From a virus (taxonomy: Duplodnaviria; Heunggongvirae; Uroviricota; Caudoviricetes), in the IMG/VR virus record IMGVR_UViG_3300033072_001087, positions 1 to 50,815 of that record: 50,815 bases of DNA. One strand, written 5' to 3'. The notes below the pieces were generated by a model. That model worked only from the letters and a program-made list of their open reading frames with translations, was not told the origin of the DNA and ran no database searches. Each line of letters starts with the position of its first letter. Position 1 is the first letter of the stretch. The position numbers were made by a program, and so were the translations under genes. This document shows, piece by piece, positions 1 to 50,815 of the stretch.

Positions 1-122
1 CGGTAATATCCCGCCCATCGTAGAGACATATCCAGCGCTTTCTTGCGCCGAAATGGATTTCAGTTAGTCGTCCCACTGTTGTTTCGCTTTACATATATTC
101 TGTGCAGTATATTCGGTATAAA

Positions 123-398
123 CTACCCCGCTTCAACCGACTGTCGCTCGTATTCACGTTGAATCCATTCTTTAGCAACAGTTTCGTCCGGTACTCCGAT
201 AGCTACTGTTTTTGACTGCAACTTAATCGTCCAGTCCGTGACTTCATTTTCCATAAGGAACGATGCCTTCGCCTTACCACGCGTTTCACCGTAAGCGAAA
301 TCTGATATTGGATAGTCCCATTCCTGCAAACTCCCGCCATCTGGATACTCAATGTAAGTCCTTGATGGCGGTATGTAAAAATGATAAATGTTACCCAT
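123..398 (-). CDS. hypothetical protein
   Basis: ORF; start moved to the ATG at 398, which follows a GGAGG SD. Confidence 0.6.
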   Translation of the reverse strand: MGNIYHFYIPPSRTYIEYPDGGSLQEWDYPISDFAYGETRGKAKASFLMENEVTDWTIKLQSKTVAIGVPDETVAKEWIQREYERQSVEAG

Positions 399-442
399 CG
401 TCCCCTCCGCTCCCGCGTCATCCCGCCGCGCTGTAAGCGGCA

Positions 443-739
443 TTAAGCGTGACTACCGATAAACACCAGTCCGCCATTGTCGAGTTCAATTCGATCCACC
501 GAGCATACACCGAATGATGTTCCGTTGTTATCATTCCACTTCAATGTGGTGGGTTCACCGTACCACTTTTCTTCATCCATCGTGCCGAACCAGCTTGCGC
601 ATAGCCCGTCGAATGAATCTGGCGGAACATATGCAAGAAAATCTTCATCACCGCCATTGGTCGATAGCGCTTGAAGTTCTTGTGGCGCGTCTTTAAAGTA
701 CCAAATCGCCATATGCGTGAAATTGCGCCAGTCGTCCAT
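443..739 (-). CDS. hypothetical protein
   Basis: ORF whose start abuts the stop of the upstream gene. Confidence 0.65.
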   Translation of the reverse strand: MDDWRNFTHMAIWYFKDAPQELQALSTNGGDEDFLAYVPPDSFDGLCASWFGTMDEEKWYGEPTTLKWNDNNGTSFGVCSVDRIELDNGGLVFIGSHA

Positions 740-1101
740 TAGCCCGTCTCCCCTTCGTCGTCCGACTGCCCAAACATGAGGTTGAATTCCTCATCCGTCA
801 TGGAGCGCAATCGCGCCAGCGCCCCACCGGCGTCGTATTCCTTGCTGCAAACTCGCGCGGACGTGAGTTCGGCGTTATCTGCTTGCCCCTGTGGTTGTGC
901 AACAGCATAAACCTCTAGCGCATCATCGAACATGCGCGTGATTTCGCTTGGTGTCTTGTATACACCAGCTGATAACCACTCGAAAAAGTTCATATCGTCC
1001 TCAACATCGCCATGCTTGTCGAGTTCGTTGTAAACACGCATCATGTCGGCGAATGGACGCAGCGCCGCACGCAGTCGCACGTAGTCTGTCACGTTTTTCA
1101 C
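739..1101 (-). CDS. hypothetical protein
   Basis: ORF, GTG start, co-oriented and tightly packed. Confidence 0.6.
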   Translation of the reverse strand: MKNVTDYVRLRAALRPFADMMRVYNELDKHGDVEDDMNFFEWLSAGVYKTPSEITRMFDDALEVYAVAQPQGQADNAELTSARVCSKEYDAGGALARLRSMTDEEFNLMFGQSDDEGETG

Positions 1102-1139
1102 CTTTATTCGTCCTCTTCGTTTTCGTTGAATCCGCCCAT

Positions 1140-1568
1140 CTAACTTTCGATGGGTTCTGTTTCATCTTCGTCCGCGAATCCGCATAGTAAATTGCTCAGG
1201 AAATCACGTTCTTGAGGCGTGGTTTTCTTCTTGCGTCCACCGGCTTTCGATGAGTTTTTTGAACCGCCGTTCACCCCCATCTCCTCCATTCGACTAAAGA
1301 TTTCGTCGCGAAGCCGTTCAAGATCTTCTGGTGTAATGCCGCCAGCACCCTTGAATTGAACCGGCAGCCCGGCAGCGCTGGATACGGCCCATACGAATAT
1401 ATCCTTGACGGTAAGGTTCGGGTCGCGCGTTCTCCACTCCTGTACCTTGTCGAAGATGGCTTTATCCTTTTCAGGATGCAGTCGAAGCGATAAGGTTATT
1501 TCACCGGAGTCTTCGGGCTTTCTTCGCACGCCTTTATCGCTGCGCGGCTTACGCGACCCAAACATCAA
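1140..1568 (-). CDS. putative ParR/StbB-like DNA-binding adaptor
   Basis: Overlaps the parM stop by 4 nt; basic N-terminus (RKPRSDKG) followed by a strand-helix pattern (ITLSLRL-HPEKDKAIFDKV) resembling ribbon-helix-helix. Confidence 0.5.
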   Translation of the reverse strand: MMFGSRKPRSDKGVRRKPEDSGEITLSLRLHPEKDKAIFDKVQEWRTRDPNLTVKDIFVWAVSSAAGLPVQFKGAGGITPEDLERLRDEIFSRMEEMGVNGGSKNSSKAGGRKKKTTPQERDFLSNLLCGFADEDETEPIES

Positions 1569-2614
1569 AGCAATCCCTCAATACCAGCGAGATCGGCAAA
1601 GTTTCTTGCGCCTCGCACATTCGCAAACTGAATGGTCTGACGATCATCTGCCAGCACAACGCCCTCATTTTCTCCGCGCCCGATTACTTCACAGACTTTT
1701 TCGGCGAGAATCGCGTTGCCGCCTCCTGTTAAAATTACATAGTCCATCCCTGCACCACCGCTCAAGTGCTGCATCCAGAGATTCTTAACCTCGTTCATCA
1801 GCGGGTTAAGTGCGATCTCTGCTTCACGAACACAATCCAACTTTCGACCGAATCCGCGAAACTCTCCGGTGATCAACGCCTCGCGGATGCGATCAGAGGG
1901 AGGGTTTTGACTGGTCTTGAATAATTCGCTGTACTTTCGTTCCAGCTCTTTTTTGAGTCGTTCGATGGCGTTTAACACGCCGACCGAGCCGGACTTGCTC
2001 ATTGACGGCTGCACGATACCGCGTTCATTAACAGCAAGTACACCGCACGTTCCACCGCCGATGTCGATGACACCCGCCGAATATTTTTGCAGCGGCAGTG
2101 TCCATTTTTTGCCGTCATAGTGTATCGCGACTCTGCAGTATCCACCGAATGACTCTTCGAATGTTTTAACAACTTTCACTTCGAACTCAAACGGCTTACC
2201 GGCGCACTCGTATCTCCATTTCCCCTTGATGGCTTTGACAACATCGGAACGGAAGCCGAAGTCGTCGGTCGCATGGCTGGCGAATACCGTCAGACCTTCC
2301 CGCAGGTAATCTGGATTAGCAACAAACGCGTCGGCTACGGCGCGGGCGAACAGTACGCCGTAGTATGTTCGGTCGTACTTTGTTCGCCCGCTTCGCCGCG
2401 TGATGTTGAAGTTCTCCGCAGTTTCACCGACTGCGTAGAAGGTACTGCCAATCCGCAGCAAATCCAGTGGAGCAGACCTTCCAAACCGTTCAGTTGCGTA
2501 TTCGTATTGCGCCGGAGTCAATTCGGCGATCGCGTGAATGAACATGCCCTCATTTTTGCCAACAACCCACTTGGCAAAGGCGTTCCCAGCATCTAGAAAC
2601 AGCGGTAGTGTCAT
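1565..2614 (-). CDS. parM: ParM/StbA-family actin-like ATPase
   Basis: Actin-fold motifs: FLDAGNAFAK (phosphate 1), VIDIGGGT (phosphate 2), ILTGGG (adenosine). Confidence 0.85.
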   Translation of the reverse strand: MTLPLFLDAGNAFAKWVVGKNEGMFIHAIAELTPAQYEYATERFGRSAPLDLLRIGSTFYAVGETAENFNITRRSGRTKYDRTYYGVLFARAVADAFVANPDYLREGLTVFASHATDDFGFRSDVVKAIKGKWRYECAGKPFEFEVKVVKTFEESFGGYCRVAIHYDGKKWTLPLQKYSAGVIDIGGGTCGVLAVNERGIVQPSMSKSGSVGVLNAIERLKKELERKYSELFKTSQNPPSDRIREALITGEFRGFGRKLDCVREAEIALNPLMNEVKNLWMQHLSGGAGMDYVILTGGGNAILAEKVCEVIGRGENEGVVLADDRQTIQFANVRGARNFADLAGIEGLL

Positions 2615-2681
2615 GGGACTTCGTATCCCCCTTCTTTGAGAAACTCTGATGTGTGGCATCCTGTTAAATCCCTGATTTGTT

Positions 2682-2718
2682 GTATACGAACGTAAACACG
2701 TTGTATACGCCTGTATAC
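2682..2718. repeat. parC-like iterons
   Basis: GTATAC at 2682, 2703 and 2713 and GTAAAC at 2692; 10-11 bp period, upstream of parM. Confidence 0.6.
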
Positions 2719-2725
2719 ACGAATT

Positions 2726-2753
2726 ATTTTACCGCTGTTTGCGCTAATTTCAA
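2726..2753 (-). promoter_or_regulatory. putative parMR promoter
   Basis: TTGAAA-16-TAAAAT on the minus strand. Confidence 0.45.
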
Positions 2754-2769
2754 GTTACAGAATACAAAC

Positions 2770-3102
2770 TTAGCGATGACCGATCAAGTCGCCATTTGCG
2801 TCGTAGATTGAGCCGTCTTCCGTGATGACAACCGATTGTGAGACTCCGCCTGTGCCGATGCGGTAGACGTGCAAGATCGATCCGTCAGATCGTTCTACTT
2901 CCGGCTTGCTGTAGATCATTGTCACTGGCTGCTTATGGTGATGGATTCGCATGGCTACGACGCTTCGTGATGATGTCGGGCTAACGTATTTGACGATGGC
3001 AATGTGGCGGGTCACTTTGGTTGTGCGCTTCAGCGGCGTTCTTAGTTCAACCAGAATCACATCACCTTCTTGCAGTTCTGTAGTATCTTGAATGGCGATC
3101 AT
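2770..3102 (-). CDS. hypothetical protein
   Basis: ATG at 3102 overlaps the TAA of the upstream gene (TAATG). Confidence 0.6.
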   Translation of the reverse strand: MIAIQDTTELQEGDVILVELRTPLKRTTKVTRHIAIVKYVSPTSSRSVVAMRIHHHKQPVTMIYSKPEVERSDGSILHVYRIGTGGVSQSVVITEDGSIYDANGDLIGHR

Positions 3103-3581
3103 TATCTCATATACCTTTCTATCCACTGCTCGACAAGGGCGTGTCCGCGTTCTGTGTCCCACAAGTCTTTGATGTATAATCGGATTTGTCGCGATTTTCC
3201 GCGCCCGTCTGGATCGGCGTAGTAGTTGTGATGCGCCGCGCGTCCTTCGTAGGGCTTGAGTTTCTTGCGGTGCAGCCTGCATTTTCCGTCTTTGTAGAAC
3301 GCGCAGGTGCCGCGCGGCAGCCAGTCTGCTGTTTTACACTTGCGCCCTTCGCTTGCGCCACACAGAATGCGAATATCGCGTCCATCTTCTTCAGTCCAGT
3401 AATCCAGCATGAGCTGATCGCCGTAGCCTGCGATGATAATGGCTTCGATCTCATTCGGAGTACCCCAACACGGATTCTGGCACATCGCTTGGCAGCGTTC
3501 GCATGAACAGGCGGGCGCGTCAGGAATGGGTGTGGGCGACTCATGGGGCATTGGTAGATGGGGCATTGGTAGATGGCACAT
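3102..3581 (-). CDS. cysteine-cluster protein, YkgJ-like
   Basis: CSCERCQAMCQNPC and CAFYKDGKCRLH..KP pattern. Confidence 0.55.
   Translation of the reverse strand: MCHLPMPHLPMPHESPTPIPDAPACSCERCQAMCQNPCWGTPNEIEAIIIAGYGDQLMLDYWTEEDGRDIRILCGASEGRKCKTADWLPRGTCAFYKDGKCRLHRKKLKPYEGRAAHHNYYADPDGRGKSRQIRLYIKDLWDTERGHALVEQWIERYMR
3543..3572. repeat. 15-bp tandem duplication
   Basis: ATGGGGCATTGGTAG x2; the duplicated unit encodes LPMPH twice at the N-terminus of 3102..3581. Confidence 0.8.
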
Positions 3582-3790
3582 CAGTAGTCACTCTTTCCAC
3601 GCAGACAACCGTCAACATCGAGCATGTGTTCAATTTCCTCACGCGCCTCTCGCCGATCTTCTTTGGTGTAGAAAGCGATTTCCGGGCGAGGGAGACGGCG
3701 CGGCGAAAACCCATCGCCAAGTCGCATCGTGTCCTTTATTTTATGTCCTACTCTTTTTCTGGCTAGCAGATTCATAAATGGTAGTTTCAT
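3581..3790 (-). CDS. hypothetical protein
   Basis: Short coupled ORF. Confidence 0.55.
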   Translation of the reverse strand: MKLPFMNLLARKRVGHKIKDTMRLGDGFSPRRLPRPEIAFYTKEDRREAREEIEHMLDVDGCLRGKSDY

Positions 3791-3797
3791 GGTGTCC

Positions 3798-4085
3798 TCA
3801 AAAGCGTGGGGTCGTAAACAGCGAGACGGTTTTCAAGACAAATGACACGATACCATTAGGCATCGGATCCTCGACAAACAGCAAGTAGATCGGTTGATTG
3901 CGCACGAGATAGCGGCGGGAGACAGCCGTGACTCCGCGCACGCGTATTTGCCGAACCGCTTCTTCACATTCTGCTTGGCTGGTTGTCCAGCCAGCACCAC
4001 GACAGAATACGCCGATAATCCGGCCGTTCTCTTGTATTCTGAACTTGCGCATATACTGCGCGGGATTGGTATTTGGCTTGCGCAT
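3798..4085 (-). CDS. hypothetical protein
   Basis: Start trimmed to MRKPNT, just after the upstream stop. Confidence 0.55.
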   Translation of the reverse strand: MRKPNTNPAQYMRKFRIQENGRIIGVFCRGAGWTTSQAECEEAVRQIRVRGVTAVSRRYLVRNQPIYLLFVEDPMPNGIVSFVLKTVSLFTTPRF

Positions 4086-4089
4086 GGTG

Positions 4090-5043
4090 TTAGTCCATGA
4101 ACTCGTATTCATCAAATTCATCCGGGCCGTCAAGGTAGCGACCGCCATAGTAGTAGCGTTTTTCAAAGTCGTCGTCGTCGCCAAAAATGTCTGGCAGTCT
4201 TCGCGTTTCTTCGATCTCTTTTGGCGTCAACCACGCGCGCAGTTCATTGCGCAGCGTTTTTACATCGCGTACTAGTTTGGAAATTGGCAAAACGATTGTC
4301 TTGCGTTGGCGCGCAAAGTACCAACCGACGCTGTGCAGATTGTATTCGTCGTCATAGTCCAACAGGACGTAGGCTAACTGCTGAAGCAGCAGCTCTTCGG
4401 TCATCGGCGCGGATTTCTTGGTGCATTTCACATCCCAAACAACGCCGTTATAGATCATAAACGCGTCCGCACCGCCAACATCCATACTTCCAGTGAATGT
4501 TGGCGACGGGATGTAATGCTGCATCTCGCCTTTCAGCGACTCCCAAACAGACGGAATGCTTTGAAAGAGGAGATCGACATCGCGGATCGTGTTGGATTGT
4601 TGTTCGCTGAAGGCTGATGGTCCGAGCAGCGGCAGCCGTTCACTGTGAAACCGCTGTGCCGCGCTTAATTCACGCGGCGTATTGCCGGTGCGTCGTACTT
4701 GCTCAAACAGGTACAGGTAATACGACATGAACGGAATCTTGACCGAGTCTTGATCGCCGTACTCGATGACCGCCTTAAAGAAGTCGTGCGCGCCGATCTG
4801 TTTCGCACCCAGTTCCGCGATCCATGCGTGATCGGTATTGGGCGCAAACCACCAGCGAAACGCCATGCCGAACATACCGCCCGACATGAGATAGTCGATG
4901 TCCGTGCTGTAGATTAGGCATTCCTGCTGCCCGCAAAGCGCATTAATGCAGTCGATGATCGGCTTAAGCGCCGCCTTGCGCTTGGATGCAAAGAACCGCG
5001 ACAGCGGCGAACTCGGATCTTTCAATTGAGAAGTGACGCTCAT
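4090..5043 (-). CDS. PD-(D/E)xK nuclease, RecB-like
   Basis: GGADAF...WDVKCTK and QQLAY motifs; acidic tail. Confidence 0.65.
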   Translation of the reverse strand: MSVTSQLKDPSSPLSRFFASKRKAALKPIIDCINALCGQQECLIYSTDIDYLMSGGMFGMAFRWWFAPNTDHAWIAELGAKQIGAHDFFKAVIEYGDQDSVKIPFMSYYLYLFEQVRRTGNTPRELSAAQRFHSERLPLLGPSAFSEQQSNTIRDVDLLFQSIPSVWESLKGEMQHYIPSPTFTGSMDVGGADAFMIYNGVVWDVKCTKKSAPMTEELLLQQLAYVLLDYDDEYNLHSVGWYFARQRKTIVLPISKLVRDVKTLRNELRAWLTPKEIEETRRLPDIFGDDDDFEKRYYYGGRYLDGPDEFDEYEFMD

Positions 5044-6929
5044 GGCTGTTCTACCTTCGCTTTCATTTCAGTCGCGATCTTTCTTATCGCAATCAGCATC
5101 CCAAGCATCTGCAGGCGACTCGCGCCGTTGATGTCGGTTTCATTGAACACATCTAATATCTTACACACATCGGCGTAATAGGGCGGAAATTCTATGATCG
5201 GCTCGATGGCTGTGACTTCAATCGGTGACGGTAGTTCAGCGATAGCGACCGGCGCGATTTCCTTAACTACGGGTGCTTCCTTCTTTTCAACCTTGCTGCG
5301 GACGTAGTAGAGTCCCTGCATCGCGCGTGTTTCCGCCACGTATTTCAGGTTCATTTCCTGAATGCTGGACTCCGGCGTCGAGCGCGGATGATTGAACGGG
5401 AACAGATCGGGCGTCAGGATGACGACATGCGGAAACTCCAAGCCTTTACTGGCGTGTCCTGTCATGATGGCGATTTTCTTCTGGAGCGAATCGCCGTCGC
5501 TGTCGTCTTTCGCGAAGATCGCTTTGATCTTATCCTTGAGTTCGTCCATGTCGCGCGCGTCAACGGCTTCAATGGCGGATGTCACCGAAGCCATTTGATC
5601 GAGAAACGAGTCGATCTCGTCCTCTCCCTTTTTCTTAGCTTTCATCTTTGCAACTTTGCGATCGCGGTATTCGACAATGCGACTCATCAGTTCATCGAAC
5701 TTGAAGCCTTTTTGCCGCTCTACAATCTCGATGGTTGCGATGATCGCCTTGCTTACGTCCGATCCGACGATGACCGCTGGCTTTCCGGCCGCGATAAATT
5801 TGTGCCAGAGCGGAATCATTGGCGCGCGCACACGGGAGATGAACGCCCATCCGGCTTTAGCGCGTTCGATGGCATCTTCGATGGTAACGTCTTCGATAAC
5901 GCCTTCGATGGCGTTGGGCGCAGCTTTGAAATTGGGCTTCCATGATCGTGCCAGTTCCGCCACTTTCTTGGGCGCTCGCCACGAGATCGAAAGCGTCATC
6001 TCGTCTTTGATGTCCCAATATTTGATGGATGACTCAAAGCCCCGATTATCAGCGCCGGTAAAAGCAAGAATCGCTTGTTGCGGATCCCCTACGATTAAGA
6101 CGCGGCTGTTGTAAATGTGCTTATCGACGAGAGCGCGCGATAAAGGCGATAGGTCTTGGGCTTCGTCTACCAGAATCCAGTCGTTTCCCCACACGCGCCA
6201 CCCATCTACGACGGTATGATACACCTGATCCGTGAATGTCCATGTGTGGTCAGACGGGTCATACAGCATATCGCGTCCAAGCCGTAAAATCTCAGGCACC
6301 GCGCTTAATGCGCGCATCTCGTCTTCGTACTCGTCGAGATTACCGAACAGCGAATAACGGCTGGCGACCGAAGCCAAGAGATCGATGTTGTTCAGGTTGT
6401 GCGGCGCATACACCGCACCGTTCTCATCGTATCCGATCAGGACGACGAGTTCATGCGATCCGCTGGCGGCGGTTGTCGTATTCACGCGAAGGAAGTGGGA
6501 TGTTTTGGCGATGAGATCGACCGCTAATTCGCGCTGTTCCTCATCGAGACGGCTCATGTTCTTTTCAACCCACCGCGAAGCCAGCTTGTCGTATTTTTTT
6601 TCGTCGCGATTGTTCATGAGTGCATCGCTTTTCAGCTTAAAGCGATCCATCATCGCCTTGAACGCCGCGCCGTTAAAGGTTTTCGCGTTCGTCTTCCATC
6701 CGTGTCCGCGCGGCACCAGTTCTTCTGTGATGAATTGCTCCAGAACCTTTTTAATGGCGACATTGAATGCCATGAACTTAATCGAGGCATTTGCGCCGAT
6801 AACATCGCGTGCAAGATACTTGAACGTTGAAGTTTTGCCCGTGCCTGCACCGGCGTTGATCGCGCCGTTCCCTGTGCCGCTTGTGACCCATTCGGCGATG
6901 CGAACTTGTTCTTCGGTAGGTTTAAACAT
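5040..6929 (-). CDS. UvrD/Rep-family SF1 helicase
   Basis: AGAGTGKT, AFN, LVDEAQD, VGDPQQAI, GHASKGLEF and YVAETRA motifs. Confidence 0.92.
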   Translation of the reverse strand: MFKPTEEQVRIAEWVTSGTGNGAINAGAGTGKTSTFKYLARDVIGANASIKFMAFNVAIKKVLEQFITEELVPRGHGWKTNAKTFNGAAFKAMMDRFKLKSDALMNNRDEKKYDKLASRWVEKNMSRLDEEQRELAVDLIAKTSHFLRVNTTTAASGSHELVVLIGYDENGAVYAPHNLNNIDLLASVASRYSLFGNLDEYEDEMRALSAVPEILRLGRDMLYDPSDHTWTFTDQVYHTVVDGWRVWGNDWILVDEAQDLSPLSRALVDKHIYNSRVLIVGDPQQAILAFTGADNRGFESSIKYWDIKDEMTLSISWRAPKKVAELARSWKPNFKAAPNAIEGVIEDVTIEDAIERAKAGWAFISRVRAPMIPLWHKFIAAGKPAVIVGSDVSKAIIATIEIVERQKGFKFDELMSRIVEYRDRKVAKMKAKKKGEDEIDSFLDQMASVTSAIEAVDARDMDELKDKIKAIFAKDDSDGDSLQKKIAIMTGHASKGLEFPHVVILTPDLFPFNHPRSTPESSIQEMNLKYVAETRAMQGLYYVRSKVEKKEAPVVKEIAPVAIAELPSPIEVTAIEPIIEFPPYYADVCKILDVFNETDINGASRLQMLGMLIAIRKIATEMKAKVEQP

Positions 6930-7527
6930 GATGGAATTCCTCTAGTATTTCGCGCAGACGATTTTCAAGCACGCAAATATCGCGACTACTTAGACGACCG
7001 GATGGCACCGGAATGCGATGAATGACGACGCCGTTTTCCGCAGCAACCCGATCTTTCTCTGCGTCGCTCTGTTTGCGACCGGCGTGTGTCCAAACACAAT
7101 CAATCTCGATCCACGTTTTACCGGCGATACAGAAATCAATCAGCCAATGCCGCTTGATATTTGGCAACCGCACATTGCGCTGGTAGGGGATACGATGCCG
7201 ATCAAGGAAATTCGCAGCGACCACTTCGGCGCTTGACGGATTTTTGTCGAGATATTCCTGCGGCAGCGTGTCATAGCCCTTGCGTCGAAGCGTTTTTAGC
7301 GCCGCTTTATAACCAAGTTTTCCTTTGCGCCGTTGGCTGCACTGGAAGCAGCATTGAACCTTGACCGCAGAGCTTAAGCGCAAATAGCGACGGTTGCCGC
7401 AAACTTGTCCGCTGCGCGGATGATGACTTGGCAATATTTCATCGCACGTCACCAGATAATGCCGTTCCCCGTCTTTGATAATCCATTCGTCGCGATGCAG
7501 TCCCATGCGTCTCCCCTTGTGCTGCAT
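6922..7527 (-). CDS. DUF559/Vsr-like endonuclease with N-terminal Cys motif
   Basis: SSAE...IPYQRN...IDFC...IEID...H...D..KD...G..IHRI. Confidence 0.65.
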   Translation of the reverse strand: MQHKGRRMGLHRDEWIIKDGERHYLVTCDEILPSHHPRSGQVCGNRRYLRLSSAVKVQCCFQCSQRRKGKLGYKAALKTLRRKGYDTLPQEYLDKNPSSAEVVAANFLDRHRIPYQRNVRLPNIKRHWLIDFCIAGKTWIEIDCVWTHAGRKQSDAEKDRVAAENGVVIHRIPVPSGRLSSRDICVLENRLREILEEFHHV

Positions 7528-7535
7528 ATTGAACA

Positions 7536-7563
7536 ATTATAACACACTTCGATTGTTAATCAA
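7536..7563 (-). promoter_or_regulatory. sigma70-type promoter, leftward
   Basis: TTGATT-16-TATAAT with TG extension. Confidence 0.55.
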
Positions 7564-7680
7564 GGGTGAAAAGAGCGTGAAAGCAAGCGTGAAATTTCAG
7601 CGTGTTTTGTGGTGCGCTTCCTCTGTACATACGCGCATATCCGCGCGCGCGCGCGCGTAAGGGCTTGGCAAAGTTCATAC

Positions 7681-7709
7681 TTGACCACACAAAGACTATC
7701 TGTTAGAAT
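7681..7709 (+). promoter_or_regulatory. sigma70-type promoter, rightward
   Basis: TTGACC-17-TAGAAT. Confidence 0.65.
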
Positions 7710-7727
7710 TAGTCGTATAGATGGTAT

Positions 7728-7799
7728 GCGTCTGTAGTTCAGTGGATAGAACGACGGACTCCGAAGCCGTATGTGCAGGTTCGATTCCTGCCGGGGATA
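7728..7799 (+). tRNA. tRNA-Arg(CCG), weak acceptor stem
   Basis: D, anticodon (ctCCGaa) and T arms are clear; acceptor has 2 mismatches and 3 G-U pairs. Confidence 0.65.
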
Positions 7800-7804
7800 T
7801 AAGT

Positions 7805-8002
7805 ATGAATATCACAATCGCTAATATGCCAGCAAATCTATCGGATCAGTATCCGTGCGAGTTTTGCAATCAAATCGGCTGCGAAATCATCATCACCCAT
7901 ACAGTACCGGGTGGCGCTGTTATCGGTGCGCACAAGAAGTGCTTGGATGATTTTCTCGCCAGTGCCGATCCAGAAGTCGAAGCGTCCGATCTTTCCGTGT
8001 GA
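7805..8002 (+). CDS. small Cys/His protein
   Basis: CEFC...HKKC; ATG at 7805, after the tRNA. Confidence 0.55.
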   Translation: MNITIANMPANLSDQYPCEFCNQIGCEIIITHTVPGGAVIGAHKKCLDDFLASADPEVEASDLSV

Positions 8003-8034
8003 ACAATTGTTCACGCACGCACAAGGAGAATACC

Positions 8035-8445
8035 ATGAGTATCAAGCCCGATGAAATTCTGTATGAGAACTCGTTTTGCACGCTATCCAAGCCGATCTCG
8101 GTGAACTTCAAGGTGAAAGGTAAACCCGGACACCCCTACACGATCGGACCGAAGCATGTGAGTGCGGCTCAATCGAACGGCGGCTACATTGATGAGTCTG
8201 TGTGTCGCGCCGTGCAGTGTGCGCACACGGATCATTATGGCAAATGCGATGCGACCTACGAGGAACACACCAGCGACAAGGTTGTGTTTGTGTATCTGAG
8301 GGAAAATGTGGACGCGAAGCGACTGCAAGCGTTCCTGATCTTCGCCACCGAAGGCGATGAAAACATTGATCCGATTATTCCGCAAGGAACGGATGGATTC
8401 AGTTTTGTTGATACGGGATACCGCGTTCTAAAAGGCGACTCGTAG
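8035..8445 (+). CDS. hypothetical protein
   Basis: AAGGAG SD before the ATG at 8035. Confidence 0.7.
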   Translation: MSIKPDEILYENSFCTLSKPISVNFKVKGKPGHPYTIGPKHVSAAQSNGGYIDESVCRAVQCAHTDHYGKCDATYEEHTSDKVVFVYLRENVDAKRLQAFLIFATEGDENIDPIIPQGTDGFSFVDTGYRVLKGDS

Positions 8446-8688
8446 ATGTCTGATCTTGAAGTCCTCATTGTAAGGCTAGACCACTTCTTAGAGTCCTGTT
8501 CGCGCGAGTCGGATGGGTGGTATATATTCAGGCTCGGCAATCACGAACGCTTATCAAAAGCGACGGTCGATTCCGTGATTAGCCATTACGTCGCGGACGG
8601 ATGGATTGTGGAGCATGTCGATATTTACATTCCGCAACTTGGCGATTACAAGGCGTTCAAGTTTTGTCCAGCAGCAATAAAGGAGTAG
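8446..8688 (+). CDS. hypothetical protein (Y..xGW family)
   Basis: Abutting ORF; VISHYVADGWIV. Confidence 0.65.
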   Translation: MSDLEVLIVRLDHFLESCSRESDGWYIFRLGNHERLSKATVDSVISHYVADGWIVEHVDIYIPQLGDYKAFKFCPAAIKE

Positions 8689-8691
8689 GAA

Positions 8692-8949
8692 ATGCCGATC
8701 ACCAAGAAAGAACTGCAAGATAAGTTCACGGCTATACCGGATGCGGTTTATGAGCTTATCGACGCGAGGCTTGAAAGAGAATGGAACGGACGCAACGCGG
8801 TGTACGTTACCGAGTGGGACATGAAAGGGGTCACAAACAAAACGCAGATCGACGAGATCGTGCGTGTGTACCGCGCGGCGGGATGGGCAGTGAACTTCGA
8901 GCGTAAGTCCGAGAATGGCAGAACTTGGAATGAACTCCAGTTTAGCTAG
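8692..8949 (+). CDS. hypothetical protein (Y..xGW family)
   Basis: SD present; IVRVYRAAGWAV. Confidence 0.7.
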   Translation: MPITKKELQDKFTAIPDAVYELIDARLEREWNGRNAVYVTEWDMKGVTNKTQIDEIVRVYRAAGWAVNFERKSENGRTWNELQFS

Positions 8950-8957
8950 TGTAGATT

Positions 8958-9030
8958 GTGCTATTAGCTCAAATGGTAGAGCGCGGCTCTGAAAAAGCCG
9001 AGGCAGCCGGTTCGATACCGGCATAGCACA
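8958..9030 (+). tRNA. tRNA-Phe(GAA)
   Basis: Full cloverleaf; cggct-ctGAAaa-agccg. Confidence 0.92.
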
Positions 9031-9032
9031 TT

Positions 9033-9270
9033 GCGCGGCGGATCGCGGCGAGAAAGATGTTCTCTTCAAAGTGATTGGCTGGAATAAGGGGAAGACTGAA
9101 CCCCGAATAGCTCCGTACCTACAGATGTCGCCTGAATTGACAGGTGCTTGATGGAATTGCTGTAGCCGGAATTAACCGGTAATGCTTGGCGTGGAGAGTA
9201 CGGAAGCGAAGCGCCTTAAGGTAAGTCAGGACGCGCAGTCCATCATGGGTCGTCTGGCAGCACGCCGCGC
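9033..9270 (+). ncRNA. unassigned structured RNA, ~238 nt
   Basis: Terminal helix gcgcggcg/cgccgcgc followed by a T-run; nested internal helices; no ORF. Confidence 0.55.
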
Positions 9271-9295
9271 TTTTTATCAGTGAAAGGGACGAGTA

Positions 9296-9490
9296 ATGAA
9301 ACTCTTGAAAATCGTATCCGAAGCCGTTGACGTTGTGTTGATGGTTGTGCCGGATGACTATGACGAGGTAGAGGCACTAGAAATCGCGTGTGGTGCTGCG
9401 GATATGCGCGGCGATGTGAGGATCGCGGTCGATTTGGCGATCCCGGATTCGTTTGGCGAAGACATCGAACTACGTCCGTTTGTGGGGTAG
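9296..9490 (+). CDS. hypothetical protein
   Basis: ORF with SD. Confidence 0.6.
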   Translation: MKLLKIVSEAVDVVLMVVPDDYDEVEALEIACGAADMRGDVRIAVDLAIPDSFGEDIELRPFVG

Positions 9491-9874
9491 ATGATGAGCG
9501 GGAAAATTGGACTTATGGGTGCGCTTGGGATGCTCGGCGTAAAAGAAGAGAATGGGCTTCTGCGTATTGGCGTTGCTAAGTTCTGTGTTCAAGGTGGCGG
9601 AATGGTTGAATCGACGCGAGATGACGCGCCAAAGATGAATATCTCAGCGTTCATCGGGGTTATCGTGGATTTCCCTGTGCATCCTGAAAACACGATTGTC
9701 GAAGATGGCAAGGATCGCTATCAACTGTACCACGAGCTGCTTGCGGGTACTTTGTACATTGACTTGCATCGGCGCGACATTGACATCAACGGCAACCTAC
9801 GGGGTCACGGATTAGCTGCTTTGGCGACTGATGGTGGATTACATCATTCCAGCTACGGAAAGCGAGTGAAATAA
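9491..9874 (+). CDS. hypothetical protein
   Basis: Abutting ORF. Confidence 0.6.
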   Translation: MMSGKIGLMGALGMLGVKEENGLLRIGVAKFCVQGGGMVESTRDDAPKMNISAFIGVIVDFPVHPENTIVEDGKDRYQLYHELLAGTLYIDLHRRDIDINGNLRGHGLAALATDGGLHHSSYGKRVK

Positions 9875-9875
9875 C

Positions 9876-10178
9876 GTGGAATTCGACTCGATCGTTGAAC
9901 TGATCGAAGGTGCGGGCTACGATGCGCGCTCGTACAGCGGACGCTTCATGTTTGGCAAAGAATGTCTTGGCGTGACGTGTGATGATCCGATCAGGTTTAT
10001 GTTGGACGTGCTGGTACATGCTCGCGCAGAAGACACGGATGACAATCCCGTATTCGAGGATATTGCAGTCGTGCTAAAGAACTATCGTACCGACGATATG
10101 GGGCGCAGCCAGATCATCTATTTCCCAAGCGTCGAATGGGAAGGCAAAGAATCATCCGATGACGAGAATGAGGAGTAG
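9876..10178 (+). CDS. hypothetical phage protein
   Basis: GTG start; RSYSGRFMFGKECLG. Confidence 0.65.
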   Translation: MEFDSIVELIEGAGYDARSYSGRFMFGKECLGVTCDDPIRFMLDVLVHARAEDTDDNPVFEDIAVVLKNYRTDDMGRSQIIYFPSVEWEGKESSDDENEE

Positions 10179-10181
10179 CTG

Positions 10182-11348
10182 ATGTCACAGCCACCGATCA
10201 TCAAACGCCGTTGGACGCTGACCGCGTTGGATGCGAACAACAACAAGTTTTGGGAGTTTGAGCGCAATTCCGCCACCGGGGCAACCACTGTGGTGTGGGG
10301 TCGGATCGGCACAAAGGGGCAAACCAAGTCGTTTATCTACACCGATTACGAGCTGGAGCGGCGAATCGCTGAAAAAGAGAGCAAGGGTTACAAAGAAGTC
10401 CAGCTGCACGCCGTCTCGTCCATTGCCGTACAGGGTGTCTCGTCGATGCCGCCAGCGGTACAGAAATTTGTCGATCAAGTCTTTCGCGCTGCAAACGAAA
10501 GCATCAACACATATTTGGCAACAACAGTCGATGCGTTGAGTGTTCGGCAGATCAACGCCGGACGCAGGGCGCTAACCGAAGTCGGCGATGTGATGAACGG
10601 AAGGACGACGTTTGTTACCAAGCTGGCTGCGATTGAAGCTTACTACAAAATCATCCCGACCAAATTGCCAGCGAGGCTGCGGGATGATGCTGTTCAAAAA
10701 CAGATGGTCGCCGAGTTTAATCTTGGTGAACAGGAAACACGACTTGATCAGCTTGAGGCCGCGTTGGCGACGCTGACGGTGAGCGGCGCTGTGCCATCGG
10801 CAAACTACGTCGCGCTTGGCGCTGAGATCAGGGAAATTCCGGCATCGCATCCGGCGTATCTTGAGATTGCCGGACGCATCAAGCGTTCCATGCCGGGAGC
10901 GCGTATTAGCGGTGTATTTGCGGTGAAGATACCCGCTGAGCGCGCGGCTTATGAGGCTGAACAATTCGGCGCAAGCAACGTCGCCGCGCTGTATCACGGC
11001 ACGGGCAGCGCGAATGTGCGGCACATCCTCAAGTCGTGCTTGCGTGTACCGCGTTTTCGCGGACACGTCGCCAACGGATCACGCTTGGGCTATGGCATTT
11101 ACTTTTCCGACAAGGCGTCGCGGTCGCATCAGTACACGGGCGGCGCGTATGGCATTCCGTCCATGATGTTTGGCGTCGATGTCAAACTTGGGAGTATCAA
11201 GGTCTACACGGGGCGCGATGAAACGCTGCGCCAAGCGCCGACCGGCTATCACAGCACGCAGGGCGTACTCACGCACAGTGGCTTGGGCGATGAGTTTGTG
11301 GTGTACAAAGAATCACAAGCCACTATTCGTTATGTAGTCACGTTTTAA
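10182..11348 (+). CDS. PARP-like ADP-ribosyltransferase with WGR domain
   Basis: NNNKFW...VWGRIG (WGR), YYKIIP (regulatory helical domain), LYHGT, GYGIYFSD, DEFVVY (H-Y-E triad). Confidence 0.88.
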   Translation: MSQPPIIKRRWTLTALDANNNKFWEFERNSATGATTVVWGRIGTKGQTKSFIYTDYELERRIAEKESKGYKEVQLHAVSSIAVQGVSSMPPAVQKFVDQVFRAANESINTYLATTVDALSVRQINAGRRALTEVGDVMNGRTTFVTKLAAIEAYYKIIPTKLPARLRDDAVQKQMVAEFNLGEQETRLDQLEAALATLTVSGAVPSANYVALGAEIREIPASHPAYLEIAGRIKRSMPGARISGVFAVKIPAERAAYEAEQFGASNVAALYHGTGSANVRHILKSCLRVPRFRGHVANGSRLGYGIYFSDKASRSHQYTGGAYGIPSMMFGVDVKLGSIKVYTGRDETLRQAPTGYHSTQGVLTHSGLGDEFVVYKESQATIRYVVTF

Positions 11349-11358
11349 GGAGAGAGTC

Positions 11359-11817
11359 ATGTCACAACTAGGACGCAGGGTGCCGAATGCCGGTGAACTC
11401 GAAGCCATCGTCTACGCGGAAGTCGAGTCGATGGTCGCAAATTCATTTACGTTCACGGCGTACATGATCACGAAGACGATCCGTGAGCGGAATGCGCAGC
11501 TTGAAATCACTCATGCCGATGTGCAAGAGATCGTGCATGGCTACATGGAAACCAAGTACGATGGCGTGAGTTACGAGTCGGAACAGCGGCTTTGGGATGG
11601 GAATTGGGCGCGGACTTGGTTCCCAAGCATGAATCCCGGCGTCGTAACCGGGAAAGTCGCGGCGGTCGCGGCATTACCTTCCGCTCAACCGCCTACGCCG
11701 GAACCGCCTGCGCCAAAGACAACGCGTAAGCCGAAGACTAATACTCCGCCGAAGACTGCGCCCGGTTTGCCCGCGCCGATCGATCTGTCAGCGTTTGACG
11801 ATGATACCGCAAGCTAA
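11359..11817 (+). CDS. hypothetical protein with Pro/Lys-rich tail
   Basis: AAGGAG SD; directly after the PARP gene. Confidence 0.7.
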   Translation: MSQLGRRVPNAGELEAIVYAEVESMVANSFTFTAYMITKTIRERNAQLEITHADVQEIVHGYMETKYDGVSYESEQRLWDGNWARTWFPSMNPGVVTGKVAAVAALPSAQPPTPEPPAPKTTRKPKTNTPPKTAPGLPAPIDLSAFDDDTAS

Positions 11818-12238
11818 GACATACAGCCACACACTGGAAGGTTGGCTTGCACCGGACGGCATGTTCACGCAATGCTGGTTTGGGCCGGATAATTCGGCTC
11901 TGGATCACACGATGGTTGCGCGGAATATCATCGCAGATCTGTATCCCGACGAATACAACCGCCAGTATTTCACGGCGCAGCGGTTTTTGTTGGAACATGG
12001 ATACTTGCGCCTCGACATTCACAGCATCGGCAAGCAAGGGAGTGGATGGGGCGGTTTAAGTCAGTGGCAGGTATGGGAACTGCACAAGATTTACAATCTC
12101 AAGCCGAAGCGCCGGTTTTTCCCATACACAGTCGTGCGCTTGTTGTTGGTCGCCAATGGCGTTGACTATTTGCGTCAAGGCGGCGACAATGAGATATTGA
12201 GCGGGTGTTATATTTCGGTCGAAGGAGACCTAGCGTGA
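11795..12238 (+). CDS. hypothetical protein
   Basis: ORF overlapping its neighbours. Confidence 0.6.
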   Translation: MTMIPQAKTYSHTLEGWLAPDGMFTQCWFGPDNSALDHTMVARNIIADLYPDEYNRQYFTAQRFLLEHGYLRLDIHSIGKQGSGWGGLSQWQVWELHKIYNLKPKRRFFPYTVVRLLLVANGVDYLRQGGDNEILSGCYISVEGDLA

Positions 12239-12393
12239 TTCTCAAATGCACATGCAAGCACAAGTATCAAGATGAGCGGTATGGCGCTGGGATGCGCGCA
12301 CATACGCCGTGCAAAGATGGGACGCATCGCTGTACCGTCTGCAGCAAACGCCATGACGCCAACGGAGTCGAAGTCATCGGCAAAGGCAAGTAG
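12235..12393 (+). CDS. small Cys/His zinc-binding phage protein
   Basis: GTG after GAAGGAG; CTC.H.YQD.RYG.G.R.H...RCTVC. Confidence 0.65.
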   Translation: MILKCTCKHKYQDERYGAGMRAHTPCKDGTHRCTVCSKRHDANGVEVIGKGK

Positions 12394-12399
12394 CAAAAA

Positions 12400-12472
12400 G
12401 CCCCTGTAGCTCAACGGATAGAGCAAAGACCTTCTAAGTCTGAGGTTACGGGTTCGATTCCTGTCAGGGGCG
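12400..12472 (+). tRNA. tRNA-Arg(TCT)
   Basis: Full cloverleaf; ctTCTaa. Confidence 0.92.
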
Positions 12473-12505
12473 CTGGCACGACCCATATCATAGAGGAGAG
12501 ACAAA

Positions 12506-12703
12506 ATGATTGACGAAACCGCACTACCGTTTGCCGAAGAAGATGAGGAAATCGAAGTCGAAGACATCGTTGAAGACGAGGAATTTGACGACGACGACTT
12601 CGATGACGACGAAGAAGACTACGACGACGACTTCGATGATGACGAGTACGATGACGATGATTATGACGACGACGACTACGAGGATGCCGACGACGATCTG
12701 TAG
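12506..12703 (+). CDS. extremely acidic 65-aa protein
   Basis: GAGGAG SD; Asp/Glu low-complexity sequence. Confidence 0.7.
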   Translation: MIDETALPFAEEDEEIEVEDIVEDEEFDDDDFDDDEEDYDDDFDDDEYDDDDYDDDDYEDADDDL

Positions 12704-12725
12704 TTAACGTCGGCATAACTCACCC

Positions 12726-12754
12726 TTGCAACCCCTTATGCTATGTGATATAAT
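12726..12754 (+). promoter_or_regulatory. sigma70-type promoter
   Basis: TTGCAA-17-TATAAT with TG extension. Confidence 0.7.
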
Positions 12755-12786
12755 AATACCATACACAAGCATAGGGGAGTGTGAGG

Positions 12787-12939
12787 GTGGTTGACTTCAT
12801 TGTTGTCGCGTGTTCAGCCGCGTTTATCGGATTGTTATTCGTGGCGTTGATGTATCTGGCGTTTCGTCTAACAATGTCGCCATCAAATCAGCGCGAGTAC
12901 CGCGATCAGTTTGAGGAACACCGCCGTAACTGGTGGTAA
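12787..12939 (+). CDS. small single-pass membrane protein (not in the ORF track)
   Basis: GTG start; VVDFIVVACSAAFIGLLFVALMYLAFRL...RRNWW. Confidence 0.5.
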   Translation: MVDFIVVACSAAFIGLLFVALMYLAFRLTMSPSNQREYRDQFEEHRRNWW

Positions 12940-12941
12940 AT

Positions 12942-13013
12942 GGGCGACTAGGCTAATCGGGAAACCAATGCCTTTGCACGGCGTTTTTGCGGGTTCAAGT
13001 CCCGCGTCGTCCA
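12942..13013 (+). tRNA. tRNA-Ala(TGC)
   Basis: Cloverleaf with G3:U70; ttTGCac. Confidence 0.88.
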
Positions 13014-13207
13014 CTGCCGCGTTAGCGGCGGGGCGTACACATACACATTGCCAACCGAACGTGTGCGCCCTCTGATTGTATGTAGCAACCGCCAATATCT
13101 GACGGGATTTGGCGCGCGTTACCGTTGCTGGTGAGGGCGTTGCAAACCAGCCGCTTATCGCTCTGCGTCATTCGAGTGACACTGCCGGTTCGACGGAACC
13201 GGCGCAT

Positions 13208-13279
13208 TGCCCATTAACTCAGCGGCAGAGTACGGTGCTGTTAACACCGGAGTGGCAGGTTCGACACCTGCATGGGCAG
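13208..13279 (+). tRNA. tRNA-Asn(GTT)
   Basis: Full cloverleaf; cggtg-ctGTTaa-caccg. Confidence 0.92.
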
Positions 13280-13537
13280 CTAGCCGCAATGTGCGGTGAA
13301 CGGGTAAGGTGTTTCGTGGTTGATCGCCTTATCCGTCTTGCGTGGCGGGGCTGTTTTTTCGCTATGACGACAAAGACAGGGCCGGTTCAACTCCGGCCAC
13401 GCGCTCTTGCCATTCTCCAGTGACAGGCATCCAGCAGCGCCAGTCCAGTGAGTGCAAGTGCCGTCGAAATAGCTGGCGCGTTGTCGAAGACGGTGGCAAA
13501 TGGCGATGTTGGGGCGGAGGCATGAGCCGCTCCACAA

Positions 13538-13610
13538 GCGTTCGTAGCATAGCGGCAAATGCAGTCGCCTTTTAAGCGAATGAGCGTGGGTTCGAGTCCC
13601 ACCGGACGCA
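13538..13610 (+). tRNA. tRNA-Lys(TTT)
   Basis: Cloverleaf; ctTTTaa. Confidence 0.9.
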
Positions 13611-13758
13611 CTGGCGGTTTACACAACGCCGAGTCAAGCCCGTAGACCTTAAACGGGAATTCTACGTATGGCAGCCGCGTGCTGGACGGGGAAAGCCTTT
13701 TGACCGGCTATAGGTCATTGTCTGTGGTGAGGCGCTGAATTACCTCACCACGAAAAAT

Positions 13759-13832
13759 CTAGGCGTGGCGAAGTCTGGTATCGTACCTGCATTGGAAGCA
13801 GGTGATCGTGGGTTCAAATCCCGCCGCCTAGA
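13759..13832 (+). tRNA. tRNA-Pro(TGG)
   Basis: Cloverleaf; cctgc-atTGGaa-gcagg. Confidence 0.9.
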
Positions 13833-13843
13833 CTGCAAGTTAA

Positions 13844-13915
13844 CCCGTGATAGTTTAATGGTAAAACCCGTGACTCCAAATCACGGTGATGGCAGGTCGA
13901 TACTGTCTCACGGGG
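13844..13915 (+). tRNA. tRNA-Trp(CCA)
   Basis: Cloverleaf; ctCCAaa; atypical T-loop GTCGATA. Confidence 0.82.
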
Positions 13916-14073
13916 CATTGTGCGGTCGTCGTGGCGACTGTCTGCACATAGACGCGAAACGACTAGGCATGGTCGCCGGAGACGGGTCGCGCCCGAATCT
14001 GGATGAGCGTCGGCGGTCAAAGCTGGTGCGCGAATCGTAGGTTGCGCACCAGCGATCGTTTACTGAAAAACGA

Positions 14074-14298
14074 ATGGGGTGGGATGTGTACGCAGTTGTG
14101 CGTTTGAATATGGTGAGCGGCAAACAGCGCTACATCAATTTTATCGACATACCAGAAGATGGCACCATGAAAACGGTTGTGGATGCTATCTCGGCTATGA
14201 TCGATGATGGTGGTACATTTGCCTATGAAAAGGATTCCGCCGTTTGTTTGCGGCACGTCGAGTCGTTCAAGGTGTTGAGGCTGGTTAAGAATGTCTAG
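14074..14298 (+). CDS. hypothetical protein
   Basis: ORF. Confidence 0.6.
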   Translation: MGWDVYAVVRLNMVSGKQRYINFIDIPEDGTMKTVVDAISAMIDDGGTFAYEKDSAVCLRHVESFKVLRLVKNV

Positions 14299-14608
14299 CT
14301 ACTACAATGTCTACGAAGAACGGCAAACAATCCCTGTGCGTTGTGAAACGGAGACTGACCTTGTAGATCATATCACAAAGCGTTGTTACGGGAAAGTCGG
14401 CTTTTTAAGTGGAGTGCCGGATCAAGGTTCATTTGAACCCGGTCGGAAGTATAAATTAATGTGTGCTGATAGAGATTTACGATGGCGCGAGTTTACAGTT
14501 GTCTTTGTTGAAGACGAATGCGTTGTTGATGAATCCGGCGTCGAAGTAGAATATGTCGATGATGTAGATACTGATACCGATGATGGCGTTGCGATAGAAT
14601 ACGAATAG
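14291..14608 (+). CDS. hypothetical protein with acidic C-terminus
   Basis: Coupled ORF. Confidence 0.6.
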   Translation: MSSYYNVYEERQTIPVRCETETDLVDHITKRCYGKVGFLSGVPDQGSFEPGRKYKLMCADRDLRWREFTVVFVEDECVVDESGVEVEYVDDVDTDTDDGVAIEYE

Positions 14609-14618
14609 GGGTGGAAGA

Positions 14619-14900
14619 ATGAGCGGTGTGATTACAAGGCAGCAAGCGTTAGCAAACAACGAAATCTACGCGACGGTCGAGTCGGTACTCGCTCGTATGC
14701 ACCAAGAGATCGTGGCGCATTATCGTCCACAAATGGTTCTTCAGCTCGACGACGATACCGGATACACCTATCTTGTCCAAAGCGATCGCGCTGAAATTGA
14801 ACGGCATCTGCGCGATTCTGGCTGGATAACTGAAACGTTTACCGTTGTCGAACAGAAAAACGGCGCGGATTATGTGATTTACCGCATCAGAATTTGGTAG
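14619..14900 (+). CDS. hypothetical protein (Y..xGW family)
   Basis: IERHLRDSGWIT. Confidence 0.65.
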   Translation: MSGVITRQQALANNEIYATVESVLARMHQEIVAHYRPQMVLQLDDDTGYTYLVQSDRAEIERHLRDSGWITETFTVVEQKNGADYVIYRIRIW

Positions 14901-14911
14901 AATACACGAAC

Positions 14912-14983
14912 GCCACAGTAATTCAATGGTAGAATGCGCGCCTTGTAAGCGCGAAGTTGCAGGTTCAAGTCCTGTCTGTGGCT
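14912..14983 (+). tRNA. tRNA-Thr(TGT)
   Basis: Full cloverleaf; cgcgc-ctTGTaa-gcgcg. Confidence 0.92.
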
Positions 14984-15100
14984 ATGGCGACTGTATGCCT
15001 CATTACAGTGCGGAGGGAGCCGGGATCGCGCTAGGGATAGCGCAGCCTTCGCGGATGAATAATGTGTTTACAGGAAGAATCCTACAAAAACCGGCCGCAT

Positions 15101-15188
15101 GGGTAGTTGGCAGAGCGGCGAATGCGACTGTCTTGAAAACAGCAGATCGGCGAGAGTCGGTCCGGGGGTTCGAGTCCCTCACTACCCG
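15101..15188 (+). tRNA. tRNA-Ser(TGA)
   Basis: Cloverleaf with long variable arm; ctTGAaa. Confidence 0.9.
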
Positions 15189-15217
15189 CTGTTTCTTACG
15201 CACATAGGGAGCTTCAC

Positions 15218-15463
15218 ATGAAGGTGTTTTTGGCATTGGTGTTTACGGTAGCGTTGATCGCGGTGATCACGGCGATTGTATTAGTGTTGCTGGTGCTGCT
15301 GGCGTATGTCGCATCGATGATCTGGACGCTGCTCGTGTCTGCGTTATCGCTTCCGGTCGCGCAGGGGGCAGTGATCGTGTTCGCGGCGTTATTGATCGCA
15401 TTTGGCAAGCCGGTCTACAATTTCGTCCGCGATTTTTTGGCTGGCGAAGAGCCGTTGATGTAG
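15218..15463 (+). CDS. membrane protein
   Basis: Two long hydrophobic stretches; GGGAG SD. Confidence 0.7.
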   Translation: MKVFLALVFTVALIAVITAIVLVLLVLLAYVASMIWTLLVSALSLPVAQGAVIVFAALLIAFGKPVYNFVRDFLAGEEPLM

Positions 15464-15537
15464 GTCGGCGTAGCGCAACTGGCAGAGGCAGGTGACTTAA
15501 AATCACCTTAGTGCGGGTTCGAGTCCCGCCGCCGACA
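15464..15537 (+). tRNA. tRNA-Leu(TAA), short variable loop
   Basis: ggtga-ctTAAaa-tcacc; 5-nt variable region. Confidence 0.88.
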
Positions 15538-15548
15538 AGGAGAAACAC

Positions 15549-16949
15549 ATGAGCAAAGATCATCAGATTTTTCAGGGTTTTCTGCGCGGTAGAAACCTCA
15601 CCGACGCCGAGCGCAAAGAGGCGTGGCGCACGCTGAACGACTACGGAATCGTTGTTGCGAAGGGGTACGTCGAGTCGGTGCTGGCGCAGAAGCAGTCGAA
15701 TATCCGCGTAAACAGCGTCCCGAAAGAGTACGCTGTGTATGGCGAAAGCGGAATCGAACCGGGCGCGCTGCAGCAAATGAACAATGCGATGCGGTTGCCG
15801 ATCGCGGTTGCTGGTGCTTTGATGGCGGATGCGCATCAGGGCTACGGGCTACCGATTGGCGGCGTATTGGCAACGGATAACGCGGTTGTTCCGTATGCCA
15901 TTGGCGTCGATATTGCCTGCCGGATGCGTGTTTCGGTGTTTCCGATCGAGCCGGAAGCGCTCAAGCGCGATCAGGCCTTGTTTGAAGAAGCCCTGCTGAA
16001 GAACACCATCTTCGGCGCTGGCGCGGCTGGATTGAATGACGGCACAATCGACCACGCGGTTCTTGATGAGTGGTTGTGGTCGGCGACGCCGCTGTTAAAA
16101 TCGCTTCGTGAGACTGCAATACGTCAGATTGGAACTTCGGGTGGCGGCAACCATTTCGCGGATTTTTGCGACTTGTTCCCGGTCTGGGAAGATAGCTTAG
16201 GCATTCCAGACGGTAAATATGTAGCATTGATGACGCACAGCGGTTCGCGCGGTGTTGGCTTCAAGATCGCCAATACCTATACCGAAATCGCCAAGAAACG
16301 CTGTGTAGGACTGCCAAAAGAAATGGAGAATCTGGCGTGGCTTGACATGGACAATGAAGAGGGGCAAGAGTATTGGTACGCCATGAACCTTGCCGGGTTG
16401 TTCGCCGCAGCCAATCATCAGATCATCCACGACCGGATCGCGGCGGCATTGGGTGTTGAGCCAATTCTAAAGATTGAGAATCATCACAATTTCGCGTGGA
16501 GCGAAAATGTTGTGGTAGACGGGGAATCGAAGTCGTGTATTGTACATCGTAAGGGCGCGACTCCGGCTGGAGTGGGAGTGCGCGGCGTGATTCCCGGTTC
16601 GATGGGGGATGTTGGCTACCTTGTGCAAGGGCGCGGCAATGACGAGTCGCTCAATTCAGCGCCACACGGAGCGGGGCGGATGATGAGCCGCACGCAAGCC
16701 ATCAAGACGATCGCGCAAGTAGATACTGATGAATATCTACGCATTCAAGGCGTCTTGAAGGTTATAGGTGGCGGTAAAGACGAGTCGCCGTTTGCGTACA
16801 AGGAAATTGGCAAAGTCATGCGCGCCTCTGAAGATCTGGTCGATAAAATCGGGGTTCTGTATCCGCGTATCGTTAGGATGGCGGATGATACGCTGTCAGC
16901 GCCAAGAGACGAATCGGTTAAGGGGATTGTCCTAGACGAAGGATCGTAG
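15549..16949 (+). CDS. rtcB: RtcB RNA 2',3'-cyclic-phosphate/5'-OH ligase
   Basis: MADAHQGYGLPIGG, GVDIAC, GTSGGGNHF, HSGSRG, HHNFA, HRKGAT, IPGSMG, SAPHGAGR, DESPFAYK. Confidence 0.95.
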   Translation: MSKDHQIFQGFLRGRNLTDAERKEAWRTLNDYGIVVAKGYVESVLAQKQSNIRVNSVPKEYAVYGESGIEPGALQQMNNAMRLPIAVAGALMADAHQGYGLPIGGVLATDNAVVPYAIGVDIACRMRVSVFPIEPEALKRDQALFEEALLKNTIFGAGAAGLNDGTIDHAVLDEWLWSATPLLKSLRETAIRQIGTSGGGNHFADFCDLFPVWEDSLGIPDGKYVALMTHSGSRGVGFKIANTYTEIAKKRCVGLPKEMENLAWLDMDNEEGQEYWYAMNLAGLFAAANHQIIHDRIAAALGVEPILKIENHHNFAWSENVVVDGESKSCIVHRKGATPAGVGVRGVIPGSMGDVGYLVQGRGNDESLNSAPHGAGRMMSRTQAIKTIAQVDTDEYLRIQGVLKVIGGGKDESPFAYKEIGKVMRASEDLVDKIGVLYPRIVRMADDTLSAPRDESVKGIVLDEGS

Positions 16950-16965
16950 TTGGCGATATTCAGCC

Positions 16966-16994
16966 TTGTTTCCGATTGCGTCATGTGATATAAT
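16966..16994 (+). promoter_or_regulatory. sigma70-type promoter
   Basis: TTGTTT-17-TATAAT with TG extension. Confidence 0.65.
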
Positions 16995-17006
16995 GACTAG
17001 TGTAAT

Positions 17007-17081
17007 GGGGGTGTAGCCCAAGTGGCACGAGGCGTTCCGCTCAAACCGGAATTGATGCTGGTTCGACTCCAGCCATCCCCA
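17007..17081 (+). tRNA. tRNA-Leu(CAA), short variable loop
   Basis: ttccg-ctCAAac-cggaa. Confidence 0.88.
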
Positions 17082-17298
17082 ATGTCGCTAAACCGCGCAG
17101 AACTTAGAGGCGGCGAAATTAAAGCGGGGCTTAGGGGTGCCGTACTCCGCAGTGACAGAAATAAAATGGCACTCGGCGAGATTAGTGTATATATTCAGTG
17201 ATTCCGCAGAAATGCGGCAACCGTATCATGGGTTCGAGTCCCATACCGCCCGCACGGGTGGTGCGTCTGGTCGGATAAAACGCGGATACACTAATCAT

Positions 17299-17373
17299 CC
17301 CGGCGTAGCCCAATTGGCAAGAGGCGGTAGTCTTAGGCACTACGCGGTGTAGGTTCGAATCCTATCGCCGGGA
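17299..17373 (+). tRNA. tRNA-Leu(TAG), short variable loop
   Basis: gtagt-ctTAGgc-actac. Confidence 0.88.
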
Positions 17374-17399
17374 CAGACAATAAGTAATAGGGTGGTGAT

Positions 17400-17744
17400 A
17401 TGGCGGTAGTTTGCATACACAAAATAGGCGACTCCTATTACCTGCGCATGGCGCGGATCGAAGACGGGTATGTCATACAGGGTTATGGGGGCACTGCGAA
17501 AATCGCCGCCAAGTATTATATGGGCGGCAGCAGTGAGTGTCTTGATCTTGGCAGGCTTTTGCATTTAGGGCTTATGTCGCCCAGTCTTGTCGAAGTGAAT
17601 GACGCGGACGATCTGTTGCGTTATGTGGATGGCGCTCCGAAAGTAACACTTCACAACAACGGCATAGAGTTTGGAGTACCATTGGTCAAGCTAAATAGCG
17701 ATGGCGAAAGCCTGTGGCTAATGGGCGAAAAACCAAAGAACTAG
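17400..17744 (+). CDS. hypothetical protein
   Basis: ORF. Confidence 0.55.
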   Translation: MAVVCIHKIGDSYYLRMARIEDGYVIQGYGGTAKIAAKYYMGGSSECLDLGRLLHLGLMSPSLVEVNDADDLLRYVDGAPKVTLHNNGIEFGVPLVKLNSDGESLWLMGEKPKN

Positions 17745-17746
17745 GC

Positions 17747-18130
17747 ATGGGCAAAGTGTTTGAAGACAGAACGGTATTTTGTACAGGCGCTTTTGGGTTT
17801 GAGTTTCGGATTGATAAAAACATCGCCGATCGTATCACGGCTTCTTTTAGTTTTGGCGACCGCATTAATATCGCAATGAGACGCGACTACGGATACGATA
17901 TGCGCATTATTAATATGTATCCTAAAGCCACAAATGTCTTGGTTCTAGTTTTTCTTCTCGGCTGGTTGGAGGTTCGTTTTTGTTACTCAAGGTATATCGC
18001 CGCAAGCGCGGTTAAGTCAATAATGAGAGAGCTTGGGGGTCTTAATGTTAAAGAGATTCATGATCCAGAAGGTTTTACTGAAGATGACAGACAAAGGCAA
18101 GGACAAATCCGACATCTTTTGGGTTTGTGA
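17747..18130 (+). CDS. hypothetical protein
   Basis: Start trimmed to MGKVF, after the upstream stop. Confidence 0.55.
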   Translation: MGKVFEDRTVFCTGAFGFEFRIDKNIADRITASFSFGDRINIAMRRDYGYDMRIINMYPKATNVLVLVFLLGWLEVRFCYSRYIAASAVKSIMRELGGLNVKEIHDPEGFTEDDRQRQGQIRHLLGL

Positions 18131-18143
18131 ACAGCATTTGAAT

Positions 18144-18215
18144 GGCGGCATAGCTCAACGGTAGAGTCCCGGTCTTACATACCGGACGTTGTAGGTTCGA
18201 CTCCTACTGCTGTCA
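18144..18215 (+). tRNA. tRNA-Val(TAC)
   Basis: ccggt-ctTACat-accgg. Confidence 0.9.
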
Positions 18216-18427
18216 CTAGCAGGTAACGCGGAATACGCGACGGCGTGTTTCCCACCGGCTCCGTACCAGACTCTCGCGGTTACGTCGAGTTTCCCTTGTG
18301 CATTCATTGGTGAGAATGCTCCGCGTCGGCACATGCGTTAAGTCGCCAACCGTGCGCTGGATCGCGCCGTCTTTACCGCTGCAGACGATATTCCGCAGTG
18401 ATTCTGGGAAGCGACGGCTTCCCACTC

Positions 18428-18500
18428 GCGCTTGGGGTGTGACGGCAAGCACACGAAGCTACGGACTTCGAGGCAGCAGGTTCGACTCCTGCCAAGCGCA
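18428..18500 (+). tRNA. tRNA-Arg(ACG)
   Basis: Perfect acceptor gcgcttg/caagcgc; cgaag-ctACGga-cttcg; G8 instead of U8. Confidence 0.8.
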
Positions 18501-18530
18501 TGTGTACGCACAAACACAAGGAGAGTAAAG

Positions 18531-18956
18531 ATGCAACTGCAAGACAACTATGCTAATAACACGGGTCAAATTAACGCTCATTCAGTCGAAGGCGAAACGC
18601 TGAAGGAATCATTTCTGAAAGACGCCTTGAGCGTGGCACGGGCAATTGCGCGCGCGTTGAAAGCGGATGGCTGGGACTCGAAGGCGCACATCAATCGAGC
18701 AGGAATTGCCGTGTCTGGCGAGGTCTACTGCGACCTGATTCCGCCGTCTGGCGAGTATCAGTTTTTGCTGGAGATCGGCTCATCGGCGCTGCGCTTCGAT
18801 GAGCATGTGCGCAAGAATGATGGTGTGCTGATGATGCTGCAGCGGCGCACTCGCGATGAGCGCCGTCAAATCGTCGGCGCGAACATCTATCTGGATCCGT
18901 CGAAGGATTCACAGAAGCTCGCGGCGGAAATTTATCTGATCGCGAAGAGCAGCTAG
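18531..18956 (+). CDS. hypothetical protein
   Basis: AAGGAG SD before the ATG at 18531. Confidence 0.7.
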   Translation: MQLQDNYANNTGQINAHSVEGETLKESFLKDALSVARAIARALKADGWDSKAHINRAGIAVSGEVYCDLIPPSGEYQFLLEIGSSALRFDEHVRKNDGVLMMLQRRTRDERRQIVGANIYLDPSKDSQKLAAEIYLIAKSS

Positions 18957-18963
18957 GTTATAC

Positions 18964-19041
18964 GGTGGTCGTAGCATAAAATAGGAATAATGCCCCCGGC
19001 TGTGGACCGGGTGAATGAGGGTTCAAGCCCCTTCGACCACA
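18964..19041 (+). tRNA. tRNA-His(GTG)
   Basis: cccgg-ctGTGga-ccggg; encoded G-1 but A73. Confidence 0.85.
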
Positions 19042-19189
19042 CTGAGAAGACGCGGAAAAATAATACTGGCGCGCAGGATTTTCCGTCCGCGTCTTCTCTT
19101 ATGCGTCCATCGGCTAAAGGCAGGCCGTCATGTAGTACGCGTGGCTTTGGACCACGAGGACGAGGGGCGGCACCTTGATGCGGAGCTAT

Positions 19190-19262
19190 GGAACGGAACT
19201 CCAATGGATGGGGACTCGGCTGTAACCCGACGCATGTGTAGGTTCGACTCCTACCCGTTCCA
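19190..19262 (+). tRNA. tRNA-Tyr(GTA), short variable loop
   Basis: ggaacgg/ccgttcc acceptor; ctGTAac; A8. Confidence 0.8.
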
Positions 19263-19280
19263 CAAACGAAAGGGGATACA

Positions 19281-20090
19281 ATGGTAATTCCAGACTACGA
19301 TCCTACATTGTCAACGGTTGATCGCGGACTTGGCGCGTATAACATCATTCTCGCCTATCGGGGCAGTGTAGCACACGGGATGTATATTCCGAACACGGAT
19401 CCGCACAGCGTCGATGATATAGATCTCATTGGCGTTGTTATTCCGCCGATCGATCATTATTTCGGGCTGCGCCATTACGCAAACGATGGCACAAAAGAGA
19501 TCAAGCAGGGCAAGTGGGATGTTGTCATTTACGAAGCACGCAAGGCTGTGCGGCTGTTAAGCAAGGGCAACCCCAACATCCTGTCGCTTTTGTGGTCGGA
19601 CGCCGAGCATTACATCAACGTTTCTCGCGAGGGGCAGATGCTTATCGACTCGCGCCTCTTGTTTCTGACCAACGAGATCAGCGGCTCGTTCTACGGCTAT
19701 GCGCGTGCGCAGATGCACAAGATGGAACATGGAGCCTATAATGGCTTCATGGGCGAGAAACGTAAACAACTGGTCGATAAGTTCGGCTATGACTGTAAGA
19801 ACGCGAGTCATCTGATTCGTCTGTTACGCATGGGCGCTGAAGCGCTGGAGGCAGGCGAACTGAATGTCAACCGCGCTAACATTGACGCTCAAGAACTACT
19901 GGCAATTAAGACCGGGCAGTATACCCTTGAGCAGGTTAAGGCGATGGCAAGCGATCTGTTTGTTCGGTTGGAACGCGCGCGTAAAGTCAGCGTGCTGCCG
20001 AATAAGCCGGATGCGCGGATGATCGATGATCTACTCACCGAAATGATCGCGGCGCGAATGCGCTATTATGCTCAAGTCGGAGTCGAATGA
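19281..20090 (+). CDS. Pol-beta-superfamily nucleotidyltransferase, RlaP/YcgL-like
   Basis: YRGSVAHG...SVDDIDLIGV, KGNPNILSLL, GYDCKNASHLIRLL. Confidence 0.82.
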   Translation: MVIPDYDPTLSTVDRGLGAYNIILAYRGSVAHGMYIPNTDPHSVDDIDLIGVVIPPIDHYFGLRHYANDGTKEIKQGKWDVVIYEARKAVRLLSKGNPNILSLLWSDAEHYINVSREGQMLIDSRLLFLTNEISGSFYGYARAQMHKMEHGAYNGFMGEKRKQLVDKFGYDCKNASHLIRLLRMGAEALEAGELNVNRANIDAQELLAIKTGQYTLEQVKAMASDLFVRLERARKVSVLPNKPDARMIDDLLTEMIAARMRYYAQVGVE

Positions 20091-20458
20091 TGGCCGATCT
20101 CAAGATGGTACTCCATTGGGAAAAGCTACCGGAATATTTTCATGAGGTAAAACATTTCCAAGACTTGATCGACGTGCTGTCGATTCATTCGACTTATACG
20201 GCGTCACTGATCAGCACCGCAACCGGCTGCAAAGAGCATGAGGCAGAAGCGGTTCTGAAATACATGACGGACGAAGGGTTGACACGGCATTACTGGACGG
20301 TTGCGCATGTTCTGTGGCGCAGCGCGCAGCAAATCGTTTGTCGAAAACAGCCGTTATTTCCGCTTAAGTACAAGGGATATGACGGCAAGACTCGGCTGCT
20401 GCAGCGCAAAGATGCGATGATCACAGATACCTATGATTTGGTTCAAGCTAAGCCTTGA
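20087..20458 (+). CDS. hypothetical protein
   Basis: Coupled ORF. Confidence 0.6.
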   Translation: MMADLKMVLHWEKLPEYFHEVKHFQDLIDVLSIHSTYTASLISTATGCKEHEAEAVLKYMTDEGLTRHYWTVAHVLWRSAQQIVCRKQPLFPLKYKGYDGKTRLLQRKDAMITDTYDLVQAKP

Positions 20459-20483
20459 CGACGGTTGTAGGGCGTGATACAAT
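20455..20483 (+). promoter_or_regulatory. promoter for the Y-like RNA array
   Basis: TTGACG-17-TACAAT with TG extension, about 10 nt before Y1. Confidence 0.75.
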
Positions 20484-20492
20484 AACTTTCAT

Positions 20493-20620
20493 GGTGTGGG
20501 GCGCGCAGATCGGGTTATCTGATTAGTTCGACTCTAATCGCCCCTAGTTGAGGGGCGACGCCGCGAGGCGCGGCAAACCGTCTATATGGCGGCGATCCGG
20601 TTTGGTTTTTTATCCACGCC
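20493..20620 (+). ncRNA. Y-RNA-like element Y1
   Basis: Shared scaffold; cargo begins with a T-arm (gattag-TTCGACT-ctaatc) and a closed stem gcccct/aggggc. Confidence 0.75.
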
Positions 20621-20634
20621 AGTGTTTGGAAACA

Positions 20635-20769
20635 ATAGCGGGGCGCACGAGGTTCGGTTATCGACTTGTAATCGGGATGTCATGGGTTCGAGTCCCATTC
20701 ATCGCCAAAAGCGGTGATAGCTCAGTGGATAGAGCGCCAAAAACACCGATCTCAATTTTTATCCGCTAT
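20635..20769 (+). ncRNA. Y-RNA-like element Y2 (permuted tRNA-Thr-like)
   Basis: Scaffold plus anticodon arm (ctTGTaa), T-arm, loop-closed acceptor and D-arm, in that order. Confidence 0.85.
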
Positions 20770-20785
20770 ATTGCAACGCTTTTAG

Positions 20786-20928
20786 AGGCGGGGCGCAGTG
20801 TGTCGGTTATCACATACTTGTAAATATGAGGTTGCGGGTTCGAGTCCCGTCACGGTTGAGCCAGTAATGGGGTAGCCGTGTAGCTCAATTGGTAGAGAAA
20901 CTACCCGACGCGCATTTATTATCCGCCT
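20786..20928 (+). ncRNA. Y-RNA-like element Y3 (permuted tRNA-Thr-like)
   Basis: Scaffold plus cttgtaa loop, T-arm, acceptor cacggtt/agccgtg and D-arm. Confidence 0.85.
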
Positions 20929-20930
20929 GT

Positions 20931-21001
20931 GGAGACGTGGTGCAGCGGCAGCACGACACCTTGTCACGGTGTAAGCACGGGTTCGATTCCCGTCGTTTCC
21001 G
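20931..21001 (+). tRNA. tRNA-Asp(GTC)
   Basis: acacc-ttGTCac-ggtgt; G73. Confidence 0.9.
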
Positions 21002-21031
21002 ATGGTTGTACGCACATACACAAGGGAAAGA

Positions 21032-21553
21032 ATGATGAATGGCAAGGCAGAATTGCAGGCAACGCTAGAAACGATCGCGCTGCTGCGCGAAGTCAACGTG
21101 AGCAATGCGGTCCGCGCCGACGTTTTGAAGCAGTTGGGTTTTGAATGTCGCATGAAACCCGGAATGGCATTTGCGCGTAAAGCGCAGGTACAGGCGGTTG
21201 CGGAGTCGAAACCCGGCGATCTGAACTGCGGCGCGGATGACTACCAAGTGACCGCCAACGGCGCTGGCTGGTGGCCGGTCGCAAAGCGGATCTTCGAGCT
21301 GTCGTATGCGGAAATCACCGATTACGAAGCGGTGGACACGCAGACGGCGATGCTGTTGCAAGATGGATGGCGTCCGTTCCAGAAGGTCGGGCGGCAGTGG
21401 ATGCGGCAGTATCACGGCGAGACGGTCGAGATCGAGACGCTGGAAGGCCCGCGTATGATCCGTGACAACGATTGGTTGTGCGTCGGCGTGGTGAACGAGG
21501 TTTATCCGATCGAGCATGAGCGCATCAGCGCCTACGTGCCGGTCGAAAAGTAG
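21032..21553 (+). CDS. PGDYG-like phage protein with an internal duplication
   Basis: IETLEG...NDWLCVGVVNEVYPI, plus an earlier DYQV...GWWPVAKRIFELSY. Confidence 0.55.
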   Translation: MMNGKAELQATLETIALLREVNVSNAVRADVLKQLGFECRMKPGMAFARKAQVQAVAESKPGDLNCGADDYQVTANGAGWWPVAKRIFELSYAEITDYEAVDTQTAMLLQDGWRPFQKVGRQWMRQYHGETVEIETLEGPRMIRDNDWLCVGVVNEVYPIEHERISAYVPVEK

Positions 21554-21560
21554 GGCAAGC

Positions 21561-21690
21561 GCGCGGGGCGCTGAGAGTCGGTTATCGCATTCGGAGCGGG
21601 TGGGGCAGGTTTGAGTCCTGCTGCCTGTACATGCAGGCATGGTGTAGGGACAGCACACCTAAAACACCGACATTCACTTTTTATCCGCGC
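21561..21690 (+). ncRNA. Y-RNA-like element Y4 (YrlA-like topology)
   Basis: Scaffold plus T-arm gcagg-tttgagt-cctgc, closed acceptor tgcctg/caggca and D-arm. Confidence 0.82.
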
Positions 21691-21705
21691 TGTTTATCGA
21701 TAGGC

Positions 21706-21799
21706 ATGACGGGGCGCATGTTACTGGTTATCAGGTTGAAAACTCTCCCAAAGGGTTCAGCGGTTCAAATCCGCGCCAGTACAATTTTTTATTCGTCAT
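21706..21799 (+). ncRNA. Y-RNA-like element Y5
   Basis: Scaffold plus a ttgaaaa loop, ccc-aaa-ggg hairpin and T-arm gcgg-ttcaaat-ccgc. Confidence 0.78.
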
Positions 21800-21817
21800 A
21801 ATCGAATACGAGCTATA

Positions 21818-21906
21818 CAGGTGGGGCGCGGCGCACGGGTTATCAAACAAAGACCATCCAAGTCTTCCGGTTAGAATACAATACCGGCGCATCCTTTATC
21901 CACCTG
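21818..21906 (+). ncRNA. Y-RNA-like element Y6
   Basis: Scaffold plus hairpin aagac-catccaa-gtctt. Confidence 0.75.
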
Positions 21907-21922
21907 CTTGAAGAAAAATGCG

Positions 21923-21986
21923 CGGCGGGGCGCTAGAGTTCGGTTATCTATTGCGAACAGATCCGACTCGACATTTATATCCGCCG
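21923..21986 (+). ncRNA. Y-RNA-like element Y7 (minimal)
   Basis: Scaffold plus a single hairpin with a ttGCGaa loop. Confidence 0.75.
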
Positions 21987-22000
21987 TCTTTTTACAAGCG

Positions 22001-22025
22001 AAGCGCCGCATGGCGCTTTTGTTTT
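22001..22025 (+). terminator. intrinsic terminator between the Y array and the Ro60 gene
   Basis: aagcgcc-gcat-ggcgctt followed by ttgtttt. Confidence 0.65.
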
Positions 22026-22047
22026 ATCTACCGAAGGGAGCAACACT

Positions 22048-23739
22048 ATGCCACGCAAGAAAACGACTTACGGTGGGGCGTTCAGCACGGGAATTCCGCA
22101 GACTCCACAAAACCAGCCAATTCCGGGTCGCGAGAGCGAAATGGAACAAATGGCGTCGGGAGGCTATGGGTTTAAGCTGGAAGACGAACAACGGCTTATG
22201 CGCTTTTTGGTGCTGGGGACGGAAGGCGGCGGATACTACGAAGATGAAGTGACGCTGACCAAGCAAAACGTTGCGGTCTTGACGCGCTTTATCAAGCAGT
22301 CGCCGGAGCGGTTCGTACCGATTTTAATGGATGTGCGTCGGCGCAAACTTGCGCTCAAACAGTCGCCGGTGATTTTCGCGTTGGCGGTCGCCACAACGTT
22401 CCAAGCGACGCGTCGTGCCGCGTTGGATGCTGTTTCCGACATTTGTCAGAACGCATCGCAGTTGTTCGAGTTTTATGCCGCCCTGAAAGACATCGGCGGG
22501 GATAAGAGCAATCGTTCGCTGCGGCGCACGCTGGCGCGGTGGTACGAAGGCAAGGACGCGCGATCGATCGTTTATCAGGCGATCAAGTATCGTAACCGCA
22601 ATGGCGTGAGCCACGCGGATATGATTCGCATTGCGCATCCTCATTCCGCAGATGCGCAAGTCAACGACGTACTGGCGTGGGTCATCGATCGCGCGACAAA
22701 CACGGACGAAGCGGCACTTCAGCGGATGACGGTTTTGCAGCGCGAAATGGCGAAGTCACGGCGCGGACAAGCCCACGCGCAAGCTGAACGCGCACTGCGC
22801 GACAATGAACAATTGTTCGCGTTTGAAGGACTGCAAGCTGCGCAAAACGCGAAAGAAGCGGCAATCCTGATCAAGCGTTATAACCTGCCGCGCGAGGCGG
22901 TGCCAACACAGTTCTTGAATGACCGCGACGTATGGGCTGCACTAGCAGAGAACATGCCATATGAAGCGCTGGTGAGAAACTTGAACAAGATGACTGCGGT
23001 CGGGCTGATCGATCCGTTTCGACGTGACGAATGGCTGAAGCGGCTGACGAATAAGGAATTGATCGTCAAGTCGCGCATTCATCCGCTGCGCCTGTTGATT
23101 GCCGCCAAGCAGTACGGAGTCGGGCACGGCGATAAAGGGTCGCTGACGTGGACTCCGGTACAGAGTGTGATGGCGGGACTGGACGAGGCGTTTGCGATTG
23201 CGATGACACATAATATCGAGCCGATTCAGGAGAACGTCGTCGTTGCCATCGACGTGTCCGGCTCAATGCGATGGGCGAGCGTGAGCGGCATCGACAACTT
23301 GCTGTCTGCGGAAGCGGCTGCGGTAACGGCTGCGATTTACGCGCGCGCCAATCCGCATACGGTTGTGATCGGCGTCGATACACGCATTCACGATTTGCCG
23401 ATTTCGTCGGTCACGTCGATCGCTGAAGCCTTCAAGATCGCCAATAGCTATGGCGGAGGCGGGACCGATCTCGGCGAGGCGTTCCGTTATGTCAACAGCA
23501 AGCTGCCGCAGGCGGACGGCGTGCTGATGATCACGGACAACGAGAGCTGGCGTGGGCGCGAACACACAGCACAAGCAAAGGCGCGCAAGAGCGGGAAACC
23601 GCTGCGCTGGGTGAATGTGGCGACGAGCGCCAACCGTGCATCGGTGGTCGATCCGAATGATCGGGATAGTCTAAGCCTGTGCGGATTTAGCGCAGATGTC
23701 ATGACTATCTCTAACCTGTTTTTCTCGCATCAAATCTAA
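22048..23739 (+). CDS. rsr: Ro60/TROVE-domain RNA-binding protein (TROVE + vWA)
   Basis: GGYGF...RLMRFLVLGTEGGGYY, KYRNRNGVSHADMIR, MPYEALVRNL, SRIHPL, MIDAS motif DVSGSM, GGTD, ITDNES. Confidence 0.95.
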   Translation: MPRKKTTYGGAFSTGIPQTPQNQPIPGRESEMEQMASGGYGFKLEDEQRLMRFLVLGTEGGGYYEDEVTLTKQNVAVLTRFIKQSPERFVPILMDVRRRKLALKQSPVIFALAVATTFQATRRAALDAVSDICQNASQLFEFYAALKDIGGDKSNRSLRRTLARWYEGKDARSIVYQAIKYRNRNGVSHADMIRIAHPHSADAQVNDVLAWVIDRATNTDEAALQRMTVLQREMAKSRRGQAHAQAERALRDNEQLFAFEGLQAAQNAKEAAILIKRYNLPREAVPTQFLNDRDVWAALAENMPYEALVRNLNKMTAVGLIDPFRRDEWLKRLTNKELIVKSRIHPLRLLIAAKQYGVGHGDKGSLTWTPVQSVMAGLDEAFAIAMTHNIEPIQENVVVAIDVSGSMRWASVSGIDNLLSAEAAAVTAAIYARANPHTVVIGVDTRIHDLPISSVTSIAEAFKIANSYGGGGTDLGEAFRYVNSKLPQADGVLMITDNESWRGREHTAQAKARKSGKPLRWVNVATSANRASVVDPNDRDSLSLCGFSADVMTISNLFFSHQI

Positions 23740-23740
23740 C

Positions 23741-23769
23741 AGAAGCCCGGAGCATTGTTCCGGGCTTCT
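23741..23769 (+). terminator. hairpin after Ro60
   Basis: agaagcccgg/ccgggcttct; weak U-tract. Confidence 0.5.
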
Positions 23770-23815
23770 CGATTTACACTCACATGGCATAGCTACGAAA
23801 TAGGGGAGTAAAAGC

Positions 23816-24652
23816 ATGGGGCGTGAAATCAAGCGTGTTCCACTGGACTTTGATTATCCAATCGGCAAGGTTTGGATCGGATTCCTGAATCCGTTTTATA
23901 CGGCAACGAAATGTACGCATTGCGACGGTAGTGGCTACAGTCCACAAGCCCAAAATCTAGCAAACCAATGGTACGGATATACTTCGTTTGATCCGGCGGA
24001 AACGGGGTCAGTACCGCTTACAGTTGATACGCCTGTTGTTCGCGCTTTCGCTGAACGTAACGTGAGTAGTTCGCCCAAATACTACGGGACTGGCGAACAC
24101 GCGATTGTTCGTGAGGCGAAACGACTTATTGGTATGTGGAACAAAATGTGGAGCCATCATCTCGAACAAGCTGATGTTGACGCATTGATCGAAAATGGAC
24201 GCCTATACGACTTCAAGCGGGCTGGTATTGAACACCCGACTGCGGCGCAAGTCAACGAGTGGTCAATCGGAGGGTTTGGTCATGATTCGATTAACAGTTG
24301 GGTTTGCATTAAGGCTAAATGTATCCGTCTTGTGGTTCCGCATACATGCCAGTATTGTGAAGGCTCTGGCGAGTCGTGGGGTAGCAACGCAGAAAAGGCA
24401 TTTGCTGACGCTTGGGAAAAGATCGAGCCACCAATAGGCGACGGGTGGCAGCTATGGGAAACCGTGACCGAAGGATCGGCTGTTTCCCCTGTATTCTCTA
24501 CGCATGACGAGCTGATAACATGGATGTCTGAGAACGGATACAGTATCGAAGGCGCGCGCGCTTTTGTTGAAGGCGGTGGTTGGTCCCCATCTTTTGTCAT
24601 TGAAAATGGCGAAATCAAATCCGGCGTTGATGCTATGGGGGAGAAGAGATAG
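23816..24652 (+). CDS. conserved phage protein with CxxCxGxG zinc motifs
   Basis: CTHCDGSG, CQYCEGSG, GWQLWETVTEGS.VSPVF. Confidence 0.7.
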   Translation: MGREIKRVPLDFDYPIGKVWIGFLNPFYTATKCTHCDGSGYSPQAQNLANQWYGYTSFDPAETGSVPLTVDTPVVRAFAERNVSSSPKYYGTGEHAIVREAKRLIGMWNKMWSHHLEQADVDALIENGRLYDFKRAGIEHPTAAQVNEWSIGGFGHDSINSWVCIKAKCIRLVVPHTCQYCEGSGESWGSNAEKAFADAWEKIEPPIGDGWQLWETVTEGSAVSPVFSTHDELITWMSENGYSIEGARAFVEGGGWSPSFVIENGEIKSGVDAMGEKR

Positions 24653-24675
24653 GGTGATGGGTGGAATAAATAGTC

Positions 24676-24882
24676 ATGAGCGATCACATTTTGCCGTTTA
24701 CACAGCAACCCGATCCGTTATCCAGACCGCTGCACATTACAACAAAGCTGCCGGATTACGTTGTTGTGCGCGAGGGGGATCGGATAACGCTCGATGTTCT
24801 TGGTGAAAAAGTTGTGTGCGTTGTGACGAGATACAGTGTCGCCACCGGGTTTGTCACACTGGAAGAGGTTGGCGCGGAATGA
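24676..24882 (+). CDS. hypothetical protein
   Basis: ORF. Confidence 0.5.
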   Translation: MSDHILPFTQQPDPLSRPLHITTKLPDYVVVREGDRITLDVLGEKVVCVVTRYSVATGFVTLEEVGAE

Positions 24883-25058
24883 ACGGGATACCTATCAAAG
24901 AGGTTTTGCGGCTGTTGCGACAAGCGGAACGGGCAAGCGAGGAAAACGATCTGGCGCAGATCGACTCAATCAACGCGGCGCTTGAGAAAATCGGTTACAG
25001 CGTCGTAGTCAAGGATGGCGAAGCGTACTTGAAGCAATCCTACAACGGCACGGGTTAA
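24879..25058 (+). CDS. hypothetical protein
   Basis: ATGA-coupled start, MNGIPIKE. Confidence 0.5.
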   Translation: MNGIPIKEVLRLLRQAERASEENDLAQIDSINAALEKIGYSVVVKDGEAYLKQSYNGTG

Positions 25059-25095
25059 TAGAAGGTGTATTGCGCAAGGACGAGGGAAGTACACA

Positions 25096-25434
25096 ATGGA
25101 CATGCAACAAGAATATGAATCAAACGCCGAACGACTCAATGACATTCGCTCACATAATCCGCAAAGCTATCATTTGAACAGTGAATATAAGGCGCTGGTT
25201 GGGCGGCAGCGGGAACTTGAAGTGGCGCTTTATCCGAGCGGCGAAGATGAAACAAATGCCGTTAATCCGGCACCTACTGGCGAATGGGAGTATAAGACCG
25301 AACGCCTTCAGCCTGAGGATGATGATTTTGAACTATGGCTCAATATTCGTGGTGGCGACAGATGGGAACTAGTCACAATCCATGATGGTCGTTACGATTG
25401 GATTGGCGTCTTCAAACGCCCAAGACTAGCGTAG
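25096..25434 (+). CDS. protein with C-terminal DUF4177-like domain
   Basis: WEYKT...LN..G...WELVTI...FKRP. Confidence 0.65.
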   Translation: MDMQQEYESNAERLNDIRSHNPQSYHLNSEYKALVGRQRELEVALYPSGEDETNAVNPAPTGEWEYKTERLQPEDDDFELWLNIRGGDRWELVTIHDGRYDWIGVFKRPRLA

Positions 25435-25457
25435 GCACATAGAACGCGGATTATCAC

Positions 25458-25745
25458 ATGGTACTCAAACTCCTCACACACTACGACATCATCGAGGCGG
25501 ACGATAGCGTAAACAGGCTTGTAACGTCTCATGTGAGCTTCGGCAGGCAAACTTGGAAATTGTGCAACCTCAAAACACGGCGCGGGCAAGAGTGCGCGAT
25601 CTGTCAACAAAGCGTCGGGAAGCGCGCGTATAGACCGCTTACAGGCACTTGGAATCGCGGAATACGCATTTGTAGGGGGTTGTGTAGCGCAAGCGTCTAT
25701 AAACGCGAAATAGACCCTTTAGCGTTCGTTATTCGGGGCATTTAG
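25458..25745 (+). CDS. hypothetical protein with CxxC motifs
   Basis: ECAICQQ...ICRGLC. Confidence 0.5.
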   Translation: MVLKLLTHYDIIEADDSVNRLVTSHVSFGRQTWKLCNLKTRRGQECAICQQSVGKRAYRPLTGTWNRGIRICRGLCSASVYKREIDPLAFVIRGI

Positions 25746-25777
25746 AAAAGCAGTATGGAGTCTTCCATACTGCTTTT
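25746..25777. terminator. bidirectional terminator at the convergence point
   Basis: aaaagcagtatgga-gtct-tccatactgctttt. Confidence 0.8.
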
Positions 25778-25783
25778 ATTTTG

Positions 25784-26395
25784 TCAGGCGTTGGATTGCT
25801 GGAGCGCTTCCCAGCCAGCGCGGGTGAGGACGACATTGTTGAGACTCAGCAAGACGAGTCCGCGATCGCGCATCGATGCTAGTACATCGCTAGAACAGTT
25901 GACTTCGCCATAGCGTAGTTTGCCGCCGCCTTCGACCAGCGCGGTGAGCAGAATGTGTTCGGGGGATTGCTGCACAGATGGGATTACCGGAGTCTCGCTG
26001 TCGCTGCCTTTGATGAGATTGAGTGACTTGCGCTCCCCCAGCTTAACGACCAATTCCAGTATTTCGCTTTCCGCGCCGTTGCCGCAAACTGTTAGCATCT
26101 CGAAGATGTACCACAGTGCGTCGCGGACTTCGGCGATCACGGCGCGTTTTGTGACCTCAAAATCCGTGTAGCGTTCATCGCCGCGCAGCCATTTCTTGAA
26201 GATGTTTTCCGCTTCGCCGATCTCGCCGGCCGCGCCGGTGAGCGTATAAAGCAGCCGAAACTTGTCCATATACGCTTCCGCTGGCAGCGCGTTGGCCATT
26301 TCCTCTGTCAGTCCAAGCGCTTGTAGAAATGACTTGGCTCCGCCTTCATATTCCGCAGTCGAGTGTAAAATCGCTGCGGCTTGTCCGATCTCCAT
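25784..26395 (-). CDS. MazG-like nucleotide pyrophosphohydrolase
   Basis: GAAGEIGEAENIFKK...IAEVRDALWY; TAATG coupling at 26395. Confidence 0.7.
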   Translation of the reverse strand: MEIGQAAAILHSTAEYEGGAKSFLQALGLTEEMANALPAEAYMDKFRLLYTLTGAAGEIGEAENIFKKWLRGDERYTDFEVTKRAVIAEVRDALWYIFEMLTVCGNGAESEILELVVKLGERKSLNLIKGSDSETPVIPSVQQSPEHILLTALVEGGGKLRYGEVNCSSDVLASMRDRGLVLLSLNNVVLTRAGWEALQQSNA

Positions 26396-26805
26396 TAGAA
26401 CAACTTCTCCTGTCTGGTTTCCGTTTTTGTTGCATATTGCATGACGAGTCGTTGAATGACATCGCCGTGACACAGCACGTCTACGCCTTCGCCTTGTGTT
26501 CCTTTGCACCAGCAAACCAATTTAATCTGCTCCCCGTTATCGACTCGCCGCCGTAGATCTGCGATGGCACTCATGACTGGCGCACTGTCTTTTGCGTAAA
26601 TTTCGTAGCGATTCAGCACAAGACGGCGCGACTCTGTCGTGTCGTTTTTGGGATCCAGTTTATATGGGTTGTGTAAGATGCTGTTGGGAAGATTGAAACG
26701 CGCCATGTAGCGCCCGATATAGACACAGCCCGGATCGGCAAACATGCGCGTCTGTCGATTCCATTGGCTGTCGCGAAAATGAATAACGGTGATTGTGCCT
26801 TTCAT
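26395..26805 (-). CDS. DUF4326-domain protein
   Basis: VYIGR...SILHNPY...LVCWCK...CHGDVI. Confidence 0.8.
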   Translation of the reverse strand: MKGTITVIHFRDSQWNRQTRMFADPGCVYIGRYMARFNLPNSILHNPYKLDPKNDTTESRRLVLNRYEIYAKDSAPVMSAIADLRRRVDNGEQIKLVCWCKGTQGEGVDVLCHGDVIQRLVMQYATKTETRQEKLF

Positions 26806-26806
26806 G

Positions 26807-27220
26807 TCAGCTCCATGTGGTTGCGAAGTTCTTGCCAAATACGGTTACGCACCAATGCAGGCATTTCAGCCACTCATCATACATTGGGCGGTAATGATCG
26901 AGATCTTCAGTCTTAAGTTTGTACTTGGGATCGCGCAGGCTGACATCCCAAATCTTGGCGAAATCCTCAAGCGTTTTGTGTTTCAGCATCACAACACAGC
27001 GCGTGTGCAGCCAGCTGATGATGCTGTCTTTCGTAACCGTCATTTCTTCGTTCGGGAGTCTTCCAGTGGTAAAAACAAGCGAGCGCCCGCGATACTTGGT
27101 TGTAATGACATAAGACTCATCGTGCGTCTCGATGGAAATGTCGAGCAGTTCTGATTGAGATAACATTTGCCGAACGCGCATCAGATCTTCGGGGCAAGTG
27201 ATGGGGCGATCAACGATCAT
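26807..27220 (-). CDS. hypothetical protein
   Basis: ORF. Confidence 0.6.
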   Translation of the reverse strand: MIVDRPITCPEDLMRVRQMLSQSELLDISIETHDESYVITTKYRGRSLVFTTGRLPNEEMTVTKDSIISWLHTRCVVMLKHKTLEDFAKIWDVSLRDPKYKLKTEDLDHYRPMYDEWLKCLHWCVTVFGKNFATTWS

Positions 27221-27501
27221 AGATTAGGCCCGGGTCTGATCTCTGTGCGCCGAACTTTGATGAATCGATCGAGCGTGTCCCGATGAAAATAGAGCGCGGC
27301 AGGTTTTTTGCCGCTGATCTTGGTCTGATCACCTATATCTGGCAGCAACCATTTCGTCGTGTAAATGTGATAGGTCAGCCCGGTTACTGTCTTGTAGCCG
27401 CAATACCGCGCAGCCTCCTTTGTGTTGAACCACATCTTTGTGGCGGGAAACTGGTCAACCCCCGTTGAAATATCACGCGGGCCGTCTTTCTTTAATCGCA
27501 T
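27217..27501 (-). CDS. excisionase/MerR-like helix-turn-helix protein
   Basis: WFNTKEAARYCG...YFHRDTLDRFI. Confidence 0.7.
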   Translation of the reverse strand: MRLKKDGPRDISTGVDQFPATKMWFNTKEAARYCGYKTVTGLTYHIYTTKWLLPDIGDQTKISGKKPAALYFHRDTLDRFIKVRRTEIRPGPNL

Positions 27502-27642
27502 TCTTCTCTTGCCTTTGCCGTACTCTTACGCCTGTATTTTAGCACGACTTGATACAAAACGTTATATCCAGTTGCGCCGTCTCTTTAAACGCTCACAAAT
27601 CGCTTTAAGTATCGCTTTGGGTAGGGGCATAGCGTATTGTTT

Positions 27643-27678
27643 AGAAAACCGCGCTATGACGCTTGTACGCGGTTTTCT
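27643..27678. terminator. hairpin/terminator
   Basis: agaaaaccgcg...cgcggttttct, downstream of 27698..28222. Confidence 0.45.
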
Positions 27679-27697
27679 GAGGGAGAGATTTTGGGGG

Positions 27698-28222
27698 TTA
27701 ACGATAGAGAGTCCCCGACCTTTTGAGGAGGCGCATTTCATCGCGGCTGAGTCGGTAATACGGAATTGTAACGCCGGTGGCGATCGCGACGTACAAGCGG
27801 TGGTTGCCATCGATAATCAAATCGCCGTGTCCCCAGCGCCCGATGAGCAGCGGGATCGATGTGTCAAAAGAGTCATAGCCAAGTCGGTTGATCTTTTCGA
27901 CATCGACTTTCCCGCCGCTGCGGTAAAACGTATTGAGCATGTCATCGTATGATTTGAAGCCGTACAGAGTACGGCTCGCGCTGATGATCGACCACGCCAG
28001 ATCGATGTCGAGAATGGTTTCTTTTGGCGACTCGCGTTGCGCGATGCAAAAGATTTCTCCAGCATTCTTGATGCCGAACGCCGGAGTCTCGCCGCGTCGC
28101 GCGCTTACCTTTGTCGATGGCACGCGGATGCGCGATCCCTCCTCCATGTAGACGGTGGAAAGGCGGTAATCTTGATAGAACAGCCAGCCATTCCCGTAGC
28201 CAGAGACTTCAACGAACATCAA
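27698..28222 (-). CDS. ParB/sulfiredoxin-like domain protein
   Basis: PLLIG...LIIDGNHRLYVAIATG. Confidence 0.6.
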   Translation of the reverse strand: MMFVEVSGYGNGWLFYQDYRLSTVYMEEGSRIRVPSTKVSARRGETPAFGIKNAGEIFCIAQRESPKETILDIDLAWSIISASRTLYGFKSYDDMLNTFYRSGGKVDVEKINRLGYDSFDTSIPLLIGRWGHGDLIIDGNHRLYVAIATGVTIPYYRLSRDEMRLLKRSGTLYR

Positions 28223-28524
28223 TCCAGCTCCGTATAGGGCAAGAAGGGGAGATCTGGAAAGACTGCGCGGCGAATCTGTTCGACCAGCTCGTTCAAAGAT
28301 TCTGACGCATTCGGCGCGGTAACGTATTCTTTGAATTGACCAAGCGCGGCGCTAACCGTCAGCGTACAGGTGCGAATCTTGTTATCGATGGCGATATAGA
28401 CTTTATATCTGCGCCATGAAATACGTGCGAAATACAGCGTTCGTGGCGCACCATCTACCATCAATGTCGATTGCGGGGTTTTGATCGCCGAGTCTTGTCG
28501 CTCCCGCTTTGTTCGGCTGCTCAT
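28219..28524 (-). CDS. hypothetical protein
   Basis: ATGA-coupled start. Confidence 0.55.
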   Translation of the reverse strand: MSSRTKRERQDSAIKTPQSTLMVDGAPRTLYFARISWRRYKVYIAIDNKIRTCTLTVSAALGQFKEYVTAPNASESLNELVEQIRRAVFPDLPFLPYTELD

Positions 28525-28943
28525 CCGTGGATCCTTACTGCTTCGGTTTTTGACGTGATTGACAGCGTATACCGGGGGTAATCTCCCGGCCAGAACGACA
28601 GCGTGAATAGGAAGCCGTCGAGCAGGACGGGCGGGCGGTTCGGCATGTAGGCAACAGCAGTTTTGCACATTTCAATAACGCGATAACGCTTGGCGTCGAT
28701 GATGTCTTGCAGACGCCGCGACTTCGCCTTATACACAAACGACTGCCTCCTGTACATATCGAGATCGTCAAAACAACTGACATTCCCAATGAACTGCGGC
28801 TTCGCCTGAAAACTCTCTAGCGCGTCTTCTAGAAACGCGATCTGACGCGCGAGGCGGATGATTCGGCGCAGTTCAACTTCCATTGCCAACCACTGTTCAG
28901 CAGTCATGTCCTCAGCCGGAATTGGCTTGGTGCAGTTTACCAT
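28521..28943 (-). CDS. hypothetical protein
   Basis: ORF. Confidence 0.6.
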   Translation of the reverse strand: MVNCTKPIPAEDMTAEQWLAMEVELRRIIRLARQIAFLEDALESFQAKPQFIGNVSCFDDLDMYRRQSFVYKAKSRRLQDIIDAKRYRVIEMCKTAVAYMPNRPPVLLDGFLFTLSFWPGDYPRYTLSITSKTEAVRIHG

Positions 28944-29560
28944 CTTCTTCGCTCCTCGTGTGGATTATACAATCTCAACGCCGCGATGGTTTGCGTATGC
29001 GCAAAAAAGTCCAGCGCGAATACACGATCTCGATACACGGCGAAATTCGACAATTTCATATCTGGGCCGATCTTGTACGTATCGAGTCCCTGATACGCAA
29101 ATTCAGCTGCTTCCGCGATCGGCGTGTAGGGCAAATGAGTCGCAGATTGCCAAAACAGCAAGCGCCCGGTTTCGATTGTTTGATTATAAGGCATAACAGA
29201 CTTCGCCCAGAGCTTATCTGCTTCAACCAACGCACGGCGCAACGCTCGCCTACGCCGCAGCGTCAGATCGAAAGTCACGCGTTTGGCGATCGCCATATAG
29301 ACCGGTAGCTTCATGCGCTTGTACTCTCCGGTCATACTGTGGTTGCCTTCATAGAGCGCATACCCGACTTGCTCGTAATACGGGATGAGATCGTTATATT
29401 CCCACCACATCAGCTTGGCGAGTTCGACGGTGAACATCTGGATCCGCGACGGTTTATCCGTCGTGTAGACCAGTGACGTATTGCCGTTGCCGATGCGCAG
29501 CGCCTTGTCCGGCAGCTTAACGGTCATTTCTCTCAGTTTGTCTGGCGTCAATCGTCTCAT
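28937..29560 (-). CDS. hypothetical protein
   Basis: ORF. Confidence 0.6.
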   Translation of the reverse strand: MRRLTPDKLREMTVKLPDKALRIGNGNTSLVYTTDKPSRIQMFTVELAKLMWWEYNDLIPYYEQVGYALYEGNHSMTGEYKRMKLPVYMAIAKRVTFDLTLRRRRALRRALVEADKLWAKSVMPYNQTIETGRLLFWQSATHLPYTPIAEAAEFAYQGLDTYKIGPDMKLSNFAVYRDRVFALDFFAHTQTIAALRLYNPHEERRRW

Positions 29561-29853
29561 GACCTTGACCCGATCGCCAATTCCACCAACTTTTCTTCAC
29601 ACCACGCGCGCGCTGCAGCTGCGTGATCCGCCCCAACGCCTAGAAATTCGTCGTCGCAGCTGTTCGCGCTTGGCGTAACAGCGCTTTCGTCGTAGGCGAG
29701 AAACCGCTTTGCGGCGATCTGCGTGAGTTTCGGTAAGCGGCGCATAATGACCGCTTCGGTAAACGACTCAAATTCTCTCAGCACGGCGTATGGCTGGCGC
29801 GGATTTATCTCGCGCGTTCTCTGGACTCCAAGACCGTCATTACACCACATCAT
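29557..29853 (-). CDS. hypothetical protein
   Basis: GAGG SD before MMWCND. Confidence 0.5.
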   Translation of the reverse strand: MMWCNDGLGVQRTREINPRQPYAVLREFESFTEAVIMRRLPKLTQIAAKRFLAYDESAVTPSANSCDDEFLGVGADHAAAARAWCEEKLVELAIGSRS

Positions 29854-30742
29854 TTTCCTCGCTTTCGTTGGTTCCCATAATGTAATCCACCGCTTTTTGT
29901 GCAGCGGATGCCGCCGAAACAATCAGCTTTGGATCGGCGCGCAGTTTATCCGCCCAATTGGCGACGTAGGCGGTGTTGTTGTCCAATGTCGCTTGGTGGA
30001 CGATACCACAGCGCGCGAGCAGCATCGCCGCGCCGATACCTGCGATCAGCTCTTCTTTGCCGTAACTCTCCAGAGACGATGTGTTGGCGAATGGCGCGTT
30101 GACCATGTTGACGATCTGTTCGCGCGCTAGCCGCTTAGGGTGTCCGGTGGCATGGATTGTTTCGTGAAAGCGCGTCTCATAGTGCGCAGCAATCGACTCG
30201 AACATCGCTTTATCCGGCAGCACGATCTTGTCGTTGGACGGCTCATAGAACGCCGCGCTTTGCGTGCGTTCGTAATAGAGCGGCGGATCGGGCATGTCCC
30301 GCAGCACAATTTCGGCAAGTTCAATGGGCTTGAAATACAGATGTTTTGTTTCTGGAATGTATTTGGGGTCAATGCCAACCGCCTCTTCGACATTCCAGAT
30401 CACCGTATATTGCGCCTTCGTGCTGACCGGCACGCGGGTTCCGTTGTCGTCCTCGCGCGTGATGGTAAAAACGCGCAGCGCCGGAATGCCCTTGCCGCTG
30501 GCGCTGGATGGAATATACCCGCCCAATTCCTTTGCTTTCGCAGCGCTTACCCACCACTGCGATTTGTACTCCGCGCCGAACATCACGCACATCATGTAGT
30601 TGACGCCTGAGTAGGTACGTCCCGTCATCATCGACTTGGGCGCGAGGTCGGTCCACGGCGTGCGCCACGGCACGACGCCTTTTTCCAGCGCGGACAAAAA
30701 GTGATCGGTTACGCGCTTATAAACCGCCAGCCCGTCTTTCAC
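29840..30742 (-). CDS. ardC: ArdC-like ssDNA-binding/zincin antirestriction protein
   Basis: LEKGVVPWRTPW, TGRTYSGVN, AFYEPSNDKIVLP, HETIHATGH, YGKEELIA. Confidence 0.88.
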   Translation of the reverse strand: MKDGLAVYKRVTDHFLSALEKGVVPWRTPWTDLAPKSMMTGRTYSGVNYMMCVMFGAEYKSQWWVSAAKAKELGGYIPSSASGKGIPALRVFTITREDDNGTRVPVSTKAQYTVIWNVEEAVGIDPKYIPETKHLYFKPIELAEIVLRDMPDPPLYYERTQSAAFYEPSNDKIVLPDKAMFESIAAHYETRFHETIHATGHPKRLAREQIVNMVNAPFANTSSLESYGKEELIAGIGAAMLLARCGIVHQATLDNNTAYVANWADKLRADPKLIVSAASAAQKAVDYIMGTNESEENDVV

Positions 30743-31476
30743 GGCACGCCCCCTTCATAGCAAATTGCCGTCAGGAAATCCAGAATGGGTGACGTATCCG
30801 CGCCGATCCGGTTGGCAGCCTCGATCACGAGCATTTCGTGATAGGGCGAACCAAGCTGCGCTAGCGCCGAATCGCTGAGAAGGTTGCCCCAGCGATGAGA
30901 GTCGTGATCGCCAAACTGTTCAATTGCCGCGCGATATAGCAACAGCCTATATCGCGCGTTGTACAGCACTAGCGCGCGCCGGTGAAGTTCATCGTTTTTG
31001 TCGCTGCGCGCCGCACGGTAAAATTCCCCACTTAACCAGCATTGATTGTTCTCGTCGTCATGTCCCATCAAGTAGCGGCGCAAGGCGGTGAGTCCGCCGT
31101 CGAAAAACTCATCGATGTTTTCGCGACACTCGGACGCGAGGCAGCGATATTCCAGCGTATACTTGACGCGCAGCATATACTCCATTTCGGCGCACGCGCT
31201 TGACAGACGGTTATCGTGAATGATGTCCAGAGTTCCCCCTACGACGCTTTTGAGTGATCCGCCGTTGCTCACCAGTGCAGTCATTACGCGCACAAGATCG
31301 TTGTATTGATCGTCACTGGTCGTGGTAGTGGACCACGCCGGTGTAATCTCGTCCGCTTCGGTGAAGATGCAATAGTATCCATCGACCAATGCGCCATACG
31401 GGTGCAGGGATTGTTTGCGCAGTTCGTAGAACTTGCTGCGCATCGACCAAACTTTACCGGGCATTTTGAATATCAT
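30739..31476 (-). CDS. hypothetical protein
   Basis: ORF. Confidence 0.65.
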   Translation of the reverse strand: MIFKMPGKVWSMRSKFYELRKQSLHPYGALVDGYYCIFTEADEITPAWSTTTTSDDQYNDLVRVMTALVSNGGSLKSVVGGTLDIIHDNRLSSACAEMEYMLRVKYTLEYRCLASECRENIDEFFDGGLTALRRYLMGHDDENNQCWLSGEFYRAARSDKNDELHRRALVLYNARYRLLLYRAAIEQFGDHDSHRWGNLLSDSALAQLGSPYHEMLVIEAANRIGADTSPILDFLTAICYEGGVP

Positions 31477-31485
31477 GGTTTCTCC

Positions 31486-32088
31486 TTAGATCAGAAGGTC
31501 TACGATTAACGGATGCGAATTAGCGACAACGACTCCACTAGCGCAAATGCCATTGCGCGTCATGCGCAGTGTTACCACCGGACGGATTCCATCAAAAACA
31601 CGGTGTCGCTCGATCCACGAAGGATCGGCGGTATACGAACGATAACAATCCCGCGCCGTCCATTTACGCGAGACCCACACATAATCGGTGTAGTTGTGAT
31701 CATCGAAAAGCGATGGATAGTGCTTATCTGGCACAGACGCGGACTCGAAATATTTACGCACCAGAGCGTCTTGGTGAGAGTGATGCAGCGGGGTGTAACC
31801 GAGCCAGTGCGGATAAATCACGGCGTTCGGATCGGCGATCTGGTACAGCGGCATTTCATTGTTATAGCCGCGTCTAATCCATTCGGCAATCGCTGCGTTG
31901 GTATAGACTTTTAGCGCGTCGATATAATTTCTCCACATCAAGACCGCCGGGCTATGCCGCCACGCTTTTGTTTTGTTTTCAAGAATATTGATTATCTGCC
32001 GTGCCTCTTTTCGCTGGCAGCCCAAACGACCTCTGTCAAGCACACGCATCGATTGCCAGAAGTCGGGATAGGGAAGAAACGTTTGCAC
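31486..32088 (-). CDS. pyrimidine-dimer DNA glycosylase family protein (DenV/MSMEG_6728-like)
   Basis: MQTFLPYPDF...LDRGRLGCQRKEARQI...HSPAVLMWRNY...PHWLG...HHSHQ. Confidence 0.82.
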   Translation of the reverse strand: MQTFLPYPDFWQSMRVLDRGRLGCQRKEARQIINILENKTKAWRHSPAVLMWRNYIDALKVYTNAAIAEWIRRGYNNEMPLYQIADPNAVIYPHWLGYTPLHHSHQDALVRKYFESASVPDKHYPSLFDDHNYTDYVWVSRKWTARDCYRSYTADPSWIERHRVFDGIRPVVTLRMTRNGICASGVVVANSHPLIVDLLI

Positions 32089-32090
32089 AA

Positions 32091-32303
32091 TTAACCTCCT
32101 TGCGAAAACAAAGCGATCTGCCGTAAATAACCCTCTTCGAAACCGCGCGCATAGTCTGTAGCCTGCGCGGGCGTAATATCTTGTCCGTTCAAATCCGACA
32201 TATATTTTGCGCCAGAAATCAGCGCGGATTGATAGGGGCGATTGATATGCCGTGCGTAAACCGCCCCTAATTTCAAGCCAAAAATGTAGAACGAGTCGCG
32301 CAT
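32091..32303 (-). CDS. hypothetical protein
   Basis: GGAGG SD before the ATG at 32303. Confidence 0.6.
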   Translation of the reverse strand: MRDSFYIFGLKLGAVYARHINRPYQSALISGAKYMSDLNGQDITPAQATDYARGFEEGYLRQIALFSQGG

Positions 32304-32327
32304 TGCTACCTCCTGTGTCAGCTTTTT

Positions 32328-32356
32328 ATTATACCACATGACACAAGATTTAGCAA
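32328..32356 (-). promoter_or_regulatory. sigma70-type promoter
   Basis: TTGCTA-17-TATAAT with TG extension. Confidence 0.7.
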
Positions 32357-32370
32357 AACTGACTTCGCCG

Positions 32371-32565
32371 TTAGTGCTTGCGCAGTGACTTGACGATGAA
32401 CGCTGCGCAAGCGATCAGGATGCAGCCGCCGATGAGCAGCGAAGGGATCTCACCGATCTTCCCGGCGATGATTCGGTAGCCGTAGACGATGGCGAGTACG
32501 AAGACGAAGTACAAGAATGCAATCGAGACGATAAAGGATAGGCTGTCGAACGGATTCTTGTTCAT
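32371..32565 (-). CDS. small membrane protein
   Basis: Two hydrophobic segments; SD. Confidence 0.6.
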   Translation of the reverse strand: MNKNPFDSLSFIVSIAFLYFVFVLAIVYGYRIIAGKIGEIPSLLIGGCILIACAAFIVKSLRKH

Positions 32566-32737
32566 CGTCGGCTCCTACGCCAAAACGCTCTTGCGGTAGA
32601 GAGCATGGCTGATACCATTAGCCATGCGATTAACACAAGCGCCTCGAAGTCGCTGATCGATTTAATCAACGTGTTGTATGTGAAATAGATCGACAACACG
32701 AGTGATACTTGTATCGCGAGTCCGAACAGATAGCTTT

Positions 32738-32926
32738 TCATCGCTGTTCATCCCAAGCGCCGGACGCACGCGCAAGAACAATCAATGTGGCGATGACATA
32801 CAGAATCGCGGCAGCGATCGACAACGGTGTGCCGATCATGAGTGCGACAATCGCCGCCGCCGGACCAATACCGGTGGCAAGCAGAATCGCAAGCAAATTG
32901 GTGAACAGGTTGTAAAGACGGGACAT
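32738..32926 (-). CDS. small membrane protein
   Basis: Hydrophobic; start MSRLY. Confidence 0.55.
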   Translation of the reverse strand: MSRLYNLFTNLLAILLATGIGPAAAIVALMIGTPLSIAAAILYVIATLIVLARASGAWDEQR

Positions 32927-32930
32927 GCTG

Positions 32931-33398
32931 TTACTCTTCCCCGAATAGATCGGTAATCTCAGGATGGTCTTCCAGTTCGCTGATTGCGCCGTCCTCATCG
33001 GCGAGTTCGGCGATAAACTCGTAAGCGCGGTGTTCGGCGGTGCGCTTTGGCTCGTCCCACGACTCGATTTCCCGACGACGGGCGATGACCGCCTGAATCG
33101 CCCGTGCGTTGTTATAGGGCGGCTTGCTCTCGCCCCACGACTGCGAATCGGCGTAGAAACCGAAATCGCGCTTGATGCGCCCGCTGCGCTCGTGTTCGCC
33201 TAGTCCGTAGAAGGTCACGTAGTCACTTGTGCCTTTGATTTTGACGGTCAGGAACAAAAACTCGCCGTAACTGTTGGGGCTGACATCTGGTTCACCGCGC
33301 ACTTCGCCGCCAGCGATGATTTCGCGCATCCGTTTTTCACTAATACGCTCATAGAGCAGTTCATTTTCGGTGAACTGCGCGCGCCACGCGTTACTCAT
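32931..33398 (-). CDS. hypothetical protein
   Basis: GGGGAG SD before MSNAW. Confidence 0.65.
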   Translation of the reverse strand: MSNAWRAQFTENELLYERISEKRMREIIAGGEVRGEPDVSPNSYGEFLFLTVKIKGTSDYVTFYGLGEHERSGRIKRDFGFYADSQSWGESKPPYNNARAIQAVIARRREIESWDEPKRTAEHRAYEFIAELADEDGAISELEDHPEITDLFGEE

Positions 33399-33891
33399 GT
33401 TGTTCTCCCCTATAGTTGATAACATAAACGCACGAAAACCACTCGTCTTCGCCTTCGGCGACGGTGAAGCCGATCCGCTTGCCGCGCGCCAGCGCGTGAA
33501 GCGCCGCGAAAACCTGCGCGCGTTCAAAGTCAAAGCGGCGGCTGATATTGGCGATCAACGACTCGCTGACCACCGGCTCGGCTGCAGATTCTTTGACGTA
33601 ACCAAAGATAGCCATGATCGCGCCGTCCATCAGCACGTCAACGCCAAAATCAGCGTAACCGTCTTCGCTCATCCGCAGAATCCGCTGCGCGTTCAGCCCG
33701 ATCGGCGGACGCAGGTGCAGCGTGATGACGCTTTCGATGTTCGTCACCTGACGCATCTGCCCCATTGGAGTAGTTGCCCAGTCCGTGAGCGGCATTACCA
33801 TCGCCCAATCGCCGCCAGCGAATTTGACTTCGCCCCACGCGTTGCCCAGCCCGATGCGTACAAGATCGCCGGGTTGATAGATACTTGTCAT
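33391..33891 (-). CDS. hypothetical protein
   Basis: ORF. Confidence 0.6.
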   Translation of the reverse strand: MTSIYQPGDLVRIGLGNAWGEVKFAGGDWAMVMPLTDWATTPMGQMRQVTNIESVITLHLRPPIGLNAQRILRMSEDGYADFGVDVLMDGAIMAIFGYVKESAAEPVVSESLIANISRRFDFERAQVFAALHALARGKRIGFTVAEGEDEWFSCVYVINYRGEQHE

Positions 33892-34166
33892 ATGCGCACC
33901 AATCTTCCTCTACGCCAGACGGCTTTGCCAGTGCGGGTGAGAATTTCGATGTCCTCGCCCACATCGAAAAACCGCCGTTCTAGTTCTTGGCGCGTTCGTC
34001 CGCGACTACCCAGCCACTCGTAGACCGCTTCCGAACGCGAGTCACTAACAATGGTCATAAACATCACTTTGGCGAGGACTCGTGAGTACCCCGCCGCCGC
34101 GATCCGTTCCAGTGCGTTTTCAGGAGTCCGATCCGTCCGCTGAAGAACGGCGTTCGAGATGGACAT
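33888..34166 (-). CDS. hypothetical protein
   Basis: Coupled ORF. Confidence 0.6.
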   Translation of the reverse strand: MSISNAVLQRTDRTPENALERIAAAGYSRVLAKVMFMTIVSDSRSEAVYEWLGSRGRTRQELERRFFDVGEDIEILTRTGKAVWRRGRLVRI

Positions 34167-35026
34167 CAGGCTAACTCGATCAACTCAAGGTAATCGGTAC
34201 GGATCTTCCCGTTTGTGCTATATGGCACCACCACGCCCATGAGCCGGTCATAGGGGATGCGGCACTTCCAGATGCCTTCGTGACCAGAGTCGTCATAATT
34301 GTTTTTAACCCAGTCGAGGGTCGCGGCATTCACGCCGCACCCGCATTCGATGGTGCGGTCCGTGCAGACATGCTCGCGTAGGATCGCGCCAGCTCTGATC
34401 TCCCACGTTTTCGGCGGCGCGTTATACATGCCGATCTGCTTGTAGCAGATTAAGCCCTTGTCATCGAACTCGAACATGCCGCGTAATAAGTCGTAGGCGG
34501 ATGACAGCCCGATCGCTTGGCTCAGGTCAGCGCCAAACAAATCAGCATTGGCTAGATAGGTATCGGTCAGGTTGGCGCTGGTGAATTTGCAGGTTGTAAG
34601 AGACGCGCTCCCAAGATCGGCGTTCGTTAGATCGGTGTGGCTAAATTCGCAGTTGACAAACCGAGCGCCGCTCATATCTACGCCGATCATCGAACAGTCA
34701 TTGAACCCACTGGATTCCCCGCTTGCGTTGCGGAACTTTGCCCCGTTAAGCGTTCCCGTGAAGCCGCATGAGAGAAATTTCGCGCTGCCAAAGTTCGTTT
34801 CTAGGAAGCTCCCCGTCAAATTAACGCCGCTGAAGGTGGAGCCGTAGAAAGATACACGGTCAAAATTAACCGTTCGCTCCGGCAAAAACGCCCCGACGAT
34901 TTCCGCGCCGGAAAAGTCCGAGCAGCCTTCTTTGTGAGCTTCGATTACGTCGCCGATTGTGATTCGCCACTCGCGGTTTTGGTCGCGGGCGGCTGAACGC
35001 TGGTCGTAGAACTTGTCAATATTCAT
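34166..35026 (-). CDS. pentapeptide-repeat protein with a C-terminal globular domain
   Basis: Runs such as TDLTNADLGSASLTTCKFTSANLTDTYLANADLFGADLS. Confidence 0.85.
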   Translation of the reverse strand: MNIDKFYDQRSAARDQNREWRITIGDVIEAHKEGCSDFSGAEIVGAFLPERTVNFDRVSFYGSTFSGVNLTGSFLETNFGSAKFLSCGFTGTLNGAKFRNASGESSGFNDCSMIGVDMSGARFVNCEFSHTDLTNADLGSASLTTCKFTSANLTDTYLANADLFGADLSQAIGLSSAYDLLRGMFEFDDKGLICYKQIGMYNAPPKTWEIRAGAILREHVCTDRTIECGCGVNAATLDWVKNNYDDSGHEGIWKCRIPYDRLMGVVVPYSTNGKIRTDYLELIELA

Positions 35027-35037
35027 GCTGTTTCTCC

Positions 35038-35661
35038 TTAGAAATACTCGACGCGAATGGGAACGAGTGGGTGGTGACGAAGAAAGATGGTGATCGCCTG
35101 CAGATCGAGCGTGAGCCGATTGCGATAATGAACGCTGCTGCCGTACAGCAGAAAATGCAGCCAGAGCAGATCGTACATCCCACGCACCAGCGCATAGCCA
35201 AAGGCTTTTTGCTCCGGCTCTAGAATGCGTTCGACCGAGCCGATCAACATCCGTCGATAGTCGTTGTCGGAGCTGTCAAATGATCGTGTTACGAGTGCGT
35301 AGAGGTTTGCCATGTCGTAATTGCTCTCGATTGGTGTATCACTCTTTTTTGAGAGTTCGACCGCCCACGCCACCTCGCGCACAGCTACGGTACTGTACTG
35401 GTTGTAGATTAGCGGATCGATTTCGCGCGCGAAATCCAGCCACGCACGGAGCGCCGACTCGCGGGTCACAAAATGCAGGTGGTCATCGGCGGTTCTGAAC
35501 CAATCGAGTTGGTCGATGGCGTTCCACGCATCCTGCGGCGTCGCATAACGCGCAAAGAAATTTAACGCGCCGGTGCAGAATCGGTACTGGTAAAACGCGC
35601 CAGTAGACCAATGGTTGAGATGAAAGCAACGAATAACAGCTTGCGGGTATGGCGTACTCAT
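35038..35661 (-). CDS. hypothetical protein
   Basis: ORF. Confidence 0.6.
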   Translation of the reverse strand: MSTPYPQAVIRCFHLNHWSTGAFYQYRFCTGALNFFARYATPQDAWNAIDQLDWFRTADDHLHFVTRESALRAWLDFAREIDPLIYNQYSTVAVREVAWAVELSKKSDTPIESNYDMANLYALVTRSFDSSDNDYRRMLIGSVERILEPEQKAFGYALVRGMYDLLWLHFLLYGSSVHYRNRLTLDLQAITIFLRHHPLVPIRVEYF

Positions 35662-35774
35662 AACAGCCCCTTTGTGTTTGCGGACATAGCAGCGCGATTA
35701 AATCGCTTTAGCCGCGCTGGTTTATCGACAAACGAAGTTCCCCCGCCGTTTGTGACAGAGGGGGAACACTGAAC

Positions 35775-36065
35775 CTAGTCCAGATCGATCGGCACTTCGT
35801 AATGCGCAAGTTCGCGCTTTGGCGCGGCGTAATAAGAAACCGCGTCAAAGACTCCGTGCAAATAGCGAACGTGCTGCATTTTGAAGTTGATGTAGTGGCT
35901 AACATCCACGATGATCTGAGACGACATGAAGTCGTAGACAGCGAGAATCGCACTGTTCTCACCAGCTGCGCGCACGCACATATTATGTGCGGCGGCAGCG
36001 TCCAGATCATCAATCGGCACATCGATCGGTGTCGCGATCTTGAGAATATCGGCGCTATAACGCAT
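35775..36065 (-). CDS. hypothetical protein
   Basis: Start trimmed to MRYSAD. Confidence 0.55.
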   Translation of the reverse strand: MRYSADILKIATPIDVPIDDLDAAAAHNMCVRAAGENSAILAVYDFMSSQIIVDVSHYINFKMQHVRYLHGVFDAVSYYAAPKRELAHYEVPIDLD

Positions 36066-36067
36066 GA

Positions 36068-36277
36068 CTACTCGCCTCGCTTCCGCTTTTCCTTGCGAGA
36101 AACCGGGAACGATTCGCGCAGTGTCTCGTACAAATGCGCCGCGATCATGACGAACAGGAACAGCGCGATCATTCCTGCACAAACCTGTGGATAGGCTTGG
36201 ACAGGCCAGATCATCGATGCCGCAGCCAGAATCGACGCGATTGCGAAAATCAGATCGGCGCGTTTGATAGGGTTCAT
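36068..36277 (-). CDS. small membrane protein
   Basis: Two hydrophobic segments. Confidence 0.6.
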   Translation of the reverse strand: MNPIKRADLIFAIASILAAASMIWPVQAYPQVCAGMIALFLFVMIAAHLYETLRESFPVSRKEKRKRGE

Positions 36278-36732
36278 TCCGCAGCCTCGATTTTCTTTTC
36301 GCCGATGATGTTGACGAAGCGGTTTTTCCAGATCTTCAGCGCGGTCAGGTCGTCGTGACCTGCCATTTTGCGGGCCGCGTAAAAATTGGCGTAGGCAGCG
36401 TTTTCATCGATCCAATTTCCGACCGTGAATTCGGACAGCCCGTCTTCGTTGATGTAGACGACTGCGCCTTCGGTGACGGGCGGCGGCACGAGTTCGTAGC
36501 TGCGGCGAATCGGCAGCCCCATTTCGTGATGACGCACCAGATCGCGGAACAGCGCTTCCTGACGCAAAAACTCTGCGCGGTTGGAAACGTTGTAGAGACG
36601 CGAGCCGCGCGTGTAGGTCACGCGCAGAAACAACTGCCCACCCGTATCGGCGGTGATCATCTGACCGCACAGGAAGGCGCGCAGTTCGCTTGGCGAAAAA
36701 CCAGAACGAATTTTTAGTGCTTTGGTGTACAT
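36274..36732 (-). CDS. hypothetical protein
   Basis: AAGGAG SD; promoter upstream. Confidence 0.7.
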   Translation of the reverse strand: MYTKALKIRSGFSPSELRAFLCGQMITADTGGQLFLRVTYTRGSRLYNVSNRAEFLRQEALFRDLVRHHEMGLPIRRSYELVPPPVTEGAVVYINEDGLSEFTVGNWIDENAAYANFYAARKMAGHDDLTALKIWKNRFVNIIGEKKIEAAE

Positions 36733-36755
36733 GGTGAACTCCTTTGTTTCCTCTC

Positions 36756-36784
36756 ATTATACCACAGAACACAAAAACTGACTA
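36756..36784 (-). promoter_or_regulatory. sigma70-type promoter
   Basis: TAGTCA-17-TATAAT with TG extension. Confidence 0.5.
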
Positions 36785-37348
36785 GGGTAGAAGATGCGGA
36801 TCGAGCAAATGCTGAATGCGCGAGTGCGTATCACTAAAGGTGGAGGCTGCGACGTTATTAAACGTCTCGCCGAAGGCGCTCCAGATGCGCAGGTTGCGCG
36901 GCTGATTAGGATACTCGTAGGGCAAAACAGCCTGAAACGAGAGTTGTTTACAGAATCCGTGTAGATCGCCTGTGCCATCGATACGACGCCGGACCGCGAG
37001 ATACAGATCGCGGTCGGCATATTCCTTGACGATGAATGGCTTGAGCTTCGGCGACAGCATCAAACGCAGCCGGTGGGTGAGGGCTGCGTAAATGTCTGGC
37101 GCGTGCAGTTTGGGCAGCGTTTCAAATTTACCGTCTACCAGCGCGTCAATTCGCAGATCGAATGGCGCATACAGATCGAGCGCGTTATACGAGACCGAAA
37201 ACGCGCATTTTGGCACAAAGACGCACGGATGGGAGGCGGAATAGAAGCCGCGTTCGTGCACCCCAAAGAGCGACGCGCTGCCATCGCTGAAGTGCGACGA
37301 CATGGCGCGCAGATGGTATTGACGAAACTCCTTAACGTAGGTGATCAC
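36782..37348 (-). CDS. hypothetical protein
   Basis: GTGA-coupled start inferred. Confidence 0.5.
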   Translation of the reverse strand: MITYVKEFRQYHLRAMSSHFSDGSASLFGVHERGFYSASHPCVFVPKCAFSVSYNALDLYAPFDLRIDALVDGKFETLPKLHAPDIYAALTHRLRLMLSPKLKPFIVKEYADRDLYLAVRRRIDGTGDLHGFCKQLSFQAVLPYEYPNQPRNLRIWSAFGETFNNVAASTFSDTHSRIQHLLDPHLLP

Positions 37349-38139
37349 GATAGATTGTAAACCTCCATGAGTCCATCTCCGTTGACGCCGATCGGGATAT
37401 ATCCTGCCAGCCAAACCTCCATTCGCCGCTTTGCGGTTTCTTTTGTTTCCGCCGTCGCTTTCAGCATATACGGATCGGATGTAAATGCGCGTGCGTCAGC
37501 GAAGGCGATGTTGCTCAAAGCATAGAAAACAATCTCGTTGCGTAGAGACCGCGTTGAAACTTGATCGGGATAGGCGATGTTCACAAACGGCATGATCACA
37601 TCGTTCGCATAGATACGCACGGTGTTTGAGCGTATCCGAGCGCCGCGATCATCGAGAAAGCTGCGTGGCAGGTTATCACAATCGTAAAATTCCGTGTATC
37701 TGTCTGCTGTTGCACTGGAGATCACTTGACAGCGTTCCGGCAGAATGCCGTCAAACGACAGGAATTTAGCGCTTCGCAGTCGTTTGCCGAAATCAACGAG
37801 ATCGAGGAACCACTGCGGCGTCTGGACTTCTTCAAGCAAGCGAACATGAGACACAGCGATTTTGCCGTCGAGTTTGTAATGCACTTCATCCAGATCATCT
37901 CCATGCAGGCTCTTGTATTCCGCTTTCCAGATGCGGCAGTTTTCACTTAGCCACGTATCAATGTTCTGCCAATCGACCAAGTGGAAGCCTGACTCGCACG
38001 TCACCGGCGTTCCATTGAAATGCGCCCATTTGCCCGGCTTCTTGCCTTTTGGCAGATCGTAGGCGAAATTTCCGCCATAGATCGACTCGCCGTGCGCCCC
38101 CGTGACCTTATACAGCGTACCGCGAATTTCTTTTGCCAT
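37345..38139 (-). CDS. phage protein with a YK...C.xGFH...K domain
   Basis: LYKVT...PVTCESGFHLV...IWKAEY...KIAVSHVRLL. Confidence 0.6.
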   Translation of the reverse strand: MAKEIRGTLYKVTGAHGESIYGGNFAYDLPKGKKPGKWAHFNGTPVTCESGFHLVDWQNIDTWLSENCRIWKAEYKSLHGDDLDEVHYKLDGKIAVSHVRLLEEVQTPQWFLDLVDFGKRLRSAKFLSFDGILPERCQVISSATADRYTEFYDCDNLPRSFLDDRGARIRSNTVRIYANDVIMPFVNIAYPDQVSTRSLRNEIVFYALSNIAFADARAFTSDPYMLKATAETKETAKRRMEVWLAGYIPIGVNGDGLMEVYNLS

Positions 38140-38210
38140 TGCTTATTCCCTTTTCAATTACCCGACACAATCTCGCCGACAATCCGTGAATTGTCGGCGG
38201 TCAGCGGCGG

Positions 38211-38483
38211 CTAATCAGCGTAGATGATGGTTTTCATGATCGTATGAAGCTCGTAATTGACGTGTTGACACACGAAATGATCCTCTCCAGCGCCAACGGC
38301 AAAAACATACGCGTAACTTCGCTCGTCAGGATCGTCGAGCAGTGCAAATTTTCCGCCCTTCATGGTTGTCATTTTGTGTGAAGCGAGTCCGATTGACAAC
38401 ATATCAGGCCCCATTTCTGACAGACCCTTAATAACAATATCCCCGCCGTCAGGGTACATTTGACGCGCCAAGTTGATGTCCAT
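38211..38483 (-). CDS. hypothetical protein
   Basis: ORF. Confidence 0.55.
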   Translation of the reverse strand: MDINLARQMYPDGGDIVIKGLSEMGPDMLSIGLASHKMTTMKGGKFALLDDPDERSYAYVFAVGAGEDHFVCQHVNYELHTIMKTIIYAD

Positions 38484-38710
38484 TACGCGTCCTCCAAGCC
38501 GATAACGTCGCTCAGATCGTCGTTTTCGAGATCGAGCGCGAGAATATCGAAATTCCAGTCGCGCGCATAACTCAGATCGGTGGCGTCGCGTCCAAAGATG
38601 AAGCCTTCGTTCGGGTGAATCGTGATCGATTCTTTGCCGTCGTCATAGACGATGATGGTATAGGTACAGCGCGGGGTTTCGATGGTTTGGCGGTGGATGA
38701 TGTTAGCCAT
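38483..38710 (-). CDS. hypothetical protein
   Basis: AAGGAG SD before MANIIH. Confidence 0.55.
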   Translation of the reverse strand: MANIIHRQTIETPRCTYTIIVYDDGKESITIHPNEGFIFGRDATDLSYARDWNFDILALDLENDDLSDVIGLEDA

Positions 38711-39008
38711 GCTGCTCTCCTTGAAAAACATGAATGATTGCACTCTTGTCACCGACGAAGTGGCGGACGCAAACGAGAATGCGTTCAGCACGAAACAGCT
38801 TATGGCAAGCGACGTGCTTGCCGAGGGCATTGCGCTCGATATAGAGTTCGCCGCCGACGTTCTGAATTGAAGCCGCAACTACGGTATCGTCAAACAGCCA
38901 ATATACGCTCTCCGCAAATGGATGGAACTCGATGGCGCTGACGTGGTACTGATCGATCCAGTCCTTTACTGGCTGCGGTAAGTCGTTGTAGTTATACATC
39001 TTTTCCAT
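38703..39008 (-). CDS. hypothetical protein
   Basis: ORF. Confidence 0.55.
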   Translation of the reverse strand: MEKMYNYNDLPQPVKDWIDQYHVSAIEFHPFAESVYWLFDDTVVAASIQNVGGELYIERNALGKHVACHKLFRAERILVCVRHFVGDKSAIIHVFQGEQHG

Positions 39009-39015
39009 CCCTGCG

Positions 39016-39384
39016 CTAAAACGGCTTGTTCGAGTGTTTCCAGACGTGGCGGGAATGATACGATTCGTCCGCTGAAGCGTTGTTGGCGCTTATGGCGGCA
39101 TAATCAAATTCGACGCCGCTGTTGACCGGCACATACACCCCATTCACGACATGCGCGAAGATCAGATGATCGCGGAACAAGTTGTCGAAGGACGCAACGG
39201 CAATCCCGCGCAGATACGCCTGATCGACCCGCGTCAGGCGCTTATAGTCGGCGGTCTCATAGAGCTGCGAATTGAGCCGCTGAATCAGGGTATTAGACGT
39301 ATCCGAAAAATGGATGGCGAGATTGAAGATGTCATAGATGCGCGTCTTCAACTCGCTGACGCTTGCGTATTTCTTGTTGCTCAT
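39016..39384 (-). CDS. hypothetical protein
   Basis: ATGA-coupled; AAGGAG SD. Confidence 0.6.
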   Translation of the reverse strand: MSNKKYASVSELKTRIYDIFNLAIHFSDTSNTLIQRLNSQLYETADYKRLTRVDQAYLRGIAVASFDNLFRDHLIFAHVVNGVYVPVNSGVEFDYAAISANNASADESYHSRHVWKHSNKPF

Positions 39385-40070
39385 GGCAACTTCTCCTTTG
39401 CATACAGTGCGATGACAAATGTTTCGCCTGTAAGGACAATATTCGCGATATTGGGCATATCGGCGACCAACACGCACAGGTTCATGCCCCACGGATCCGC
39501 AGTCCAATCGACAGTGTAGTGCGATGGCTCGTCGATTGTTAATAGACGGCAGTCGAAATCGGCGTGGGTTGCGTAGACGATGACCTGTTCGATTTGGCTA
39601 TCACGATCGCGTTGACCTAAGTCACTGTCTTTTGCGATTACGCCGTATACAACGACATTTTCCGTCAACAGATATGCCATATTGTCCATGTATTCCTCGA
39701 CTGCCGACATAACGTTATCGGAGTCGAGAATCTGGCAGACCGACTCGATCAAAAGCGAATGGCGGCGCAGCAGTTCAGGCGGCGCGAGGTGCGGATAGAG
39801 GGTTTTCCAGCCATCGAACGTATACCCCTGACCGGGCGTTGGTTCGACTGCGCCGCTGAAAAGAACCTCAAAACCTGCCGGAAGCCGATCCGCGCTGCTT
39901 GCAAGCGCATATCCGTACCAGCCATCAGCGGTCTTGAAAATATAGACGTTACCCGCAATGCTTCCCATCACACGCTGAATCGCTTCCGCTTTGGCGTATT
40001 CCAGATCGTCGTAAACGACGATCGACGTTCCGCCAAACTTAATTCGTTTTTCAGCCAATTTTCGCCTCAA
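39381..40070 (-). CDS. hypothetical protein
   Basis: ORF; N-terminus resembles 40414..40707. Confidence 0.6.
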   Translation of the reverse strand: MRRKLAEKRIKFGGTSIVVYDDLEYAKAEAIQRVMGSIAGNVYIFKTADGWYGYALASSADRLPAGFEVLFSGAVEPTPGQGYTFDGWKTLYPHLAPPELLRRHSLLIESVCQILDSDNVMSAVEEYMDNMAYLLTENVVVYGVIAKDSDLGQRDRDSQIEQVIVYATHADFDCRLLTIDEPSHYTVDWTADPWGMNLCVLVADMPNIANIVLTGETFVIALYAKEKLP

Positions 40071-40413
40071 TCCGCGCGCGCAGCGCCAGCAGTTCCGCGT
40101 TCAATTCTGGATAGAACGAGAGAAACGATTCGACAATATGAAGAAGCTCATCGAGTTTCATGTCGGCTTCGAATGCGCTTTGCAACCAGAACCAATACAC
40201 GCCGAGATCATTTTGCGCGGCATCTGAAAAAAGCATCCGCCGTGATAAAGTGGCGTTATGAATCTGGAGATCGACGGCGTGTTCCATTTGCGCAATCGAC
40301 TCGCGCATAAAATCGAGGTACCGTTGGCGCTTGCGCGCGGCGATGGCTTCGGGGCTGCGCGCTTGTTCGGCGCGCGCCAATGAAGCTGCGATAATTTCGC
40401 GTATGTCTGACAT
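40051..40413 (-). CDS. hypothetical protein
   Basis: ORF. Confidence 0.6.
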   Translation of the reverse strand: MSDIREIIAASLARAEQARSPEAIAARKRQRYLDFMRESIAQMEHAVDLQIHNATLSRRMLFSDAAQNDLGVYWFWLQSAFEADMKLDELLHIVESFLSFYPELNAELLALRARIEAKIG

Positions 40414-40707
40414 TTAGAACTCCTTCCAGCCGCTAAAAACTCGATGTGCTTGCACGTAGTCGATCTCGGCGTATTTGACAATCTGCCAGCGCGTTTTCTT
40501 GATACGCGACTGGATGTCCTTTGGGCTGTCGGCTAACAGCCATCCGTACTGCCCATCTTCGGTGACAAAGACGAACGCATAATGCAGCCAGCCTTCTTCC
40601 AGTGCTGACTTGGCGTTTTCCAGCGCGGTCAGTTCATCGTCAAAGACGACAAACGACTCGTCGTCAACCGTTTTTACATCTGCCATCTTTCCCTCCTCTA
40701 ACTTCAA
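40414..40707 (-). CDS. hypothetical protein
   Basis: ORF. Confidence 0.6.
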   Translation of the reverse strand: MKLEEGKMADVKTVDDESFVVFDDELTALENAKSALEEGWLHYAFVFVTEDGQYGWLLADSPKDIQSRIKKTRWQIVKYAEIDYVQAHRVFSGWKEF

Positions 40708-40758
40708 CGATCAAGCCGCTACACAAACGCGCGTTTGTGTAGCGTAAGACTTCTGAAG

Positions 40759-41097
40759 TTAGCGCCGATTCCAGCGCTGGTGGATGATTCGGTAGGTATC
40801 GTCGTCGCGGCGCAAAACGGCGGTCACAACCAGTTCTTCGTGTCCGTTGACATAGAACGCGACACGAACCTTGAAGCGTTTAAAGCGAAACCAGCCGCCG
40901 CAGGTCGTCACACGGACAACGCATGGCGAGTGCGTAACATCGACCAGCGCCGCAACTTCCCTAACGCCGGGTTCGATCAGGTTCTCGTATTGATCGCGCC
41001 CGATCTTGTCGATGTCCTTATTCGCCGCTTCGGTATACGACAGCGCGCGGGGCGGATTCAGACGACTCATGCGTTGGAGCGGAGGCTTTTTACTCAT
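40759..41097 (-). CDS. hypothetical protein
   Basis: Start trimmed to overlap the upstream stop. Confidence 0.5.
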   Translation of the reverse strand: MSKKPPLQRMSRLNPPRALSYTEAANKDIDKIGRDQYENLIEPGVREVAALVDVTHSPCVVRVTTCGGWFRFKRFKVRVAFYVNGHEELVVTAVLRRDDDTYRIIHQRWNRR

Positions 41098-41860
41098 CAT
41101 CGCCGTCCATGTCGCTGATAGCGCGGTTTTCGATCTCGCGACGGTGGTTTGCGAAATAGTCGGCAATGTCGTTGTCTTCTGCTTCGCCCTCTGTGAACAA
41201 TTGTTCACAGCCGCTTGTTTGCTCGTTCGCATCCGCGCCTTCGGCGAGATCGCTTTCGCTCACAAGGCGCATCCGATATTCAGTCGGTGGGTAGTCTTCC
41301 TCATCGCCATCAACGTCGTGATCGATAACGGTTACTTCCAAGTCGGCGACATTGGTATTCCAATCGACAACGCATCCGCCTTCGACTTCGATCTTGATGA
41401 ACGGCGCGGCTTCGTAAATCTGCGGCGGGAAATCGAACGATTCGTCGGGCGACTCGGACGCGCCGTAATACGTCAAGACTACGGCGTCCGGGTCGGACGG
41501 ATCGATGGGCAGCTTGATCGAGAGCCAGAACGCGATGAAATCGTTGTGCCACAGAAAGTCGTGCTGGTACTGGATATGGTCCTTGTTGAACAGCAGGACT
41601 TCCAGCGGCGCTTGCAGGTTATCGAAGCGGACGCGTTGGGCGCGCAAGATTGCCGCGAGATCGGAATGGAAGTCGTTGTAATCCGCCTGCGTGTGCGTGA
41701 CGGCGTTGGTGGGGAACAGGTCGATAGTCACAGGCACAATCGCTTCAAATGGCGGGTAAACTGCCTCCGCGTTCAAGAGATCGGCGAACGCGGATTGTTT
41801 GCCGTTCAACCAATAGCCCGTTGGGACGAACGGGCGGATAAAGGGGATTCGGCGGGTCAT
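41090..41860 (-). CDS. hypothetical protein with acidic C-terminus
   Basis: ORF, 256 aa. Confidence 0.65.
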   Translation of the reverse strand: MTRRIPFIRPFVPTGYWLNGKQSAFADLLNAEAVYPPFEAIVPVTIDLFPTNAVTHTQADYNDFHSDLAAILRAQRVRFDNLQAPLEVLLFNKDHIQYQHDFLWHNDFIAFWLSIKLPIDPSDPDAVVLTYYGASESPDESFDFPPQIYEAAPFIKIEVEGGCVVDWNTNVADLEVTVIDHDVDGDEEDYPPTEYRMRLVSESDLAEGADANEQTSGCEQLFTEGEAEDNDIADYFANHRREIENRAISDMDGDDE

Positions 41861-42408
41861 GATCGGATGTCCTTAAAGAAGCGGGTAAAAAAGCCAACAC
41901 AGTCGATCGGGATCGTCCACTCGTGTCTCCACATAAAGCGCAGCGGATCTCCGTCGCCCGCCTCAACATCGCAAGAGCGGCGGACAAGTCTAATTTCACC
42001 GCTCGCGTCCTCGACCGTCCACGCGGCGAGGACTTCTTTCGCGCCGTAGATCCACGAGAAGAATAAATCCACATCGCGCGGACCTGTGGCGTTGGTCAAC
42101 AGCCTCAGCGCCTTCGCGCGGCGGTACTGGACGCGATCGGCGAGCATCTGCATATCCAGTCGCAGCCAGTCGGCGGTGTAGAATGGGGGGAGGCGATACG
42201 ACAGCGCAGCGCCGTCGATCTGGCGCGTTGTCAGCGGACGCGGATCGATGTCCTCCGGATCCATAATCACGGATTCGGCGGGCAAGAGCGCGGCGCTGCG
42301 ATACAACGAAGTAGACGGATGGAGCGTAGACAGCGCGGTGCGCATGGCACGCGGGCGATCCAGCGTCACGGCGTTGATGAACAAATCCTGCGCGGACAGA
42401 ATGGGCAT
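41857..42408 (-). CDS. hypothetical protein
   Basis: GAGGAG SD. Confidence 0.65.
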   Translation of the reverse strand: MPILSAQDLFINAVTLDRPRAMRTALSTLHPSTSLYRSAALLPAESVIMDPEDIDPRPLTTRQIDGAALSYRLPPFYTADWLRLDMQMLADRVQYRRAKALRLLTNATGPRDVDLFFSWIYGAKEVLAAWTVEDASGEIRLVRRSCDVEAGDGDPLRFMWRHEWTIPIDCVGFFTRFFKDIRS

Positions 42409-42440
42409 GGCTTTATCTCCTCAATAGACCAACAACACAA

Positions 42441-42484
42441 TGGCGGGGCAGGGGAGTCGAACCCCTGCGCGATTCCATTCCCGC
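42441..42484 (-). other. tRNA-like minihelix (short acceptor-like stem + T-arm) ending in CCA
   Basis: gcggg...gcagggg-TTCGACT-cccctgc-cccgcCA on the minus strand. Confidence 0.5.
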
Positions 42485-42486
42485 TT

Positions 42487-43116
42487 TTAATCTTCACGAC
42501 GCCAAACGCGAACGCGATTGCGCAGCGTCGGCAAGTGCTTGACTAGTGTTTCGACAAAACCGCTGGCGGCTGCAGATAGATATTCGTAGGACGCATCGAG
42601 CGGCGATCGCGTGGGAGTATGATAGCGGTAAACGATCGCGCCGCTTTCTTGCTCCGACTTAAACGCAAAATCATTCTTTACCAGCCACTTGACGAACGAG
42701 TGCGTTAGCGGGAGCTTAATCAGTACATTACCGCGCGCGCCGCTGTCGCAGACCCACACTTTTACGACCGGCGATCTATCGTCAAGTTGATTGCTATGCA
42801 AGACAGCAGCCATCGGCGTCAATTCCGCCGCTTTCGCTTTGCGATCAGCCGCTTCGACGCACAACTCATAGATGCGCTTGTACTTGGCGATCAGCGCGGT
42901 TTTATCCTTGCGCTTGACCTTCGCTGATTTTGGCGCGGGCTTGGGTTTGGCATTCGACGCTGACGCGCTTTTACGCTTGCGTTCGGCAATCTTGTCCAAC
43001 CACTTCTCGCGCGCAATCTTTTTGTGGGTGGCGCAGTACTTCGACTTCCCGACCGCTGTATGCCAGCAGTCCTCAATCGCGCATTTGCGCTTCTCAGCCG
43101 CGATCATTCGTACCAC
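42487..43116 (-). CDS. hypothetical basic protein with an N-terminal Cys/His motif
   Basis: CAIEDC...KYCATH. Confidence 0.6.
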   Translation of the reverse strand: MVRMIAAEKRKCAIEDCWHTAVGKSKYCATHKKIAREKWLDKIAERKRKSASASNAKPKPAPKSAKVKRKDKTALIAKYKRIYELCVEAADRKAKAAELTPMAAVLHSNQLDDRSPVVKVWVCDSGARGNVLIKLPLTHSFVKWLVKNDFAFKSEQESGAIVYRYHTPTRSPLDASYEYLSAAASGFVETLVKHLPTLRNRVRVWRRED

Positions 43117-43532
43117 ACCCCATCCTCAGAATAGGCGATCGAGACCACCGAAGATCGCTCATCATCCGCCGCCGCTACACACGCATACATCACGCACCCA
43201 TAGCCCGCGAGAACGTCAATGTCGATTTCGTACAGCGGCGTTACGATCTCGATGGTCGGCAGCGCATCGTCAAACGACGACGTGTTGACCAGATCGGCGT
43301 AGATGTTTTGAACGATCCGCTCGGCATACTTGCGCGCATCCTGCAAACAAGATGCGTAACGCGTATACTCGCCGCCATAGACTACGTAGCGCGGAACTAA
43401 TCCATCCTGCCGCAGATCGCGTAGATCGGGATGATCCGCCTCCGTTAGTTCGCGTATTACACGATTGCCCATTGCGCCAACTCCTGTGCGTGTGGCTAAA
43501 ATGATCAAAATTTCGGATGCAAGCGCATCCAA
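43104..43532 (-). CDS. hypothetical protein
   Basis: ORF after a TG-extended TATAAT at 43538-43543. Confidence 0.55.
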   Translation of the reverse strand: MDALASEILIILATRTGVGAMGNRVIRELTEADHPDLRDLRQDGLVPRYVVYGGEYTRYASCLQDARKYAERIVQNIYADLVNTSSFDDALPTIEIVTPLYEIDIDVLAGYGCVMYACVAAADDERSSVVSIAYSEDGVWYE

Positions 43533-43768
43533 CCCTCATTATACCATATCGTATAAAATATGAACAGACCCATTTGTGCCATCGCTTCCTTTCTATCCGC
43601 TTTCGCCGCCCCATGAATGCGGACGCGAACACTGGCGGAAAGATTGATGTGGAAGATGGCGGCGAGGGCTGCTCTCTCATTTTCCGCTCTCTTAGTCCGG
43701 CAAATATTGGGATATATATCCCAAGTTTGCGATAAAACGCGCATAAGTAGTCATTGGCGCTAGGTAAC

Positions 43769-43794
43769 AAAAAACCCGGTCGGTTGACCGGGTT
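43769..43794 (-). terminator. intrinsic terminator
   Basis: aacccggtc/gaccgggtt plus a T6 run on the minus strand. Confidence 0.75.
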
Positions 43795-43817
43795 GAAAGC
43801 GAATAAGTATGCGGTTA

Positions 43818-44420
43818 TTACAGCGGGTTTTCCAGTTGAGCGACATAGCGCACAACCGCCGACACGGTGTGGAAGGACGTTTTCGGCTGATCAACGATGA
43901 TGTCGAAAAACTCACCGCGCGTCTCAAACGCCGCATAGAGCAGCTCGATGTTCTTTTCCATCACGCCATCGGTGTTTGTCAGCACTTCACGGTAGACGCT
44001 GGCGATAGCGAGTTCGATCGCCGATGTATACGACGCGCCGATGATAAGCGCTTCGGTGATTTCGGCGTTCACACGGTTGCGGACAGCGGTGTATGCGTCC
44101 AGCACATGCGCCGATCCAGCGGATGCAACCGCTGCGAACTTGGTCAACCCGCGAGTCAGCGTGTAGGAGTTGATGGTGTAACCGTCTGGATTCTCGCCGG
44201 AGGTCAGGATAATTTTACTGAGAACGTCGATGGCTGCGTTGATGAGTTGCGCACGGCTAACGTGCAGCACTTCGCAGATCATCTTGATGTGGTCAAGGTC
44301 AAGCGCCGACACGGTGTTGAGCGCGTGCAGGGTCGCTTCGGCGGGAGTAACCGATTCCGCTTGAGCGACATATTCCGCTTTGCGAGCGATTTCATCGATG
44401 ATGTACTGAGGGGTAGCCAT
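43818..44420 (-). CDS. hypothetical helical protein
   Basis: AAGGAG SD; 200 aa. Confidence 0.7.
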   Translation of the reverse strand: MATPQYIIDEIARKAEYVAQAESVTPAEATLHALNTVSALDLDHIKMICEVLHVSRAQLINAAIDVLSKIILTSGENPDGYTINSYTLTRGLTKFAAVASAGSAHVLDAYTAVRNRVNAEITEALIIGASYTSAIELAIASVYREVLTNTDGVMEKNIELLYAAFETRGEFFDIIVDQPKTSFHTVSAVVRYVAQLENPL

Positions 44421-44608
44421 GCTTCAAACTCCTTAAATGACGTATTCTGCGATCAAGCCCAAATGTTGATCGCGGAATTCGCCGCTTAAAGCGCGTGATC
44501 GTAATATTCGATTTTTCGATGGTGAGCGAAGAATGCTATTAGTAAGCACCCTTCGCCACCGTCTGTGTTCAAACGATCAGTTGAAATTCGCCGTAACTAG
44601 TAATGTTT

Positions 44609-44953
44609 CTACGGCATATCGACGTAGAAAGCATCGATCCGATCAGCCTCGCAATCGACGCGAATCAGGACGCCGAGTTCAATTGCTTTCTCGGCGATTG
44701 ATTTACCGATATTAACGCGATCCAGCGGGCTATCCGCGTATGTGGTATAAGCGCCGTTGATGCGATTGCGGACGACGTACTGCCCGTCGATCTTCGCAAA
44801 CGTGCTTTGAACCGTAGCGAGTTCGCTGTACGCTTTCGCAAGCCTGCTGTCAGCGTGTTCGGACAGGTTGGTGATCGCCGCGTTCTCGATGGACGCGATC
44901 ACACGCGGGAACAATTTACGGACGATCTTTTCGGCGAGTTTGTCGATGATCAT
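44609..44953 (-). CDS. hypothetical protein
   Basis: ATGA-coupled start. Confidence 0.55.
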   Translation of the reverse strand: MIIDKLAEKIVRKLFPRVIASIENAAITNLSEHADSRLAKAYSELATVQSTFAKIDGQYVVRNRINGAYTTYADSPLDRVNIGKSIAEKAIELGVLIRVDCEADRIDAFYVDMP

Positions 44954-45462
44954 GACAGGTCTCCGATCACGTTGACGCCGTAGCGTTCCAACCAATTTTG
45001 GACACTGATGTTGATGTATCCGCCGCCCTGTACGCGCTGCGGTAAACGCCGCACGATGTCGTCGGGGTTATCGCTGCTGTCGGCGGGGCGGACGATCATC
45101 GACATTCCGACGAAAAACGTCTCGCTGAAAATAATGTCGATGAACGGTTTCTCAACCGCCGGATCCCACTTGTAGCAATCCACGCGAACAGCGAGGGGCT
45201 TCGTGAAGACGTTGTTGTTGGTGACGCGTAGCCAATACCCTGCGCGATGGTCGTACATGAAATCGCCAACTTGCAGCCCGTCCCACATGGCTTTGCGGTG
45301 AATTTCTTCGATTTCGGCGAGTTCAAAACGCGAACAGGTAAACGATCCGGTCGGGTATTGACGCTCGCCGACCCGACCATCGAATTTCACGAAGCCGTGA
45401 AATTGATTGTAATACGCGACGGTTTTGAGATACCCGCCAGCGACGTACTGAATGTGCTGCAT
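44950..45462 (-). CDS. hypothetical protein
   Basis: GGAGG SD. Confidence 0.65.
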   Translation of the reverse strand: MQHIQYVAGGYLKTVAYYNQFHGFVKFDGRVGERQYPTGSFTCSRFELAEIEEIHRKAMWDGLQVGDFMYDHRAGYWLRVTNNNVFTKPLAVRVDCYKWDPAVEKPFIDIIFSETFFVGMSMIVRPADSSDNPDDIVRRLPQRVQGGGYINISVQNWLERYGVNVIGDLS

Positions 45463-45543
45463 GACTAGCCTCCAGATAGACTAAACGAACCAACACATCC
45501 GCCGAAATCCAACAAAATGTTTCTCGGCGGATGAAGCAGTGGT

Positions 45544-45825
45544 TTAGTACGATGCCGTAGGAGGTGTACGGTGAATAGTTGGCGCTGCCGCTTTTAGCTG
45601 CTCCAGATTTGCGTAATACGCCGTCATTCGATTAAGCGATGTCGGTGCGGTATCTGGCGTAGTCTCTTCCACGTCTTTGTCATAGCAATCCGACTGCTCA
45701 TCGAACGTATGGACTGTGACTAGCCGCAGCGTATCGGAATAATCGCTCGCGATTGTGGAATCTACACTCTCGCTGTACGTGTCTTTGCCCTCACGTTTTA
45801 TTTCGTAAAGCCGTTTCTGATCCAT
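45544..45825 (-). CDS. hypothetical protein
   Basis: AGGAG SD before MDQKRLY. Confidence 0.6.
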   Translation of the reverse strand: MDQKRLYEIKREGKDTYSESVDSTIASDYSDTLRLVTVHTFDEQSDCYDKDVEETTPDTAPTSLNRMTAYYANLEQLKAAAPTIHRTPPTASY

Positions 45826-45921
45826 GATGTCTCCTGTGCTAGAAGCGAAAAAGCCGCACGTCGAAAAATGAAACGCGCGAGCGATACTGAACAAAATGTT
45901 TCTTAACCCCGTGCGCGTGGA

Positions 45922-46125
45922 CTAGCGCTGCTCGACGGTTTCCAGAATCCGCCGCAATTCCGCTTTCGACGGCTTCGAGAACCCGCCATCGCGCATACGC
46001 GTGGCTGCATCCTGCACACTGCGCGTGATGTCCAGTGTTCGATCCACCAGCGCAACATCCACCTGTCCGCTAATTGCGATTCTCGCCGTTCCACTCCGTT
46101 TGGGCAATTCGTTGATCGTCCGCAT
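45922..46125 (-). CDS. small hypothetical protein, possibly DNA-binding
   Basis: AAGGAG SD. Confidence 0.55.
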   Translation of the reverse strand: MRTINELPKRSGTARIAISGQVDVALVDRTLDITRSVQDAATRMRDGGFSKPSKAELRRILETVEQR

Positions 46126-46160
46126 GTTTAAGACTCCTTGTGTCTATGCGTTAACGCCAA

Positions 46161-46201
46161 AATTCAAAGCTCTAGAGCAAGGTTGTCTAGAGCTTTGAAT
46201 T
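46161..46201. repeat. 16-bp perfect inverted repeat
   Basis: aattcaaagctctaga-N9-tctagagctttgaatt. Confidence 0.85.
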
Positions 46202-46245
46202 CTAGGTTCAACCCATGACACTAGACTCCGCATACCGTTTAAACG

Positions 46246-46270
46246 CGCTACAATGGGTCAAATTTCAACG
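46246..46270. repeat. 25-bp direct repeat, copy 1
   Basis: cgctacaatgggtcaaatttcaacg; 1 mismatch to 47541-47565. Confidence 0.8.
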
Positions 46271-46372
46271 ATACACAGTACCTAGTATGGTAAGACCTAT
46301 AGCGCATTTAAACGCGAAATTGAGTGCATAACTTAGCCTCATTCTCTCATCTGAGTTTAGACTGTAGACAAC

Positions 46373-46407
46373 AAAAAACGCGGACTCCTGAGGAGTCCGC
46401 GTTTTTT
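46373..46407. terminator. bidirectional terminator
   Basis: aaaaaacgcggactcct-g-aggagtccgcgtttttt. Confidence 0.8.
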
Positions 46408-46426
46408 GATTGATGGGCTGTGAACG

Positions 46427-47323
46427 TTAGCTAACGATGATCCGCGTATAGCGGCGCATGACAGCGCGCAGCACGTTCGTGAGTCCCATTTCAGAGAGCG
46501 TCTCCGTCGCGGGTTGATCGTCCTTGCCCGTGACGCTGATCGTGATGACATACATGAGACGTTCCGCTTGTTTCGCGTTTTTCAGCGCAGCATCATTGCC
46601 CGTGTACACAGGTTGCCCGTCTTTCAAGTATTCACCCTGTGCGCTGAACATATCCGTGCGGACCTCGCGTTGGGCTTTCACGATGACTTCGAATTCCGCA
46701 TTTTTACCATCGCGGTAAATGTTCAGCGTACCATGACGCGAAACATCGTCATACGTGCAATTGGCGAAAACGTTTGTAGCAATCAGCGAATTCGTGATGA
46801 TTCCGCTAACGTCCTTATTCACGTTTTTGTTGAACGCGAATTCCTGCGCGAAGGTGTACTGTGCAACCCCGTCATACGTATCTACAGAGAACATCTTGTA
46901 ATCAACGGATGACTTGCTGCGCACAGCCTTGACCTTACGCGGAACACTTTCAACCCACGCCTTTAGCGCGTCCGCATTGTAGCGGAACGTGACTCCACGT
47001 TCGGACGAAGGGATCATTTCAGCGAAGACTCCCTTGCTCATGATCGTCATGAGGTCTTCGGCTTTCGTGAGACGCGCAACATTCTTTTGTGCATCAACGT
47101 CATAAACGCGAAGCCCAACGTGCATGAAGTCGGCGTGCAATTTCGCGGATTCGCCCTTTTCAGATTTTTTCGGATTCGCGGACGTTTGCGCTTCGCGCTT
47201 CGCGTCCGCTTGTTGCTTGACAAGAGACGCTTGATTCACATCTGCTGGCGGAGTCTTGACATTAGCCAACAGCCCGTTCCCCTTGCTTTCATCAGTGATG
47301 GTTTTCCCTTGTTTGCTGCTCAT
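46427..47323 (-). CDS. hypothetical protein
   Basis: 298-aa ORF with a GGGAG SD. Confidence 0.75.
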   Translation of the reverse strand: MSSKQGKTITDESKGNGLLANVKTPPADVNQASLVKQQADAKREAQTSANPKKSEKGESAKLHADFMHVGLRVYDVDAQKNVARLTKAEDLMTIMSKGVFAEMIPSSERGVTFRYNADALKAWVESVPRKVKAVRSKSSVDYKMFSVDTYDGVAQYTFAQEFAFNKNVNKDVSGIITNSLIATNVFANCTYDDVSRHGTLNIYRDGKNAEFEVIVKAQREVRTDMFSAQGEYLKDGQPVYTGNDAALKNAKQAERLMYVITISVTGKDDQPATETLSEMGLTNVLRAVMRRYTRIIVS

Positions 47324-47540
47324 TTGTTCTACACTCCCTATGTGTGTTTTTCACTGCTCAAAATTGAGCATTGAGCGAAGAATAGCACGTCTCGCGAGTA
47401 TGCGATAGGGCTATCAAGGGTCGAGTTGAAAGAATTTACAATTTTCACAAACTGGACAGAGATACATTCCAGTAGTGATGTCATTAAGAGTAGCAGTTTT
47501 TCCTTTAACCAAAACTCTGTTTTAAAATGCCCTTTTTTGA

Positions 47541-47565
47541 CGCTACAATAGGTCAAATTTCAACG
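47541..47565. repeat. 25-bp direct repeat, copy 2
   Basis: cgctacaataggtcaaatttcaacg. Confidence 0.8.
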
Positions 47566-47669
47566 CAGCACTATACTTGCTTATATTGATAAGGTTTTCT
47601 CTCACGTTTCTAAAATGCCCATTTAAACCCCGTTTTCCCCTTGAAATTTCAATTTTGAGGGACGGATTT

Positions 47670-47699
47670 TTGACCGTTTTTCAAACGCTTCATTATAAT
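47670..47699 (+). promoter_or_regulatory. putative promoter with a palindromic -10
   Basis: TTGACC-18-TATAAT; CATTATAATG gives a -10 on both strands. Confidence 0.45.
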
Positions 47700-47716
47700 G
47701 GGGAAAACCGCTTTTT

Positions 47717-48060
47717 TAGCACACTTGTTCTAAATAAGTCAGTTTTGGTGTAATTAATAGGGTAGCGACCTGTTTTAGCACAAGCGTTCTAAACACGTAA
47801 GTTTGTGTGTAATTAATACGCAGTCGAGCCCCGTAGAACGGAAGTTCTAAAGAAGTCGGTTTGTCTGTAATTAATGGGTCCGTTGCAAGTCTGTCTCTTA
47901 GGTTTTCACAGGTGGAACTGCTAACGAACGCATGTTCTGGTTTGTGGTTTGTTAATAGGAATGCTGCAAACGAGTCACTTAGTTATTCACATACTGCATG
48001 ATTAACGAACGCATGTTCTGATAAGCGTTGTCCTAACAGGAGTTCTATAGGCGAGTCACT
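47717..48060. repeat. array of AC-N4-GTTC operator/iteron-like repeats
   Basis: Three 58-59 bp units, then an 81-bp-period duplication. Confidence 0.75.
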
Positions 48061-48302
48061 ATAGTTTTAATAGCCCGGCAGGTTTTGTGTAAGCGGACCC
48101 CCACCATAGGGTTTTCATTTTTGTAAGCGCCCGGCTAATAGGGGAGCCGCTCTCTCGCGCGACTGATTCAAGAAATACCAAAGTCTTGTCTATGCACATT
48201 ACCGCCCCTCTCGTACGGCTGGCGCAAAAATCATGCGCGCCTGTTTTGTATGATGTAGTATGATATGATGGCAAGAGGTAAATGAGTGATAGGAGATAAG
48301 TC

Positions 48303-48575
48303 GTGTTTAAGCATGGGGATGTAGTTGGACATACTGCAATACGGGGATGGGTTGGTGTAGTGAATGCGGATGTCGATGATCGGATCGGGAGGGTGTCGGT
48401 GTTATGGTTTAGTGGAGAGGCTGCGGAAACAATCAGCTGGATAGAGCCTTCATCAGAAATGCTTTACAAAGTGGATGGCTACGAATTCGAGGCGGCGTTG
48501 GCACTGGGAAATAAATCGGAGATGTTGCGATTGTACTATCTAGAACGGGACAAAGCAAACAGGGGAAATCGATAA
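48303..48575 (+). CDS. hypothetical protein
   Basis: AGGAG SD; GTG start. Confidence 0.6.
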   Translation: MFKHGDVVGHTAIRGWVGVVNADVDDRIGRVSVLWFSGEAAETISWIEPSSEMLYKVDGYEFEAALALGNKSEMLRLYYLERDKANRGNR

Positions 48576-48588
48576 AGGGCATAAAAAT

Positions 48589-48612
48589 CCCCGCACATTG
48601 CAATGTGCGGGG
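48589..48612. terminator. perfect 24-bp palindrome, terminator-like
   Basis: ccccgcacattgcaatgtgcgggg. Confidence 0.5.
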
Positions 48613-48992
48613 CTAGTGAAAGGCGGGCCGTCATGAACGACCGATGTCAAGTATAGCGAATGGGAGGTCAAAGTCAAGCCATACCCCCACTATGAGGTTT
48701 CATGAGGATAGGGCATGGGGAATAGGGTCGAGCGTTCGGCGGCAAAAAAACAAAACCGCGCAATTCGCTGCGCGGTCATGCTCATCGGTCTGCAAACCGA
48801 CGATGCGATCAGAAGATAGTACCAATGCCAGCCTTACTATAGCATGATGCGAGTGGGGTTGTCCAGCGCAAAAGCCGGTAGGTAAAATGAGAATTGATGT
48901 ATAATAAAGGCGGTTATCGAACATTGTGGAAGCGCAAAACAGCCGTTTCAGGCTGATAAAGTAATTTTTATAGAAACGAGAGGGAATAGGGC

Positions 48993-49376
48993 ATGGGACA
49001 ATCAACAGATGCGTTTGCGCGGACAACAGTTACGATTACGTCCGGGCAATCGGTAAGCGAGCTGGTGAATTTAGAGGCAAAACAGTTGTTGGGGATCGGG
49101 GTGGTTGTACCGGCGACGTGGACGGCGGCGGACATCGGATTTGAAGTCTCGTCGGACGGCGGAAGCACATGGATACCGGTCTACAACGCGGAAGGGGAGC
49201 GCGTGTTGATCACTGGAATTGACATCAGCGCGCAGCGCCTTTACATTGCGCCTGCTGAAGCGTGGGTGATCGGGGCGTTCAAGCATGTACGGCTGGTGTC
49301 GCTCAATACGTCTACCGGCGCGGCAGTGAATCAGGGCGCAGGGCGTTCGCTTGTTTTTGTGCGCTTGTCGTCTTAG
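48993..49376 (+). CDS. putative virion/beta-sandwich protein
   Basis: Beta-rich; PATWTAADIGFEVS; first gene of the rightward block. Confidence 0.55.
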   Translation: MGQSTDAFARTTVTITSGQSVSELVNLEAKQLLGIGVVVPATWTAADIGFEVSSDGGSTWIPVYNAEGERVLITGIDISAQRLYIAPAEAWVIGAFKHVRLVSLNTSTGAAVNQGAGRSLVFVRLSS

Positions 49377-49385
49377 TGTGCAAAG

Positions 49386-50372
49386 ATGAAATCGCAATTA
49401 GGACTCGTCCTTCGGATTCCGGCGTATATGCGCGATGCTGGAGTCATTCCAACGATTACCGCGCCTGCTGCAAGCGCGTTTGTGACGACGCGGACGCCGA
49501 CGATTACATGGAGCGAGTTCGGATCCGCGGATGAAATTGAAGTGGCGCAAACGCTGACCGGGACGCCGACCGCAACAGGAATTTCGACAGGCAGCTACAC
49601 GACTGCGGCGCTGGCGATCTCCGACTCGCCGTATTACGCGCGCGTTCGTCAGTCGGGCGGAGAGTGGTCAGAGTCGGTCGCGTTCTATGTATCGCTGCTG
49701 GCAGCCGGAACAATGTTCCTGTGGCTTCAGGGCGGTTTCGAGATGTATCAAGACACCGCTGGAACTATCCCGGCAGCGGTGACTGGCGACCCGATTGGTA
49801 AATGGGGGGATCGGTCGGGGCAAGCCAACCACGCCCTACAATCCGGTGACAGCGGACTCAAGCCGCGCGTCTTGGAGAGCGCGATCAATAGCAAGTCGGC
49901 ACTCAAATTCGACGGTATAGACGACTTTTTAAGTATCGCCAATGCCAACAGCCTCAAACCGAATAATCTGCAACTCTATATCGTCTGTGAAATCCCTTCT
50001 GGGACAGGCGGTTTTCGCGTGCTGTCAAAAGGCGCTGCCGGGTATCGTGGGCCCAGCAGGGAAGCCGTCAACACCAATCTCCGATGGGATATGGCAAATT
50101 CCAGCGATGTGCAGATTACTTCACCCACAACAGGTGCAGTGATCACACGAGTCAAATACAACAGGACAAGAATCGCTTTCAAAATTACAGGTAAAAACGA
50201 GGTAACTGCGGCACACACGACCGCAATCAGCGGCACAGACCCGCTAACTCTATCTGCCATAACATTCGATAAATGGATTTATCTCGTAGCGGGATATTCC
50301 GCCGAATTGGGCGCTGCTGAACAAGCCGCCGTTGAATCCTATCTAACCGCACTCACTGGTTTGTCCGTATGA
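49386..50372 (+). CDS. putative tail/virion protein with a LamG-like domain
   Basis: KWGDRSGQANHALQ...KP...AINSKSALKFDGIDDFL; Thr/Ser/Ala-rich. Confidence 0.55.
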   Translation: MKSQLGLVLRIPAYMRDAGVIPTITAPAASAFVTTRTPTITWSEFGSADEIEVAQTLTGTPTATGISTGSYTTAALAISDSPYYARVRQSGGEWSESVAFYVSLLAAGTMFLWLQGGFEMYQDTAGTIPAAVTGDPIGKWGDRSGQANHALQSGDSGLKPRVLESAINSKSALKFDGIDDFLSIANANSLKPNNLQLYIVCEIPSGTGGFRVLSKGAAGYRGPSREAVNTNLRWDMANSSDVQITSPTTGAVITRVKYNRTRIAFKITGKNEVTAAHTTAISGTDPLTLSAITFDKWIYLVAGYSAELGAAEQAAVESYLTALTGLSV

Positions 50373-50815
50373 GCGAGTGGACATACACGCTTTATGCTTT
50401 CGTCCCCGCTGCGCAAGTTGGAGCGTTCCTTGATTTCGCATCTCTGCGATTGATCGAGGCGGGAGACGAAACGTACATTCTAAATCGCTGGCAGTACAGC
50501 GCCAGTGGCTCTCAGCCCTATGAATACGCCGCGTGTAATATTCCATTGCCTAACGACCATCTCAGCGCATTTGTGGATGCGCTGAGTAACGCGTTCACTG
50601 GAGCAAAATACTACATCACATCGTTTCCGGACGGCGTAGTTGCCTATACGTCAAGCGGTACGGTTTCTGTCGGCAGCACACTTACCCACGCGGGCGCAAT
50701 TGCTGACGCCATGATAGGGAAGTCGGTCATTGCTTCACCCGTTCAACTTCAATTGCTTTCAACAACCTATGACGCCGACGATCTCGATGGTATGGGTGTT
50801 ACTGAGGGTGGGAAC
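50369..50815 (+). CDS. partial ORF running off the window end
   Basis: ATGA overlap with the previous stop; open frame MSEWTYTLYAF... to the edge. Confidence 0.6.
   Translation, partial: MSEWTYTLYAFVPAAQVGAFLDFASLRLIEAGDETYILNRWQYSASGSQPYEYAACNIPLPNDHLSAFVDALSNAFTGAKYYITSFPDGVVAYTSSGTVSVGSTLTHAGAIADAMIGKSVIASPVQLQLLSTTYDADDLDGMGVTEGGN

What the first reader, a model, noticed from the sequence alone, without database searches (positions are those of the whole stretch)
20635..20928. Y2 and Y3 contain circularly permuted tRNAs that keep a Thr(UGU)-type anticodon loop
Seen in the sequence: the cargo order is anticodon arm (cga-CTTGTAA-tcg in Y2; an imperfect cata-CTTGTAAA-tatg in Y3), variable loop, T-arm (TTCGAGT), acceptor 3' strand, loop, acceptor 5' strand, D-arm (TAGCTCA..GG.TAGAG). 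The acceptors are full 7-bp helices closed by a loop (tcatcgc/gcggtga; cacggtt/agccgtg). Established knowledge: YrlA has this T-before-D permutation, but the Ro-binding stem replaces the anticodon arm. Permuted tRNA genes in some algae and archaea mature through a ligated circular intermediate. Inference: these are either decoys presenting an anticodon loop to host anticodon nucleases, or precursors that the co-encoded RtcB could circularise before the acceptor loop is opened.
Basis: partly seen in the sequence, partly recalled or inferred. Interest (0 to 1): 0.88.

Follow-up and report, generated by a model that had tools for sequence, protein, structure and literature searches.

The report
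Phage Y RNAs with anticodon-arm mimic
Two small RNAs beside a phage Ro60 gene are tRNA look-alikes of the known YrlA type; the hairpin read as an anticodon arm is that family's published 'V' stem-loop, and it copies a real anticodon arm closely in about half of the family members I examined.

Summary
Y2 (20636-20768) carries a complete tRNA-shaped module in this order: hairpin, 5-nt variable loop, T arm, closed 7-bp acceptor, D arm. Y3 (20786-20928) is a degraded copy with an 8-nt loop, no closing trans pairs and a D-stem mismatch. Y4 (21561-21690) is a third such module.

All are YrlA-class Y RNAs, co-oriented upstream of a phage Ro60 gene. The hairpin itself is not new. Chen et al. 2014 call it the 'V' (variable-arm) stem-loop and include a mycobacteriophage.

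What I add comes from 111 non-redundant modules in 174 Ro60 loci:
- The hairpin sits in the exact anticodon-arm register in 51-56 modules.
- Its loop has the anticodon-loop frame: C32, U33, a free triplet, R37, A38, with G37 following G36.
- Two bases after the D arm pair in trans with 42-43. The Ro60-binding stem is therefore an insertion between positions 28 and 29 of a full anticodon stem.

The loop frame is conserved across homologues; the triplet is not. Maturation into a working tRNA is unlikely. The best reading, untested, is a Ro60-tethered tRNA mimic or bait within the phage's tRNA-repair island. Both functional ideas are already in print. This scan has met YrlA-like permuted modules on other DNA before.

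The parts
20455..20483 (+). sigma-70-like promoter (TTGACG, 17 nt, TACAAT with TG) in front of the Y1-Y2-Y3-tRNA-Asp block
   Evidence: 10 of 12 matches; consensus match only
20636..20768 (+). Y2: YrlA-class Y RNA with terminal stem, GGGGCGC/GGTTATC scaffold and a complete tRNA-shaped cargo
   Evidence: Rfam YrlA 31.8 bits, E 7e-5; own model R1 94.2 bits; fold of the terminal and inner stems
20662..20674 (+). Y2 anticodon-arm-like hairpin (the V stem-loop of the YrlA literature): cga / CTTGTAA / tcg = positions 29-31, 32-38, 39-41
   Evidence: sequence; exact tRNA register; covariation in homologues
20675..20676 (+). GG = positions 42-43, pairing in trans with CC 20737-20738 (positions 28, 27) after the D arm
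   Evidence: trans pairs present in 81% and 86% of 111 modules, with many compensatory types
20677..20698 (+). 5-nt variable loop ATGTC and T arm (ATGGG / TTCGAGT / CCCAT)
20699..20717 (+). 7-bp acceptor-like stem closed by the loop CAAAA; predicted RNase P site between 20710 and 20711, by analogy with M. smegmatis YrlA
   Evidence: sequence; folds in the MFE structure; analogy from PMC4201824
20718..20738 (+). U8-A9, D arm (GCTC / AGTGGATA / GAGC), G26, C27 C28
20786..20928 (+). Y3: divergent YrlA-class Y RNA. T arm and 7-bp acceptor are intact. The hairpin is cata / CTTGTAAA / tatg (20813-20828) with an 8-nt loop. There are no 27-28:42-43 pairs and one D-stem mismatch. Its 3' end abuts tRNA-Asp.
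   Evidence: Rfam YrlA 31.8 bits; R1 48.3 bits; model alignment; alternative hairpin in the MFE fold
20930..21002 (+). tRNA-Asp(GTC) directly after Y3
21561..21690 (+). Y4: third module of the same build (cgc / ATTCGGA / gcg, GG:CC trans pairs, deviant T loop TTTGAGT)
   Evidence: R1 59.8 bits at 21574-21674; alignments
22048..23739 (+). Ro60 (TROVE + Ro60 vWA domains), the presumed protein partner
   Evidence: Pfam PF05731 E 3.5e-34 and PF25045 E 4.5e-22
15549..16949 (+). RtcB RNA ligase (context)
   Evidence: Pfam PF01139 E 3.7e-78
19281..20090 (+). RlaP-family nucleotidyltransferase (context)
   Evidence: Pfam PF10127 E 4.1e-22

Best explanation
Y2, its degraded sister Y3, and Y4 are YrlA-type Y RNAs, the small non-coding partners of the phage's Ro60 protein.

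How the RNA is made and folds. They are probably made from the promoter at 20455 as one precursor together with Y1 and tRNA-Asp. The two ends of each RNA pair, and the shared GGGGCGC...GGUUAUC scaffold is the presumed Ro60 handle. The cargo folds like a whole tRNA. The two bases after the D arm (27-28) pair with 42-43. Bases 29-31 and 39-41 close a 7-nt loop built like an anticodon loop. The variable loop, T arm, closed 7-bp acceptor and D arm complete the tRNA core. The Ro60-binding stem leaves this anticodon stem through a nick between 28 and 29. The hairpin called the 'V arm' in the literature is therefore the lower anticodon stem plus loop.

What it does. The RNA presents a full tRNA shape, anticodon loop included, to tRNA-recognising proteins while tied to Ro60. 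Most likely it serves as bait, competitor or recruiting handle in the contest over tRNA damage and repair. The neighbouring RtcB, RlaP and 17-18 tRNA genes also serve that contest.

Shown here: the sequence anatomy, the register, the covariation and the loop composition. Inferred: Ro60 binding, the L-shaped fold, processing and the function.
For: Family and context:
- Ro60, RtcB and RlaP lie on the same strand.
- Rfam YrlA matches Y2 and Y3 at E 7e-5. Bxz1, a close relative of the published phage ET08, scores no better (32.5 bits).
- Homologous modules lie upstream of Ro60 genes in Microbacterium, Caulobacter, Mycobacterium, Gordonia and Rhodococcus phages.

Register and stems:
- 51 of 111 modules have a 7-nt loop closed by at least 3 pairs, exactly where positions 32-38 should lie. 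Shuffles give 8.5 +/- 2.8.
- 27:43 and 28:42 pair in trans in 81% and 86% of modules. The full 2+3 bp stem is present in 56 of 111, against 0-10 in other registers and 1-17 when the trans partner is slid by one or two positions.
- On 94 model-aligned bacterial hits, the hairpin is 82% paired and the trans helix 88% paired, and every pair shows two-sided changes.

Loop composition:
- The loop frame is C32 73%, U33 91%, R37 86%, A38 89%, with 25 different triplets.
- 402 real tRNAs from the same loci give C32 65%, U33 90%, R37 98%, A38 68%.
- G37 follows G36 (Fisher p 4e-6 on unique loops). The same association holds in the real tRNAs (p 9e-12).

tRNA-likeness of the whole module:
- With the Ro stem removed and the acceptor loop opened in silico, ARAGORN of 56 modules tRNAs. 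Y2 becomes a 76-nt tRNA-Thr(tgt).
- Model R1 scores Y2 at 94.2 bits.
- From the literature: YrlA is modified by TruB and DusA, and M. smegmatis YrlA is cut by RNase P and receives CCA. The YrlA core is L-shaped in a crystal structure.
Against: - Single-sequence folding does not recover the Y2 hairpin. The MFE is -42.0 kcal/mol against -34.4 for the proposed structure. With the T arm, acceptor and D arm enforced, a different 3-bp helix wins.
- The cis stem is only 3-4 bp.
- Y3 does not fit the register, and its MFE fold places the triplet inside a stem.
- About half of the modules lack the hairpin, so it is dispensable for the family.
- The modules are related to one another, so the counts are not independent. 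The ARAGORN test and the model-based alignment lean towards the structure I selected for.
- The window's handle (GGGGCGCA) departs from the published GNCGAAN0-1G motif.
- No expression, processing, binding or modification data exist for this phage.
- The only YrlA tested against an anticodon nuclease (Salmonella) has no such loop and was not cleaved.
Confidence: 0.7

Rival explanations
1. Specific decoy. The anticodon-like loops are sacrificial or competitive targets for host anticodon nucleases. Y2 would mimic tRNA-Thr(UGU), and co-encoded RtcB would reseal the cut RNA.
For: - Context of RtcB, RlaP and a tRNA array.
- The Y2 and Y3 loop CUUGUAA is identical to the loop of the phage's own tRNA-Thr.
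- AriB of PARIS cleaves tRNA-Lys(UUU), Thr(UGU) and Asn(GUU) at U36AAUC|A41 (PMC12409363). Y2 reads U36AAUC|G41, whereas the phage's own tRNA-Thr and tRNA-Lys read UAAGC.
- GUU and UGU are among the commonest triplets in the family.
- CcrColossus and CcrPW differ at 2 of 3 triplet bases, with identical hairpin stems and T arm and three further changes in the long acceptor region.
- The authors of PMC12409363 themselves suggest that viral tRNAs may compete for AriB.
Against: - The host and its defences are unknown.
- Only 4 of 68 hairpins carry UAAUC.
- Many triplets (AUG, AGG, AUC, UCA) match no usual tRNA.
- The Big4 and Zooman homologues with the same loop have G39.
- No cleavage data exist.
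- The AriB rule comes from one E. coli system.
Confidence: 0.2
2. Relic or spacer. The hairpin is a leftover of the tRNA from which YrlA arose, or a plain structural 'variable arm'. It has no anticodon-related role, and the resemblance is inherited rather than selected.
For: - Chen et al. call it less conserved and name it V.
- Half of the modules lack it, Salmonella YrlA included.
- A tRNA origin of YrlA has been proposed in print.
- The stem is short and thermodynamically weak.
Against: - Positions 32, 33, 37 and 38 and the 7-nt length are kept, while the triplet and the stem bases turn over. This holds across loci whose Ro60 proteins share only about 30% identity.
- The G36-G37 coupling is maintained.
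- The hairpin lies 5' of the bases (42-43) that pair with 27-28, so it cannot be a variable arm by tRNA numbering.
- Un-permuted Y2 is no closer to the phage's tRNA-Thr than to its other tRNAs, so this is not a recent capture.
Confidence: 0.2
3. Permuted pre-tRNA. The Ro stem is excised, RtcB joins 28 to 29 to form a circle, and RNase P/Z open the acceptor loop. The product is a working tRNA-Thr.
For: - The module has every tRNA part and a 7-bp acceptor.
- Y2 has G1-C72, C2-G71, G35 and U36, which from my own knowledge are E. coli ThrRS identity elements.
- RtcB is co-encoded.
- M. smegmatis YrlA is opened by RNase P and gains CCA.
- Wang et al. raised this possibility.
Against: - There is no bulge-helix-bulge motif at the junction (sequence), and no splicing endonuclease is known in bacteria.
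- The phage already has tRNA-Thr(UGU).
- Homologues with Ser-type GCU triplets have 5-nt variable loops, and others carry A34 or stop-reading triplets.
- Big4 and Zooman, with the same loop, lack C2-G71.
Confidence: 0.04
4. The hairpin does not form in the RNA. The region pairs with the T-loop side or with GGUUAUC instead, and the tRNA-like look is a coincidence of this copy.
For: The MFE and centroid structures of Y2 use 20663-20673 in another helix. A 7-bp alternative, TTCGGTT with AATCGGG, exists.
Against: These alternatives are not conserved. The tRNA-register hairpin recurs with compensatory changes in dozens of loci. The T arm that the MFE structure disrupts is the most conserved element of the family.
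Confidence: 0.05

Closest known systems
YrlA (Y RNA-like A; Rfam RF02553) of Salmonella Typhimurium, M. smegmatis and mycobacteriophages (Chen et al. 2014, PMC4201824; Wang et al. 2018, 10.1101/312249)
   Same: - Encoded beside Ro60 and co-oriented with it.
- The ends pair into a Ro60-binding stem.
- The T arm precedes the D arm, and the acceptor-like stem is closed by a loop.
- The YUAY motif is conserved.
- Many members have a fourth 'V' stem-loop upstream of the T arm.
- The acceptor is 7 bp, as in M. smegmatis YrlA, which RNase P cleaves.
   Different: - Salmonella YrlA, the solved structure, has no hairpin and is said to lack the anticodon loop.
- The literature files the hairpin as a variable arm. 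Here it occupies positions 29-41, with two trans pairs above it.
- The window's Ro60 handle reads GGGGCGCA rather than GNCGAA.
- The locus holds about seven Y-like RNAs in one array.
Deinococcus radiodurans Yrn1
   Same: It is a Ro60-bound Y RNA with a T-arm-like hairpin. Chen et al. noted a potential 'anticodon arm' in it.
   Different: The arms are in a different order. It has a 6-nt loop and no full D arm, and it is judged to be an independent lineage.
Circularly permuted tRNA genes of Cyanidioschyzon merolae and other algae, and of Thermofilum pendens (cited)
   Same: The 3' half is encoded before the 5' half, the acceptor is initially closed, and the ends pair.
   Different: Those genes mature through a bulge-helix-bulge cut and a ligated circle into working tRNAs. 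Here there is no such motif, no such enzyme is known in bacteria, and the break lies at 28/29.
Two-piece (circularly permuted) tmRNA of alphaproteobacteria and some cyanobacteria (my own knowledge, not checked here)
   Same: A bacterial tRNA-like domain is encoded in permuted order and functions as a processed, non-contiguous RNA.
   Different: tmRNA is aminoacylated and enters the ribosome with SmpB. It has no anticodon arm and no Ro60 partner.
Phage tRNAs that neutralise tRNA-cleaving defence (T5 tRNA-Lys, Thr and Asn against PARIS AriB; PMC11464382, PMC12409363)
   Same: Phage-encoded RNAs carry anticodon stem-loops of the targeted kinds within tRNA arrays. Competition for the nuclease has been suggested.
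   Different: Those are ordinary working tRNAs with resistant stems. Y2 is a Ro60-tethered mimic carrying the sensitive-type UAAUC.

Membership tests
YrlA-class Y RNA | Encoded within a few kb of a Ro60 (TROVE) gene, on the same strand | tested here: met
   Y2 and Y3 lie 1.1-1.4 kb upstream of the TROVE + vWA gene at 22048-23739, on the + strand
YrlA-class Y RNA | 5' and 3' ends pair into a stem that carries the Ro60-binding motif GNCGAAN0-1G | tested here: inconclusive
   Terminal and inner stems are present. The motif reads GGGGCGCA(C/G), conserved in Y2-Y4, but differs from the published consensus
YrlA-class Y RNA | tRNA-like module with the T arm 5' of the D arm, an acceptor-like stem closed by a loop, and conserved T- and D-loop bases | tested here: met
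YrlA-class Y RNA | Conserved YUAY before the V region | tested here: met
   UUAU at 20658-20661 within GGTTATC; the motif is present in 42 of 51 hairpin modules
YrlA-class Y RNA | Reaches the Rfam RF02553 gathering score (69 bits) | tested here: not met
   31.8 bits for Y2 and Y3. Bxz1, a close relative of the published phage ET08, reaches only 32.5 bits, and other phage and bacterial modules 31.7-42.3 bits. The cut-off therefore excludes accepted members.
YrlA-class Y RNA | Bound by Ro60/Rsr in cells | not testable with these tools
   needs immunoprecipitation
Circularly permuted tRNA gene (algal/archaeal type) | Bulge-helix-bulge motif at the junction of the paired ends, cut by the splicing endonuclease | tested here: not met
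   At the base of the Y2 inner stem, a 3-nt strand (UAU, the end of the conserved UUAU) and a 6-nt strand (AAAAAC) face each other. This is not two 3-nt bulges 4 bp apart. No bacterial enzyme is known.
Circularly permuted tRNA gene (algal/archaeal type) | Matures into a contiguous, aminoacylated tRNA | not testable with these tools
   No RNA data. Contig joints from D arm to T arm carry other organisms' anticodon arms, not Y3's.
Canonical tRNA gene | Contiguous order of acceptor, D arm, anticodon arm, variable loop, T arm, acceptor | tested here: not met
   Neither ARAGORN nor Rfam tRNA reports a hit in 20635-20928. It is called a tRNA only after in-silico un-permutation.
tRNA variable arm (class II type) | Hairpin lies 3' of position 43-45, between the anticodon stem and position 48 | tested here: not met
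   The hairpin lies 5' of the two bases that pair with 27-28. A standard 5-nt variable loop follows them. The loop is 7 nt with the anticodon-loop frame.

The most novel reading that the evidence does not exclude
The 'V arm' of YrlA Y RNAs is a selected anticodon stem-loop mimic that obeys the same loop rules as real tRNAs. Phage Y-RNA arrays would then display panels of anticodon loops on Ro60 as decoys or damage sensors for anticodon nucleases. Y2 would be a Thr(UGU)/AriB-type bait (U36AAUC) that RtcB can reseal.
Probability: 0.2. Interest if true: 0.85.

Novelty: new member of a known kind. Interest (0 to 1): 0.5.

Why it matters
What the tRNA-like domain of bacterial and phage Y RNAs does, and which protein reads it, has been an open question since 2014. 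The published picture is a tRNA core without an anticodon loop, plus a loosely conserved 'variable arm'.

If that arm is in fact the lower anticodon stem and loop, kept in exact register with a conserved loop frame and a freely changing triplet, then many YrlA RNAs are whole tRNA mimics with a Ro60 handle spliced in at 28/29. This narrows the list of likely partners to proteins that read anticodon stem-loops: anticodon nucleases, position-37 modification enzymes and repair ligases. It also gives simple assays.

For this phage it ties the Y RNAs to the neighbouring RtcB, RlaP and tRNA genes as one tRNA-damage countermeasure. For annotation, it explains why pieces of Y RNAs are deposited as odd tRNAs in phage records.

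Tried and rejected
- RNA evidence: no RNA holder is listed for 20440-21010. The two runs labelled RNA-Seq are held as contigs and look like DNA. Nothing can be said on expression, RNA ends or a ligated form.
- The 'go-back' joints from 20897 to about 20830 are ordinary tRNAs of other organisms that share the D and T arms. Their intervening letters are foreign anticodon arms, so they do not show a circularised Y3.
- Close relatives of this phage: the Ro60 protein alone found none in viral contigs or metagenome contigs. The scaffold pattern GGGGCGC-N8-9-GGTTATC gave only single matches per contig, which I take to be chance matches. Conservation of the loop within this lineage could therefore be judged only from near-identical metagenome contigs, which show no change in the hairpins. 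That comparison has little power.
- Free search for the best hairpin upstream of the T arm was too noisy because of competing short helices. I replaced it with a fixed-register test.
- MAFFT and the covariance model both misplace one gap where GGTTATC overlaps the stem. Model-based counts therefore understate the hairpin.
- Single-sequence folding does not support the hairpin.
- Two reviews (PMC10870794, PMC6047535) and the supplement of Chen et al. are not held. I cannot exclude that the anticodon-like look of the V arm has been remarked on there.
- Recent derivation of Y2 from the phage's tRNA-Thr is rejected: Thr is not among its six closest tRNAs.

Full report
**What is there.** The window is the first 50.8 kb of a 114.8-kb IMG/VR virus record, estimated 74% complete. 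It carries a co-oriented block of 17-18 tRNA genes. The block also holds RtcB (15549-16949), an RlaP-family nucleotidyltransferase (19281-20090) and a Ro60 gene with TROVE and Ro60-vWA domains (22048-23739). A strong sigma-70-like promoter lies at 20455-20483. Between it and Ro60 lie several stem-closed small RNAs that share the scaffold GGGGCGC...GGTTATC...TTATCCGC.

The anatomy described for Y2 is exact. In order it reads: hairpin cga/CTTGTAA/tcg (20662-20674), GG, variable loop ATGTC, T arm (20682-20698), acceptor strands TCATCGC and GCGGTGA closed by CAAAA, TA, D arm (20720-20735). Y3 has the T arm and a 7-bp acceptor. Its hairpin, however, has an 8-nt loop (cata/CTTGTAAA/tatg, 20813-20828), and its D stem has a mismatch. 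Rfam's YrlA model matches both at 31.8 bits, E 7e-5, below the 69-bit cut-off. ARAGORN sees no ordinary tRNA there.

**The hairpin is a known element.** A distant blastn search with the region hit only unannotated or mis-annotated spots just upstream of Ro60 genes, in Microbacterium phages Big4 and Zooman and Caulobacter phages CcrColossus and CcrPW. A scan for T-before-D modules in Ro60 loci of cultured phages found the same hairpin in many:

| Phage | Hairpin |
|---|---|
| Bxz1 | ctc/ATTGCAA/gag |
| Pumpernickel | ccg/CTGCTAA/cgg |
| BearBQ | ctc/CTGCTAA/gag |
| Mareelih | cga/ATTGGGA/tcg |
| FuzzBuster | cac/CTGTTAA/gtg |
| Trina | cctt/CTGCAAA/aagg |
| Big4 | cgc/CTTGTAA/gcg |
| CcrColossus | tcga/CTGTTAA/tcga |

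Chen et al. [quoted passage not shown] Their alignment includes mycobacteriophage ET08, a close relative of Bxz1. Bxz1's YrlA scores only 32.5 bits on the Rfam model, so missing the cut-off is not a reason to exclude Y2 and Y3.

**Is 'anticodon arm' nevertheless the better name?** I collected 174 Ro60 loci: 13 cultured phages, 80 IMG/VR contigs, 80 bacterial genomes and this window. From them I extracted 111 non-redundant T-before-D modules that are not tandem tRNAs.

- *Register.* In a tRNA, loop 32-38 ends 10 nt before the T stem. A 7-nt loop closed by at least three pairs sits exactly there in 51 modules. Shuffles give 8.5 +/- 2.8 (maximum 16), and every other loop length or offset gives 2-28.
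- *Trans pairs.* The two bases after the D arm and N26 pair with the two bases just before the variable loop (27:43 and 28:42). This holds in 81% and 86% of all modules, with many compensatory pair types.
- *Composite stem.* Two trans pairs plus three cis pairs give a full 5-bp anticodon stem in 56 of 111 modules. Other registers give 0-10, and sliding the trans partner gives 17, 4 and 1.
- *Covariation.* On 94 bacterial hits aligned to my model R1, the hairpin is 82% paired and the trans helix 88% paired, with two-sided changes at every pair. That alignment is fitted to the model, which favours the structure.
- *Topology.* The Ro60-binding stem leaves the anticodon stem between positions 28 and 29. 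Because the hairpin lies 5' of 42-43, it cannot be a variable arm by tRNA numbering.

**The loop.** In the hairpin modules position 32 is C in 73%, 33 is U in 91%, 37 is a purine in 86% and 38 is A in 89%. Positions 34-36 are almost free, with 25 triplets among 51 modules. For comparison, 402 real tRNAs from the same loci give 65%, 90%, 98% and 68%. G37 occurs almost only after G36 (14 of 17 against 2 of 39; p 1e-8, or 4e-6 on unique loops). The same coupling is seen in the real tRNAs. From my own knowledge this is the G36-G37 rule of m1G37 tRNAs.

After removing the Ro stem and opening the acceptor loop in silico, ARAGORN of 56 modules tRNAs of 74-78 nt, and Y2 becomes tRNA-Thr(tgt). This test is partly circular, because I selected the modules for the stem.

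R1 scores Y2 at 94.2 bits, Y4 (21574-21674, cgc/ATTCGGA/gcg) at 59.8 bits and Y3 at 48.3 bits. Y3 lacks the trans pairs and the register.

**Caveats.**
- Thermodynamic folding of Y2 alone does not give the hairpin: the MFE is -42.0 kcal/mol against -34.4 for the proposed structure.
- The modules are related, so the counts are not independent events.
- About half of the modules, Salmonella YrlA included, have no hairpin. Wang et al. say of the Salmonella RNA that it 'lacks the anticodon loop'.
- Two reviews were not available.

**Function.** Nothing here is tested experimentally.

*Against the precursor idea.* The phage already has tRNA-Thr(UGU) with the same loop. Homologues carry Ser-type GCU triplets on bodies with 5-nt variable loops, and others carry A34 or stop-reading triplets. 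[quoted passage not shown] There is no bulge-helix-bulge motif, and the idea needs an endonuclease unknown in bacteria, as Wang et al. note where they raise the same possibility.

*For a bait or decoy role.* The RtcB/RlaP/tRNA context fits. The loop frame is conserved while the triplet changes quickly: CcrColossus and CcrPW differ at 2 of 3 triplet bases, with identical hairpin stems and T arm. [quoted passage not shown] The phage's own tRNA-Thr and tRNA-Lys read UAAGC. This last point is a lead from one E. coli system, and only 4 of 68 hairpins carry UAAUC. Hughes et al. had already suggested that YrlA might compete with an anticodon nuclease.

**Verdict.** The object is a new member of the YrlA family, and the hairpin is the family's known V stem-loop. 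The anticodon-arm reading is well supported by comparison and appears not to be stated in the papers I could read. The specific functional claims remain open. This scan has noted YrlA-like permuted modules in many other genomes.

Noticed in passing
window 21561-21690: Y4 has the same composite anticodon arm (cgc/ATTCGGA/gcg with GG:CC trans pairs) and a deviant T loop TTTGAGT. R1 scores it at 59.8 bits.
   Followed up: partly
window 20802 joined to 21940: One 151-nt contig of a wastewater run joins the start of Y3 to Y7, skipping 1137 bases (Y3-Y6 and the embedded ORF). It looks like a strain with a shorter array, produced by recombination between the shared scaffolds.
   Followed up: no
L001 2986-3053; L002 2650-2717; L015 3592-3800: Pieces of Y RNAs are deposited as tRNAs in phage records. 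These are Big4 gene 182 'tRNA-Ser(cga)', CcrColossus 'tRNA-Gln', and probably Trina's 209-nt pseudo 'tRNA-OTHER' just upstream of Ro60.
   Followed up: partly
window 22000-22019: A terminator-like hairpin with a T run lies between the last Y RNA and the Ro60 start codon (22048). The Y array and Ro60 may therefore be separate or attenuated transcription units.
   Followed up: no
window 20928-20931: Y3's closing stem ends one or two bases before tRNA-Asp. RNase P cleavage of the tRNA would therefore also make Y3's 3' end.
   Followed up: no
L002 2692 vs L014 2694: The near-identical phages CcrColossus and CcrPW differ in one Y-RNA loop at two of the three 'anticodon' bases (ATCTGGA vs ATTAGGA). 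The hairpin stems and T arm are identical, and three further changes lie in the long acceptor region.
   Followed up: no
Rfam RF02553 on L009, L018, L001, L121: The Rfam YrlA model stays far below its gathering score on phage, actinobacterial-phage and other non-enterobacterial modules (31.7-42.3 bits against 69). Standard annotation will miss most of them.
   Followed up: partly
window 20493-20624 and 21706-21990: Y1 carries only a T-arm-like hairpin (gattag/TTCGACT/ctaatc) plus three GC-rich hairpins. Y5-Y7 carry smaller cargos on the same scaffold. I did not analyse them further.
   Followed up: no
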